Shown piece after piece: positions 1 to 64,000 of a stretch of DNA of 64,000 nucleotides; the stretch's first letter is position 1; every line of letters begins with the position of its first letter. The notes beneath the pieces were generated by a model, which was not told the DNA's origin, ran no database searches, and saw only the letters and a list, made by a program, of their open reading frames with translations. Where the stretch lies: the NCBI GenBank assembly GCA_026936335.1, contig JAPMXV010000008.1, positions 124,001-188,000 on the forward strand, given 5' to 3'. Source of the stretch: Mantamonas sphyraenae STR306 (lineage: Eukaryota > Protista > CRuMs). The position numbers and the translations under genes are program-made.

Positions 1-759
1 TCGCCTCGTCCCGCCCGAAGCGTCGGGTCCCCGGGCTACACCAGTTTCCAGGGCGCAGCTGTTCACGACCGTTTGTACGACGAAAACGGCCGCCCGCGTT
101 CGTGGGCCGACCTCAACGATTGCGATCTGGGCGACGTCGGCGCCCGTTTGCTCGCCACGGAACTGTGCAAGCCCAATTGTGCCATCACTTGGCTCAGCAT
201 CAGCGGGAATGGCATTGGAGACGCTGGCGTGGGTGCACTTGCCGCCGGGCTGCTTCACAACACCTCTGTCACCTACCTCAATCTTGAGGGCAACCTGTGC
301 GGCGACGCAGGCGCCCTCAAACTCGCCCTCATGCTGCGCCAGAACCATACCCTGGTGCATCTCAATCTCAACGACAACACACTTACCAAACGGGGCATCG
401 ACACCCTTCTCCAGGTGGCTGCCAAGCGAGAAGACGGCGAGAAACTCGCCCTGCTTCTTGAGGGCGAAGTCGACGAGCAACAGCAGGCACAGGAAAAGGC
501 GCACGGCGACACACAGTCGACTCAGGCGATGGACACAGTCAGCAGCAGCAGCAGCAGCGACGCACCTGCACAAGCACAACGTGCACAGGCTCCCTCGAAA
601 GACAACACTGCCAAGGGCAACAAGCAAGAGACGAGCGGCGCACAACGCAAGCGTGCCAGCAGCGACTCGACCAGTGGCTGGGGATGGGCAGCTGCAGCCG
701 TGGCGGTCGCAGCCGGTGCCACGGCGGCATTTGTCCTCTCTCGCAACCAGCAGCAATGA
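1..759 (+). CDS. RNI-type leucine-rich-repeat protein with C-terminal hydrophobic tail anchor (5' end probably outside the window)
   Basis: Repeats LSISGNGIGDAG / LNLEGNLCGDAG / LNLNDNTLTKRG. Frame 1 is open back to base 1. C-terminal WGWAAAAVAVAAGATAAFVL followed by a short tail. Confidence 0.8.
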   Translation, partial: SPRPARSVGSPGYTSFQGAAVHDRLYDENGRPRSWADLNDCDLGDVGARLLATELCKPNCAITWLSISGNGIGDAGVGALAAGLLHNTSVTYLNLEGNLCGDAGALKLALMLRQNHTLVHLNLNDNTLTKRGIDTLLQVAAKREDGEKLALLLEGEVDEQQQAQEKAHGDTQSTQAMDTVSSSSSSDAPAQAQRAQAPSKDNTAKGNKQETSGAQRKRASSDSTSGWGWAAAAVAVAAGATAAFVLSRNQQQ

Positions 760-829
760 ACCAGTCGGTGTAATGAAGCAGAGTTTGATTTTCTTGCAGC
801 AGCGATTGTCTCTCACTGTGAGCCACCCG

Positions 830-1688
830 TCATCCCTCGGTGGCAAGGTACAACCCCTCGGCTGTCTTCCACAGGTTGTCCCTGTTCTTGGTCTTGTAGC
901 AGGTGACCTCAAACTGGCCAGGAATCGGGTTCTGGTACTGGTGCTTGTGCGAGTGCAGATAGCATTTGGTGGCCACGTGCTGCAGACGCACCGTGCTGTC
1001 TCGCTTCCACATCTTGCTCCCCTGCAGCTCCACACGCCAGTAGTCGCCCGTGTCGCCCGATCCGCCGTCGCCAAACGCACTCACCTCCTGCTGCTGCGTC
1101 AGAGGCGACTTGAAATAATGAGAGTGCAGGTTGCGGCTTGTCGACAGGTGCTCCAGACGCACCTGCTGCCCATTCTTCACCTTCTTGCCCCGTGCGCACG
1201 CTCCGTCCCGGATACCCTTGACCAGCCACAACGAGTTGGGGTCGTTGGCTCCGGGAAAACCCGTCACCGATTGCTGTCCAGATCCAGGATGGTTTCCGTA
1301 CGTCACCTCGTGGCTGTGCAGTCGTGCTCCCGTGCCCACGTGTTGCAACTGTGTCCCATCCTCCTGCGTCAGTGCTCCTGCCGCACGCCGTGTGCATTTC
1401 TTGCGTTTTCCGTCGCACCACGTCATCGTCCCTCCTGCCCTCCGCTCCGTCACCACGCCCTCCTCACGCCTGTGCACCGCCATCCTACGCATGCACACTA
1501 CGCCGCAACTCGTATCCATCTGCCCATGCCTTGCCTACCTTGATCACCGACCCGCACGTGACAAAGCTGTAATCGGCCAGGTCTTCGTCTTCGTCGTCGT
1601 CGTCGCTCTCCTGTGCGTATGCACTGTGCACACTGACCAGCAGCACACACATGCACACGACGGCCACAAACATCCACTTGTTCGACAT
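830..1688 (-). CDS. SDF2: SDF2/SDF2L1 MIR-domain ER protein (2 exons: 1688-1539, 1348-830)
   Basis: Signal peptide MSNKWMFVAVV..., then VTCGSVIK|LQHVGTGARLHSHEVTYG..SGQQSVTG, LHSHYFKSPLTQQQEVSAFG and WKTAEGLY. Intron gtaggc...cacag. Confidence 0.93.
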
Positions 1689-1807
1689 TTCTCCGGTGTG
1701 TGATTCGTTTGTTGTTGGCGTGGCGCGGGCCGCCGACGCAAGCAAAACAAAGTCACCCCGCATCGCCGCATCCACCGTTCCACATACGCTCGCACGCACA
1801 CACAACC

Positions 1808-4716
1808 ATGCGTCGCAATCGAATGCTTCGAATGAATTCGGGGTTGATGTCTGTGGGAAGCCAGAACAGCGGTGTCGACTCGGACGAATGGGAGAGCAGC
1901 AGTGAATCAGACTCAGACTTGTCCATTGGGGCATCTGTTGCCTCGGAATCCATGTCTTTGCCCGTGATCGAACAAGAAGCCACCGGCACCGCCTCACAAG
2001 CCGGTGCCTCCTCCTCCTCCTCCGACCTCGAGGGTGGCAATCCCTCCCTCGACCTGGTCCTCCTCACATACGACCGTGAGCCGCTTGACAAGGACATACC
2101 CGAGTACTGCAACCTCGTCATCCAGGCCTGGGACCTTACTCTTCCGTCTGGCTTTGAGGTGAGCTCCTCACGCATGCCCATCGTTGCCACGCGGCGCAAA
2201 GAGGGCTTTTTGCTCAACTGCCCGCCGCGCCACATCTGCCCCACACATCCCTGACACCGACCATCGCACGCTCCACACAGGCTGTCAAGACTGTCGATGT
2301 GTCCACAGACGCTGAGCATCCATCACTGCTGCAGTACCACAGGGCCTCCAACGTGTATCATTTGTATGTGGACGTGTGGGAGGAGCGCGGACGTCTTTTG
2401 GCAGCAGCGAGTTTGTGCTCACACGGCAAATCCCCCATCCCCAACCCTACCCCCTCCGACCCGTCCTCGTTTCCTTGCACAGCAACATCCCCTCCCTGGA
2501 GCTGGCCAACGTGCGCCTCAAGGCCATCGTGCAGGATGACAAGGGAAAACGCGCCACGGTGGTGGGAGAGAGCTGCCAGTAGCGTGGGCAACGGATACGC
2601 CGGGCGAGGTCAGCGAGTTTGAAGTGCAGCGACACATCCGCAACTCGGAAGACGGAAACGTGCTGATTTTCAAGGTCCGTGTGCTGGTGATTGAGACAGA
2701 CGTGGACCAAGTCAAATCGCCAAAGAAGATGAAGACGAAGAACGGTGCTGGCAGCGGCAAAGGCGGCACCAGCCGCAAGACCACGCGGTTTGAACACACG
2801 CGTGCGGAGCTGCTACAACTGGCAGGGAGCCATGAGGAGGCGTACGTGGCCAGATCGGACGCAGCGCACACGGTGTGGGTGCAGGAGTTGCCCACGGATG
2901 CCACCAACGAAGAAGTGTGGAACTACTTTGAGGGCGCTGGGCCCATCAAGTATGTGCAGATTTTGCAGAAGCCGCTGGTGGGCATGGAAAGCGATGCCTT
3001 TGTGGCCAACACCCAGGCGGTGGTGGTCTTTACAGAGGCTCTGGGCGCAAGCAACGCCGTGGATTTTTTCCACGGCAACATGTTCAAGTCGGAAATCATG
3101 AATGTGATGCCCCTGCCCGAGTGCGGCGCCATTGTCAACGACGACAGTGCGGCGGTGGCATACAAAGAGGTGGCAGCCAGGCAGGGGTCGGACGACGACG
3201 GCGACGACGACGGAGTCGGTTCGGCAGCAAGCGGGAGTCCGCGCAGCAGCGGCGACGACCTGGGACGCCATCGCGACGGCGCTGCGTTGCTTTCTGTCAA
3301 CGAACGCACGGAGGTGGACAAGTACGAGGCGGACAAGATGAAGCGGTATCGCGATGCGGCCGGCGGCGTCGGCAGCGGGCTGGATTTGTGGTCGCAGGCG
3401 TACGAGATGCGGCAATTGGGCAAACCCGTGCCGGGATTGTCCACGCCTCCACCGGAGAGCGGCAGGGCAATGGATGCAGGACTGTCGGAGGACGGCAGCA
3501 CAAGCACGCGCTCGTTCAGCATGGTCAAGATCAGCGAGGGCAGCAACAGCAGCGTGGTGCGCGAGATCGTACGCAGTGACACGGGCAACTCGGTGGCGGT
3601 GGCCCCCGTGACAGAGTACAGCAAACACGGCGATGGTTGGTCGTGTTGGGACGCAGACGACGTGGCGGATTGTTGCAACGCATGCAATCCCATGCGGCTC
3701 AAGGAGGCAGACACCTCGGTGCAGCTGGCCGTGGCCTGCTGCTACTGCTTTGTGCTCATCATCGGCGTCATCCTCTTTGCCGTCTCCTTCCAGCTGCTGA
3801 CCCCAGCCGAGATGGGCCTCGACTACAACTCCTACGCCGTCACCATCGACGAAACAAAGGTGTACGGTGGCGGACGCCACTTTCTCGGCCTGGGCCACTC
3901 GTTTGTGCGCTACCCGTCGACGTTGGTGTACGTGGAGTTTAGTACCAACACGACCACGGCCACGTCAGGCCAATTATTTGCCGCCTCGTCGAGCGGGCAG
4001 CCCATCCTTATTACAGCCAGTGCGTACGTGCGCCTGCAGCGCGAAAACCTGGTCCGCTTGTACAAAGCACTGTCCACGGGCTACATGGCCTCGGTGGTGC
4101 GCATCTTTGCCCAGAGCGTCAAGAACGTGGCGGTACGCTTCGACACGCTGGAGTACTTTACGAACCGCACCGTCATCGGGGATGCCATGACCAGCGAAGT
4201 GCGCAAGGACCTGCGCTCCATTTACGTGGACCTCGTCGACATGCAGCTGCGTGCCATCGACCTGCCGGACAACCTTGAGGAGAAGCTGCTGACCAAGGTG
4301 GTGACAGAGAGCAGCAGGAAAAGACAAAGACGCTGGAGCAGGCCGTGTCGGTTGTACGCGCAGAGACGCGCGTCATTGAAAGCGCCGCCAACGCAACCAT
4401 CACACGCGTCATGGGCACGGCCAACGGCACTGCCATCCGTCTGTTTGCCGACGCTCGCGCTGCTGCCACTCTGGTGATGGAGAACGCACGCAAACGTGCG
4501 TTTGGCGCACTGCAGAGCAAGCTCAACTTTACCGACAACCAGCTGCGTGAGTACATGTACGTGCGCGAAGACGTGTGGGGAGCCGACCGCCTGCAGGATC
4601 TGATCCTCGGCTTTGGCTTGGATCAGATGGGCGCAGGGTTCAACGCGACCGTCAATGGAACAGCCACCGCCGCGGAGAGCAACACGCGCACGTTTATTGT
4701 GCATCCGAATGAATGA
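1808..4716 (+). CDS. Multidomain type II membrane protein: C2-like domain, RRM, TM and SPFH/Band-7 domain (one intron ~2159-2280; three apparent +2 frameshifts at ~2374, ~2567, ~4307)
   Basis: RRM: TVWVQELPTDATNEEVWNYFEGAGPIKYVQI...AVVVF. TM: CFVLIIGVILFAVSF. SPFH: EMGLDYNSY...GRHFLGLGHSFVRYP...YFTNRTVIGDAM...LQLRAIDLP. Removing one dinucleotide at each of three short repeats joins the ORF pieces. The start codon and the C2 call are less certain. Confidence 0.7.
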
Positions 4717-4730
4717 AAGACATGATCAGC

Positions 4731-6122
4731 TCACGTCGTGTTGATGTCTGCCAAAACCTGTCCATCCACCTCCACTCGAGCCTCGTCGCCCTGGGTATCC
4801 CACACACGCGACTGAGACCACACGACACACGCGGCGCCATGCGACAGGCCCCTCTGATGATGTTGAGCCTGGGGCCCGCTGAGAACGGTGAGGGTTTCGC
4901 CTGCCTTGAGCACACACGCACCAGGCAACGTCAGCGACAGATCGTTAGCCACGGCGACCAGCGTGCCACCAGAAAGGTCGATTTCTTCGTCGTGTTCGTT
5001 GGTGATGGTCAGCTTCTCCTGAACGACGTCGAGGCTGAGGTGCAGGCGATGGTCGCTGCCTCCCTGGTGCACACGGCTGATGCACTGGTCGTGCAAGTCA
5101 TACAGCGCCGCCGTGTCCCCGTGGTTGTTCCACATGTAGCGCCTCGTCCACACCAGATGGCCCTCTTTGCCCTGGTGCTGATTTGCCTCGCGCCCGCTCC
5201 AAACACACAGCTTGCCACCCGCGGCCACAGACACCCCAGCCTGGAAATGAAAGGTTTGGCTGCCGGTTACACTCTCCAGTCTCCACCCTTCCAGGCTCAC
5301 GTCCTCACTCCCGTGGTTGGCAATTGTCACACACTCGCGTTCCAGATCCAGGTCTGCCACCGTCACGGAGGAAAACTCGGCACTGGTAAAGTCAAACGCG
5401 TCCACCTCCCTGCCCATCTCGTCGTACAATGTGACATGTTCCTTGCGTGGGTCGAAAACCTGCGTGTCGCTGACGGCAATGTCTGTGGGTGGGTCGTGGC
5501 GCAGTCGCGCGTTCTTTCCAAACCACAGACGCACGTCTGCTTGCGCCTCCACCTCCACACTCTCCTCAATGGACGCCGAGGGCGCACCGGCCTCGTCGTC
5601 CCGTGCCGCAATGGCCCAGCCACGCAGGTCCACGCGCTGCCGCGTGCGCAGGTGCAGTAGGGCCTCGCCGTCGGTGAGGTTGAGCGATTCGATCTGCACG
5701 GCAGCGTCCTCCTGCGCCGCCTCCAGCTCCGACGCCACCCGTTGACGTTTGAAGCCGTGGTAGTTGCCCACGTGGGTCATATGCACCACCTCGCCGTGTC
5801 GGTTGCACAGGTTGACGATGTCTTCGTTGTGCAGGTTCCACTTGGCCACCGACGCCGTCCAGTGCAGCGACGGCCGCTCCGGTGCGTACTCTCGTGTGGG
5901 ACACACCACCACATCGAGGGTATGGCCATGGAGCAGGGACAGCGAGGACGGAAACGTGAACCGTCTCGACTCGTGGGCTGGAAACACAAGCGACCAGCCG
6001 CTGAGCAGCAGATCCAACGTCGTGCCGTTGTCCACACGCAGCACCAGTTCGCCATCCGTGTGCCTTTCCACACACAGAGTCACCGCGTCGTGGTGCACAT
6101 CCTCCAGCGAGCGTTTTGACAT
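4731..6122 (-). CDS. Protein of four tandem lamin-tail (LTD, Ig-fold) domains
   Basis: Four units with the LTD pattern, e.g. VTIANHGSEDVSLEGWRL...FHFQAGVSVAAGGKLCVWSG...LVWTRRYMWNNHGDTAALYD. Intronless, 463 aa. Confidence 0.8.
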   Translation of the reverse strand: MSKRSLEDVHHDAVTLCVERHTDGELVLRVDNGTTLDLLLSGWSLVFPAHESRRFTFPSSLSLLHGHTLDVVVCPTREYAPERPSLHWTASVAKWNLHNEDIVNLCNRHGEVVHMTHVGNYHGFKRQRVASELEAAQEDAAVQIESLNLTDGEALLHLRTRQRVDLRGWAIAARDDEAGAPSASIEESVEVEAQADVRLWFGKNARLRHDPPTDIAVSDTQVFDPRKEHVTLYDEMGREVDAFDFTSAEFSSVTVADLDLERECVTIANHGSEDVSLEGWRLESVTGSQTFHFQAGVSVAAGGKLCVWSGREANQHQGKEGHLVWTRRYMWNNHGDTAALYDLHDQCISRVHQGGSDHRLHLSLDVVQEKLTITNEHDEEIDLSGGTLVAVANDLSLTLPGACVLKAGETLTVLSGPQAQHHQRGLSHGAACVVWSQSRVWDTQGDEARVEVDGQVLADINTT

Positions 6123-6220
6123 CCGCGGGTCGTTGTGTGATGGTCTGGCCGCGCACGGGGGCCCCCAGCCATTCCCGCCTCACTTTCTCCTCCTTTGTCC
6201 TTGCCAACCCGCCGCCGTCG

Positions 6221-7128
6221 ATGTCATCATCTGCCATGCGACGTGTGCCGTCGCTGCGCAAGCGTGTGTTGTATGCAGACAAGCATGTGATGGCGATTTC
6301 CAAGCCGTACGGAGTGGCGACCCAGGGAGGCAGCAAGCAAGGGGAACGACACATTGCAGCTGCGTTGGACAGCCTGCGCATGGGCGACGAGGACGAACCG
6401 CCACGTTTGGTGCATCGTTTGGACAAACACACGACGGGTGTGTTGCTTCTGGCACGCACGTCGGTGGGTGCCAAGCGTCTCACCAAGGCGCTGGCCACGC
6501 AACGCATCGCCAAAACCTACGCCGGGGTCGTGCTTGGCTGTCCGCCACAGCGACAGGGAGTGGTGCGAGCCACGGTGGACAAGGGTGGACGCATGGGTCA
6601 CCGAAAGATGCAAGTGGTGGTGGGGACCGGCTCCCACAACGATGGCAAACACATCACACACTACCGGGTGTTGGACACACGCACGCCAACGCAGCAAGCA
6701 TGGTGGTGTTTCGTCCAACCACTGGGCGCAAGCATCAGGTGCGCGTGCACACGGCGTCTGTGCTGGGCTGCCCGCTGCTGGGCGACCGCAAGTACGGCTT
6801 CAGCGACGGCATGAACCAAGACACGCGCCACCTGTTCCGTGGAAGGCCCTCCCATGAGCCGCAACTCCATCTACACGCCCTTCAAGTGTCCATTCCATTT
6901 CTCTTTGGCGCCCACGAACCCCTGTCCGCCTCCGAACTGGATCGCCACGGCCTGGCCTACCTCAACCGCACCGACATTGTTGTGGACCCGTCCGCACGCA
7001 CCCTCACCATCCGCTGTCCCGTACCGGCACACTTTGAACGCACCGCTCGGCTATTTGGGTTTGCCGACCCCATGGAGGCAGTGTTGGCGGAGGAGTTGCA
7101 GGACGGGGTGACGGAAACAACGCTCTAG
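6221..7128 (+). CDS. RluA/RPUSD-family pseudouridine synthase (apparent +2 frameshift at ~6676)
   Basis: Motifs ISKPYGVATQGG, LVHRLDKHTTGVLLLA (catalytic Asp), PTTGRKHQVRVH...PLLGDRKYG and LHLHA. Confidence 0.9.
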
Positions 7129-7152
7129 CAGTGCATTGGTTGCCACCCGCCC

Positions 7153-8281
7153 CTACCTCTCTTTACCCAATCCAGGCACATTGGGTGTAGGTGCGGCTGC
7201 CGCCCTGGCGTGTGCACCGAGCGACAGTTGCTCCTTGAGGGCGTCAAACTCGGTTTTCACCATGCGATTGCACAGCCGATCGAGCCACACCAGCGCCAAT
7301 TGTTTGTATCCATCGCCCGAAGGCATCCATGGTGTGCGTCCAGAATACAAAGCCTCGCCGTCGCGCAGTCTCGAGTCGCGCATGTCCACTCCCAGCAGCA
7401 CATTCGGCTCCCCAAACGCAGCCTGCAGCTCTGCATCCTCGTCGTCCTCCTCCTCCTTCTCGCGCCCGCTGCCACCTCGCTTGCCCCGTCCCCGTTTGGA
7501 AGCCGAAGCCGATGACGATGATGATGATGACGACGACGATGACGCTTGGGCATCCTTGGATGCCTGTGCGTCGGCGTGTTTGGCGGCCTCGGCAGCTGCC
7601 AGGGCAGCGTTCTTGAGGCGTACGTTGCGCACGGCGTTGCGAGGCAGGGTGTGTGCACCGTGGCGAGGAAGGGTGCTGTACTCGGGCCAGGTGCTGACAA
7701 AGACGGTCTTGCCCATGGCGGCGAGGGCACGCGCGATTGCCAGCTGGTTGTGCAGGGAGTCGGACACACCCACGCCTCGTTCGTTGTCCGCGTAGCCAAA
7801 CATGAGCAGGACCACAGAGGCGTCGTACAGCTGCGACTGGTCTGCCGCAAACGTGCTCTCAAACAGGTTGCTTCCAGCTGGCAAGAGACCCCCGAGGACG
7901 CCGGATGACGCGGCGGTGCCGGCGGCGTCGGCCGTGGGAAGCCAGTCCGCCGTGGTGCTGCCCACCACACCTGCGTTGTGGAAGGTCCATGCACACTTGA
8001 CCTTGGGACGCAGTCGTGGCAGGTGCCTGGCCAGGTGGCGAGCTAGGCCAGGCACGCGTCCGGGCGTCACCAGGTCACCCAGACCCGCTGCCCATTCGTC
8101 GCCCACCACCACCACCTTGTGGTAGGTCGGCGACTCCAGACCAGCCGACCCCTGGCTCAGGAACTGGTTCAGACGAAGCCAGTACACAGACAGCCATTGC
8201 AACCCCGACGCGCCCACGTACCCAAGCAGACTAAATCACGCGCACAATCGGCGACAGCAGCGTCTCCAGCAAACCCGCCAT
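7153..8281 (-). CDS. SGNH/GDSL hydrolase-fold protein, probably degenerate (apparent +1 frameshift at ~8232)
   Basis: VVVVGDEWAAGLGD (block I lacking the canonical Ser), FHNAGVVGSTTADW, VLLMFGYADN and PSGDGYKQLA. ATG at 8281 is in frame after removing one T. Confidence 0.65.
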
Positions 8282-8287
8282 CGGCCA

Positions 8288-9026
8288 ATGGTTGGTTGAC
8301 GATGCGCGAGTCATCTTCCCAGGTTTCACTCACTCACCCTCCCTCCCCCCCCCACCTCCCCCATTCCTCAGAATCGCACGCAGGAGATACTGCGTATCAA
8401 CGACCGGGAACTGGAGCTGGGTCTGTGCGGCACCAGCGGATCCTGGCACGCAGAGTACCGTGGCTGTCCGTACATTTTCGTGGGCGGCTTGTCCTTTCAA
8501 CTCACCGAGGGCGACCTGGCCGTGTGCTTCTCTCAGTTTGGTGAGCTGTTCCACTGCCGTCTCGTGCGTGACAAGGAAACCGGCGAGAGCAAAGGGTTCG
8601 CCTTTCTCGGCTACGACGACGTCCGTAGCTGCGTCCTCGCCGTCGACAACTTTAACGGGGTCAAACTTGCAGGTCGTATGATCAGCGTCGACCATGCCGC
8701 CAACTACGAGCCACCCGAAGAGGAGGAGGAGGAGGACGAGGAAGGAGGAAGAGGAAGAGGAGCGGCAGGCGGCGGAAAGTGCGTCCCTGGACGACGCAGC
8801 AGATGCACAAAGCAAAGCGGAGCGCAAGCAGAGACACGCAGAACGCAAAGCACGCAAGGAGGAGCGTAGGCGGAGGCGGGAAGCAAAGCAAAAGCGGCGT
8901 GCAGAGCGAGCCAAACGCAAGCAACTTGCCCATCTGGTGGAAGACCAAGACGACGCAGGCGCCCCAGCTGCCAAACGGCAACGACACGACAGCGACGATG
9001 ACAGCGGAAGCAGCGACGATGAGTGA
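8288..9026 (+). CDS. RBMX2: RBMX2/Ist3/Snu17 RES-complex splicing factor (ATG-only first exon, intron 8291-8371; apparent frameshift at ~8744)
   Basis: NRTQEILRINDRELELG...SWHAEYRGCPYIFVGGLSFQLTEGD...LVRDKETGESKGFAFLGY.D.RSCVLAVDNFNG...ISVDH, followed by a charged tail. Confidence 0.9.
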
Positions 9027-9063
9027 CACGGGAAGTGATGATAATCGACACATTGCATTGCCC

Positions 9064-10247
9064 TCAGCACAGACAGCCGTCTTCGTCTTCCTCCTCCTTC
9101 AGCGTCAAGCCCTTCTCGCCGCTGGTCGTGTTGGAGCCCAGCGAGGTGGGCAGCATGTGCGATACCAGTTCGGTGGCCGCCTTGTTGATGTTGGTGTTCT
9201 CCTTGGCAGACGTGAGGAACCTACGTGTGTGTGTGTGTGTGCGTGTGTGTGTGCGTGCAAGCGTGTGTCAGACAACCATGGCACCACCCCCTTCCCATCT
9301 CATTCACATTCACCCATCATTCATCCAACACCACACAGACACACGCATGTGTCTGTGCCACTGCTTTGCAGCGTTTGCGCACAGCCCAACCGGCACGTAC
9401 CAGCCAACAAAGTTGTGGTCTTTCACAAAGGCCTCCATCTCGTGCTCGGTCTTCACCATGCCGTCCTTCGCCAGGTCCGACTTGTTGCACAGGAGCACTA
9501 CAGGGATGGGTTTGTCGTCTGGAAGGAACACCTTCTCGTCAATGTCCTCCTTCCACGTAATGGCGCCCTCAAACGTCGACGGCCGAGTCACATCGTACAC
9601 CACAAAGCCGCCCACCGCTTCCTTGTAGAACACGCGCGTCATCTTGCCGAAGCGCTCTTGTCCTGTTGCAAACACACACCAATCCCATTGCACGCCCATC
9701 GTTGTTCGCGTCCACCCTCGTACGTGTCAGCATAGTCATCTTGCTCACCATGCACAAGGGGCCTTCTCTGCCCGAAAAGGCAGAAAACGAAATGAAAAAA
9801 GCCCTCCCGCAGCCACGCCTGCCCTCCCTTGCCTCGCAACACATTCCGTTGCCTCACTGCACCACCCACAGGGGCTCGTCCCTCGTTCTCTCTACCCGCT
9901 CCTCCTTACCTGCAATATCCCACAGCTGGAGGCGCACGATCGTGTTGGTGTCCCAGTGAATCACCTTCATGGCAAAGTCCACGCCAATGGTGCTCTTGTA
10001 ATCCAGCGAGAAAACATTGTGCACATATCTCTTCACAATCGACGTCTTGCCCGTGCCTGCGTCTCCCACAATAATAACTTTGAACAACAGCTCTTCCGGC
10101 ACGTCGCCGTCCACGCCAGTTTCGGTAGAGCTCTGTGCCCGACAAACGCCCCCATCCCGGGTCAGTGTCTGCCCTCTCCTCTCCTCTTCTGCCCCTGCAC
10201 CGGCCTCATCCACACCCGGCCTCTTCTTTCTCCTCATCGCTTACCAT
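9064..10247 (-). CDS. RAB32: Rab32/38/29-family small GTPase (4 exons; ATG-only first exon)
   Basis: GDAGTGKTSIVKRYVHNVFS..YKSTIGVDFAMK, the diagnostic WDIAG|QERFGKMTRVFYKEA, NKSD, FLTSAKEN and a C-terminal CLC prenylation motif. Confidence 0.93.
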
Positions 10248-10336
10248 GCTGTTTGGGATTGTTTGCTTGCTTGGGGAAAAGAGTGGCCCGGCGCTCGCGC
10301 TCGCCCAACTCCAACACCCGCTTTCCACTCCTCCAC

Positions 10337-11755
10337 ATGACCCACAACAAGCAGCGCGGCGCTTCACTCGACCAGCAGTTTGATCTCGCCGTCTGGTACA
10401 TCGGCAATGGGCCAGAGGACCGCAAGGTCGACGCAGACCAGTCCACAAAGCTCTCCTTCTACGCCCTCTTCAAGCAAGCCAAAGTCGGCTCCGCTCAGGA
10501 CAACGACCCCAACGGAAGCTACGGCATGTTTGATGTTGCAGGCCGCCTCAAATGGTGTGTACCCATCCATGCACCCCGATTTCTGCCTCGCCCACAACCA
10601 TCCACACTCACCCAACAGGTCCCCAACATCTCGCTTCCTCCGTTTTTACTCACATTCTCCCATCCCCCCACACGACCAGGACTGCATGGAACGACCTCGG
10701 CACCATGTCCAAGGCAGAGGCCCAACAAGGTTACATTGACCTCCTCGAGCGCTTCGATGACACCTGGTATTGGTGGCCGGGCCTCGACAAGAAAAAGGTG
10801 CGCTCGACCCATGGACCATGACTTGCCGACGCTTTTCCTCTGGCCAACCACTCACACAGAGCCAACCACGCCGTGAAACATCTCCACACCTCACTTGCTT
10901 TTGTGGTCCCACGCGTCATCCTGCGGGTTTCCTTGGCGTTCCAGGCTGCCATGGGCGTTTCTGACGAGCCCGAACCCGAACCCGAACCCGAGCCCGTGCA
11001 ACAGCCGCCTTCCGAATCGACCTCTGCCTCCACACAGGCACCCACCACCGCCCACACTCTCACAGACGCGCCATCTACCTCATCCGAACTCCAGATCATC
11101 CACCACAATCTGGCCACGTGTCAATCTATTGTCAATAGCAACGCTCTTGCCGTCAAGGAGCTTGAGGCTGCCGTTCAGCAGCTCGCCTCCAGCGCTTCCC
11201 ACGTCTCTGCCTTGCCCAACGCCTCTGGCGCCTCACCTGCATCCAACCCACACCTTCAGGACTACCAGTCCGTCAAAGCCGAACTCGTAGCCGTCTGCCA
11301 GCAGCTCGAATCTCGAATTTCCACTTACAAGGTGAGTCGCGACCCACATCACACCCCGTTTGCTCACCCACTCACTCACCACTCACTCAACGACCCATCT
11401 GCACTGGTAGGACGAGGTCAACCAGCTCGAGGAGCGTCTCAACCGTCGATCTGCGCAGCTTGGCTCCCAACTACCCAGCACACCATCTCGTAGCTCTTCG
11501 TCCTCCTCCCACGCTGCCACGACTTCTTCCTCTTCTTCATCCTCCTCATCCTCCTCGTCCTCCTTGGGCTCCTCGTCTTCCTCTTCCAAAGCCGTTGGCA
11601 AGAAGAACCGTTCCTCCTCGCCGCTTGCCGTCATTTGGAATGTGCTTCGTTTCATCCTCTCGGTGTTCTCCGGATCTCAGGGCACCTATCCGCTGCTTGC
11701 CGCAGTCATTGTGCTCGCAACCATCGTCGTCTGGCGCCTGCGAAGCGGTGCGTGA
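10337..11755 (+). CDS. Acyl-CoA-binding domain protein with coiled coil and C-terminal TM anchor (ACBD4/5-like; ~3 introns)
   Basis: FDLAVWYI...KLSFYALFKQAKVG...GMFDVAGRLKW|TAWNDLGTMSKAEAQQGYI. C-terminal LLAAVIVLATIVVWRLRSGA. Confidence 0.82.
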
Positions 11756-12722
11756 TCTCTGCTCTTTCCTGTCAATGCAATTCGGTGCAATTGCACTCCA
11801 TTGTCCTCTCCACCTGTTCACCGGCACCCCTGCTTCGCGCACAACGTCTGCAAAGGCACTGATGCCGTTTGCGCTCGACTTGCACATTTGACATCGTCGT
11901 GTTCCCGGCTCGGTGCGGATCCCACAACGTTTCTGGCTTGCAGCGATGTGTTTCCTCCCACGTGTCTGCACGCCACCTCGTCCTGGCAACCACTGCTTCC
12001 TTGTGAGAAGCACCTCATCGTCCGCCCTGCTCACGGACAACCAACGAATTGCTTTTCCTTCGCGCCGCGCGCTTTCACCCTTGTGAGTTCACAGCTTTGC
12101 TCCGTGCATACCGGTTTTGTGTCATTCCCGGATCCGTCGTCACTGCATGCCCTGTTTCGATTGCCCATACTGCGACCTGCTGCGGCCGTTTCGAACCGGT
12201 TTTCCGAAAGTGGAATCGCAGGAAATCCGAGAATCGCTTGCGAAGGCAAGAGCGCCTGTGACCTCCGCCCGCTCGCGCTACAGCCCATCGCATAGCCGTG
12301 GCTGCTGCATGCGTGCATGTCACACGATCAACGAGGCACTTGCCTGGTTTCAGCCAATGCATCCTCGCAACAGGCCATGGTCAGCAGCGTGAAAGTGACG
12401 ACCCTCTTTTTTTTCGCGCGCAACTTTTCCACCGACGTTGTGCCGCAGATTCTGTGTCGTTTCCATCCGCTTCGACCTGCCACTGCCTGCCATGCCCGAC
12501 CACGTCTTCAGTTGTGAACAGCACCCTTTCTGCACCGCTGGCGACCGGCACAAGCTGCATGCAGTGTTTGCACTGTCGAAAACGACGAGGCCCGGAAAAT
12601 GCACCGCCGTCGACATTGGGGACCTTGTTCCGTTTTCCGGGCGCCCTTGCGCACAACACGTGCACTCACACCCAACAACACGCCCACAAACTCCACCCAC
12701 ACACACAGACTCAGCGAACGAC

Positions 12723-15700
12723 ATGAAGAATCGGCAGTACGCGACACATTCGGTAGTGTTGCTGTGTTTGCTCGCCACAATTTTGGCGACAACCGGCGGC
12801 GCTCTCGCAACAGCGGCCCCGACGATCACTTCGTCGCCTACGGGCCCCACCGTCATCAACGATGACACTACGCATTCGGTCAATTTCACCATCTCCAGCC
12901 CCGACTCGGGTGCTGTCACAGTGGTGGCTAACGTGACCACGGGCACCATCGAGCCGACCACAAACGTCACCGGAGTCGTCTTTACTTCGGGTGGCTTTGG
13001 TTCCCCCTCCAAGACTGTTGCTTTCAACACCACGGTGACTCTTGCTAACCAGGTCCTGACCAGCATCAAGTATACCCCCGTGACGAATTTCAACGGTACG
13101 GACAACATCAACCTGTACGTGTACAACCCGACCTTTGCTACGTACACCTACGACCTCACTGTGCTTGCAGTCAACGCAGCACCTACCATCACGCTGCCTT
13201 CGGCCCTGACTGTGAACGAGGACAGCACCAACAACACCGTTGGTGCCATCGTTGTTTCCGACGTCGATGTTACCTCCAGCATGCTCACCGTGTGGGTCTC
13301 TGCCCAGTACGGTACCATCGTGTTTGGCACAAACGCCAACCTGGTGTTCACCAGCGGCTCGGGCGGTGCAGCAATGATGCACCAGTTCAACGCCACGCTG
13401 ACAAACGCCAACGCGGCCCTGGCCAACCTGAAGTACACTCCGACCGCAAACTGGAACGGCATGGACTACATTACCGTGAACGTGAGCGACAACGGGTACA
13501 CCGGCACCGGCGGCGCCATGATGGCAGCCTCCTCGCTGGGTGTGACTGTGACGGCGGTGAACGACGCGCCGACGATCACGCTGCCTTCGGCCCTTACTGT
13601 GAACGAGGACAGCACGAACAACACCGTGGGCACGATCGCCATCGCCGACGTCGACGTTGGCGCGATGATGGTCACCGTGTGGGTTTCTGCCCAGTACGGT
13701 ACCGTTGCTTTTGGCACAAACGCCAACCTGGTGTTCACCAGCGGCTCGGGCGGTGCAGCAATGATGCACCAGTTCAACGCAACTGTGACGAACGCCAACG
13801 CAGCCCTGGCCAACCTGAAGTACACCCCGACCGCAAACTGGAACGGCATGGACTACATCACCGTGAACGTGAGCGACAACGGGTACACCGGCACCGGCGG
13901 CGCCATGATGGCAGCCTCCTCGCTGGGTGTGACTGTGACGGCTGTGAACGACGGCCCGACGATCACTGCGCCCTCTGCACTGAGTGTGACTGAGGACAGC
14001 ACGAACAACACCGTGGGTGCCTTTGTTGTTGCCGACATTGACGTTGGCGCAATGATGCTCACCGTGTGGGTCAAGGCCCAGTACGGTACCGTTGCCTTTG
14101 GCACAAACGCCAACCTGGTTTTCACCAGCGGCTCGGGCGGTGCAGCAATGATGCACCAGTTCAACGCAACTGTGACGAACGCCAACGCGGCCCTGGGCAA
14201 CCTGAAGTATTCGCCCAACGCAAACTGGAACGGCATGGACTACATCACCGTGAACGTGAGCGACAACGGATACATGGGCACTGGCGGCGCCATGATGGCA
14301 AACGCGGCAATTGGTGTGACTGTGTCGGCTGTGAACGACGCGCCGACGATCACGCTGCCTTCGGCCCTTACTGTGACTGAGGACAGCACGAACAACACCG
14401 TGGGCACGATCGCCATCGCCGACGTCGACGTTGGCGCGATGATGGTCACCGTGTGGGTTTCTGCCCAGTACGGTACCGTTGCTTTTGGCACAAACGCCAA
14501 CCTGGTGTTCACCAGCGGCTCGGGCGGTGCAGCAATGATGCACCAGTTCAACGCAACTGTGACGAACGCCAACGCAGCCCTGGCCAACCTGAAGTACACT
14601 CCGACCGCAAACTGGAACGGCATGGACTACATTACCGTGAACGTGAGCGACAACGGGTACACCGGCACCGGCGGCGCCATGATGGCAGCCTCCTCGCTGG
14701 GTGTGACTGTGACGGCTGTGAACGACGGCCCAACGATCACTGCGCCCTCTGCACTGAGTGTGACTGAGGACAGCACGAACAACACCGTGGGTGCCTTTGT
14801 TGTTGCCGACATTGACGTTGGCGCAATGATGCTCACCGTGTGGGTCAAGGCCCAGTACGGTACCATCGCCTTTGGCACAAACGCCAACCTGGTGTTCACC
14901 AGCGGCTCGGGCGGTGCAGCAATGATGCACCAGTTCAACGCAACTGTGACGAACGCCAACGCGGCCCTGGGCAACCTGAAGTATTCGCCCAACGCAAACT
15001 GGAACGGCATGGACTACATCACCGTGAACGTGAGCGACAACGGATACATGGGCACTGGCGGCGCCATGATGGCAAACGCGGCAATTGGTGTGACTGTGTC
15101 GGCTGTGAACGACGCGCCGACGATCACGCTGCCTTCGGCCCTTACTGTGACTGAGGACAGCACGAACAACACCGTGGGCACGATCGCCATCGCCGACGTC
15201 GACGTTGGCGCGATGATGGTCACCGTGTGGGTTTCTGCCCAGTACGGTACCGTTGCTTTTGGCACAAACGCCAACCTGGTGTTCACCAGCGGCTCGGGCG
15301 GTGCAGCAATGATGCACCAGTTCAACGCCACGGTGACGAACGCCAACGCGGCCCTGGGCAACCTGAAGTACACCCCGACCGCAAACTGGAACGGCATGGA
15401 CTACATTACCGTGAACGTGAGCGACAACGGGTACACCGGCACCGGCGGCGCCATGATGGCAGCCTCCTCGCTCGGTGTGACTGTGACGGCTGTGAACGAC
15501 GGCCCGACGATCACTGCGCCCTCTGCACTGAGTGTGACTGAGGACAGCACGAACAACACCGTGGGTGCCTTTGTTGTTGCCGACATTGACGTTGGCGCAA
15601 TGATGCTCACCGTGTGGGTCAAGGCCCAGTACGGTACCATTGCCTTTGGCACAAACGCCAACCTGGTGTTCACCAGCGGCATGGGCGGTGCAGCAATGAT

Positions 15701-18700
15701 GCACCAGTTCAACGCAACTGTGACGAACGCCAACGCGGCCCTGGGCAACCTGAAGTATTCGCCCAACGCAAACTGGAACGGCATGGACTACATCACCGTG
15801 AACGTGAGCGACAACGGATACATGGGCACTGGCGGCGCCATGATGGCTAACGCGGCAATTGGTGTGACTGTGTCGGCTGTGAACGACGCGCCGACGATCA
15901 CGCTGCCTTCGGCCCTTACTGTGACTGAGGACAGCACGAACAACACCGTGGGCACGATCGCCATCGCCGACGTCGACGTTGGCGCGATGATGGTCACCGT
16001 GTGGGTTTCTGCCCAGTACGGTACCGTTGCTTTTGGCACAAACGCCAACCTGGTGTTCACAAGCGGCTCGGGCGGTGCAGCAATGATGCACCAGTTCAAC
16101 GCAACTGTGACGAACGCCAACGCGGCCCTGGCCAACCTGAAGTACACCCCGACCGCAAACTGGAACGGCATGGACTACATCACCGTGAACGTGAGCGACA
16201 ACGGGTACACCGGCACCGGCGGCGCCATGATGGCAGCCTCCTCGCTGGGTGTGACTGTGACGGCTGTGAACGACGGCCCGACGATCACTGCGCCCTCTGC
16301 ACTGAGTGTGACTGAGGACAGCACGAACAACACCGTGGGTGCCTTTGTTGTTGCCGACATTGACGTTGGCGCAATGATGCTCACCGTGTGGGTCAAGGCC
16401 CAGTACGGTACCGTTGCCTTTGGCACAAACGCCAACCTGGTGTTCACCAGCGGCTCAGGCGGTGCAGCAATGATGCACCAGTTCAACGCAACTGTGACGA
16501 ACGCCAACGCGGCCCTGGGCAACCTGAAGTATTCACCCAACGCAAACTGGAACGGCATGGACTACATCACCGTGAACGTGAGCGACAACGGATACATGGG
16601 CACTGGCGGCGCCATGATGGCAAACGCGGCAATTGGTGTGACTGTGTCGGCTGTGAACGACGCGCCGACGATCACGCTGCCTGCCGCTCTGGTTGTGAAC
16701 CTGGACAGCACCAACAACACTGTGGGCACCATTTCCGTCGCAGATGTTGATGTTGGCGCGATGATGGTCACCGTGTGGGTCTCTGCCCAGCACGGTACCA
16801 TCGTGTTTGGCACAAACGCCAACCTGGTGTTCACCAGCGGCTCGGGCGGTGCAGCAATGATGCACCAGTTCAACGCAACTGTGACGAACGCCAACGCGGC
16901 CCTGGGCAACCTGAAGTACACTCCGACCGCAAGCTACAGCGGCATGGACTACATCACCGTGAACGTGAGCGACAACGGATACACCGGCACTGGCGGCGCC
17001 ATGATGGCAGCCTCCTCGCTCGGTGTGACTGTGACTGGCAACAACGCAGCCCCGACGATCACGCTGCCTTCGGCCCTGACTGTGGCTGAGGACAGCATGA
17101 ACAACACTGTGGGCGCCATTGTGGTGGCCGATGCAGACGCAGGAGCCAACATGCTCACCGTGTGGGTCAAGGCCCAGTACGGTACCGTTGCTTTTGGCAC
17201 AAACGCCAACCTGGTGTTCACCAGCGGCTCGGGCGGTGCAGCAATGATGCACCAGTTCAACGCCACGGTGACGAACGCCAACGCGGCCCTGGCCAACCTG
17301 AAGTACACCCCGACCGCAAACTGGAACGGCATGGACTACATCACCGTGAACGTGAGCGACAACGGGTACACCGGCCTTGGCGGCGCCAAGATGGCAAACG
17401 CGGCACTGGGTGTGACTGTGACGGCTGTGAACGACGGCCCGACGATCACTGCGCCCTCTGCACTGAGTGTGACTGAGGACAGCACGAACAACACCGTGGG
17501 TGCCTTTGTTGTTGCCGACATTGACGTTGGCGCAATGATGCTCACCGTGTGGGTCAAGGCCCAGTACGGTACCATCGTGTTTGGCACAAACGCCAACCTG
17601 GTGTTCACCAGCGGCATGGGCGGTGCAGCAATGATGCACCAGTTCAACGCAACTGTGACGAACGCCAACGCGGCCCTGGGCAACCTGAAGTATTCGCCCA
17701 ACGCAAACTGGAACGGCATGGACTACATCACCGTGAACGTGAGCGACAACGGATACATGGGTGCCGGTGGTCCCATGATGGCAGGAAGCAGCATCGGCGT
17801 GATGGTGACTCCTGTGAACGATGGCCCCACCATCAGCGTGCCCGGCGCGCTCACTGTTCAGCAAGGCGCAATCGGGTCAATTAACGGTATCGGCGTGTCT
17901 GATATCGACTCTGCCACGGGAGCGCTCACTGCCAACCTTACCGTTGGCCACGGCATGTTCTGGTTCGCAAACGCCGCCACTGGCATCACCTTCAACATGG
18001 GCACCATGAATGCCAACAACACCATGGTTTCCATCAGCGGCCAGGTGACCGCTCTCAACACCTTTGTCAGCGCCATCCGCTACGTGTCCAACGCCACGTA
18101 TGTTGGCTCCGATTCTCTGTCCATCTGGGTCACCGACAACGGAAACACCGGCTCCGGTGGCGCCATGATGGCCAATGCCGTGGTGAACATCACTGTCACC
18201 AACACTCCGGTGGCCCCCGTCAACCAGGCACCCACAATCGCCCTCCCTTCTCCGCTCACTGTGGCTGAGGACAGCATGGGCACCCCCGCTGGCGCCATCG
18301 TGATCTCCGATGTCGATGTCGGCGCAAACATGCTCACTGTCTGGGTCAAGGCCCAACAGGGTCAGCTGATGATCGCCAACACGGCTGGTCTGTCGTTCCA
18401 GAGCGGCAACGGCATGTGGGCTATGATGCACCAGTTCAACGCCACCCTGATGGCTGCGAACGCGGCGCTCGCCAACATGACGTACAAGCCCAACGCCAAC
18501 TTCAACGGCATGGACTACATCACCGTCAACGTGAGCGACAACGGATACATGGGGCACTGCCGGCGGCGCCATGATGGCTGACGCTACTCTGGCCGTGACT
18601 GTGACGGCTGTGAACGACGGCCCGACGATCACCACAAGCGTGTCGACCTTCACCGTTGCAGAGGACAGCACCAACACGGGCACCAACGCGTTCCCGGCTG

Positions 18701-21700
18701 CCATTGTTGTGGCGGACGACGCCATGGGCAACCAGCCGCTGTACTTCAACCTGACGGTGACGAACGGCAAGTTGGTGCTGTTGAACTCGGGTGGTCTGGC
18801 GGCAATCGGTGGCGCAGCTGGACCGACGAGCGGCCAGAACCCTGGCACGGACTCGTTCCAGTTCAACGCCACGGTGGCAGGCTTCAACGGCGCGTTCGGC
18901 AACCCGCTGGTGCGATTTGTGCCCACACCCAACTTTGCCGGCACCGCCAAGATCATGATCTACGTGAACGACTACGGCATGACTGGCGCCGGTGGACCGA
19001 AGAGCTCTATGTTTATGTTTGACGTCACGGTGACGGGTGTCAATGACGCCCCGACCCTCATGCTCCCTTCTCCGCTCACTGTGGCTGAGGACAGCATGGG
19101 CGCCCCCGTTGGCGCCATCATGATCTCCGATGTCGATGTCGGCGCAAACATGCTCACTGTCTGGGTCAAGGCCCAACAGGGTCAGCTGATGATCGCCAAC
19201 ACGGCTGGTCTGTCGTTCCAGAGCGGCAACGGCATGTGGGCTATGATGCACCAGTTCAACGCCACCCTGATGGCTGCGAACGCGGCGCTCGCCAACATGA
19301 CGTACAAGCCCAACGCCAACTTCAACGGCATGGACTACATCACCGTCAACGTGAGCGACAACGGATACATGGGTGCCGGTGGTCCCATGATGGTTGACGC
19401 TACTCTGGCCGTGACTGTGACGGCTGTGAACGACGGCCCGACGATCACCACCAGCGTGTCGACCTTCACCGTTGCAGAGGACAGCACCAACACGGGCACC
19501 AACGCGTTCCCGGCTGCCATTGTTGTGGCGGACGACGCCATGGGCAACCAGCCGCTGTACTTCAACCTGACGGTGACGAACGGCAAGTTGGTGCTGTTGA
19601 ACTCGGGTGGTCTGGCGGCAATCGGTGGCGCAGCTGGACCGACGAGCGGCCAGAACCCTGGCACGGACTCGTTCCAGTTCAACGCCACGGTGGCAGGCTT
19701 CAACGGCGCGTTCGGCAACCCGCTGGTGCGATTTGTGCCCACACCCAACTTTGCCGGCACCGCCAAGATCATGATCTACGTGAACGACTACGGCATGACT
19801 GGCGCCGGTGGACCGAAGAGCTCTATGTTTATGTTTGACGTCACGGTGACGGGTGTCAATGACGCCCCGACCCTCATGTTCCCCTCGGACATGTCCGTGG
19901 CTGAGGACAGCGTCAACAACACCGTGGCCCCCATCATGGTGTCGGACGTCGATTCGATGAACATGCAGATCCAAGTCAACCTCACCACCATGCGTGGTAA
20001 CGTCATGATTGGCAACACCGCCGGTCTGATGTTTGCACCGGGCATGATGGGCGGCAAGATGATCTCCTTCAAGGCCACAGTGATGGCTGCGAACGGAGCT
20101 CTGGGCTCACTCAAGTACACGCCGGACGCCAATGTGTACGGCATGGCCGACCAGCTGAAGGTCTCTGTGTCTGACCTGGGCAACACTGGCACTGGCGGCG
20201 AGCTCACGGCAAGCGGCGAGCTCACCATCAACATCACGGGCGTCAACGACGGCCCGACTCTCATGTTCCCCTCGCCCATGACTGTGGCTGAGGACAGCAT
20301 GAACAACATGGTGCCCAAGATCATGATCGCCGACGTCGACTCCATGATGGGCATGATGACCGTCGCCGTGTGTGGTCGATGCACGGCAACGTGGCCATCA
20401 CCAACACTTCGGGTCTGACGTTCACCATGGGCAACGGCGCAGCCGCCAAGATGCACATGTTCAACGCCAACCTGATGTGGGCCAACAACGCGCTGATGTC
20501 GCTGACGTACACTCCGGACGCCAACTTCTACAGCGGCCCCAACGACAACATCCACGTCAACGTGACCGACAACGGCAACACGGGAGCCGGCGGACCCATG
20601 AGCGCCATGGGCATGCTGCAGGTGACTGTGACCGGTGTCAACGACGCACCCACCATCTCTGTGCCCTCGTCGCCCTTCCTGGTCAACGACGACACAGACC
20701 TTACTGTCTCGGGCGTCAGCGTAAGCGACGTTGATGTGATGAACCACATGCTGCAGGCCAACGTGTCTGTCATGCACGGGCGCATCACCTTCCCGAGCGC
20801 AGCCGGCGTCATGTTTGAGCAGGGAAGCCCCATGGGCAACATGATGGTGTCTGTCAAGGCCAACCTGACGTCCCTCAACGCCCTGCTGAGCACCATTGTG
20901 TATCGCTCCAACCTCAACTTCCAGGGTGCTGAGATGCTCAAGATCAGCGTCTCGGACATGGGCTGGACCGGACAGGGCGGCGCAATGATGGCCATGGCCA
21001 CGGTGAACATCAACGTGACCCAGGGTGTCAATGCCGCCCCGTCGCTCATGTTCCCCTCGCCCATGACTGTGGCCGAGGACAGCATGAACAACATGGTGCC
21101 CAAGATCATGATCTCCGATCCCGACGTGGGCATGGGCATGATGACCGTCGCTGTGTGGTCGATGCACGGCAACGTGGCCATCACCAACACTTCGGGCCTT
21201 ACGTTCACCATGGGCAACGGCGCAGCCGCCAAGATGCACATGTTCAACGCCAACCTGATGTGGGCCAACAACGCGCTGATGTCGCTGACGTACACTCCGG
21301 ACGCCAACTTCTACAGCGGCCCCAACGACAACATCCACGTCAACGTGACCGACAACGGCAACACCGGCATTGGTGGTGCCAAGAGTGACATGGGCATGCT
21401 GCAGGTGACCGTGACCGGTGTCAACGACGGCCCCGTGCTGACTATGCCTGCCTCGCCCATCATGGCGATGGAAGACATGGCAGTCAACGTCACGGGCATC
21501 ATGCTCAGCGACGTCGATGTGATGAACGGCAACATGATGGTCAACGCATCGGTGATGCACGGCACCCTTTCGTTCCCGATGGTGCCTGGCGTGACCTTTG
21601 TCGCAGGTCAGGGCATGGGCAGCATGATGGTGTCTGTGACAGGCCAGCTGATGGCTCTGAGGAACCTGCTGGGTGCTCTGACGTACGTGCCGACCGCCAA

Positions 21701-24700
21701 CTGGAACGGCATGGACACGCTCAAGGTCTGGGTGTCGGACATGGGCAACAACGGCGCCGGTGGCGTCATGACCGCCATGGGCGCGGTGAACATCACTGTG
21801 GATGCAGTCAACGACGGACCCACTCTGACGGTGCCCATGACGGTGTTCAACCTGACTCGCAACGCGGGTCCGGTGACGGTGAACAACCCGATTAACTACG
21901 CAGACCAGGACGGCATGAACATGCCGGTGATGGTCAACATCAGCAGCATGGAGGGCAAGATCACGCTGTCGTCCACGGCTGGCATGACGTTTGTCATGGG
22001 CACTGGCTCGTCGGACGCCATGATGAGCTTCACGGCTCTGCCGAATGTCATCAACAACCTGGCGTCGCTGTCGTTCAAGTCCAACCTGGGCGTGTCCGGC
22101 ATGGCTCAGGTCAAGGTGTGGGTCTCGGACATGGGCGCCACAGGCAAGCCTGGCCCGCTGACGGACATGAAGATGATTCGCTTCAACATTGTGGCCTGCC
22201 CGCTTGACTGCGGAGGCAACGGTGTGTGCAGGCTGGACGGCACCTGCCAGTGCAACCCCGGCTGGAAGACGGAGAACTGCAGTGTTCCTCTGTGCCCCGG
22301 CAACTGCAACAACGGCCAGTGCAACCCGGACGGAACATGCACATGCAACGCCGGCTGGACTGGCGGCGCGTGCAACATTAAGCTGTGTGACCTCGTGAAC
22401 GGCGGCGTGTGCTCTGGCAACGGTCAGTGCAACAACGGCACGTGCGCCTGCGACACCGGCTTCACTGGCAACAACTGCCAGACGGCGCCTGCGCCTGCGT
22501 ACCAGAACGCACGTCTGTCCAACTCGGGTGCGCTGATCGCCATCACCTTTTCGCTGGACACCAACCGTGGCGGCGAGGGCGGTGCTGCGTTTGATTGCAG
22601 CCGTGTGCTGGACCCGGCCACGGTGGCCCTTCTCCAGGGAGCTTCGTGTGCATTCACCACCGACCGTGTGCTCACCGTGTCGCTGAGCAGTCAGTCCACC
22701 GTGGTGGCTGGCAACCAAATCGGCATTGTCGCCAACAAGATTGGCGCCAAGCAGAACTCGGCTGGTCCCTACACGGCCGCCAGCTCCAACGCGCTGTTGT
22801 CGCCGGTATCGCCCGTGACTCCCACAGCCGTGCTGGCCATGCCGCAGCAGGTGGCCTCGTGCGACAACCTGCCCGTCAACGGCGACAACTCGTTCGGCTC
22901 GGGTGGACGCACGCTGTCCTTCTACTGGACCGTGGGTGCCAACACCGACGACCTGGCTGCCGTCACCACGCTGGTCAACGGCCTTGCCACCTCTGCCTCG
23001 CAGTTTTCGCTGAACAACGGCGTGCAGATGACCACGTCCAACGGCAACTACACAATCTGCCTCAAGGTGGGCAACTGGCTGGGTCTGAACAGCTCCACGG
23101 TGTGCAGGACCTCCAGGCGCTCGTCGGATCCGCTGCCGCAGGTGGTGATCCCGGGCAGTGCCTCGCGCTCGCACAGGCGCCCGCTGCAGCTGAACCTGGC
23201 CGTGACGGCCACGGTGGCCACGTGCGCGGGTCCCTCGCAGCAGGGACTGACCTTTATGTGGACGCAGGTGTCGGGCCCCAGCGCTTCGCTGTCGGGCGTG
23301 ACGACCACCAACCCGAGGCTGGTGGTGCCTGCCAACACACTCACTGTGGGCGGTACCTATGTGTACCGCGCCACTGTGTCGGTGACAGGCAGCGGTTCGG
23401 TGAGCAGCTCGGCCGAGGTGACTGTCAACGTGGTGGCATCGGCCATCACGGCGGTGATTGCCAACGGCGACCGCGCCGTGTCTCGCTCGTCGGCCTTTTC
23501 GCTGATGAGTGCTTCTGTGGATCCTGACGATCCCAACATGGCCACTGCGCCCACGTACGCGTGGACGTGTGTGATCCGCGGCACGTCGACGGCGTGCACG
23601 GACGTCAACTCGCAGCCGCTGGTGTTTGCTGACGCACGCCAGATCACGGTGGCTGCCGGGTCGCTGTTGCAGAACACGTACACGTTCTCGCTGCAGGTGA
23701 CCAAGGGCTCGCGCTCGGACTCGACGTCGGTGGACATCACCGTGTCGAACGCCGCCGTGCCCTCGGTGACGATCACTGCGCCGGACGTGGAGCAGGTGCT
23801 GCCCCAGGAGCGCCTGGTGCTGACCGGCAACGCCGTGTCGTCGACCAACGACCAGATCACGTACCTGTGGTCTGTGGACGGCAACGCGCTGAACCTGGAC
23901 GACCGCACCAACGTGCTGGCCACGTCCAAGAACTCGCGCGTGCTGGTGGTGCGCGCCAACGCCCTGAAGCCGCAGACGTACAAGTTCCGCCTGACGGCGA
24001 CGGACAACAACGGCGCAGGCTTTGCGCAGGTGACCATCGCGGTGAACCAGCCGCCCACGGCAGGCACACTGACGGTGAGCCCGGCCACGGGTCTGGTGCT
24101 CAACACCACCTTTACGCTGACGACGCAGGACTGGGCGGACACGCCGGGCGACTCGCCCTTCACGTACACGTTTGGTTACCTGGAGAACGGCGTGGAGACG
24201 GTGCTCGTGTCGGGCTCCCAGTCGCCGCAGCTGCAGACCACGCTGCCCCAGGGCCAGGTGCGTCTGTTTGTGCGCGCCTTTGACGTGCTGGGCTCCCGCT
24301 CGCAGGCAGCCTACGTCAACGCCACGGTGAACCCGCTGCCGGTGCTTGCCGGTGGCAACAAGGCCAACGCCGCCGCTCAGGTGGAGAACGCGGCCAACGA
24401 GCTGGACAAGGCTTCGGAGAGCAAGGATGTGAACAAGCTGTCGTCGCTGGCCAACACGCTGACCAGTGTGCTGACGGACACGTTTACGAACAACGAGGCC
24501 GACGCCACGGTCAAGGCTCGCGTGAACAATGTGCGCGCCAAGATTCTGACGGCTGTGACGGCGGTGGTGGAACTCAGCGGCAAGGTGTCCAAGGACCAGG
24601 TGCAGGGTTTCTCGCGCACCCTCAAGAGTGCGTCGAACGACGTGAACCTGACCCCGGAGAACCAGAACAAGGCGCTGAACCTGGTGAAGAAGCTGGTGGA

Positions 24701-25856
24701 GGCGGCCAACATTGACCGCGACACCACCAACGACATTGTGAGCACACTGGGCAACCTGTTCCGTGCCATCCGTGGCGCTGGCAACGGCGGAGGCGCAAGC
24801 CCGGCCATTGTTGCTGGCGCACGCCGCCTGCTGGCCATCGACCAGCAGGCGCGTGCCACCGCGCTCTCGCTCGCGCAGAATGTGCGCAGCGTGGGCCGCT
24901 CGGTGAGCAACGGACTGGTGTGCGGCGAGGACCCGGTGCTGAGCACGCAGTCGGATCTGTCCATGCGTGTGACGCAGGCAGACGCGGCCAACGTGGCCAA
25001 CGGGGCCGCACGCACGCTTTCGGGCGCCTCGTTCACGGTGCCCGCGGGCTCGTTTGGTACGGGCTGCAAGACGCTGGTGGAGTACAGCTTTGCCGGCGAC
25101 CTGCGCTCGTACGGTCAGGACAACATGCTGCGCTCGAACCTGTACGCCATGTACGTGCAGGATCAGCCGGTGTCTGGCCTGACCAACGGCATCACCATTG
25201 TGCTGCCGCTGACCAGTGCATTCAACGCCTCGCAGACGGGCGCGTGCGTGTTCTGGGACAACTCGACGGAGACGTACTCGACGAGCGGCTGCACGACGGG
25301 TGCCATCACGTCGAGCACGGTGACGTGCACGTGCACGCATCTGACCGAGTTTGCAGTGCAGACGCGACAGGTGCAGAGCACACCCACGCCGACGCCGACG
25401 GCCACGCCTACGCCGACGCCGACGGGCTCCAGCAGCCCGACGCCGACGCCTGCGGCCACTGGCCCTTCGTCCTCGTTTGGCAACGTGATTGCCGGGCTTG
25501 AGGACAACACGGCATACGGCATCATTGGAGGCGGTGCAGGCGGCATTGTGGTGATTGTGGTGGTCATTCTGGTCATGCGCCGCAGCGCGAACCGCCAGGG
25601 TGGCCAGGGTGGAAGCACGGGTGGTGGCGACGAGGAGTCGTTCTTCCAGACGGCTCGCGGAAGCCGCGGTGGTAAGGGCACCGGCGGTGGAAGCAGCTCC
25701 AACATCCAGTTCTTTGACCCGTCGGCCGACTCGGGCGCCGAATGGTTCAACCTCAACCAGACGCGCTCGGCCACGGCCACCACGCAGCGTCGCGAGCTCA
25801 AGCGCCAGTCGAGCACCGTGGGTCGCAACAAGGCCCGCCGTACGCTCCTGGAGTAA
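12723..25856 (+). CDS. Giant (~4,370 aa) single-pass surface adhesin/receptor: signal peptide, ~24 cadherin-like/Ig repeats, 3 EGF, REJ, GAIN/GPS, PT linker, TM and cytoplasmic tail (apparent frameshifts at ~18553 and ~20370)
   Basis: Signal MKNRQYATHSVVLLCLLATILATTGGALA. Repeats with EDS / DVD / YTPTANWNG.D / VTAVNDAP. EGF units CPLDCGGNGVC...CQCNPGW. REJ motifs SASVDPDD, YLWSV and VNQPPTAGTLTVSPATG...FTL...WAD. GPS CVFWD...SGC...CTCTHLTEFAV. TM YGIIGGGAGGIVVIVVVILVM then RR. ORFs 12438-18581, 18571-20418 and 20370-25856 join; comparison with the paralogous repeats locates the indels. Confidence 0.88.
13175..17820 (+). repeat. Coding tandem array of 12 x 387-bp (129 aa) near-identical units, mostly alternating A/B (774-bp higher-order period)
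   Basis: The shadow ORFs recur at exact 387-bp spacing (13466, 13853, 14240 ... 17336). A units: TLPSALTV / TIAIADVD / VSAQ. B units: TAPSALSV / AFVVADID / VKAQ. Confidence 0.95.
18243..19878 (+). repeat. Tandem duplication of a two-domain block (816-bp period) within the giant gene
   Basis: gaggacagcaccaacacgggc occurs at 18661 and 19477; the two-domain blocks are near identical. Confidence 0.9.
20261..21425 (+). repeat. Duplicated Met-rich domain (~20261-20640 and ~21047-21425) within the giant gene
   Basis: atgttcccctcgcccatgactgtggc...aacatggtgcccaagatcatg occurs twice, ~786 bp apart. Confidence 0.9.
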
Positions 25857-26004
25857 GCTCTGCGCGCGCAAAGGGACGACGAAGAGAAGTGAAGAAGTGA
25901 GGAGAAATGGAAATCGATGGAGGAAAACCACCAAGCATCTCATTCATCCATGTTGGCGCGACGGAAGCAGTGTGCAAGTGCGTTCATTGTGTTGTGCAGC
26001 GTCG

Positions 26005-27651
26005 AAATTTACGACGAGGCAGCGGATGCGGCGCGCTTGGCACGAGCCTTGGCGACAGCCTGGGCACGGCGCTCCTTGGCCTCCTTGACACGCTGGGCCA
26101 CCAGCTTCTCGTACTCAGCCTTCTGCTTCAGGTTCTTCTGGTAGCGAGCCTGCTTCTCCAGAATCTGCTTGTTCTTGTGGCGGATGCGGCGCGGCGTAAT
26201 CAGGCGCTGGATCTTGGGGGCCTTCGTCTTGGGCTTCTCCTGGCCAGCCTTGAGCGGCAGAGTGCGGCGCACCACATACTGGCGCACATCGTCCTCCTTC
26301 GACAGGTTGAACAGCTTGCGGATGTTGTTGGCACGCTTGGGACCCAGACGGCGCGGCACCTTCTCGTCGGTCAGACCAGGGATCGGGTTGGCTCCCTGCT
26401 TCACCACAGACAGAGCCAGCACACCAATCTCCGGGCTCACAATGCACCCACGCACAGACTTGCGGCGCATGTAACCGGCGCACGGAGTACGACGCGGGTG
26501 GAAGCCCTTCATGCCCGGGCGCATCAGCAGACGCACACGGCCGGGAGTCAGCACACCCTGCATCATCGGGAAGCCCTGCTTGTCGTTGCCACCCGTGATG
26601 CGGAAGCGGTAGCCTGCGTACTGCTCGCCCAGCAGGTCGCCCTCAAACTCAGATGCCATCTGACGGTCGTACAGGTTGCGCCTGTGGGTTCACAGTGTGT
26701 CTCTCACGGGGTCAGTTTTCGTCAGAGCAACCTCAGCTCCAAATTTCCTCTCAACACACGCCCTGCTTTTCTCCTCTCTTCTCTCTCTTTCCACTCTGCC
26801 ACACTGGCTGTTTCCATGCAAGCACCTCTTTGCCACACGGCCACATCCTCTGCCATGTCTTCTCCACCTCTGCAACGCGTGCCTCCACACACAAAGGCAC
26901 ACACGGGCCCACCGCCTGCCAGCCTGCTCAACATGCAAGTTTTTCACTTGCCACTCCACCGGCCCTCCACCTTTCCCCGTTGCCCCGTGTCTCAATCCCT
27001 CCTCCTGTGGCCCTTTCCATGTCCATCCCATGCTCCTCCTCTCTCTCTCCTCCTCCTTCCCTTCCACCCTGCCTCTGTGTGTGCCTCCCTCTGGGCCTCG
27101 TGCCAAATTTCCTCCTGCCCACACGTCACTTCAGGCCCTCTCCACGCCTCCACACAACCCTCTGCGTCTTCCCACCCACTCCACATCCTGTGGCCCCTCC
27201 ATTCACAGCGTCTGCGCCGTGTGTGTGTGTCTCGCGTGTCCTCCTGCCTGTGCTGCACCGCCGCAAACAACTCGCTCGCGTCGCATGCAAGCTCCGCCAG
27301 CAAGCCCTTTGTTGCCTGCCCACACCTGCTGTACACACCACACACACACACACGCGCGCTCTGTGCATGCACATCCCTCTCACGCTTCCTCTCCACATCT
27401 CTCTGCAACATACACCAGCTTCTCCTCGTCGATTTCGATCAGCTTGTTCGTGCCGTTGGCGGGGTAGCTGATGTTGAACTGCAGCAGCAAAATTGGGACA
27501 CCCCACAGCGTCAGCCACACGCACACACAGAAACCAGGGACATGGGACACGCATCCTCCCACGCATGGCCAGGGTCATGGCATCACTCTGTGCTCGTGCT
27601 TACCTTCATGATGTGTTTCCGATGGCCAAGTGCGCGCGAACGCCACCGCAA
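26005..27651. repeat. Direct repeat copy A (~1.65 kb; whole RPS6 gene including introns and ~40 bp of upstream sequence)
   Basis: Near-identical to 36167-37816. Confidence 0.95.
26009..27609 (-). CDS. RPS6: 40S ribosomal protein S6 (eS6), copy 1 (exons 27609-27604, ~27478-27413, 26681-26009)
   Basis: MK|[22 protein letters not shown]|[18 protein letters not shown]...[18 protein letters not shown]...RKSVRGCIV...[18 protein letters not shown]...[11 protein letters not shown]. Confidence 0.97.
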
Positions 27652-27759
27652 CCAAAATTGAATTGAGGGTTCGGGCAAACGCACACAGCACAAACACCCA
27701 CTCAACAATCACGTAATCCCCCCTTTTGCCCGTCTCCGTTTTTCAGCACACAAGAGCCA

Positions 27760-29762
27760 ATGGGGAAGCAAAACAACGAGTACACGGCCATCAACGATGC
27801 CGACGTCAACGAAGAGCTGCTGGATTTCTGGGATCCGCGTCGCATGGCCTACAAAATGGTCATTCTGGCTCTCATCTGTCTGTTGACCTTTGGTAGCTAC
27901 TTCTGTTACGACATCCCTGCTGCGCTGCAGACGCAGATCGAGGAGTTTTACAACGTGGACAAGTTCCAGTACGAGCTTCTCTACGCCCTCTACTCCTGGC
28001 CCAACACCATCCAGGTGTTCTTTGGTGGCTTTCTTATCGACCGCGTGTTTGGTCTGCGGTACGTGAAACTGCCTGCCTTGCCCTGCGCACCCGGCGGCGG
28101 GCTCCCACGTTTCACTCGCCCTCCTTTTTGCTCATGCGAGCACGCCCGCTGACACGCTTTCACCCACGTCTGCACCCTGCGTTTTGCCGCACACATAGTC
28201 TCGGCGCACTTATCTTTTGCTCCTTGGTCTTCCTGGGCCAGATCATTGTCTCGATTGGCGCCAGTTCACGCAGTTTCATCCTCACGTGCATCGGTCGCTT
28301 CGTTTTCGGGTACGTTTGCGCCCCTGTGCTCGCCCACACGTCCACGTGCAGCCCATCTGCAGGCCAACGTTGATCTGACTCGCATACACCCCGCCTCACC
28401 TCCGTACCCATTCCACTCCGGGTCTGCACTACAGAATGGGAGGCGAAACCCTCAGTGTCACCCAAAGCGCATTTTGCGGCAAGTGGTTCCGCGGCAACAT
28501 GATGGCCTTGGCCTTTGGCATTGCCCTCAGTTTCTCGCGCATTGTACGTGACCTGTCCTCTCCTACTGCTGCTTGAGTGTGTCCCGTTCACACAGGTGCA
28601 TTTGTCGTCTGCATGCCCCTGTGCTCGTTTGTGTTGTGCACGTGCCATTTTCGCTGACCCCTGGTACCACCAAAAATCCATCTCTTTTCATGCTCAGGGA
28701 TCGGCTGTCAACCTGAACGTGTCCCCTTTCATGGCCAAACAGGGTGGCCTTGTTTGGGCCATCTGGTTCGGTGCCATTCTGTGCGCCTTTTCTGTGTGCG
28801 CGTGTGTCATCCTGGGGTTAATTGACAAGCGCGGCGAGAAGATTGCAGGCGTCAAGGCAGAGTCTGTGGACGAACCTGTCAACCTGATGGACGTCATCCA
28901 CTTTCCGTTGGCCATCTGGCTCATCTACGGCATCTGTGTCTTCTTCTATGTCTCGGTGTTCATCTTCATCACACTCGGGTCAGGGTTCTTTGTCTCCAAG
29001 TATGGCATCGACCCAGACTCGGCCTCCACCATTCTCAGCATTCCCTACACCCTGTCTGCCTTTGCATCACCCCTGATGGGCTTTGCCGTCGACCGATACG
29101 CACACGGTGTCAACTTTGTTCTCTTTGCCACGCTGCTCATGACTGGAGCCCACACCATCATGCTGCTGACCTCCATCACACCGATTGTGCCCATGGTGCT
29201 CATGGGCATCGCCTACTCCACCTGTGCGGCTGCCCTGTGGCCCGCCGTTGCCTTGATCATCGGTGTGCGCCAGCTGGGCACCGCCTACGGTCTCATGACA
29301 GCCATCCAGAATCTGGGTCTGGCCTTGGGCTCCATGGGCTTTGGTGCCATTGCTTCGGCATACGGCTATCACACCACGATCTTGTGTTTCACATTCACCG
29401 CTGGCCTTTCGGCCGTCCTCGCCATGATGCTCTGGCTTACGTCCCGCTCGGGCGAGGCTGCAGTGCTCAACTTTTCTGCTGCCCAGCTGAAAGAGCGTGC
29501 GCAGCAGGAGGCCGAGGAGGAGGAGCGCAAGGAGCGGGAAGAGAACCTTGCGCTCAAGTCGCAGGAGCTGTTTGCCCATGTGGAGCCCAAGCGCGTGTCG
29601 GTGTCCCACCGCAACAACCACCTCGTGCGTAGCAACTATTTGGCCCGATTGGGCATTCGACCTCACTTTGAGGTCTCTGGTCTGGATATTCCTTCCCAGC
29701 ACCGTGACGCCTTCCCGCCCGCCAGCTACGGTGCTGTGGGACGCACCAGCACCACTCTGTAA
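27760..29762 (+). CDS. MFSD1: MFSD1-like lysosomal major facilitator transporter (3 introns)
   Basis: CLLTFGSYFCYDIPAALQ...LLYALYSWPNTIQVFFGGFLIDRVFGLR, GRFVFG|MGGETLSVTQSAFCGKWFRG and QLGTAYGLMTAIQNLGLAL. N-terminal dileucine-like DVNEELL. Confidence 0.85.
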
Positions 29763-29881
29763 TTCGTGCACTCCAGTGCACTCCACTCCCTCCTGTAGAT
29801 GTACATCCTCCATCGTCATCCCTCCTCCTCCATCTGCACATCCACGCATGATCAAAACAAACCACAGTTCATTCCTCCCAC

Positions 29882-32800
29882 TCACAACGTTCCGAATCCC
29901 CCACTGGCATCCTGCGACATTTGATGGCTTTCTTTTGAACCGCGCATACGTTGAAGCGGCCCCATCCTCCGTTTGCCCTTGTTGTCACCCTTGGTAGCCT
30001 GCGACAATGCATCCGAGGCCGATGGCGCCGACTTTTGTGCACCCTTGCTCGCCCTGCGTGTGGGCCCTCGAGCTCTCGATCGTGCACGCAAAGGCAAAGC
30101 GCCATCGTCGTCAAAAGTGATGTCATCCAATGACTCGAGCGGTTCGGCGCTGTTCGAGGACATGCGTGCTGTCGAGGTTGCACGCGGCATGCTGCTCACC
30201 GACGTGCGTGGCACCTCGCCACGTGCAGCGCGTGCTCTTGCCAGTCTCTCCTCAACCAGAGCCGCTCCTGTGAGGGCAGGCGTGTCCTGTGTGGCCAAAG
30301 CAGCGCCCTCATCCCCATCCTGCGATTGGCTGCGCGCATTGCGTGCTGCCTTGCGACCCATGCGTCGCATCAATTGCTTCATCAGCTCCCTCTTGCTGCG
30401 ACGTGCCTCGCCATCTTCCTCGTCGCTCGAGTCCAGTTCGTCCAGAGCCTGGTCCAGCTCGGCGTCGTCGCCAAAGTCAAAGCCCAGCTCTTCCATGTGC
30501 TCCGCCAGCTGTTCGTTTGCCCGTTCACGCTCCCACTCGTACGTCTGATGGAACTCACTCTCATTGACAATCTCCCACACCTCTTCGTCGCCAATTTCCG
30601 ACCTGTTCCGGGGCACCACGCTCATGGTTGCTGCCGCAGGCCTGCCCCCCGCGGCCTCGTCGCCTTCCCCCACGCCGCGCATGCCTCCACCTCCACGATT
30701 CCTCGCCTTGCGGTTCTGTTCCAGCTTGCTCAGCATCTCCTTGCGAGCCGGGGCAACAAATTCGGTCTTTGTGGGCAGGTACACACGCTGATCCAGTTCG
30801 CCGGACACAATGGGTGCCAACAGCCTCTCCTCGTGTTCCCACTGCCTGTTGAGAGCCCTGTCGAAGCGTGAGAAACGACGCAGATACTTGCGATCCCGTT
30901 GCACCGCAAGTGTTTCGTTGCCCGGTGCGCTGACCGAGTAGGAGCGACGACCGCGTGTGCCTCCACGCTGTTCGTCGGCGCCTCCTCCACCTGCGCCGCC
31001 GACGTCGCTGTTGCCACCCTGTGACGAACCCGAGGCGGCTGCGGATGCGGCTGCCCCGTGCCTGTCGAAGCGCACGCTGGAGCGTTGGCGGTCGTTGCGG
31101 TGGCAGATGACACAGGAGGGGAAGTTGGACACGCAGCGCTGGTGGAAGGCGTGGCCGCAATTGTACACAGTCACGTTTTCGTGTACGTCGGCAAACGTCT
31201 GCATGCAATAGGCACATTCCTGGCTGGCGTTTGCGGTGCCGCGTTGCAGCCTGCGCACATACGCGCGCGAGTTGCGATACACGTCGCGGCTGATGATCTT
31301 GTTGGCTGTCTTGAGCAGACGCATTTCGTAGCGGTACGTGGCAATCATGGTTTCGATGAGACTCTTAAACTCGGAGAATTGGTCCTGGCCGTGCTTGGCC
31401 GAGATGCGCTCCAGAATCAGTTGCATCTGCACGTGGCCCATCATGCGCGACAAAACGGCGTCCAGGCAATCACTGAGCACGGCTTCGTAGTCACTTTTGC
31501 CTTCGGACGAGTCACGCTTCTGCCGGATGCGACGCACGGGCTCGGCAAACTCGTCGAGCAGCAGAAACCACAGTGCCTGAGAGGATTCGTCGTCACTGGA
31601 CAGCGAGTTGCGTGTGCACAAGGACGACGCCACTTCCAATGTTTCCATCACTTGGGTGCGCAGCGAGCGATCCTCCGCTGCAGCGGCCACAGCCTTCAAG
31701 CGAGAGCGCAGTTCGGTGAGAATGAGACGCAGGGCACCCTCGATGTCACCCGTGCGTTCCAACAAATGTGCGGTGGCTTCGTTCAGGCCGCGCGATCGAC
31801 ACAGCTGCAGGCAGTGGTCCAGCCGGTACGGGTACTTGCTGTCCACCAGATGGGCGTGCACGCGCTCCGGGTGGTACTCGCACATCAGCTCAATGTATCG
31901 TTCGTGCACCTCCGAGGTGATGTCCACACCACTTGCACCTGCGCCTCCGCTGCTGCTGCTGTCAATGCGCCTGTTGCGGTCCGTTTCCAGCAAGCCCTCC
32001 AAGTAGCCGTATTGCAGGCGTGGATGATTGGCCAGGTTGGCCATGACACGTGTGCTCTCGTGGCCAAAGTGTTCCACCACCAGCACACCCATTTCACGTG
32101 CGTCCATGCGTGCCAGATCCAACGCACTGTCCACCACCTCTTCTGCAAACTCCTCCTTGTCGCCCTCGCCCACCGTTACGTCCTCCATCACCGAACCGAT
32201 GTACGCAAACACAGCCTTGTCGACTGAGCCCGCGGCGGTCGGTGTGGAAGAAGCCGTGGATGTCCTGCTCTTGAGTTCGCGCAGGTAGCACTGCAGCACC
32301 TTGACATACTGCTGCCGTCGCGTGTACAGCACCTCACACACAAGCAGCATGCCGCACGCCTCGCAGCGCTCGACCAGAGCGTCCGAGTTGAGGTAGGCCG
32401 AGGTCGGCACGCTGTTGACCAGTTGCAATAGCGATTGCTGACGCTGCTGGGCGTCCTCGGAGGGAAGCGAGCCAAGCGCATCCGCAGTGAGATTGTTGGC
32501 AATCTCTGCCAGCAGCGCTTCCGACGCCTGTACGCGTCCTGCGCTCACGTACCGCGACACAAACTCAAACAGATTGGCCTTTTCGTCCTGCAGGGTGCTG
32601 CTGGACAGCACCAGGTTGCCCAGCACGTCCACCACGCGCTGCGAGCTTGTAAACATGTCTTCTTCGTTGCGGATGCCCTTGTCCAGCAGCGCAAACGTCT
32701 CGCGCGGATGGAACAGCAGCAGCTGATACAGTGGCTGGAACAGTTCCTTCAAATCGGGCTCGTTGCCGCTGTCGCTGTTGCCGACGCTGCCCTCTGCGTG

Positions 32801-34925
32801 TCCCCCTTGGTTTCCCTCGTCGTCATCGTCGTCATCCACGCTGGGAGCTGTAAACAAGTACATGAGCACCTTGCTGCGCACGTGGTCCATGTCGTGTTCG
32901 CCTGCGTCTGCGCGTGTGAACAGGTCGTCGATGTAGTGGATGACGGTGCCAGACAGACGCATGCGCATGCGCAGGTCCTGTGCGTTGTCTTCCATATACT
33001 GCATCACATTGCGCAGGGGTGGCACGTATTCATCCCGCAGCTGGTTGTACAGGCGAAAGTACGCCTTCCACCAGCCGTGGCGCAAACACAGCGCCTGCAG
33101 CTGCTCAAAGTCCATGCTGTGCAGATCCAGATGCATGAGCAGCAATTCAAGCTCATCGCCTCTGCCCTGGGCGTCCAGATAGGCTTCCATTTTGGACAGC
33201 GTGTATGCATCCAGCTCGCGCACCACGTCCTGCTGGATCATGGGTTCGAGTTGGGCCAGGAAGACGTCCTCCTGGGCCAACTGTTCGAAAAAGGGCAGGA
33301 CCATGTCGTACACGGTGTTCAGTTGGCCGATGTCCACACACACGCGGATGCACTCGCTGGCCACGTCTGCCATCTCCTGGGCGTCGTCGGCGTGCGTGCG
33401 TGCGTGCTGCAGGTAGCGTGACAGCATGGAAATGGTTGTGTCTGCCAGCAGCTGCTGGCGCTGGGTTGCGTCGCCCGGCAACCCAATCGCCGCTTCGTCG
33501 CGGTTGGCGTACAGGCTGGCACACAGCTTCAGTGCTTCCTTGTGTTTGTTGTCGTGCAGCAATTGGTCCAAACGCTCGTTCCAGAGCAGCACACGGCCGT
33601 AGTGGACGCTGGTGGAGCCGAGAAAGAACAGGAGGCCCTTGAGGACACCAAAGCTTTGCTGGGAACAGAGGACCTTTGCACTGCCGTCGCTGTTGCTGAG
33701 GTAGCGATGGCCACACAGGCCTGCATGGATGCCAGACACATCGACAGACTCGATGGCATGGCCACTGCTATGATACAAGGTGAGATGAGCTTCGGTGCCA
33801 AACACAGCCAGGGTCTCCTTTGTCATCCAGTGGATACCCTGAACAAAGCCCAGCTCAGGGGAAGTGCGGAAGGATCCGGTTTGCAAACATTGCAACGGGT
33901 GCTTGAGTCCCAGTTCTGCATAACGAGGCCCCTTGTGCTTGAGGGTAAACAGCAACACGTTGGCACCCCATCCGACAAGGAGGGCGGGTCCCACAACACG
34001 TGCGGCACTGGTGTTTGCATTGTCCACACTGGTGCGTCGCCAAGCCATGTATGGGACACACTGGGCCTCGTCGTCCGAGGCAAATGTGGGCGGCTCCACA
34101 TTGCCCAGGGCGGCAACCTGTGGGTCGGAGACAAAGAAGGCAAGGCGGTCCCAGGTGGCGTAGGCGGTGACGGCAAAGAGGTCGCTGGGGTGGGAGGCGG
34201 TGCCGGGCAGGAGGGCGGTCATGTTGAGGATCTGGCCGCGGCGGCCGTCGAGAATGAGGGTGGCTTCAGACAGGTACTTGCGGAACAGGTTCAGGGTGAG
34301 CTTGTGGAGCACGAGCACACCTTGGTTATCCAGGGTGAGCACAGTCTGTTTGGAGACGGCAAAGTCTGTGTAGAGGACGGGCCCGCGATGTTGGTGGCCA
34401 AACTCGTGGACTTGCTTGCCTTGGCTACGTCGAACAGCACCGTGCGACCGGAACTGAGGCCGCTCACCAGCAGCGTGCTGTCTGCAGAGAAGCTCATGGA
34501 TGTGATGGATTCTGCGTCCAAACCTGTGTGCGTGCCGGGGCAACGAACACGGGGGGGGGGGGATGTGAGCGCGCTGAGGCTGAGAGGGGACGACAAACAA
34601 CGGCACACGACGACGTACCGCCGTTGGTGGTGAGAATGGACACCAGTCTCTGGTTGTGGTCAAACAGGAGGACAGCGCCTTCGACTGTGCCCACGGCAAT
34701 ATAGTGCTGGGAAACCTGTGAGGAAGGTGAGTCAACATGGGAGTGCCGGCCGGGAGAGGGCGAGAGAGAGAGTCAGAAGACTGTTCTGTGGCAGGGGGTT
34801 GTATCATGGGCTCAGCAACAACACACCTGAATGCACGAGGCAGCGCCTGCGTCACGTTGCATGGCAGGCAGCTGTAATTGCCGCGAGATCTCAGAGGCCT
34901 CATGGATGGAGGTCACCGAAGACAT
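29882..34925 (-). CDS. VPS8: VPS8, CORVET subunit (two 5' introns; apparent -1 frameshift at ~34420)
   Basis: N-terminal YIAVGTVEGAVLLFD beta-propeller; CVPYMAW, LLWNERLDQL, CHCR (YIELMCEYHPERV...YRLDHCLQLC...HLLERTGDIEGAL), QALWFLLLD and RING-H2 CAYC...CGHAFHQRC...CVIC. Confidence 0.9.
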
Positions 34926-34998
34926 CGTCGTGTTGCCCACACGAGGGCAGCACCAACGCATTTGCCATCTGAGACCCTGGGCAGGTTGTGGTCAGCCA

Positions 34999-36051
34999 AT
35001 GTCCAAGCGCAGTGTGGAGGATGTCGAAGGCTTCTACATGAAGCTGGAGAACATGCGGGATGCCGGCCTGGGCTCGTACGTGGTGCCGATCAGGTTGGAA
35101 AAGTCGCTTGGCGAGAACATTGTCTTCCGCGACACCTTTCTCTGGGACATGATGGGTATGTGTGGCCCGGGGTCGTGTCAAACGGCCAGTGTGAGCGCGT
35201 CGGATGCGTGTGTGGGGAGGGATCGTGTGTGTGTGTGTGAGGGGGGTGGGGGAAGGAGGCGGGAAGTGAGAGGGCGCCAAAGGGCGTGCTTTGCTGACAG
35301 CACAAGTGCGCACACCGGGCCACAATGGGCGCACCACGCGTGGGCCACAGACAACGAAATGACGCCGCTGGAGTTTGCGCAGCAATTGTGTAAAGATGAG
35401 CAGCTTCCAGAAAGCCTGGCGGACGATTTGGCGCGGTCGATCAGCCAGCAGTTGATTGAACACCAGGTGGTGGTGCCTGCGACAGACAGGGGCGAATGCA
35501 GGGTGGCTGTGCAGATCCAAGTGATGATCGACAACCAATTCTTCACCGACACGGTGGATTGGGACCTGAACAACCCGTACAATGACCCGGAGGCGTTTGC
35601 CGAATCGCTCGCAGCGGACGTGGGTCTGACGCAGGACTTTGCGGCAGCGATTGCCCATTCCATCCGTGAGGAGCTGGCCATTGTGGGCGACCGGCTGGAG
35701 AACGGCCAGCTGAGCGAGAGCAACACACTGAAGCCCGTTACCAACGTCTTTCGGCGCAAGAAGGAGATGCTGGAGTGTTCGCCCAGCGTGGAGTACCTGA
35801 CGGCGGAACAGACCAGCCGCGTGGAGCAGCGCTTTGAAAAGATCAAGAAGCGACTGAACACGGGCAAGGCGGCGGTGGAGGTGATCCAACCCCACGTCGT
35901 GCGCACACACTTTACGTTTGAGCTCATGGGCCGCAAGCGCAAGCGACGGAAGAAGGGCAAGCTGGTGGAAGGCGCAGTCACAACAAGCGCCAGCAGCAGC
36001 AGCAGCAGCAGCACAGACAACACAGACAACACAACGGAGGAGGCGAGCTGA
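34999..36051 (+). CDS. SNF5: SNF5/SMARCB1/Sfh1-family SWI/SNF subunit (intron ~35156-35350)
   Basis: VVPIRLE...FRDTFLWD...MTPLEFAQQLCKD and DTVDWDLNNPYNDPEAFAESLAADVGL..DFAAAIAHSIREEL. Confidence 0.9.
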   Translation: MSKRSVEDVEGFYMKLENMRDAGLGSYVVPIRLEKSLGENIVFRDTFLWDMMGMCGPGSCQTASVSASDACVGRDRVCVCEGGGGRRREVRGRQRACFADSTSAHTGPQWAHHAWATDNEMTPLEFAQQLCKDEQLPESLADDLARSISQQLIEHQVVVPATDRGECRVAVQIQVMIDNQFFTDTVDWDLNNPYNDPEAFAESLAADVGLTQDFAAAIAHSIREELAIVGDRLENGQLSESNTLKPVTNVFRRKKEMLECSPSVEYLTAEQTSRVEQRFEKIKKRLNTGKAAVEVIQPHVVRTHFTFELMGRKRKRRKKGKLVEGAVTTSASSSSSSSTDNTDNTTEEAS

Positions 36052-36190
36052 GAGAGATGAAATCCACATTCTGCGTTTGTCGCACATTCCAAACTTGCGA
36101 CGAGACAGCGGCGGGAAGGCGAGCTGAGAGAGATGAAATCTACATTCTGCGTTTGTCGCACATTCCAAATTTACGACGAGGCAGCGGATG
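36041..36190. repeat. Imperfect 76-bp tandem duplication spanning the convergent SNF5 and RPS6 stop codons
   Basis: aggcgagctgagagagatgaaatcYacattctgcgtttgtcgcacattccaaa...cgacgag.cagcgg begins at 36041 and again at 36117. Confidence 0.9.
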
Positions 36191-37816
36191 CGGCGCGCTT
36201 GGCACGGGCCTTGGCGACGGCCTGGGCACGGCGCTCCTTGGCCTCCTTGACACGCTGGGCCACCAGCTTCTCGTACTCAGCCTTCTGCTTCAGGTTCTTC
36301 TGGTAGCGAGCCTGCTTCTCCAGAATCTGCTTGTTCTTGTGGCGGATGCGGCGCGGCGTAATCAGGCGCTGGATCTTGGGGGCCTTCGTCTTGGGCTTCT
36401 CCTGGCCAGCCTTGAGCGGCAGAGTGCGGCGCACCACATACTGGCGCACATCGTCCTCCTTCGACAGGTTGAACAGCTTGCGGATGTTGTTGGCACGCTT
36501 GGGACCCAGACGGCGCGGCACCTTCTCGTCGGTCAGACCAGGGATCGGGTTGGCTCCCTGCTTCACCACAGACAGAGCCAGCACACCAATCTCCGGGCTC
36601 ACAATGCACCCACGCACAGACTTGCGGCGCATGTAACCGGCGCACGGAGTACGACGCGGGTGGAAGCCCTTCATGCCCGGGCGCATCAGCAGACGCACAC
36701 GGCCGGGAGTCAGCACACCCTGCATCATCGGGAAGCCCTGCTTGTCGTTGCCACCCGTGATGCGGAAGCGGTAGCCTGCGTACTGCTCGCCCAGCAGGTC
36801 GCCCTCAAACTCAGATGCCATCTGACGGTCGTACAGGTTGCGCCTGTGTGTGGGTTCACAGTGTGTCTCTCGGGGTCAGTTTTCGTCCCAGCAACCTCAG
36901 CTCCAAATTTCCTCTCAACACACGCCCTGCTTTTCTCCTCTCTTCTCTCTCTTTCCACTCTGCCACACTGGCTGTTTCCATGCAAGCACCTCTTTGCCAC
37001 ACGGCCACATCCTCTGCCATGTCTTCTCCACCTCTGCAACCCGTGTCTCTACACAAAAAGGCACACACGGGCCCACCGCCTGCCAGCCTGCTCAACATGC
37101 AAGTTTTTCACTTGCCACTCCACCGGCCCTCCACCTTTCCCCGTTGCCCCGTGTCTCAATCCCTCCTCCTGTGGCCCTTTCCATGTCCATCCCATGCTCC
37201 TCCTCTCCCTCTCTTCCTCCTTCCCTTCCACCCTGCCTCTGTGTGTGCCTCCCTCTGGGCCTCGTGCCAAATTTCCTCCTGCCCACACGTCACTTCAGGC
37301 CCTCTCCACGCCTCCACACAACCCTCTGCGTCTTCCCACCCACTCCACATCCTGTGGTCCTCCCATTCACAGCGTCTGCGCCGTGTGTGTGTGTCTGGCA
37401 TGTCCTCCTGCCTGTGCTGCACCGCCGCAAACGACTCGCTCGCGTCGCATGCAAGCTCCGCCAGCAAGCCCTTTGTTGCCTGCCCACACCTGCTGTACAC
37501 ACACACACACACACACACACGCGCTCTGTGCATGCACATCCCTCTCACGCTTCCTCTCCACATCTCCCTGCAACATACACCAGCTTCTCCTCGTCGATTT
37601 CGATCAGCTTGTTCGTGCCGTTGGCGGGGTAGCTGATGTTGAACTGCAGCAGCAAAATTGGGACACCCCACAGCGTCAGCCACACGCACACACAGAAACC
37701 AGGGACATGGGACACGCATCCTCCCACGCATGGCCAGGGTCGTGACGTAACTCTGTGCTCGTGCTTACCTTCATGATGTGTTTCCGATGGCCAAGTGCGC
37801 GCGAACGCCACCGCAA
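36167..37816. repeat. Direct repeat copy B of the RPS6 gene
   Basis: Offset ~10,162 bp from copy A. Confidence 0.95.
36171..37774 (-). CDS. RPS6: 40S ribosomal protein S6 (eS6), copy 2 (same exon structure, identical protein)
   Basis: Translation identical to copy 1; only a few synonymous and intronic differences. Confidence 0.97.
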
Positions 37817-37983
37817 GAGCGAACCATCACAGCAACTGCCATCACAGGCATTCAACAACATGCTGGTGTCAGAGTGTCAGTGTAGTGACGGACAGGAATA
37901 TAGGAGCGAGCTCTGGGGCAGCATCGTGTGGGTTTTTCTTGTTGAGGTGAACAAACTCCCCGTGTGTCTCGATCTGGATCACA

Positions 37984-39553
37984 TCAACCTTCCAGGTCAA
38001 CGCTGATGTCGGTGATCTTGACACTGAGCATGTCGCCATCCTGGAGATCCATGTCGGCCAGCGTGCGGTCGCCGTTGGACTCGATGGACAGAGTGCGCGT
38101 CGGGAAACGAGCAATGAGGTGCACCTCTTGCCCAAACACGGCTTGTTCTTCATCTGCTTGGCTGCTGAGATGCAATTCAACGACAGCCACGACGTCTGCA
38201 ACGCGCTCGGACGAGGCAAAGCGTTCGCTGACGCGTTCGCCCGATGGCATGGCAAAGGTGAGGTCCATGGCCCCGTCTTCACCCTCCCCGGGTGCCGTCC
38301 TCTGTGCAGCAAGCTCGATGCGACGCGTGCGCTCAGCCAGGAACGACTCCTCGGCGCTGAGGAGCTTGGCCTCGACTTCGGCCTGCGCACGCTCCTCCTC
38401 CTCACGTTCCAAACGCTTTGCACGATCGGCAGCCAGTGACTCTTCGTACTCCCGGTCTTGCTCTGTGCGCACCTGCACGGCGGTGCCATCAGCGACCTGC
38501 ATCAGCGCCTCTCGCTCCAACATTGGCGCGTACGTCTCCACCAGGGAGAAGAGGGTGCCGAGCATTTCGTCGACTGTGCGCAAGCTGTACATGACGTCGA
38601 CCACACTCATGATGGAGCCCGAAAACATGACGGTGATCGCATAGGGGAGGTTGATCCTGTGCCGTGCGGCTGCCTCGCTGCTCATCGACCCCGCCCACAA
38701 CAGAAAGTTTTGGTCCATCGTGTCGATGACCGCTTGGTTCTGTAACACTGAGGTGGCAAAGACCGTGCTGTCTTGGTCGTCTGTGCCGTGCACGTAGAAC
38801 ATGAGCATTTTCGCCTCGTCTTTGGCCTGCCGTACGGCCTGATGGCGTCCACACAGCAGCATGGACGGGTGGTTGTCTCCAAACAGTGATTGGAACCAGG
38901 CCAAGAATTGTTCGCCGTATTCCACATCTGCCAGCACCGTGAGGAGCTGTTCCTGAGAAGGAACTCCGGAAATGCTGGAGGCGCCCGCCGACGACGACGA
39001 TGCGCTCATGCGATTCCTCTGCTGCTGCTGCTGCTGTTGCATTTGAGCACGGCGCATTTCCTGCTCCACGCGACGTTGTTCCTGTTGCTGCCGCAGCTCC
39101 TCGAGGCGAAGCTGTTCCGCTGCTGCGGCTGCAGCTTCCGCCTTCCGCTGCTCTGCAAGGGTGTCAAGGTCGTTGACGACGTCGGGCACGTCGCTCGGTT
39201 CACGCAGTAGTTCGCGCGAACCCAGCATTTTGATGCGTGCACCGTCTGTGAAACCGAGCTCGGCCAAGAGTTTGTTCTGGACGGAACGCAAACACCGGCG
39301 TACGCACGCGGACATAATAACAGTCAGTTTGGAAGGAGGCGGTGGGCAATGGCAGCTGAAAGGAGTGTGAGACACAACGTACATCGTCGTTCTTGCCGAT
39401 GCGAGGCTTGCCGGCAAACTTTTGGACAGCCGGAAGGACGCCAGTGGCGTCGTAGAGCTTTGTGCGAAGGTCTGCAACGGTGTCTGCGTCGAGGTTGAGC
39501 TCGACAGGGTAGGGTGACTTGTGCCAAGTGACGGTGATAGTGGCCTGCGACAT
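37984..39553 (-). CDS. UBL-UAS-UBX p97/Cdc48 adaptor (FAF-like; intron ~39379-39280)
   Basis: N-terminal UBL (TITVTWHKSPY...TVADLRTKLYDATGVLPAVQK). UAS (AKDEAKMLMFYVH...VIDTMDQNFLLWAG). Coiled coil EQDREYEESLAADR. UBX with ERF...FPTR...TLADMDL. Confidence 0.85.
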
Positions 39554-39629
39554 GGGAGACAAGGTGAATTTTGTTGGTGGTGTTTCTTCCGCCCCACTTC
39601 GCCAGCCACGGGATTTCTGTTTGTGCTGG

Positions 39630-40193
39630 ATGACATCGCGCAGATCGAGAGGCTTCTCTCTAAGCCTGGGCCTGGGCAAGTCTTCGTCAGGCACAGAGGG
39701 CGGGCGCCAACGCTCGGGCTCGTGGTTTGCCAAACGCAAGAGCGGAGACAACTTTGCTCAGCTTGACGAGGAGGAGGAGCAATCCGGGGAGAAACACAAG
39801 CAAGCGGATGGTGAAGAAGTGCCGTTTGTGGTCACATGCAAGATCAATCCATCGCGCACACAAGACATGTGGAACCACGAGGCACAGCTCTTTCTGAAAC
39901 CAAGCGGCATTTTCGTGTCAAGCACGGTGGATGCGTCGCAGTGCCTCGTACTGTACACATGGTCAGGCATCAAGTCGTGGCGCAGCAAGGAATCCGCCTT
40001 TGACCTGCAATGGGCGCCCAAGGACGACACAGACGCGGGCGGTTTGGTTCGATTTGAAACGGACGAAGCGCTGCGCATCAACGACGCCGTCAACGAATAC
40101 GTCAAGGTGCACGTCGACGAAATCAAAGCGGCTCAAGCGGACGAATTGCCCAAAGAGGAGCACGAAAAGAGGGTGTACGTGTGGAACGAATGA
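39630..40193 (+). CDS. Small PH/PTB-like fold protein
   Basis: Clean ORF with QLFLKPSGIFV...LYTWSGIKSWRS...RFETDEALRINDAVNEYV, typical of an IRS-PTB/FERM-C-like fold. Confidence 0.55.
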   Translation: MTSRRSRGFSLSLGLGKSSSGTEGGRQRSGSWFAKRKSGDNFAQLDEEEEQSGEKHKQADGEEVPFVVTCKINPSRTQDMWNHEAQLFLKPSGIFVSSTVDASQCLVLYTWSGIKSWRSKESAFDLQWAPKDDTDAGGLVRFETDEALRINDAVNEYVKVHVDEIKAAQADELPKEEHEKRVYVWNE

Positions 40194-40255
40194 ACAGTGA
40201 ACAGCGCTGTGTTGATTTACGGCACACGTGTGCCGCGCAATAGGACGAGTCTCGC

Positions 40256-40947
40256 TTATTCCTTGAGATCCTCGGGCGATGGGACGTCGAGTTCGCGGAT
40301 GATGGGAGCAAGCAGGTCTTCGAGCTCGCCGTTCTCGTGCATCTCCTTGACAATGTCAAAGCCCCCCACAAATTCACCGTCGACATACAGCTGCGGGATG
40401 GTGGGCCATTCCGAATACTCCTTGATGCTCTCACGCACCTCTGGGTCCGCCAGCACGTTGACAGAGCCGTACTGCCTCAGGCCAGCCTGGCGAAGGATCT
40501 GAACCAACCCGCCAGAAAAGCCGCACATGGGCGACTGCGGCGCACCTTTCATAAAGAGCACCACCCTGTGGGACTTGACAATCTATGCATAAAGACCATG
40601 CGCGTGGAAAGAGACCATGTGCATGGACGTTTGCGTCAGTGGGGGGGTGAGACAAACCCGGGAACGGAGCATTCCGCCCAGCGCTCTTTCAAACGTTGCT
40701 GCACACTCGCACGCAGAACCAGGACGGAGTCTGCTCACACAGAGGAACAGCGATGGGAGATTCAAGAAGACAAACACACCTCGTCCAGCTCTTCGCGCAT
40801 CTCATCACTGATTTCCATGCACGAGCGGGTGAGCACCGAGAACGACCGGGACGCCACTGCGGCCGACTCGCTTCCCACAAGAGAAGCAAGGCCAACCCCT
40901 GAGCGTGCAGACACCCCGACCAAAGACATGGACACTTTGCTGAACAT
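40256..40947 (-). CDS. GLRX5: Mitochondrial monothiol glutaredoxin Grx5 (intron ~40779-40583)
   Basis: Ser/Arg-rich transit peptide; [16 protein letters not shown]; [26 protein letters not shown]. Confidence 0.93.
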
Positions 40948-40987
40948 CGTTGAATTTAGTTGGTTGAGTTTGGACCTGTTGTAGCAC

Positions 40988-43652
40988 TCAGAACTCGGAG
41001 ATGATCTTGCTCGGCTTGATGGCCTCAAACTCCACAAAGGTTTTGTAGCGCTTCTCACTCTCAACAAGGCCGGTGATGTACACGGTGGTGTCCATGACAA
41101 GGACATCGCCCACAAAGGTGGTTGAGGACCCCTCGCGTGTGAGCGGGGTCTGGTCGACGCCCGCCTGGGCAATGACGTCCTTGACACCCGGGATGTCGAC
41201 CTTGAAGCGTGTGGTTTCGCCGACGACAATGCGTGCGTTCTTGGGCTGGTGCACGTAGCCTCGGAAGATGGAGTAGGCCAGCGGAAAAGGCACAACCTCG
41301 TAGGGCGAGCCCTTTGCCTGCACCTCGATGCTGCCGATGTCCTGCTTGTCCGCCAGGAGCTGCAAACGATACGTGCCTGGCTCGGGAAACACCATTTCCA
41401 CAATCATCAGGCCGTTGCGGTGGCCCACGAGGGTGTGTTGCTCTTTCGGCGCCGTCTCCTTGCGCAGGAACAGGTTTGCACGAATGTGGACGTCGTCGGG
41501 CACCTCGAAGCTCATCTCCAGGTGCCCTTCGTTGCATACAATGGGCTCGCTGGTGTGCGAGACCGGCCGAATCCGCAGCGGCGTGTCAAACGTGATCGAC
41601 ACTTGCTTCCCTTCCTCTTCAATCAGCTGCAGGATGTTGTTCACGTCCACGTCCGGGTGCTTCTGGATTGTGTTGATCTCCACGTACTGCGTGGCAAAGT
41701 CCAGGATGGTCACCCAGTCGTGCATGCTGTGGCTGCTCAACCCGCAGCCGACCATCGTAAACCGCTGGTCCAGCAAATTGAGCCGGTTCGTGCGCTGTCG
41801 AATGCCGTCGTCCAGAAAGAGCTTGAGCACAACCAGCCGTGGTGCGTTGATGCCCATGCATTCCGACTCGGAACAGCCCATCCACCCCGTTGTGAATTTG
41901 CCGTACTTGCGCGCCCTGTTTACAGGCTTGCTGTCGTTCAGTCCCACGTAGCCCCCTGCGCCACGTCGTCCCAGATCGTGTGCGTGATCCCTTGCCGCAA
42001 GTGACAACCCACGGCTGTACTTGAGCGGATGCAGACCCCGTGTGTCCCGCAGCACTGCACACGCCTCTTCCACCAGCTCTTTGCCTTCCTTCACCGGCAC
42101 CAATCTGCACATGAGTGAGTGAGTGAGTGAGTGAGTGAGTGAGTGAGTGAGTGAGTGAGTGAGTCAGTGAGTGAGTGAGTCAGTGAGTGAGTGAGTCAGT
42201 GAGTGAGTGAGTGAGTGTGTGTGTGTGTGTGTGTCGTCTTCTCCGTCAATGGCTGTTTCCTCCTGCAAACCTACCGTGACACGTATTGCGCCTCCGTCTC
42301 CTCTTCGTCTGCGTCCAGCTTCACCACTGTGTGGCTCTGCGCCTGTTCATGGTGGTAATGTGCCAACAAGCTGTTGTGCTGCAAAGCATGACCGCTGCTG
42401 CTGCTGCTGCTGCTGCTCTTGCCTCCCTGCCCATCACTCTCTTCACCGCTGTTGCTCGCAGAATCACCGTTCCCATCGCCTCCCTGTTCCTCGTGTTGGT
42501 CGTGTGTCTCATATTCGTCCTTGTGCTGCTGCACCTTGGCCTTGCCGTGAGCCTTGGCCTTGCCTTTGCCACTGCGTTTGGGTGTTTTGGGCGTGCCAAA
42601 GTGGCTCGGGTGCAGCACGTCAAAGTACACCTCCTCGATCCATTCGGCGTAGCGGCGCGGTTTGGTGCGCAAATAATTGATCTCTTGGACGATGGCCAAC
42701 TCAAAATCCAGGAAATCGGCCAGATTGAACGGGGTGCGGCCGGGGGGAAATTCGTTGTTGGCCGGCTTGGGATTGTTCACCTTTTTCTGCTTGTGAACCT
42801 TGCCATACACAGAATACAGCGCCGAAGAGGGCGAAGTGTCGTTGCCCAGTGGAGAGCGTGGTGAGCGTAGCGTGGTGCCTCCGCTGCTGCTGCTACTGGC
42901 CCCGTACGCGTCTCGACCGTTGTTGCCGTTGCCGTTTGTGTTGACGGTAAGGCCCTCCAGCAGCTTGGGGCCCTTGCCCCGCTTGCGGTTGGCAAACGAA
43001 TAGCGCGCATTCTTCTTTTCCTCTTCCTTCTGCTTGAGCTGATCCTTCAGATACGCCTGGATCTGCGGCAACGGCACCGTTTTGTTGAACCGGTCTCGAT
43101 TGAGGCCCGTTCTGCCCTTGTTCGACACCTCCTCCACGTCCTCCTCGTCCTCAATCAGGATTCCGCTCAGTCGGCCCTTGCTGCTGCTGCTTCTCAGACC
43201 GCCCGAGTGTGGCGAACGCACAGGCGAGAGTGAGGGCGAGCTGTGTACGCTTCCGTGAGTGTCGGCCAGGTGGGCCGTCGCCTCGGCCGCCGAATAGGGG
43301 CCCGCATGCTTCTTGCGTGTCTTGCCATGCTTCCGCGGCGTCTTGGACTTGGATGTCGTCGATGAGGGCGTGTCTGTGCGAGATGCACGTCCGCTCTTTT
43401 GTGGTGTGGAAGGCGTCGAGGGCGTCGAAGGTGTGCCGCCGCTGCTGCCGCCGCTTTGCCCTTTGCCTTTCGCGGAGACGACAACCCGCTGGCAATCGTA
43501 CCCACTGCATACGACTTTACCTTGAGCCTGCGACGAGCCTGTTGCACACGCTGCTCGCTCTCTCGCTGTGCCAGCTTCTGGATGCGTTCATTGTAGAAGA
43601 CGACGCCATCCACCACAACTTCGTCCTGCTCGGCGGCGTCCAGCGTCGACAT
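40988..43652 (-). CDS. Cytosolic protein: disordered basic N-terminus, CAP/SCP domain and KY/hillarin-like Ig domains (intron ~42273-42105; apparent frameshift at ~43455)
   Basis: ELAIVQEINYLRTKPRRYA...EGKELVEEAC..L...GLSLAARDHAHD...LKLFLDDGIRQRTNRLNLL..RFTMVGCG. C-terminal PVSH...MVFPEPGTYRLQLLA...VPFP. Confidence 0.7.
42112..42233. repeat. Intronic compound microsatellite: (GAGT)n with occasional CAGT, followed by (GT)n
   Basis: Read directly from the sequence. Confidence 0.95.
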
Positions 43653-43733
43653 TTGGAGGCTTCGTTTTGCCCCCCACCACGCGCCTGCTGAAGAAGACAA
43701 TCATCTGGAGGAGGAGGATGGCAGAGAGACTGC

Positions 43734-45113
43734 TCACGACGCAATCTTGGATATCCATTCGTATGGGAGGGTGACCAGGGTCTCACGTGGCATGCGTTCG
43801 ATGCTCACGTCGGCCTTGAACTCGTCGACACGAAAGTCCAGCACCACTGCCGTCTGGCCGCGGTAGGGGCCATTGAGCACAAGCACACGCCCTCCTTTGG
43901 AAGGCAACACCGTCTCCAGATGGGATTGGTCCAACCTCAACACGTCTCCACTCTTCTTCATGCGCACCTCGGCCACGTAGTCGGACACCAGCTTCACCAC
44001 GGTGCCCTTCTTGTTGTAGTACTTCCCATCGGCCAACTCCTGGTTGGTCACCCGCACCTGTATACCACTGGCCACCCAATTGTCGCTTGTGTTCAGTCGT
44101 TCCTTCTTGGCCATGTCCTGCTGCACAATCTCCTCCAGTGCGCTCAGCTTCCGCTTCGTCCCTTTGTTGCCTCCCTGTGTGTTTGATGTCGACGTGCTCG
44201 TCGTGGTCGTGCTGCCATTGCTGCTGCTGCTACTGCTGCTACTGTTGCTGCTACTGCTGCTGCTGCCGTTCGTGTTGCTGTTGCGGTTGCTGGCGGCCTG
44301 GGCAAACACGTTGCGCTTGCCTTTGCTCACGCTGCTTCCACTGCTTCCACTGCTTCCACTGCTGCTACTGCCTGCTTCCCCACCGCCGAGGCTCATCGAA
44401 ATGTTCAATGGCTCGTCCAACGACACCTCCTGGGCCACAACCTTCTGCAGTTCCTCACCTTCCTCACCCTCGAGCTGCTGCCGGGCGCGCTCGATCTGTT
44501 GTTGCAGCAACCTGCGTTCCCTCAGCTCGTCTCCAACTGCCATCTTCTTCTTCTCCGCCTGGTGTTGCATGTGAGTGAGCAAGTGTGAGTGTGACATGTT
44601 TCTGCGTGGCACTGTTCCGTCGCGCACCGCAGCCACCACAGCCAAGGAACCTACCGCGCGTCGCAGTGCTTCCGGGTCGCGGTCGATGTATCGGATGAAC
44701 CAGCCCTTTTCCGTCTCCTCCACCACACACTGTCCGCTCTTGCCCAGATACTTTACAAACGAGCTCAGTGTGTGCCATTTGGTTGCATTCATGTGAACGT
44801 GTGTCCGATGTGCCACCACCTCGTTGTACACCGTGTTCGCGTTCACTCGTGCGTTCCGGTACCGCGTCGACACAATGCTCATGTACTCCTTTTCAAACTC
44901 CGACGAAAAGTCGTCCAGGAACTGTCCTGCGTTTTCCGAGAACAGCGACATCTGCCGCAGATGCGACTCGCTCTGCAGGTGGCACTTGAACCCGTTTGCG
45001 TCGCGGCACTGCTTCTGACACATCTGGCAGTAGAATTTGAGCTTCAACAGTCCTTTGGCCTTGATTTTCTTGCCAATGGCCTTGGCTGTCATTGTGCCGC
45101 CGCTCTTGCCCAT
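43734..45113 (-). CDS. KIN: KIN17 DNA/RNA-binding protein (intron ~44652-44570)
   Basis: KAKGLLKLKFYCQMCQKQCRDANGFKCHLQSESHLRQM, HVHMNATKW and C-terminal KOW/SH3-like domains (LDQSHLETVLP). Confidence 0.95.
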   Translation of the reverse strand: MGKSGGTMTAKAIGKKIKAKGLLKLKFYCQMCQKQCRDANGFKCHLQSESHLRQMSLFSENAGQFLDDFSSEFEKEYMSIVSTRYRNARVNANTVYNEVVAHRTHVHMNATKWHTLSSFVKYLGKSGQCVVEETEKGWFIRYIDRDPEALRRAVGSLAVVAAVRDGTVPRRNMSHSHLLTHMQHQAEKKKMAVGDELRERRLLQQQIERARQQLEGEEGEELQKVVAQEVSLDEPLNISMSLGGGEAGSSSSGSSGSSGSSVSKGKRNVFAQAASNRNSNTNGSSSSSSNSSSSSSSSNGSTTTTSTSTSNTQGGNKGTKRKLSALEEIVQQDMAKKERLNTSDNWVASGIQVRVTNQELADGKYYNKKGTVVKLVSDYVAEVRMKKSGDVLRLDQSHLETVLPSKGGRVLVLNGPYRGQTAVVLDFRVDEFKADVSIERMPRETLVTLPYEWISKIAS

Positions 45114-45182
45114 AGTTGATGCACAGCAAGATGCGCCTACCCACAAAAAAAGTTTGGCCGTCAAGCGCAGCCGGAAACCCGT

Positions 45183-45789
45183 CTATTCACTCTTCCCCAG
45201 CTCTCCCGTGATGCCTTCCAACAGCTCCTTGCTGTCTTCTTCCGAAAGCTTGCCCGGGTTCCATCGGTAGCCTGCGCCGTCGCCCTCGACGCGCGGAATG
45301 ATGTGAAAGTGGACGTGGAACACAGCCTGACCTGCAACCTCGCCATTGTTCTGCGTGACGAGGGTGAGCAGCGGCCAGCGGGTGGAACACGCAGTGGTTA
45401 AACGCATGGCATCGGTGAGCGGCAGTGTGAGCGTGTGATTGGGCCTGTGCGGGGGAGCTCTGCAATCCAACACGCTTTCCCCTCTCTTCCGTTTCCCTCC
45501 TGCAAGCACATGGACGCACAAACGCACCTGCAGCAAGTTCCAGTGCTTGACGCCCGTAGTCTTGAGCACCGCCTTGGCAATGGTGGGCACGTTGGACATG
45601 ACCTTGCCCACCGTCTCGCCGTCCAGCTCGTCAAGCTGGGCTGCGCACTTTTTCGGGATCACCAGCGTGTGACCCTTGGCGATTGGGTTGATGTCCAGGA
45701 ACGCGTACGTGTCCTCGTCCTCGTACACCTTGTACGACGGGATGTCTCCGTTGATGATCTTGCAGAAGATGCAGTCGCTCGAGCTCATG
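45183..45789 (-). CDS. HINT: HIT-family (HINT) nucleotide hydrolase (intron ~45527-45353; in-frame upstream ATG at 45890)
   Basis: DCIFCKII.GDIPSYKVYEDE...FLDINPIAKGHTLVIPK and NNGEVAGQAVFHVHFHIIPR. Confidence 0.93.
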
Positions 45790-45947
45790 GTGGCGTGTTG
45801 GCAGCCCCTGGGCACCTGCCCTGCACGCAACACAACACCCACTGTTCGACTGTCGGCAACATGAAAGTGACGACGTACCCGAGAAAACATGGGACCGGGT
45901 GGCGACAGGTGTGAATGAGACTTGGTCGCGATGTCGCTTCATTTTCG

Positions 45948-48243
45948 TCAAATCAAACCGGCCTCGTTGTCATTGATGCGCGCCACCAACATGGCAGCCA
46001 CACGCACAACAAGGAAAAACACAGCAAAGTAGGTGAGCACATAATGACACAGGGGCATCAGCGGGTGCATGGGGCCTCCCGAGGGCAACGACCACCCCAC
46101 GGTGTCCCACAGCTCAAAGTTCATCGAGCCCGTCGCGGTGCCCTTGAGCAGCAACAAAAGGGTGAGCATTGTGCCCCACGGCGCAACTGCACGCAGAAAG
46201 GCGTCCAGCAAGCTAACCATGGCCGATTCGTAGCCGCGGTTGATGTTCAGCAACAGCTTCTTCTTCTCCGTGTCGTCCAACTTGTCCTTGCGGCTTGTCC
46301 ACACCTCGTTGAACATCAAGCAGGTGCGCAACATGTACGTTTCTGTGATCCACCGGCCTGCCACAATGTGCAGCACGCACAGGAGCACAAATAGCAGCCA
46401 GCGCAAACGCTCAAACGTGGCCTTGCTCATGATCGGGTTGGCTGCAGGCTTGCGTGGTACCTTGGGCACGACCAAGGGTGTGTTGCCACGTGCGTGTGCC
46501 GCCGCCTCTGCCGCCAGTTTGCTGTTGGTCGCCAACGCATCGTCCGCATCCAAGTTCACAAGCTGTCCGTTCTCGTCCAGCACCATGCCTCGTGCCCCCT
46601 TTGTCGCCTGCGAGGACGACGCACGCTGCGCCTCCTGAAACTGTTCCATGCTGTCTTCGTCGCCGCCGAATTCGTCCTGGTCCAACTCCAAGTCGTCCTC
46701 GGCGTCCTGCCCGTTTGCTTCCTGTTTTGCTGCACGTGCGTTTGCGTCCTCTTCGTCCTCCTCTTCCTCGTCGTCATCCACATCTTTGCTGTCCAGCGCT
46801 TGCTTCTGCTGCTCAGCCTTCAGGGCTTCTGTGGTATCGCCCTGCTCGTCGTTGTTCTGGTACGCTTCCCAGGCTGCGGTGGCCTCGGGATCGTCCACTA
46901 TGTGATCTGCAATGAGAGGAGATGCAAACAGTGCAAGGAGAAGGAAGGGAGCGGCACGCTGGACCGTGTGAAAGACACGACGAACAAGATAGCGCCACTC
47001 CGAAAGCTTGGAGCTGATCTCCATGCTCTGGCGCAGCCTGCGCTCCTCGCTGACCAGGTGAAAGGTGAGCAGGGCACCGAAAATACCTGCACACACATGA
47101 ATGCCAATCTGAAAGTAGGTGCGTGCAGATGCGGGCGTGAGGAGGATCTGTGCGGCTGCGCGGCTGCTTCCTCCGTCGTTTCCTGGTTGATTTGTCGCAT
47201 GACGTTGCCATACCAGGCGTTGATGAGCTGTGCAATCACCTCAGGTTTGGCTTCCAGACGGGTCATGACCGGGAACAGGAAGTGCAGGAGGAAGAAGGAC
47301 AAAGGGAAGCAGACAAGCATGCCAGCGTACGCCAGATACGCAGGATAGCTGTTCAGGCCAGAGCGAGTGTACACCTGAGTCGCATCACGTGGCGTGTCAG
47401 CGATCACCCGTTGTGCATTGGGATGGACAAACACGTACCTGCATGAGCGGATTGACAAGGAGCATGATCACAGCAAAGCCAAACCACAGTACAAAGACGC
47501 CCGTGACGCGGTTGGAACCACCCATGGAGAAGCAAAGGAGCATGATGGCCACAAACACGACCACATACTGCACAGTGCGAAACTCCAAGCTGTACTCGAG
47601 CAGGCTTGCGTTTTCCCACCTCTGGACACACGAAACGTTTTGTCAGCGGCTGCACACATAGACATGACACACACACACATACACACGCACACCAACGAGG
47701 GCACTTTGTGGTGGAGTATGACACGTACAAGTACTGCGTCCTCGGCAGGGAAGTTTTCGGGAAAGTCGATCGGAGCAGAGCTGCGGTGATCAGACAAGGT
47801 CCGTGTCAGCGGTGGATGGACACACGGTGTGCGTGGCGCAAACGGGTGTATGGAAAGACCAGCGGGCAGACGTGGGAAGGAGGGAAGGGATCAATGTGGG
47901 GCATGTGTGTGTGTGTAGATGGGCAGAATCACGGACCGATTGTTGTTGCGCTTTCGCGCGTTGCCCTTGAGCGCGCCGCCAATGCCGTACTTTTCGTTGT
48001 ACTGCTGGATGACCTTTTCCAGACGCGCTGTATTAACACGGAAGGAGTGCAAACTGCAGGTGGGATGGTTATGGTCAAGGGGAGGCGGCGTGTCAGGAGC
48101 CAGAGTGTGGCATGTGTGCGAGCGATGCCTCTTGTGACCACCTACCCTCCCAGCAACAGGCCAGTCCAGCTGACCCATGTGTCCAGGCGCGACAAGACAA
48201 AGAACACAAGCAGGGCAAGAAGGACGACGGTCCACCAGTCCAT
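45948..48243 (-). CDS. TMEM161: TMEM161-family multi-pass membrane protein (~4-5 introns)
   Basis: MDWWTVVLLALLVFFVLSRLDTWVSWTGLLLGG|LHSFR; APFLLLALFASPLIADHI; MSKATFERLRWLLFVLLCVLH...ETYM resembles TMEM161 'FDSLRLWLLVVLCLLRL...AYL'. Confidence 0.65.
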
Positions 48244-48306
48244 GTTGGGTGCTTGCGAGTGGTCTGCTGGTATTTGCGCTGCTCAAACCAACGCACACAA
48301 CCGCAC

Positions 48307-51300
48307 ATGTCGACGCTGGCAATTCCTGTGGCGCAGCCCGAACGTGCACCAAGCAGTGGGGACGGTGAGGAGGAAGATGCCGTGGCACTGGCTGGCTCAA
48401 ACGCGCAGGACGACGATCTCCGCGTCGGAGACCCGCGTGGCGACCGTGACAACAATGACGAAGACGACGGTGCCAACGGCAACCAAGACAACGAGGGTGA
48501 CAATGAAGACGCATACGCTGGCGAAGAGGCAGGCGAGGAGGATGGAGAGGAGGGCGAGGAGGGCGAGGAGGAGGAGGAAGACCTGGAACCGCCCGAGGGT
48601 CTGGAGCCGTTGTACATCACAGAGGCGACGGCACGCAAGTTTGAGATCATGCCAGAGGAAGATGTGACCGAGGAGCAGCGCTGGGTGTATGTGCAAAAGA
48701 GCGACATGCTGGCAGACATCAAGGAACGCGGCGTCGTTTCTGATTTCCACCCGTTGCGTTCGTTGATTGTGGTACGTTGCTGCGCCCGTGAGCCCCGGGG
48801 AGGGATGTGTAGAAGATATGCGTTCATGTCGGGGCTGTGTCATGCGTCGCGTCGGGCTGTGGTTGTGTGTATGCATGTGTACAGTGCATGTGGGTGAGGG
48901 TGGGACGAAGCAAGCTGACCAACGTCTTTTTCGCGCCAACGCAGGACACGGAGCTGGAGGCTCTGCTGGTGGTGTGGGACCCCAGCGAACAGTACGATGA
49001 CCCGCGTATGGAGCAAAAGGCCAATTTCTTCATGTAAGTGACGGCACCACGCGTGCGTTTGGTGGGCGAGAAAGGGAGAAACGCAGCTGACCCGAGGCTG
49101 GTGTTCGCAATCAACCACAGTTGCTTCTCGGCAGAGGCAGCAGAAGCTGTGCTGAACCCTCCCAAGGACAAGGAGGAGGAGGAGGAGGAGGACATTGTCA
49201 TTGTGCCTGTGGAGGACCTGCCGCGAAAGCCGTGGGTGTCGCTGGGCTCCGAGGCCGAGGTGGACGAACTCACCGTGCGTGACACGCGTCCCAAGCTCAA
49301 GCTGAACATCACACGGAAGCGCAAGTACTTTGGGCAGTCGTTCAAACTGCAGGACCGCGATGCGTCGGATTCGGTCGTGGAATGCCGCAAGTTTAAGGAT
49401 CCGCGCTTTTCCATTTACTACCGGGAGCACGACAAGGCGGTGCAGGCGGTGCCAGAGACCAGCGATTCACACACACAAACCACATGGTTCAAGAAGCGCA
49501 ATGCAGCTCGCCAGTACGAGCCGCAGGACATGGACGAGGACGAAAAGCACAAGATCATCCACGACGACGGCGAGTTCCACCAGTTTCTGGACCAGATCCG
49601 GCCGCGCTACATGCATGCGCTGCAGCAGAATCTGGCTGCCAACCTGTTCCGCGACGACTATGGCGAACTGGCCGAGGAGGATGGCCCGCTTGCCAACAAG
49701 ACGGAGAACGAGCTCAGCGAAGTGCAGCCGTTCACAGACATCAAGTACAGCAAGAACAAGACCATCAACTGCGTGGAATGGGACGCGACCAATGGCAGTG
49801 AGTTGAAGAGGGAGAGAGGGATGACGAAGGAGAAACCGTGATGGCAACTGACCTCCGTGTGTCGCAGATGTGGTTGCGTTCTCATGCACAGAAAAGAAGA
49901 GCCTGGAAGAGAGGATCGACGAAAGCGGCAAGGTGCAGCAGTCGGAGATCCTCATCTGGGACTTTGCTGACCCCATCCATCCGCAGTACATTTTGGAGGC
50001 ACCAGGCAACCTGACAGTGTTCCGCATGAATCCTGTGAACCCAAAGGTGATTGTGGGCGGCCTGTTGAGCGGGCAGGTGGTGTACTGGGACCTGGACGGG
50101 GTGGAAAAGGGCCGGGGCCGTGGACGGGAAGGGGAGTTTGGCAACGCGTTTGGCCACACGGATGAGAGCAAGACACATTCGCGCAAGGTGCGTTACCAGG
50201 TTGTGTCGTCGATCGACTGGAGCCACAAGATGGCGGTGACGGACCTTCAGTGGCTGCCTTCGGACATGGTGATGGATGTGAACGGAGTGCTGCTCAAGAA
50301 CCCGGGAGACAACCGGGTGCCGGACGCAGAGCAGGTGGACAAGGACAGGCGCAATAGCTACCGACGCATCAAACACCACAAGTTGGAGCCGCTGCCGGGA
50401 CAGGAGGTGAACCAGTTTGTGAGTGTGGGCGTGGATGGTGACCTGATGTACTGGGACGTGCGGTTCAACAAGGAGATCAAGCGGATGGACAACATCTGGC
50501 AGCCGATCTATATCATGCCGTTGATGCGTGTGGATGGTTCCGGGATGAAGCTGCGCGGCCTTCGTTGCTCGCTGGGCAACCTGCCGCCGGAAACGGACAA
50601 GTCGAGCCGCTGCCTGGTGTCGACTGAGGACGGCGAGGTGCTGTATGTGGAGGTAGCACACCGAGTGCGAGAGCCCGAGATGATGACAGAGGGCGGGGGC
50701 ACGGTCAAGATTGGCACGCCGATGATTGTGACGACCGAGGACGGGGACGGTCACGGGGAAGAGGGAAGCGGAGGCGACGAGTACGAAGACCACAGCACGG
50801 CGACGGTGACGAGCACGAGCAGTGGCAGTGCATCGCTGGGCAACCAGCGGTTGACACTGAAGCGGGAGATGGAAGGCGGGCAGGGCAAGACGACAAACCA
50901 TCTGAAGGGCATGAACGTGAACCTGACGCTGGAGGCGCACGTGGGCCCTGTGTCAGTGTTGGAGAGGTCGCCCTTCTTTTCAGAGGTGTTTCTGACGGGC
51001 GGCGAGTGGAGCTTTGGTGTGTGGCAATGGGGCGTGATGGAGCCGCTGCTCAAGAGCTCGTACGGCAAGTCGCACGTGACGTCGGCGACGTGGAGCCCGT
51101 CGCGGCCGGCTGTGTTTTTCATTGGACGCAGCGATGGCGACGTGGAGATGTGGGATCTGCTGGACCGGTCGCACGAGCCGTCGATGCGCCAGAACCTGTT
51201 TTCGAACCCGGTGACCGTGCTGAAGTTCCAAAAGGTGCCTGTATCCCACCGCCGCGGCCACGAGCAGTTTCTGCTGGCAGTTGGGGACGAGTTTGGCTCG

Positions 51301-51780
51301 CTGCACATCATGGAGGTGCCGCGCAACCTGCAACGACGCGTGCATCATGAAATCTCGCTGATGGCGCAGTACTTTGAGCGCGAGGTGCACCGTATCGAGT
51401 ATGCGCAGCAAAGACGCAAGGTTCGTGAGGAGGAGCACCACAAGCAGCAGGTGCGTGCGGCCAAGGCAAGGCTGGACGAGGAGCAACGGCTGGCGGCCGA
51501 GCAGGCGGACAATTGGTACGACGACGACGAAGAGTATGAGGAGGAAGAAGAGGACGAACGGGCTGCGGCAAGTGGCTCATTGCTCATGAGTGCCGAGGAA
51601 ATGGCCGCCGAGGAGGAGTACCGTGCCATGGAGCAGGAGTTCCGCAGGCAGTACGGCATGGCCAGCGCAAGCATCGCTCGCTCCTCGCAGAACCTGCATT
51701 CCATGCGCAGCCTGCCCATTGAAGAGGGAGAACTGAGCAGCGACGAGGAGGACGAGGAGGACGAGGCTCTGGGGATGTGA
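48307..51780 (+). CDS. DNAI3: WDR63/DNAI3 (IC140-like) axonemal inner-arm dynein intermediate chain (3 introns)
   Basis: KPWVSLGSEAEV, QTTWFKKRNAARQYEP, ALQQN...FRDDY, ILIWDFADPIHPQYILEAP, SHKMAVTDLQWL, ERSPFF, WSPSRPAVFFIG and LAVGDEFGSLHIMEVP. Confidence 0.92.
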
Positions 51781-52277
51781 ACGATGGGAGCATGAGAGCG
51801 GCGAGGTTCGGGTCCGCCAGAGGAGGCAAAAAATTCGATCACCCAATGTAGGTGTTCATGTGACGTGGTAGAGTGAAATGAGGCACAGGATGAGGTTTGG
51901 ACGGGTGTTGCGAGGTGCATGGTGGGGTCTGTTGGTGCATGGGACCTTTGGCCGTCGAGACGTTTCTGAGCGGAAAAACCCAGAACGGGCAAAGCATCCG
52001 GAATCGTGCCCTCGGGGACGGACGGAAGCAGACACAAAGGCCCGCAACAGACGGAGACGTAGTGGTCGTATGGGAATAGGTGCATGAGGCGGTGGACGTG
52101 GCCATATGTGGCCATAGATGGAAGCTAGGCCCGTGTGAACAAGAGTTTGGGTTTGCGGCGGGTTTCCACCGCCCCTTTTTTTTCCTGTGCGCCGGGTTTT
52201 CGTAGCGGCCTGGGAACGGCAGAGAAGAGGAGAGGGGGCACTGACACGGTTCTTTGGCGCCTTGTGTGTTTGTACAG

Positions 52278-54020
52278 ATGAAGCAGGGCATTATTGTGAT
52301 TCTCATGCTGCTTACGGCGATGGTTATGTGCGAGGATTCCCAGCCGGCTCCGGCGGGAACTCAGCCGACCGACGCCACACCCACCGATGGGCAGACCGCC
52401 GCTGACAAGGCTGCCGCCGACCAGGCTGCTGCCGACAAGGCTGCCGCTGACAAGGCTGCCGCTGACAAGGCTGCCGCTGACAAGGCTGCTGCCGACAAGG
52501 CCGCTGCTGACAAGGCTGCCGCTGACAAGGCCGCTGCCGACAAGGCCGCCGCTGACAAGGCCGCCGATGAGGTTGCTGACAAGTGCATGCGTCTGGCTCG
52601 TGGCACCGACGTGCCCACGCTGCTGAGCACGTGCACAGAGGCAGCCAAGAACTGCGGCAAGGACATCAAGACGCTTTGCCACGACACCAAGGTGCCGATC
52701 ATGCGCTGCATGCACCACAACCACGCCAAGGTGTCGCAGGGCTGCAAGGACTGGGCCTCCAAGATGATGGAGGAGCGTTTCGCCAAGAAGATGCCGTCGT
52801 GTGTGGCGGACCAGAAGAAGCTGTGCCCCACGGCCAAGCACCACGAGCGCTGGCGCTGCATGCACCAGCACCACGACAAGCTGTCCGAGGCTTGCAAGAA
52901 GGAACTGCGTGCAGCACGCACGGCCCGCCTGGGCAAGTGCGCCGCCGACGCCGACAAGTTCTGCGAGAAGGTGCGCCCGGGCCACGGCCAAATCATGCGC
53001 TGCCTGCGCATGAACCGCCACAAGCTGTCCGCAGACTGCCAGGAGCAGATGTGCGGTCCCATCTTTGGCAAGTGCTGCACGGACATCAAGAAGCTGTGCA
53101 GCCAGCCGCAGGCCAAGCCCGTGGCCAAGCTGACGCCAGGTCACAAGCAGGGCGACGACGACGAGTTTGAGGACTCGGTCAAGCCCGTGGAAGGCGACAA
53201 GCAGAACGCAAAGCACTGGCGCAACCACCGCCGCGGCGGCAAGCACCACGAGAAGCACGGCCGCCCGCACCATGGACGCCCGCATCACGGCCGCCCCTCG
53301 GGCAACCTCGGCATGGTGCGCGAGACACCCGTGCAGCGCTTCCACCGCCGTCACCAGGCTGTGCTGCGTTGCTTGGCTGTGAACCGACTCAAGCTGTCGC
53401 AGGACTGCCAGGCCCAGATGCAGAAGCAGGATGGACACTTTGAGCTGCCCGGCGCCGCCGAGGTGGAGGACCAGGACCACGAACAGCGCAACGACAAGGT
53501 GGAGCCCCTGCCGCATGGAGGTCACCACCATGGCAACCACGGCATTGGCGGCCTTATCGGTCTGATTGTCTTTGTGGTCATGCTGGCCTCGTTCTTCTTC
53601 TGCTGCTGCCGCTGCATGCGCCGCACCTGCAAGCGTCGCTGCGGTTCCAAGTCGTGCTCCGCAAACACTTTCCCTGGCCAGAAGTATGCTCAGGTGCCCC
53701 AGAGCGAGGGCGACGTGGAGATGCAGCACGTGGCCTACGCCACAGCTGTGCCCGTCGACCAGCAGGCTCAGGCTTCCAACCTGCCCATGGCCACCGCCGT
53801 GCCCATGACCCACTACGCACCGCAGGCTCCGGCACAGGCCCAGCTTGCTCCGGCACATGGCCAGGTCCAGCAACACGCTCCCCAGCAGGGTCAGCGCGCC
53901 GTTCCCACCGTCGTCGCCGTGCCGTACAACATGACTGGTGCCAAGGCCCAGCCGGTCATTGGCGAGTACCACAACGTCCAGCTGTACGCCCCTGGCCAGC
54001 AGCAGGTCTACCGTGCCTGA
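52278..54020 (+). CDS. Type I membrane protein: signal peptide, (ADKAA)11, GLG1-type cysteine-rich repeats, His-rich segment, TM and Gln/Pro/Tyr-rich tail
   Basis: MKQGIIVILMLLTAMVMC; repeats such as CAADADKFCEKVRPGHGQIMRCLRMNRHKLSADC; TM IGGLIGLIVFVVMLASFFF then CCCRC. Confidence 0.8.
   Translation: MKQGIIVILMLLTAMVMCEDSQPAPAGTQPTDATPTDGQTAADKAAADQAAADKAAADKAAADKAAADKAAADKAAADKAAADKAAADKAAADKAADEVADKCMRLARGTDVPTLLSTCTEAAKNCGKDIKTLCHDTKVPIMRCMHHNHAKVSQGCKDWASKMMEERFAKKMPSCVADQKKLCPTAKHHERWRCMHQHHDKLSEACKKELRAARTARLGKCAADADKFCEKVRPGHGQIMRCLRMNRHKLSADCQEQMCGPIFGKCCTDIKKLCSQPQAKPVAKLTPGHKQGDDDEFEDSVKPVEGDKQNAKHWRNHRRGGKHHEKHGRPHHGRPHHGRPSGNLGMVRETPVQRFHRRHQAVLRCLAVNRLKLSQDCQAQMQKQDGHFELPGAAEVEDQDHEQRNDKVEPLPHGGHHHGNHGIGGLIGLIVFVVMLASFFFCCCRCMRRTCKRRCGSKSCSANTFPGQKYAQVPQSEGDVEMQHVAYATAVPVDQQAQASNLPMATAVPMTHYAPQAPAQAQLAPAHGQVQQHAPQQGQRAVPTVVAVPYNMTGAKAQPVIGEYHNVQLYAPGQQQVYRA
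52398..52568 (+). repeat. Coding 15-bp minisatellite, 11 copies (ADKAA)
   Basis: gcYgacaaggcYgcY repeated. Confidence 0.95.
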
Positions 54021-54044
54021 AATGTACATTTTGCTCGCTACACA

Positions 54045-55460
54045 CTACACACGCTTGAACACCACCTCTTGCTCTTCCACAAGGCGCTTGAACGTCCCTT
54101 CCAGTTTCTTCTGCATGCTCTGGTCACAAACAGGCAGATCACTCATGTGGCTGAGCAGCATGACCAGGTCTTCCTGCAGAAAGGGAAACACTCGGCCGAT
54201 GCGCTCGATAAAGGGCAGCAACTCCAGGTAAAAGTCGGTTGGTTGGTTATTGGATGCAATTTGTGCGCCCACACACTGCACAATGGCTCCTGCAGCGTCT
54301 TGGCTTTTGGCCACAGGGAACTTTTGGATGAGGCAGGCACCCAGCTTCAGCGCAAACAGCAGCTGTGCGTCGTCGTCAGTGTCCAACAGCTCACCCATGT
54401 GGTTGAGACAGATGTGCAACGACGGAATGCGGGGTATGGTGATGTCCAGCAAGGCAGGGTCGTAGCCTTGCGCATGTACAAGGAGCAGCAGCGGAGGATT
54501 CTCGACAAACAGCTGGTGCACAAAGTCACACAGAATGACCACGAGCTCGTCCGACTCGCGCTGCGCCAGGCACAGGTCCAGCAGCACATGGACGACAGCA
54601 GCCTGCACACTGGCTGCGTACGACTTGATGCGATCGTTCTGTTCCGTCTGGGCGTGCGTCAACGCAGCAAGTTTGGCATCCAGCTGCTGCTTGCACGCAA
54701 CCATACATGTCTCTACAATGGCCAACACCATGCGCAGTACACTTGGGATGCCAAGCACACGCGTACTGAGCTGCAACACAACCAACGGATCCCTGCTGAG
54801 CTCTGCAAAGTCGCTGGCTTCCAGCTCGCGCTCGTTGTCCCACAGACCACGCAGTGTGGCCAATTGCAGGTCCATGCCCGCCACACTGTGCATCACCTGC
54901 CACACATCGCAGGCCAGGTCCCTCACCTCGCCATCCAAAGCCTCGTGTGCCAGCAACGGCACGATCCCCTCCACAAACGCCTGCTGTCTCACCAACAGTT
55001 GCAGTGGCGTGGCCTTGCGTCGCAGCGACGCCAGCAGCTGCTTGGCAGGCAGGGGCTGGGCCACGGCGTCGGAAAGCACTGTGGTCATTTGTGCTGCGTC
55101 GGGGAGTGTGAAAGCCGAGGACGACGCCGAGGATGACGACGCACGCTGACTATGTGCGTTGCGATACACCAGTTCCGTACGCACGTTGAACAGCCACGGC
55201 ATGGTACCCAGGAGCATGGGCACCAGTTCCCCAGGCAACGACGCATACTGCTCGCGACCCGCGTCGCGCACATGCTGCACCACAGCCTTCAATGGCAGCG
55301 TGTCTGCAAACGTGTACTTGGTGGTGCCCCTCTGGGCCTGTTCGTTGAATCGAAGCATGTACAGCAGAGCCAGCAGCGCGGGCACAAGGGTGGTCTCCCT
55401 GTCCTCCTCCACTGTGTCCTCGCCAGCATCACCGCCCTCCTCCCCTTCCACATCCATCCC

Positions 55461-55495
<35 letters not shown>

Positions 55496-57328
55496 GCTCT
55501 GCTTGGCATTGATGCCTTTGCTGTGTTTGCTTCTCCTCTTGCTGCTTGCATTGCCTTGGAGGCTGAGCAGAAAGGCGGGCAGCTGGTTCAGCAGTGCGTT
55601 CAGATCGTGCTGAGCAATGGGTTGAGCCAACTGGGTGGCTTCGTCGATGTCGAGGGCATCGACGTCGTGGAGGTTGGCAGCATCGACGGTAGCGGCGGCT
55701 GTGGCAGCCGCACGGTCGGCATACTCCAGGACGAGGTCCGGCACAGAGGTGTGCACGGGGTGGCAGCAGGCACGCATCTGTTTCCAGACCCAATCGTGCA
55801 CGGGCACACCGCAGTCGGCAAACACGCCTGCTCGAAGCAGATAGTAGACACAGGGAACCGCCAAGGCGTCGCGACTGTGAGCAGAGAGGTTGGTCACCAC
55901 AGACGCTTGCATGGCCAAGGCAGCCAGACGTTGCTGTGAACACACCTCAAGCACAAAGTAGGTGGCAAATGCGTTGAGGACGCGCATGTCTACGCCAATA
56001 TCCAGACTGAGGGTGTCGCGTATGAGCTGTGCGGCCTCGGACATCTGCTTGGTGTGCAGATGCACACCCAAAAGCATCACCAGCTCGCGACAGGCATCGC
56101 TTTGCATGAGCAGCTCCAATGTGCTCTTCACCAGCGCTGCGTGCTCGTGTCTCACGCTGCTTTCAAGGATGACCACAAAGCAGAGGCCGATCTGTGCACA
56201 GCGCGGCTGGTCCGCACGTTGCGAAACCACAGCCAGACAGGCCTTGACCTCGTCACTTGTCAGCCGCATGCCTGCGTAGCCCACCAGGGCACAGTACAGA
56301 CGCAACACCAGCGCCTGGGTCCCGGCACTCTCAAACAGCTGGCTCAGGAGAGTGCGTCGCAAGGCCTTGCACGCGTCCGTCTCATTGCCCAGCTGCTGCT
56401 TCACCTCCTTCCAAATCCACGGTTCGTGCACACACGCAGTGAGGAATGCAATCGGGTCCTGGGCATGTTCCACCGTGATGTGCAGACACAGATTGGCCAG
56501 CAGCCGTCGGCTGAGTAGCATGTCTCGCAGTTGCAAGGCCAGGCTGTCCGACAGTGTGTACGAAGCCATAAGAAACCAGTGCACGTTGTTGTGCACCATT
56601 TGCGCCGTCGGATCGCCTCGGCTGCGTCGTTCTGCAAGCAGCGTGAGCCCAGTTTCCAGCAGTCGCGGCGCAAGGATCCCCACGTTCAGCAGCAGGCAGT
56701 GCAACAGCGCAGGGCCGTTTTCGATGTGATACAACAGTCGCAGGAGCAGAGTGAGCTGGCCCCGACGGAACGGATGCCTGCACACCAGCACAGGCACAAG
56801 CAACTTCAAACGCCCAATAAATAGCCGCTGCTGCAGCAGCAACGACGAGTAGTAAACACGACGCACATGCTCCTCCTCCAATCCCTCGATCTCTTCCACC
56901 AGCATGTGCATCTGCCTGCCGATGTCCGCGTCTTCAAACTCCTGCACGCGCGCCTCGGCCTTTGCCAATGCGTCCTTGTCGTCCGCGCCAACTCCGGTCC
57001 CGTCGGCGCCAGTTTCCACTTCCATCTGGGACGACGGCGACGATGATGACGACAACGACAATTCGTCCTTGATTTGCACGCCTGGCAGATCCACCTCCAC
57101 CTCGAGAGCCTCCAACACCACGGAAGCGTCCTGCAACCCCATGACGCGGTCCAACACCGTTTCAGGCAGGGTGTCCACACACATGCACAGCACTGGAAGG
57201 TACTGTGCCACGTGCTGGTCACTGGCCCCACTCACGTCGACCTTATCAAACTGACCCGACGCAATCAGGTCGTGTTGCATGGCGACGTGTGTTTGTGGGG
57301 CGACCAGCGCATCGTTGCCTCTGTTCAT
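54045..57328 (-). CDS. INTS2: Integrator complex subunit 2 (apparent +2 frameshift at ~55497)
   Basis: N-terminal VAPQTHVAMQ...YLPVLCMC. C-terminal ILCDFVHQLFVENPPLLLLVHAQGYDPALL....IPSLHICL, IQKFPVAKS and IGRVFPFL.ED match INTS2 signatures. Confidence 0.88.
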
Positions 57329-57352
57329 TTGTTGTTGTGTCCCAATGTCCAC

Positions 57353-58291
57353 TCAAAACACGCGTCGAACAACGTCTGCCAGCCACTGGGGTTCCACATC
57401 CATGGCCAGTTTGGCGGATGCCATCCACTCCAACGCACTGGGGATGACGCCGGACAGAAGGGACAGTGTGCCCGTATACGCGGGAATGTACGTTTCACGA
57501 CGCCCTGCAACCACACCGGCAAGGATGCCCTCTGCGCACACATCGACAGGGACGTTCTTTGCACGCGTGGCCTCGGTGGTAACACGGCGAGTGCTGGCCG
57601 TGTCAATCACGCCCAGCAAGCTTGTCTGCACCGCAATGTGCTTCAGCGTCGGTTCAAAGGCCATCTCGATACGAAGCGACTTTGTGTACGAATGGATGGC
57701 TGCCTTGGACGCCGCATACCCGCTTGTGAGCGGTGTGGAGAGGACGCCGGCGGCGCTTCCCACGGTCATCAAGCGGCCCTGTGGCGATTTGGCAAGCAGA
57801 TCCAGCGCACGCAGCGCCAGGCGCACGTAGCCAACGTAGTTGACGCGCATCATTGTGTCAAACTTGGCCACCACCTCTTCGGTGTCCATTTGCAGGTGCT
57901 TTCCTGTGAACGGAATCACGTGGTTGAGCACCAGCACGTCCAAACCACCAAAGTGCTCCTTCGTCTGTGCCAGTGTGTTTTCCACGCCTTCTTTGGTGCC
58001 CAGGTCAGCCACCACAGCCACAGCTTTGGTTTTGCTGTTCAGGGCCTGTGTCTCCTTGGCAACGGCCTCCAGCGCCTCTTTGGAACGAGCCACAAGCACC
58101 ACGTTCATGCCACGCTTGCCCGCCGCAAGGGCCAGTGACTTGCCGATGCCCTTGGATGCCCCTGTGATGAGGATGGTCTTTCCGGCGAGAAAGGCGTTTG
58201 TTTGCGCTTCCGTCGGCGTGTCGTCCAGCACCACCATGGTCATCATCGTCAGGCCACTGGCAAGGAGCAGAAAAAGCAAGCATCCGTTCAT
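57353..58291 (-). CDS. Short-chain dehydrogenase/reductase, HSD11B1/HSD11B1L-like, with N-terminal signal anchor
   Basis: ITGASKGIG; GGLDVLVLNH (HSD11B1-type); catalytic YAASK. Confidence 0.88.
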   Translation of the reverse strand: MNGCLLFLLLASGLTMMTMVVLDDTPTEAQTNAFLAGKTILITGASKGIGKSLALAAGKRGMNVVLVARSKEALEAVAKETQALNSKTKAVAVVADLGTKEGVENTLAQTKEHFGGLDVLVLNHVIPFTGKHLQMDTEEVVAKFDTMMRVNYVGYVRLALRALDLLAKSPQGRLMTVGSAAGVLSTPLTSGYAASKAAIHSYTKSLRIEMAFEPTLKHIAVQTSLLGVIDTASTRRVTTEATRAKNVPVDVCAEGILAGVVAGRRETYIPAYTGTLSLLSGVIPSALEWMASAKLAMDVEPQWLADVVRRVF

Positions 58292-58364
58292 GATTGGAAA
58301 CCTTGGCCAACGGACTGGAATGAATGCTTGGTCGTGTGAGTGCGCAGCGGTCGCGCACGCAACC

Positions 58365-60920
58365 ATGTCCAGCAACCCACGGGAACGCACACAGGCTCAG
58401 GCTCTGAAAAGGTCAGAAGGAGGCTTGCCACGGTCGCAGTCCACCTCCTTCTCCATTCTCAAGTCTGCACTGGAGCCACAGTCGCCTCCGAAGAAGCAGG
58501 TGAGCACGGCGTCGTCGTCGTCGTCGTCCTCCTCCTCCTCCAGGACAACCGCTGTGCTTGGTTCTTCGGAAAACGAGTCCCCATTCAAACCCAATGCGTC
58601 GTACATCGACGTGGATCCCAAGCTGATGGCCCAGTCGCCGGTCAAGCCGCAGGTGGAGGCGCTCAAGTCAACGCCGAGCATGGCAAAGACAAGCAAAGAC
58701 TCGGCCACAGAAATGACCGAGCTGGTGCTACCCACACACGCCAATCCACGAGGCACCGTCTTTGCCGGCGTCGTCCTCTCCTGGATGGACGTGTGCGCGG
58801 GCTTGGTTTCCAAGCGACACGCGCAAACCACCACCGTCACCGTCTCCATGGACGACCTTACCTTTCTCAGCACGGCAGTGGTAGGTGTGACAAACGGGTG
58901 TGGGTGTGTGGGGGTGTGTGTCCTGCTCTTGTGGAGTGCCCCTTGCCGGATATTTGGCTCGCTGACACTGTGGCAACCACTCACCTTCCGACAGGTGGGC
59001 GAGATTTGCACCGTGCGCGGCCGCATGACACGTGCGTTCCGCACGAGCATGGAGATCATGGTGACCATGCATGCTATGAACCCATACACTGGCCAGGAGC
59101 GTCTGTGCTGCTCCGTTTACTTTGTGTTTGTGGCCATCAATCCGGACGGGGAGACGCAGAGGGTGCCCGCGTTCACGCCCGTGTCCAGCACGGAACAGGA
59201 GTACCACGAGAGTGCACAGGTGCGTCGTTCTCTGCGTGTCAAAGAAGTGGGTGCCATTCGAAAGCAGCGCCAGCTGAAGCAGGCCCGTGGGGAGCTGCAC
59301 GGCAGCACCGACGACGTCGACGGCGCCACGCTCTCTGACGGCTGCGAAATGACAGAACTCGTGTTGCCCATCCACGCAAACACTCTGGGGGTCACGTTTG
59401 GAGGCCAGATCATGGCGTGGATGAGCACCTGTGCATACATGGCGGCCACCAAACATGCGCGTGCTCTCGTCGTCGCCCGGACCGTGGACAGTGTCCACTT
59501 TCTCAAGCCCACCTATGTTGGCGAAGCCATTTCGGTCAAGGCACACGTCAACAGGACGTTTGAACACGTACTGGAGGTGGGAGTGCGCGTCGAAGCAGAA
59601 AACCTGTTTTCCGGCGACCGCCGATACTGCAATCGTGCCTACTTCACCTTTTCTGCCTTTGACGAACACGACCGACCGCTGTCGGTGGCACCTGTGGAGA
59701 CGCTGACGTCCGCGGAGGAGCTGTGGTATGAAAACGCGGCGACGCGGCGGCACATCCGCATGGACAAGCGGGCACTGGCCAACAAGAGCATCTTTTACCA
59801 GAGCAAAGAATCGCTGCTGGAGGCATACGCATGGCGGCAGAGCATGGTGGAGGTGGCGTGCAAGGAGGAGGAGGAGCGTGAAGGCAGGCAGGTGGACATC
59901 TGGGTGCGGGCAGACGAATTGTACGTCAAGTGCCATCTGAGCATCCGAGGCTTGCAGGCAGACACGGCAGCCGAGTATGTGAAGGATGCGTCCAACAGGC
60001 GCTTCTGGGACACAAGTCTGCAGCACTGCGAAGAGGTGGAGCGCATCGACAGGGACATTGCCGTGTACCACCTTGTTTTCACGCAGAGTGTGGATCAGGC
60101 AGACAGTGAGGCAAACGAGGATGCCGCAGATGGCGAGGAGGCCGAGGCGCGGCTGTTTGACGCCTGCCAGCTGCGCACGGTACACAACGTCGAACTGCGC
60201 CACTATTTATTCTACGACGAGGAGGGGAACGTGAAGCGACGCGAATTGCCATCGGGAAGCACCCCATCGTCGCGTCGTGGGTCGATGTACGCATCGCTCA
60301 CAGCCGTGGAGGAGGACGATTTCGAGCTGGAGGCGCCTGCGGAAGAAAAACGGGCGTCTCAAGCGGGACTGGTGACGTCACCCAAGGCTATCAATGCCAT
60401 GGGTGTGTTCCAGAAGGGTTTGGAGGCGGCAGCGGCGGCAGAAGAGCAGGGAGAAGATTCTGACGAGAGCGAGCCGGAGGTTGTGAACGATGTGGAGGAG
60501 GAGGAGGAGGAGGAGGAGGAGACCGATGGCGAGGGAACCATGGGTACAGAGCGACCGGTGGCATACATTGTGTCGTCTCAGTCGCTGGTGCATCCGTCAT
60601 ACCCGCCGGTGGCGGAGTACACGCGCATCAGCTCGCAACCAAGCGGGTTTGTGGTGGAGCCGATCTATGATAGGGGACAAAAGCATGTGTTGGGCACGCG
60701 AGTGACATGGGTGTCACAGATGGACAGCAAGGAGCGGTCGTCCAGCAGCTTTGACTTGCTGGGCAGCGCCGATTCGTGGGTGCACAGCACGGCGTCGTAC
60801 AGCGCAGATCCGTTGGCCGATTCCATGGCTGGGCTGCGACAGGTGATTTCAAAGCTGAGGGACAATCTGAGTGAGCTTGTGGAGGGGGAGGAGGTGGAGA
60901 GCAGCCCGGAGCTGAGATGA
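58365..60920 (+). CDS. Acyl-CoA thioesterase with two hotdog domains and a START-like domain (ACOT11/12-like; intron ~58881-58994)
   Basis: MTELVLPTHANPRGTVFAG..LSWMD; MTELVLPIHANTLGVTFGGQIMAWM. C-terminal RRFWDTSLQHCEEVERID..IAVYH, SSQSLVHPSYPP...YTR and SGFVVEP. Confidence 0.85.
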   Translation: MSSNPRERTQAQALKRSEGGLPRSQSTSFSILKSALEPQSPPKKQVSTASSSSSSSSSSRTTAVLGSSENESPFKPNASYIDVDPKLMAQSPVKPQVEALKSTPSMAKTSKDSATEMTELVLPTHANPRGTVFAGVVLSWMDVCAGLVSKRHAQTTTVTVSMDDLTFLSTAVVGVTNGCGCVGVCVLLLWSAPCRIFGSLTLWQPLTFRQVGEICTVRGRMTRAFRTSMEIMVTMHAMNPYTGQERLCCSVYFVFVAINPDGETQRVPAFTPVSSTEQEYHESAQVRRSLRVKEVGAIRKQRQLKQARGELHGSTDDVDGATLSDGCEMTELVLPIHANTLGVTFGGQIMAWMSTCAYMAATKHARALVVARTVDSVHFLKPTYVGEAISVKAHVNRTFEHVLEVGVRVEAENLFSGDRRYCNRAYFTFSAFDEHDRPLSVAPVETLTSAEELWYENAATRRHIRMDKRALANKSIFYQSKESLLEAYAWRQSMVEVACKEEEEREGRQVDIWVRADELYVKCHLSIRGLQADTAAEYVKDASNRRFWDTSLQHCEEVERIDRDIAVYHLVFTQSVDQADSEANEDAADGEEAEARLFDACQLRTVHNVELRHYLFYDEEGNVKRRELPSGSTPSSRRGSMYASLTAVEEDDFELEAPAEEKRASQAGLVTSPKAINAMGVFQKGLEAAAAAEEQGEDSDESEPEVVNDVEEEEEEEEETDGEGTMGTERPVAYIVSSQSLVHPSYPPVAEYTRISSQPSGFVVEPIYDRGQKHVLGTRVTWVSQMDSKERSSSSFDLLGSADSWVHSTASYSADPLADSMAGLRQVISKLRDNLSELVEGEEVESSPELR

Positions 60921-60962
60921 AAACCTGTCGTGGGACCCGCGACCACAACAAACCAATTCAGC

Positions 60963-62270
60963 ATGTCATCCGAAGAGATTGACTTTGAGAACCTGGCACC
61001 CACGCTGGAGAACATCATTGAGCAGGAATCGCTCAAGTGGATCTTCTTGGGTGGCAAGGGAGGAGTGGGCAAAACCACCTGCTCGTGCTCTCTGGCGTTG
61101 CAGCTGGCCAAGGTGCGCGAGACAGTGTTGCTGGTGAGCACAGACCCGGCGCACAACCTTTCCGACGCGTTTGGTCAACAGTTTAGCAGCGAGCCGACAC
61201 TGGTGGAGGGCACAAGCAACCTTTTCGCGCTGGTAAGTGGAAGGGCCTACCACGTCGGGAGGGCTGGGAGAACGATGTGTGCACAAGAGCTGACCGCGCG
61301 TCGGGGCCAACGGGCAATCGCAGGAGGTGGATCCATCGTCGAACCTGAATGATGTCGAGTTCCGCAAGGAGGGGATGGGCGGCGTCATTGGCGACTTGGT
61401 GTCGTCGATGCCAGGCATTGACGAGACCATGTCCTTTGTGGAGATGATGCGGTGAGTTGGCATGGTGCTGGGAAGGGTGTGGGAACGCGTGTGAGATGCA
61501 TGGTGGCCTATGCACGGAATGGGCGACGGCGTGCGGACGTGGCAGAATTGCGCAAGGCCAACGCTCTCACGGAAGGGCGGAAAGAGGCACGGGACACAGA
61601 CTGACACCAAGGGACACTGTGGACACACAGGTTTGTGGAGGAAATGGAGTACTCTGTGATTGTGTTTGACACAGCACCCACAGGACACACGTTGAGGCTG
61701 CTTTCGTTCCCAAACACCATGGAGAACAGCCTGAACAAAGCGATGGACGTCAAGTCGATGTTTTCGGGCATTTTTGCCCAGTTTTCCAACATGTTGATGG
61801 CCGACGGGGACTCGCAAGAGTCGATGGCAGGCAAGCTGGACATGACCAAGCAGATGATCGAGCGGGTGGGCATGCAGTTCAAGAACGCGGATTTGACGAC
61901 CTTTGTGTGTGTGTGCATCCCAGAGTTTCTGTCGCTGTATGAAACGGAGCGACTGATCCAGGAACTGTTCAAGTATGGCATCGACACACACAATATCGTG
62001 GTGAACCAGGTTGTGCCGAACGAGCGAGGCAGCGAGTGCACCACATGCCGGGCACGCGTGCGCATCCAAAGCAAGTACATCGGCGACATCGAGGAGCTGT
62101 ACGAGGACTTTCACGTCGTGCAGCTGCCTCTGTTGCCGTATGAGGTGCGGGGCGTAGAGGCCATCGGTGCGTTCTCCGGCCGGCTGCTGGGCCAGGTGGA
62201 CGCTGAAAAGGACCGATTGTTGGCCAAAAAGGGGGAGGAGGAAGATTCGTCAAGTCAGGGTGTGGAGTGA
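60963..62270 (+). CDS. ASNA1: GET3/ASNA1 ATPase (introns ~61233-61323 and ~61452-61630)
   Basis: [69 protein letters not shown] and CxxC. Confidence 0.96.
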
Positions 62271-62353
62271 TGGGGTGCGAGAGATGAGGGAAGATGGGTC
62301 ATCGCGCGCCTGGAGAAACAACAAAACCACCCGCAAACAGGCGTTCCCATCGC

Positions 62354-64000
62354 ATGTCGGCCACAAAACGAAAGGGCACACGTAAAGTGCAAACGGGCTC
62401 GCATGGGCATGGGGCAACGACGTCGTCGACGTCGACATCGTTGTCGTCGTCGACTGCTGGCGGAACGATGACACGATCGAGTTCACACGGCGGCAGTGGA
62501 CCCGGACAAGGTGCCATGTTGCCCGAGTTTGTGGAAGCAGACGTGACCAAGATGTTTGGCAACAGCAAGAATGTGTACGAAGATGCAAACGCGGTGTGGC
62601 CGGAGGGGCTGGCAGATGCAACGGCAAGGCAAGTGAGAGCCAACGTACTGCTGCAGGAGTGGCAAAGTGCGTTTGCCACGCGACTTCACGAGTGGATTGG
62701 CGAGTGGGAAGCGGAGTACGGTGAGGCGCTGGAGGCGTGGCAGGAGAACTCGGGCATGCCAGGCCCGCCGGTGGAGTTGCCTGCGGATTTGGTCGACGGC
62801 CCCTACGTGGTGGACGCAAGCACAGTGGACGCAGGCACGCCGTGTGTGGTGTCGCCCTGGAGTGGCAGTGGAGCGGAAGGGGCGCTGGCGCTGGTGGATC
62901 AGGCGCGAGCAAAGAGCGTGGCGTCGAGCACGCGCAGGCTGCGACCCGGTTCGGCGGCAAGCAACACTCTTACGCCTTTGGGCGGCACTGGCACGGGCAA
63001 GAAAGGCCGAGGCCGCGAGCAGAACACATCCATGTACGCATCGCTGATGAACGGATCCCCTGCAGAGATGTATGTGGCGCAGATGCTTCAGGTGCAGAGT
63101 GCAGGTGCGTTTCGGGAGGACGATGCGACGTTCCTTCGTCTCAACGGGCGCCGTGGACACCTAGCCACAGGCATGGACAGCACAGGAACAGGCGCAAACG
63201 AAGATGCAGTGACAGAAAAAGAGGGGGATGTGGCGGAGGAGGACGACAAAGGGGCACAAGGGCAGCAGGAGGGCGACAAAGACGCAACGGTCACTGGCAA
63301 AGACGATGCGTCGACGACAACGACGGCGAAAACCACGCTGCGCGCACTGCTGAGTGCGCTGGAACACGTACAAAACACAGGACTGGGACTTGCACAGGGC
63401 CACTACCTGTGGGAGAACATCTATCCACAGGATAAGGAGACAGGAGTGCCTACGTACAACGCTCAGGGCAAGTATGCGGTGCGGTTGTTTGCGCACGGAG
63501 CGTGGCGCTACGTGCTGGTGGACGACCGGGTGCCTGTTGACGTGGACGGCGTGCCTTTGGTCGTGTTCTCACGCGAGGTGACCGAACTGTGGCCGATTCT
63601 GCTGAGCAAGGCGTTGTTGAAGATGGTGGGCGGCGCGGTGTCGAGTGCGGAGCAGCACGTGCTGGTGCACATGCTCACGGGATGGAGCCCCAGAGTGGAC
63701 ACAGTGTCGTTTGCCAACAGCTGGGCCATGCTGGGTGGCGTGTTTGGCCAGGCAGAGGGCAAGCGGCTGGTTGAAGGAGGTGAGCTACGCACGTGCATCG
63801 ACGCTGTGCAGCAGGCACGCCTTCACGTCATCCAGGAACAAATGGACCGCACTGTGTCGAGCATGTCGGAGCATGTGGGCACGACGACGACGGCAGGAGG
63901 TGCGTCGTCGTCGGGAGCAGCGGCGGCGCGCAGCAAGTCGCGTGCCAAGTCGCGAGCGAGCAGCCGTGTGTCCACACTCAGCACGGCAAACGTGCTGAAC
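62354..64000 (+). CDS. Androglobin-like calpain-domain protein, N-terminal part (runs off the window, so absent from the ORF track)
   Basis: Frame from ATG 62354: MSATKRKG...LPEFVEADV...LWENIYPQDKETGVPTYNAQGKYAVRLFAHGAWRYVLVDDRVP...ELWPILLSKALLKM...VHMLTGWSP. Confidence 0.78.
   Translation, partial: MSATKRKGTRKVQTGSHGHGATTSSTSTSLSSSTAGGTMTRSSSHGGSGPGQGAMLPEFVEADVTKMFGNSKNVYEDANAVWPEGLADATARQVRANVLLQEWQSAFATRLHEWIGEWEAEYGEALEAWQENSGMPGPPVELPADLVDGPYVVDASTVDAGTPCVVSPWSGSGAEGALALVDQARAKSVASSTRRLRPGSAASNTLTPLGGTGTGKKGRGREQNTSMYASLMNGSPAEMYVAQMLQVQSAGAFREDDATFLRLNGRRGHLATGMDSTGTGANEDAVTEKEGDVAEEDDKGAQGQQEGDKDATVTGKDDASTTTTAKTTLRALLSALEHVQNTGLGLAQGHYLWENIYPQDKETGVPTYNAQGKYAVRLFAHGAWRYVLVDDRVPVDVDGVPLVVFSREVTELWPILLSKALLKMVGGAVSSAEQHVLVHMLTGWSPRVDTVSFANSWAMLGGVFGQAEGKRLVEGGELRTCIDAVQQARLHVIQEQMDRTVSSMSEHVGTTTTAGGASSSGAAAARSKSRAKSRASSRVSTLSTANVLN

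What the first reader, a model, noticed from the sequence alone, without database searches (positions are those of the whole stretch)
12723..25856. Chimeric giant surface receptor: bacterial-adhesin cadherin-like stalk on an EGF-REJ-GAIN self-cleaving membrane anchor
Seen: a 13.1-kb intronless gene among intron-containing neighbours. It encodes ~24 repeats with the consensus (E)DS...DVD...LKYTPTANWNG.D.ITVNVSDNG.TG.GG...VTVTAVNDAP, then three EGFs (~22197-22480), a REJ module, a GAIN/GPS domain, a PT linker, one TM and a ~90 aa tail. Established: this repeat type is typical of bacterial T1SS/RTX biofilm adhesins (cadherin-like/VCBS/tandem-95 type), whereas REJ plus GAIN define polycystin-1, and GAIN also defines adhesion GPCRs; those proteins have 11 and 7 TMs. 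Inference: a bacterial Ca2+-stiffened stalk was probably acquired horizontally, gained many N-glycosylation sequons (NAT, NVS, NNT), and was grafted onto a eukaryotic mechanosensitive, sheddable anchor. This would give a ~100-nm-scale releasable tether for gliding, substrate attachment or bacterial prey capture. It is the best candidate here for an undescribed system.
Basis: partly seen in the sequence, partly recalled or inferred. Interest (0 to 1): 0.88.

Follow-up and report, generated by a model that had tools for sequence, protein, structure and literature searches.

The report
Cadherin-like stalk on self-cleaving anchor
The gliding flagellate Mantamonas encodes a giant one-pass surface protein in which a long rod of calcium-binding repeats, of a kind best known from bacterial adhesins, sits on a self-cleaving polycystin-type base; both parts already occur in other protists, and what looks new is the very long rod and the family of such proteins in this genome.

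Summary
The domain order is real: signal peptide, 24 cadherin-like repeats, 3 EGF, REJ, GAIN with intact HL|T, Pro/Thr linker, one TM, 93-aa tail. The genome is Mantamonas sphyraenae. As assembled it is not one ORF: two small insertions (+4, +2 nt) inside near-identical repeats break the frame. They look like consensus errors, but reads could not be checked. The fusion is not an artefact: the stalk-anchor junction lies in one open frame, an unbroken paralog exists (contig C71), and M. plastica has a transcribed ortholog (51% identical over 1846 aa).

The 'undescribed graft' reading weakens. REJ-GPS-one-TM is known (sea-urchin SpREJ1) and occurs in many protists. The same repeat subtype, in one or two copies, abuts the REJ module in Chlorokybus, Ploeotia and metagenomic proteins. 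The repeat tree names no bacterial donor, and sequon gain is weak here. What seems new is the long, Met-rich, homogenising stalk, one of a genome-wide family of such stalks on different anchors. The scan noted the same architecture on other contigs of this genome. Most likely role: a Ca2+-stiffened, sheddable surface tether. New variant; interest 0.52.

The parts
12723..12812 (+). Start codon and signal peptide (hydrophobic stretch ending in an Ala-x-Ala-type site; cleavage point judged by eye)
   Evidence: homology with paralog C71 begins at its own Met and signal peptide. An in-frame Met 76 codons upstream has no such support
12813..13169 (+). Repeat 1: divergent 119-aa tip domain, shared with paralog C71 (38% identity over signal peptide plus tip); there is no separate lectin or vWA head
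13170..17813 (+). Repeats 2-13: homogenised 387-nt array; units 3-10 alternate A/B (98-99% nt identity between like units, 86-87% between A and B)
17814..22196 (+). Repeats 14-24: more divergent cadherin-like units with an 820-nt two-unit duplication (96% identical); Met content up to 11%
18554..18557 (+). Frame break 1: 4 extra nt in repeat 15; the site carries both sequence variants seen in sister repeats one after the other
20367..20368 (+). Frame break 2: 2 extra nt at a GT run in repeat 20; cancels break 1
22197..22484 (+). Three teneurin/tenascin-type EGF domains
   Evidence: (EGF_Teneurin, 3 stretches)
22485..24455 (+). Pre-REJ Cys-containing beta domain, PKD-like (K319L-type) beta domains and REJ module (Pfam REJ at 23250-24455)
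24366..25364 (+). GAIN domain: helical subdomain A and beta subdomain B; GPS at 25245-25358; predicted autoproteolysis between Leu (25341-25343) and Thr (25344-25346) of HL|T-x-F
24822..24833 (+). RRLL motif just after a disordered loop of GAIN subdomain A, kept in M. plastica; possible second processing site
25368..25500 (+). Pro/Thr/Ser-rich linker between GAIN and the membrane
25521..25577 (+). Single transmembrane helix (hydrophobic core)
25578..25856 (+). Cytoplasmic tail and stop codon; two blocks conserved with M. plastica, FFDPSADSGxEWF (25710-25748) and LKRQxSTVG (25797-25823)

Best explanation
One ~4375-aa type I surface glycoprotein of Mantamonas sphyraenae; the two frame breaks are most likely assembly errors (inferred). 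Shown by computation: a chain of 24 cadherin-fold beta-sandwiches with conserved linker acids (Glu17, Asp31-x-Asp33, Asp107, Asn131-Asp132), then 3 EGF, REJ, a complete GAIN domain with HL|T, a mucin-like linker, one TM and a short tail with two conserved blocks. Inferred from cadherins and RTX-adhesin extenders: Ca2+ in seawater stiffens the repeats into a rod of roughly 100-110 nm (about 4.5 nm per domain, own knowledge), longer with the REJ base. Inferred from aGPCRs and polycystin-1: the GAIN domain cuts itself in the secretory pathway and the ectodomain stays clamped to the membrane stub. With no 7TM or 11TM unit to activate, the cut most likely works as a release joint. The protein then holds the cell to a surface, another cell or prey through its tip or stalk, and lets go by shedding under load. 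The tail couples it to trafficking or the cortex. Origin: the anchor is an old eukaryotic module; the repeat is shared with bacteria and a few other eukaryotic lineages, and in Mantamonas it was amplified into long stalks on several anchors before M. sphyraenae and M. plastica split.
For: Repeat fold: model pLDDT 97; top PDB matches are cadherins and the AhLap extender. Ligand positions are 94-100% conserved (Asn131-Asp132, Asp31, Asp33, Asp107, Glu17). Ca2+ stiffening of such extenders: PMC7493085. GAIN fold and motif; the GAIN domain suffices for autoproteolysis (PMC3321182). Single-gene evidence: repeats 21-24 and the anchor share one ORF; the unbroken 3456-aa paralog on C71; M. plastica transcripts with 4-10 repeats plus the whole anchor; ortholog and paralog pairs at 100 SH-aLRT. 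Breaks match merged repeat variants, and frame changes also occur in the arrays on C4, C42 and C61; the assembly is PacBio polished with Racon and Pilon. GC3 of 0.79-0.87 is like that of host genes, 0.69-0.81.
Against: Cleavage, Ca2+ binding, localisation and adhesion are all untested. No ligand-binding head domain is present. The repeat lacks the first Asp of the cadherin DxND linker and the LDRE motif, so it may bind fewer Ca2+ and be more flexible. Some GAIN domains with good motifs stay uncleaved, or stay associated after cleavage (own knowledge).
Confidence: 0.55

Rival explanations
1. A polycystin-1-like sensor: the stalk is a mechanical or ligand antenna, and the one-TM stub (or the peptide exposed by GAIN release) gates a separate PKD2/TRP-type channel, as proposed for one-TM SpREJ1 in sperm.
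For: At least 11 strong PKD_channel loci in the genome. Antibodies to SpREJ1, which has one TM, raise intracellular Ca2+ (PMC1934368). The tail blocks are conserved over species. A paralog on C42 carries the same stalk on REJ-GPS with several further predicted TM segments.
Against: No PLAT, coiled coil or channel segment in this protein; a 45-aa Pro/Thr linker holds the GAIN away from the membrane; no PKD_channel gene was found in the window (one search lists none on contig C8).
Confidence: 0.2
2. A passive coat or spacer: a glycosylated, Met-rich brush that shields the cell (from oxidants, metals, predators or viruses) and is renewed by GAIN shedding, with no specific adhesive role.
For: No head domain. 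The stalk has 5.5-11% Met against a median of 0.8% (maximum 2%) in bacterial homologs and 1.5% in the C44 paralog; the ortholog keeps 7%. The array is homogenising fast.
Against: The divergent tip domain is kept between old paralogs, which suits a binding role; Ca2+-linker residues that favour a rigid rod are kept.
Confidence: 0.13
3. The breaks are real: in this strain the locus is a decaying or frameshifted allele that yields a secreted ~1950-aa stalk fragment, while the intact function rests on the other allele or on the C71 paralog.
For: The assembly has the breaks; the genome is diploid; tandem arrays mutate by slippage.
Against: Only two small insertions, both at positions where sister repeats differ; no in-frame stops otherwise; anchor and tail are well conserved with M. 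plastica.
Confidence: 0.12
4. On origin only: the repeat entered the Mantamonas lineage by its own transfer from bacteria and was grafted onto the anchor there, independently of the copies in Chlorokybus and euglenids.
For: Units on C44 and C61 are 45-55% identical to bacterial units and share fine motifs. Nearly all named top hits are bacterial. A bacterivore has the opportunity, and horizontal transfer has been proposed for the patchy spread of cadherin-like domains (PMC8164589). Repeat-bearing REJ proteins are scattered over the REJ tree (9 changes, at least 4 forced).
Against: No supported donor clade (9 of 113 branches starred). The same subtype sits 5-16 residues before the REJ module in 9 non-Mantamonas proteins. 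The closest Atlas cluster by features and by shape has eukaryotic (Euglenozoa) members.
Confidence: 0.4

Closest known systems
Sea-urchin SpREJ1/8/9 (one-TM members of the PKD1/REJ family; PMC1934368)
   Same: REJ module, GPS and a single TM; large surface glycoprotein
   Different: Distal part is C-type lectin/PKD-type, not 24 cadherin-like repeats; sperm signalling role
Unnamed protist REJ-GAIN-1TM proteins: Trimastix marina P0145 (EGF-REJ-GAIN-PT-1TM-short tail), Stygiella P0161, Mastigamoeba P0229, Phalansterium P0172, Synstelium P0193, Soliformovum P0198
   Same: The whole anchor, often with HLT and a Pro/Thr linker
   Different: No unit of this repeat subtype detected
Chlorokybus atmophyticus P0282 and P0267
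   Same: Bacterial Ig/cadherin-like domains, including one unit of the same subtype directly before the REJ module, then REJ, GPS-like end, Pro-rich linker, one TM, short tail
   Different: Only one such unit, LamG heads, no EGF spacer, degenerate GPS
Extender regions of bacterial RTX/T1SS and 'tandem-95'/VCBS adhesins (AhLap, PDB 6XI1; PMC7493085)
   Same: Tandem cadherin-fold beta-sandwiches with acidic linkers; 35-55% unit identity to unsolved bacterial relatives
   Different: Sec signal peptide and C-terminal TM rather than T1SS export; no RTX repeats, no distal ligand domain; Met-rich
CELSR/Flamingo adhesion GPCRs
   Same: Cadherin-fold repeats, EGFs and a GAIN domain in one chain (fold matches)
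   Different: Canonical PF00028 cadherin repeats, LamG, HRM and 7TM; here REJ and one TM. Probably convergent
Polycystin-1
   Same: PKD-like domains, REJ, GAIN
   Different: 11 TMs with PLAT, channel-like domain and coiled coil, all absent here

Membership tests
PKD1/REJ family (broad sense) | REJ domain | tested here: met
   Pfam REJ E 4e-49, 15-451 of 452
PKD1/REJ family (broad sense) | GAIN domain with GPS before the first TM | tested here: met
Polycystin-1 (strict) | 11 TMs with PLAT/LH2 and channel-like domain | tested here: not met
   One TM peak, 93-aa tail, no PLAT or PKD_channel hit
Adhesion GPCR / CELSR | 7TM unit after GAIN | tested here: not met
GAIN autoproteases | H-L|T/S motif, conserved Cys and Trp, subdomains A and B | tested here: met
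GAIN autoproteases | Actual self-cleavage | not testable with these tools
   Needs expression or proteomics
Canonical (metazoan-type) cadherins | PF00028 repeats with full LDRE and DxND motifs | tested here: not met
   No PF00028 match in the genome; position before VND is T/V/Q/A; LDRE absent
Bacterial cadherin-like extender repeats (Cadherin_4/Big_9/Cadherin_5) | Pfam match, cadherin fold, conserved linker acids | tested here: met
Bacterial cadherin-like extender repeats (Cadherin_4/Big_9/Cadherin_5) | Ca2+-dependent rigidity | not testable with these tools
   Inferred from PMC7493085
RTX/T1SS adhesins | RTX nonapeptides and C-terminal T1SS signal, N-terminal retention module | tested here: not met
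   No such Pfam hit; signal peptide and TM instead
Horizontally acquired gene segment | Nesting within a bacterial clade with support | tested here: inconclusive
   128-column quick tree, mostly open forks; careful search did not finish

The most novel reading that the evidence does not exclude
Mantamonas, near the base of Amorphea, built a whole family of giant (3,500 to over 9,000 aa) surface tethers from a bacterial adhesin repeat, mounted on interchangeable anchors. The one-TM GAIN members act as force-released breakaway links that make flagellate gliding or attachment possible: an independent invention of a cadherin-plus-GAIN receptor and a living model of how cadherin-type domains entered eukaryotes.
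Probability: 0.2. Interest if true: 0.8.

Novelty: new variant of a known kind. Interest (0 to 1): 0.52.

Why it matters
How heterotrophic flagellates stick and glide is largely unknown at the molecular level (own knowledge), and this gives named candidates conserved in two species. It adds CRuMs to the patchy map of cadherin-like domains in eukaryotes (PMC8164589 lists Filozoa, SAR, Thecamonas and one green alga), which bears on the origin of cadherins. A GAIN domain with only one TM and no receptor to activate isolates the shedding or tethering role of GAIN cleavage from signalling. No paper describing this protein family was found. The anchor and the repeat-REJ link both occur elsewhere, which limits the surprise.

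Tried and rejected
Chimeric assembly or bacterial contamination: rejected (junction in one ORF, paralog C71, M. plastica transcript, eukaryotic neighbours such as RPS6 and VPS8, host-like GC3). Introns as the cause of the breaks: rejected, since the sequence is collinear with sister repeats except for 4 and 2 nt. Canonical cadherin: rejected. The read-through protein was not joined for any search: the three pieces were searched apart and only the joined length was computed. The word-based search for the anchor was insensitive (11 hits); the HMMER search gave 4221, of which only the best 150 could be inspected.
Full report
Source. The window is C8:124001-188000 of a 25,061,354-base, 78-contig assembly. 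This matches the FALCON assembly of Mantamonas sphyraenae, a marine gliding flagellate of the CRuMs group (25.06 Mb, 78 contigs, 59% GC, diploid, genes mostly mono-exonic; PMC10492846). Neighbours are ordinary eukaryotic genes (ACBP, RPS6, VPS8).

The observation. The domain string is there. After a signal peptide come 24 repeats of 119-143 aa that match Big_9, Cadherin_4 and Cadherin_5, then three EGFs, PKD-like domains, REJ and GPS, a Pro/Thr linker, one TM and a 93-aa tail. But the stretch is not one ORF: the frame of the start codon holds 12 stops. Relative to sister repeats there are 4 extra nt near 18554 and 2 extra nt near 20367. The first site carries the two variants found in other units side by side, the second is a GT slip, and together they restore the frame. 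The halves of each broken unit add up to a normal unit. Frame changes also occur in the arrays on C4, C42 and C61, not in those on C44 and C71. Polishing errors in near-identical repeats are the likely cause (inference). The pieces were searched apart; the joined protein (4375 aa by count) was not sent to any search.

The fusion is real. Repeats 21-24 and the entire anchor lie in one open frame (20370-25856). Contig C71 holds an unbroken 3456-aa paralog with the same order of domains. EukProt holds M. plastica transcripts (P0001 and isoforms, 4-10 repeats, 5'-incomplete) that are 51% identical over 1846 aa and keep the HLT motif and two tail blocks. In a tree of the REJ region the window gene pairs with P0001 and C71 pairs with a second M. 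plastica protein, each at 100, and the four group at 97. The architecture therefore predates the split of the two species.

The stalk. A two-unit model has pLDDT 97. Its best PDB matches are cadherin ectodomains and the Aeromonas adhesin extender 6XI1, which is also the best sequence match (E 1e-13). Glu17, Asp31, Asp33, Asp107, Asn131 and Asp132 are 94-100% conserved in Mantamonas units and 92-100% in the mostly bacterial set. These correspond to cadherin linker ligands, but the first Asp of DxND and the LDRE motif are missing, and no canonical cadherin domain (PF00028) was found in the genome. In RTX adhesins such linkers bind Ca2+ and stiffen the rod (PMC7493085). At about 4.5 nm per domain (own knowledge) the stalk would span 100-110 nm. 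Units 3-10 alternate A/B at 98-99% nt identity, so the array is being homogenised. The stalk is Met-rich (5.5-11%, bacterial median 0.8%). Sequons are only 1.28 times expectation here and 0.85 times in the ortholog, though 2.4-2.8 times in paralogs C4, C42 and C13.

The anchor. The model of 24366-25730 shows a helical subdomain, a beta subdomain, a disordered linker and one TM helix, and matches the GAIN domains of BAI3, BAI2, CELSR1 and latrophilins (E 1e-12 to 3e-9). The motif is H-L|T-x-F with the conserved Cys and Trp. An RRLL motif follows a disordered loop and is kept in M. plastica; similar motifs occur in the GAIN region of 12 of 34 aligned relatives. This anchor is not new. SpREJ1, 8 and 9 have REJ, GPS and one TM (PMC1934368), and GAIN is known from Dictyostelium and Tetrahymena (PMC3321182). 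Among the best relatives, 19 of 82 with a GPS have one predicted TM after it, including Trimastix, Stygiella, Mastigamoeba, Phalansterium, Synstelium and Soliformovum. Trimastix P0145 has the same EGF-REJ-GAIN-PT-TM-tail order.

Is the combination unique? Partly. A profile built without non-Mantamonas eukaryote units finds the repeat in 11 of 154 REJ relatives (best reversed-sequence control 14 bits; hits 16-52 bits). In 9 of them it ends 5-16 residues before the REJ module, and the aligned units keep the subtype's pattern. Named cases are Chlorokybus P0282 and P0267, which also end in a GPS-like segment, Pro-rich linker, one TM and short tail, and the euglenid Ploeotia P0228. The nearest Atlas cluster has Euglenozoa members, and an unnamed EukProt protein has about ten units (P0109). 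None of the REJ relatives outside Mantamonas has more than two units, so the long stalk on this anchor was seen only in Mantamonas, within the 150 best hits inspected.

Origin. Mantamonas units are mostly 35-55% identical to bacterial units, which is high for a surface repeat and fits transfer in some direction. The unit tree (116 rows, 128 columns, quick search; the careful search did not finish) has 9 supported branches of 113 and names no donor. On the REJ tree the repeat label changes 9 times, at least 4 forced (P0138 was labelled by eye), which fits either old presence with losses or repeated shuffling. GC3 is host-like. A lineage-specific graft is thus possible, about 40%, but not shown.

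A family. The genome has at least 150 Cadherin_4 matches on about ten contigs and REJ and GPS domains at about eight loci. In the loci read, the same stalk sits on REJ-GAIN-1TM (window, C71), on two REJ-GPS units followed by more TM segments (C42), on REJ-GPS with a different C-terminal part (C4), and on non-REJ anchors with EGF heads, one ending in an EF-hand (C44, C61). The stalk is a reusable spacer, and this gene is one member.

Mechanism. Most likely (0.55) a Ca2+-stiffened tether whose self-cleaved GAIN joint lets the ectodomain be shed under load, for attachment, gliding or prey contact. The anatomy is shown; cleavage, stiffness, ligand and role are inferred. Rivals: an antenna that gates a separate PKD2-type channel (0.2; at least 11 strong channel loci), a passive Met-rich coat (0.13), or a truly broken allele (0.12).

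Verdict. Real, conserved and apparently undescribed (no paper found), but built from known parts whose linkage also occurs in other protists. New variant of the one-TM REJ-GAIN receptors; interest 0.52.

Noticed in passing
window 26002-27651 and 36164-37816: A 1.65-kb, 98%-identical direct duplicate of the intron-containing RPS6 gene, 10 kb apart.
   Followed up: partly
window 13170-22196: Met content of the stalk is 5.5-11%, rising toward the membrane, against at most 2% in bacterial homologs; kept in M. plastica. Role unexplained.
   Followed up: partly
window 25710-25823: Two tail blocks are almost identical in M. plastica although the rest of the tail drifts; one has an acidic Trp motif, the other looks like a basophilic kinase site (own knowledge).
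   Followed up: partly
L004-L007 (C44:523418-552580): Unbroken 9721-codon frame: EGF head, about 55 repeats, predicted TM segments, long tail ending in an EF-hand.
   Followed up: partly
L015-L017 (C42:285148-309668): Repeat stalk with TIG and Cys-rich domains on two tandem REJ-GPS units, followed across a frame change by several TM segments; a polycystin-1-like member.
   Followed up: partly
   Followed up: no
G000 C27:158468-224285, C28:72606-88997, C29:716394-749452, C32:378382-394763: Very long arrays of the same repeat with a period of about 2.7 kb, shared in near-identical form between contigs.
   Followed up: no
window 4731-6122 (-): Protein with three Pfam lamin-tail-domain matches and no rod domain.
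   Followed up: no
whole genome: At least 11 full-length PKD_channel matches, many for a 25-Mb flagellate genome.
   Followed up: no
L013-L014 (C56:75539-81436): Cadherin-like repeats of another subtype behind an integrin-beta-like vWA start (read by eye), with almost no sequons.
   Followed up: no
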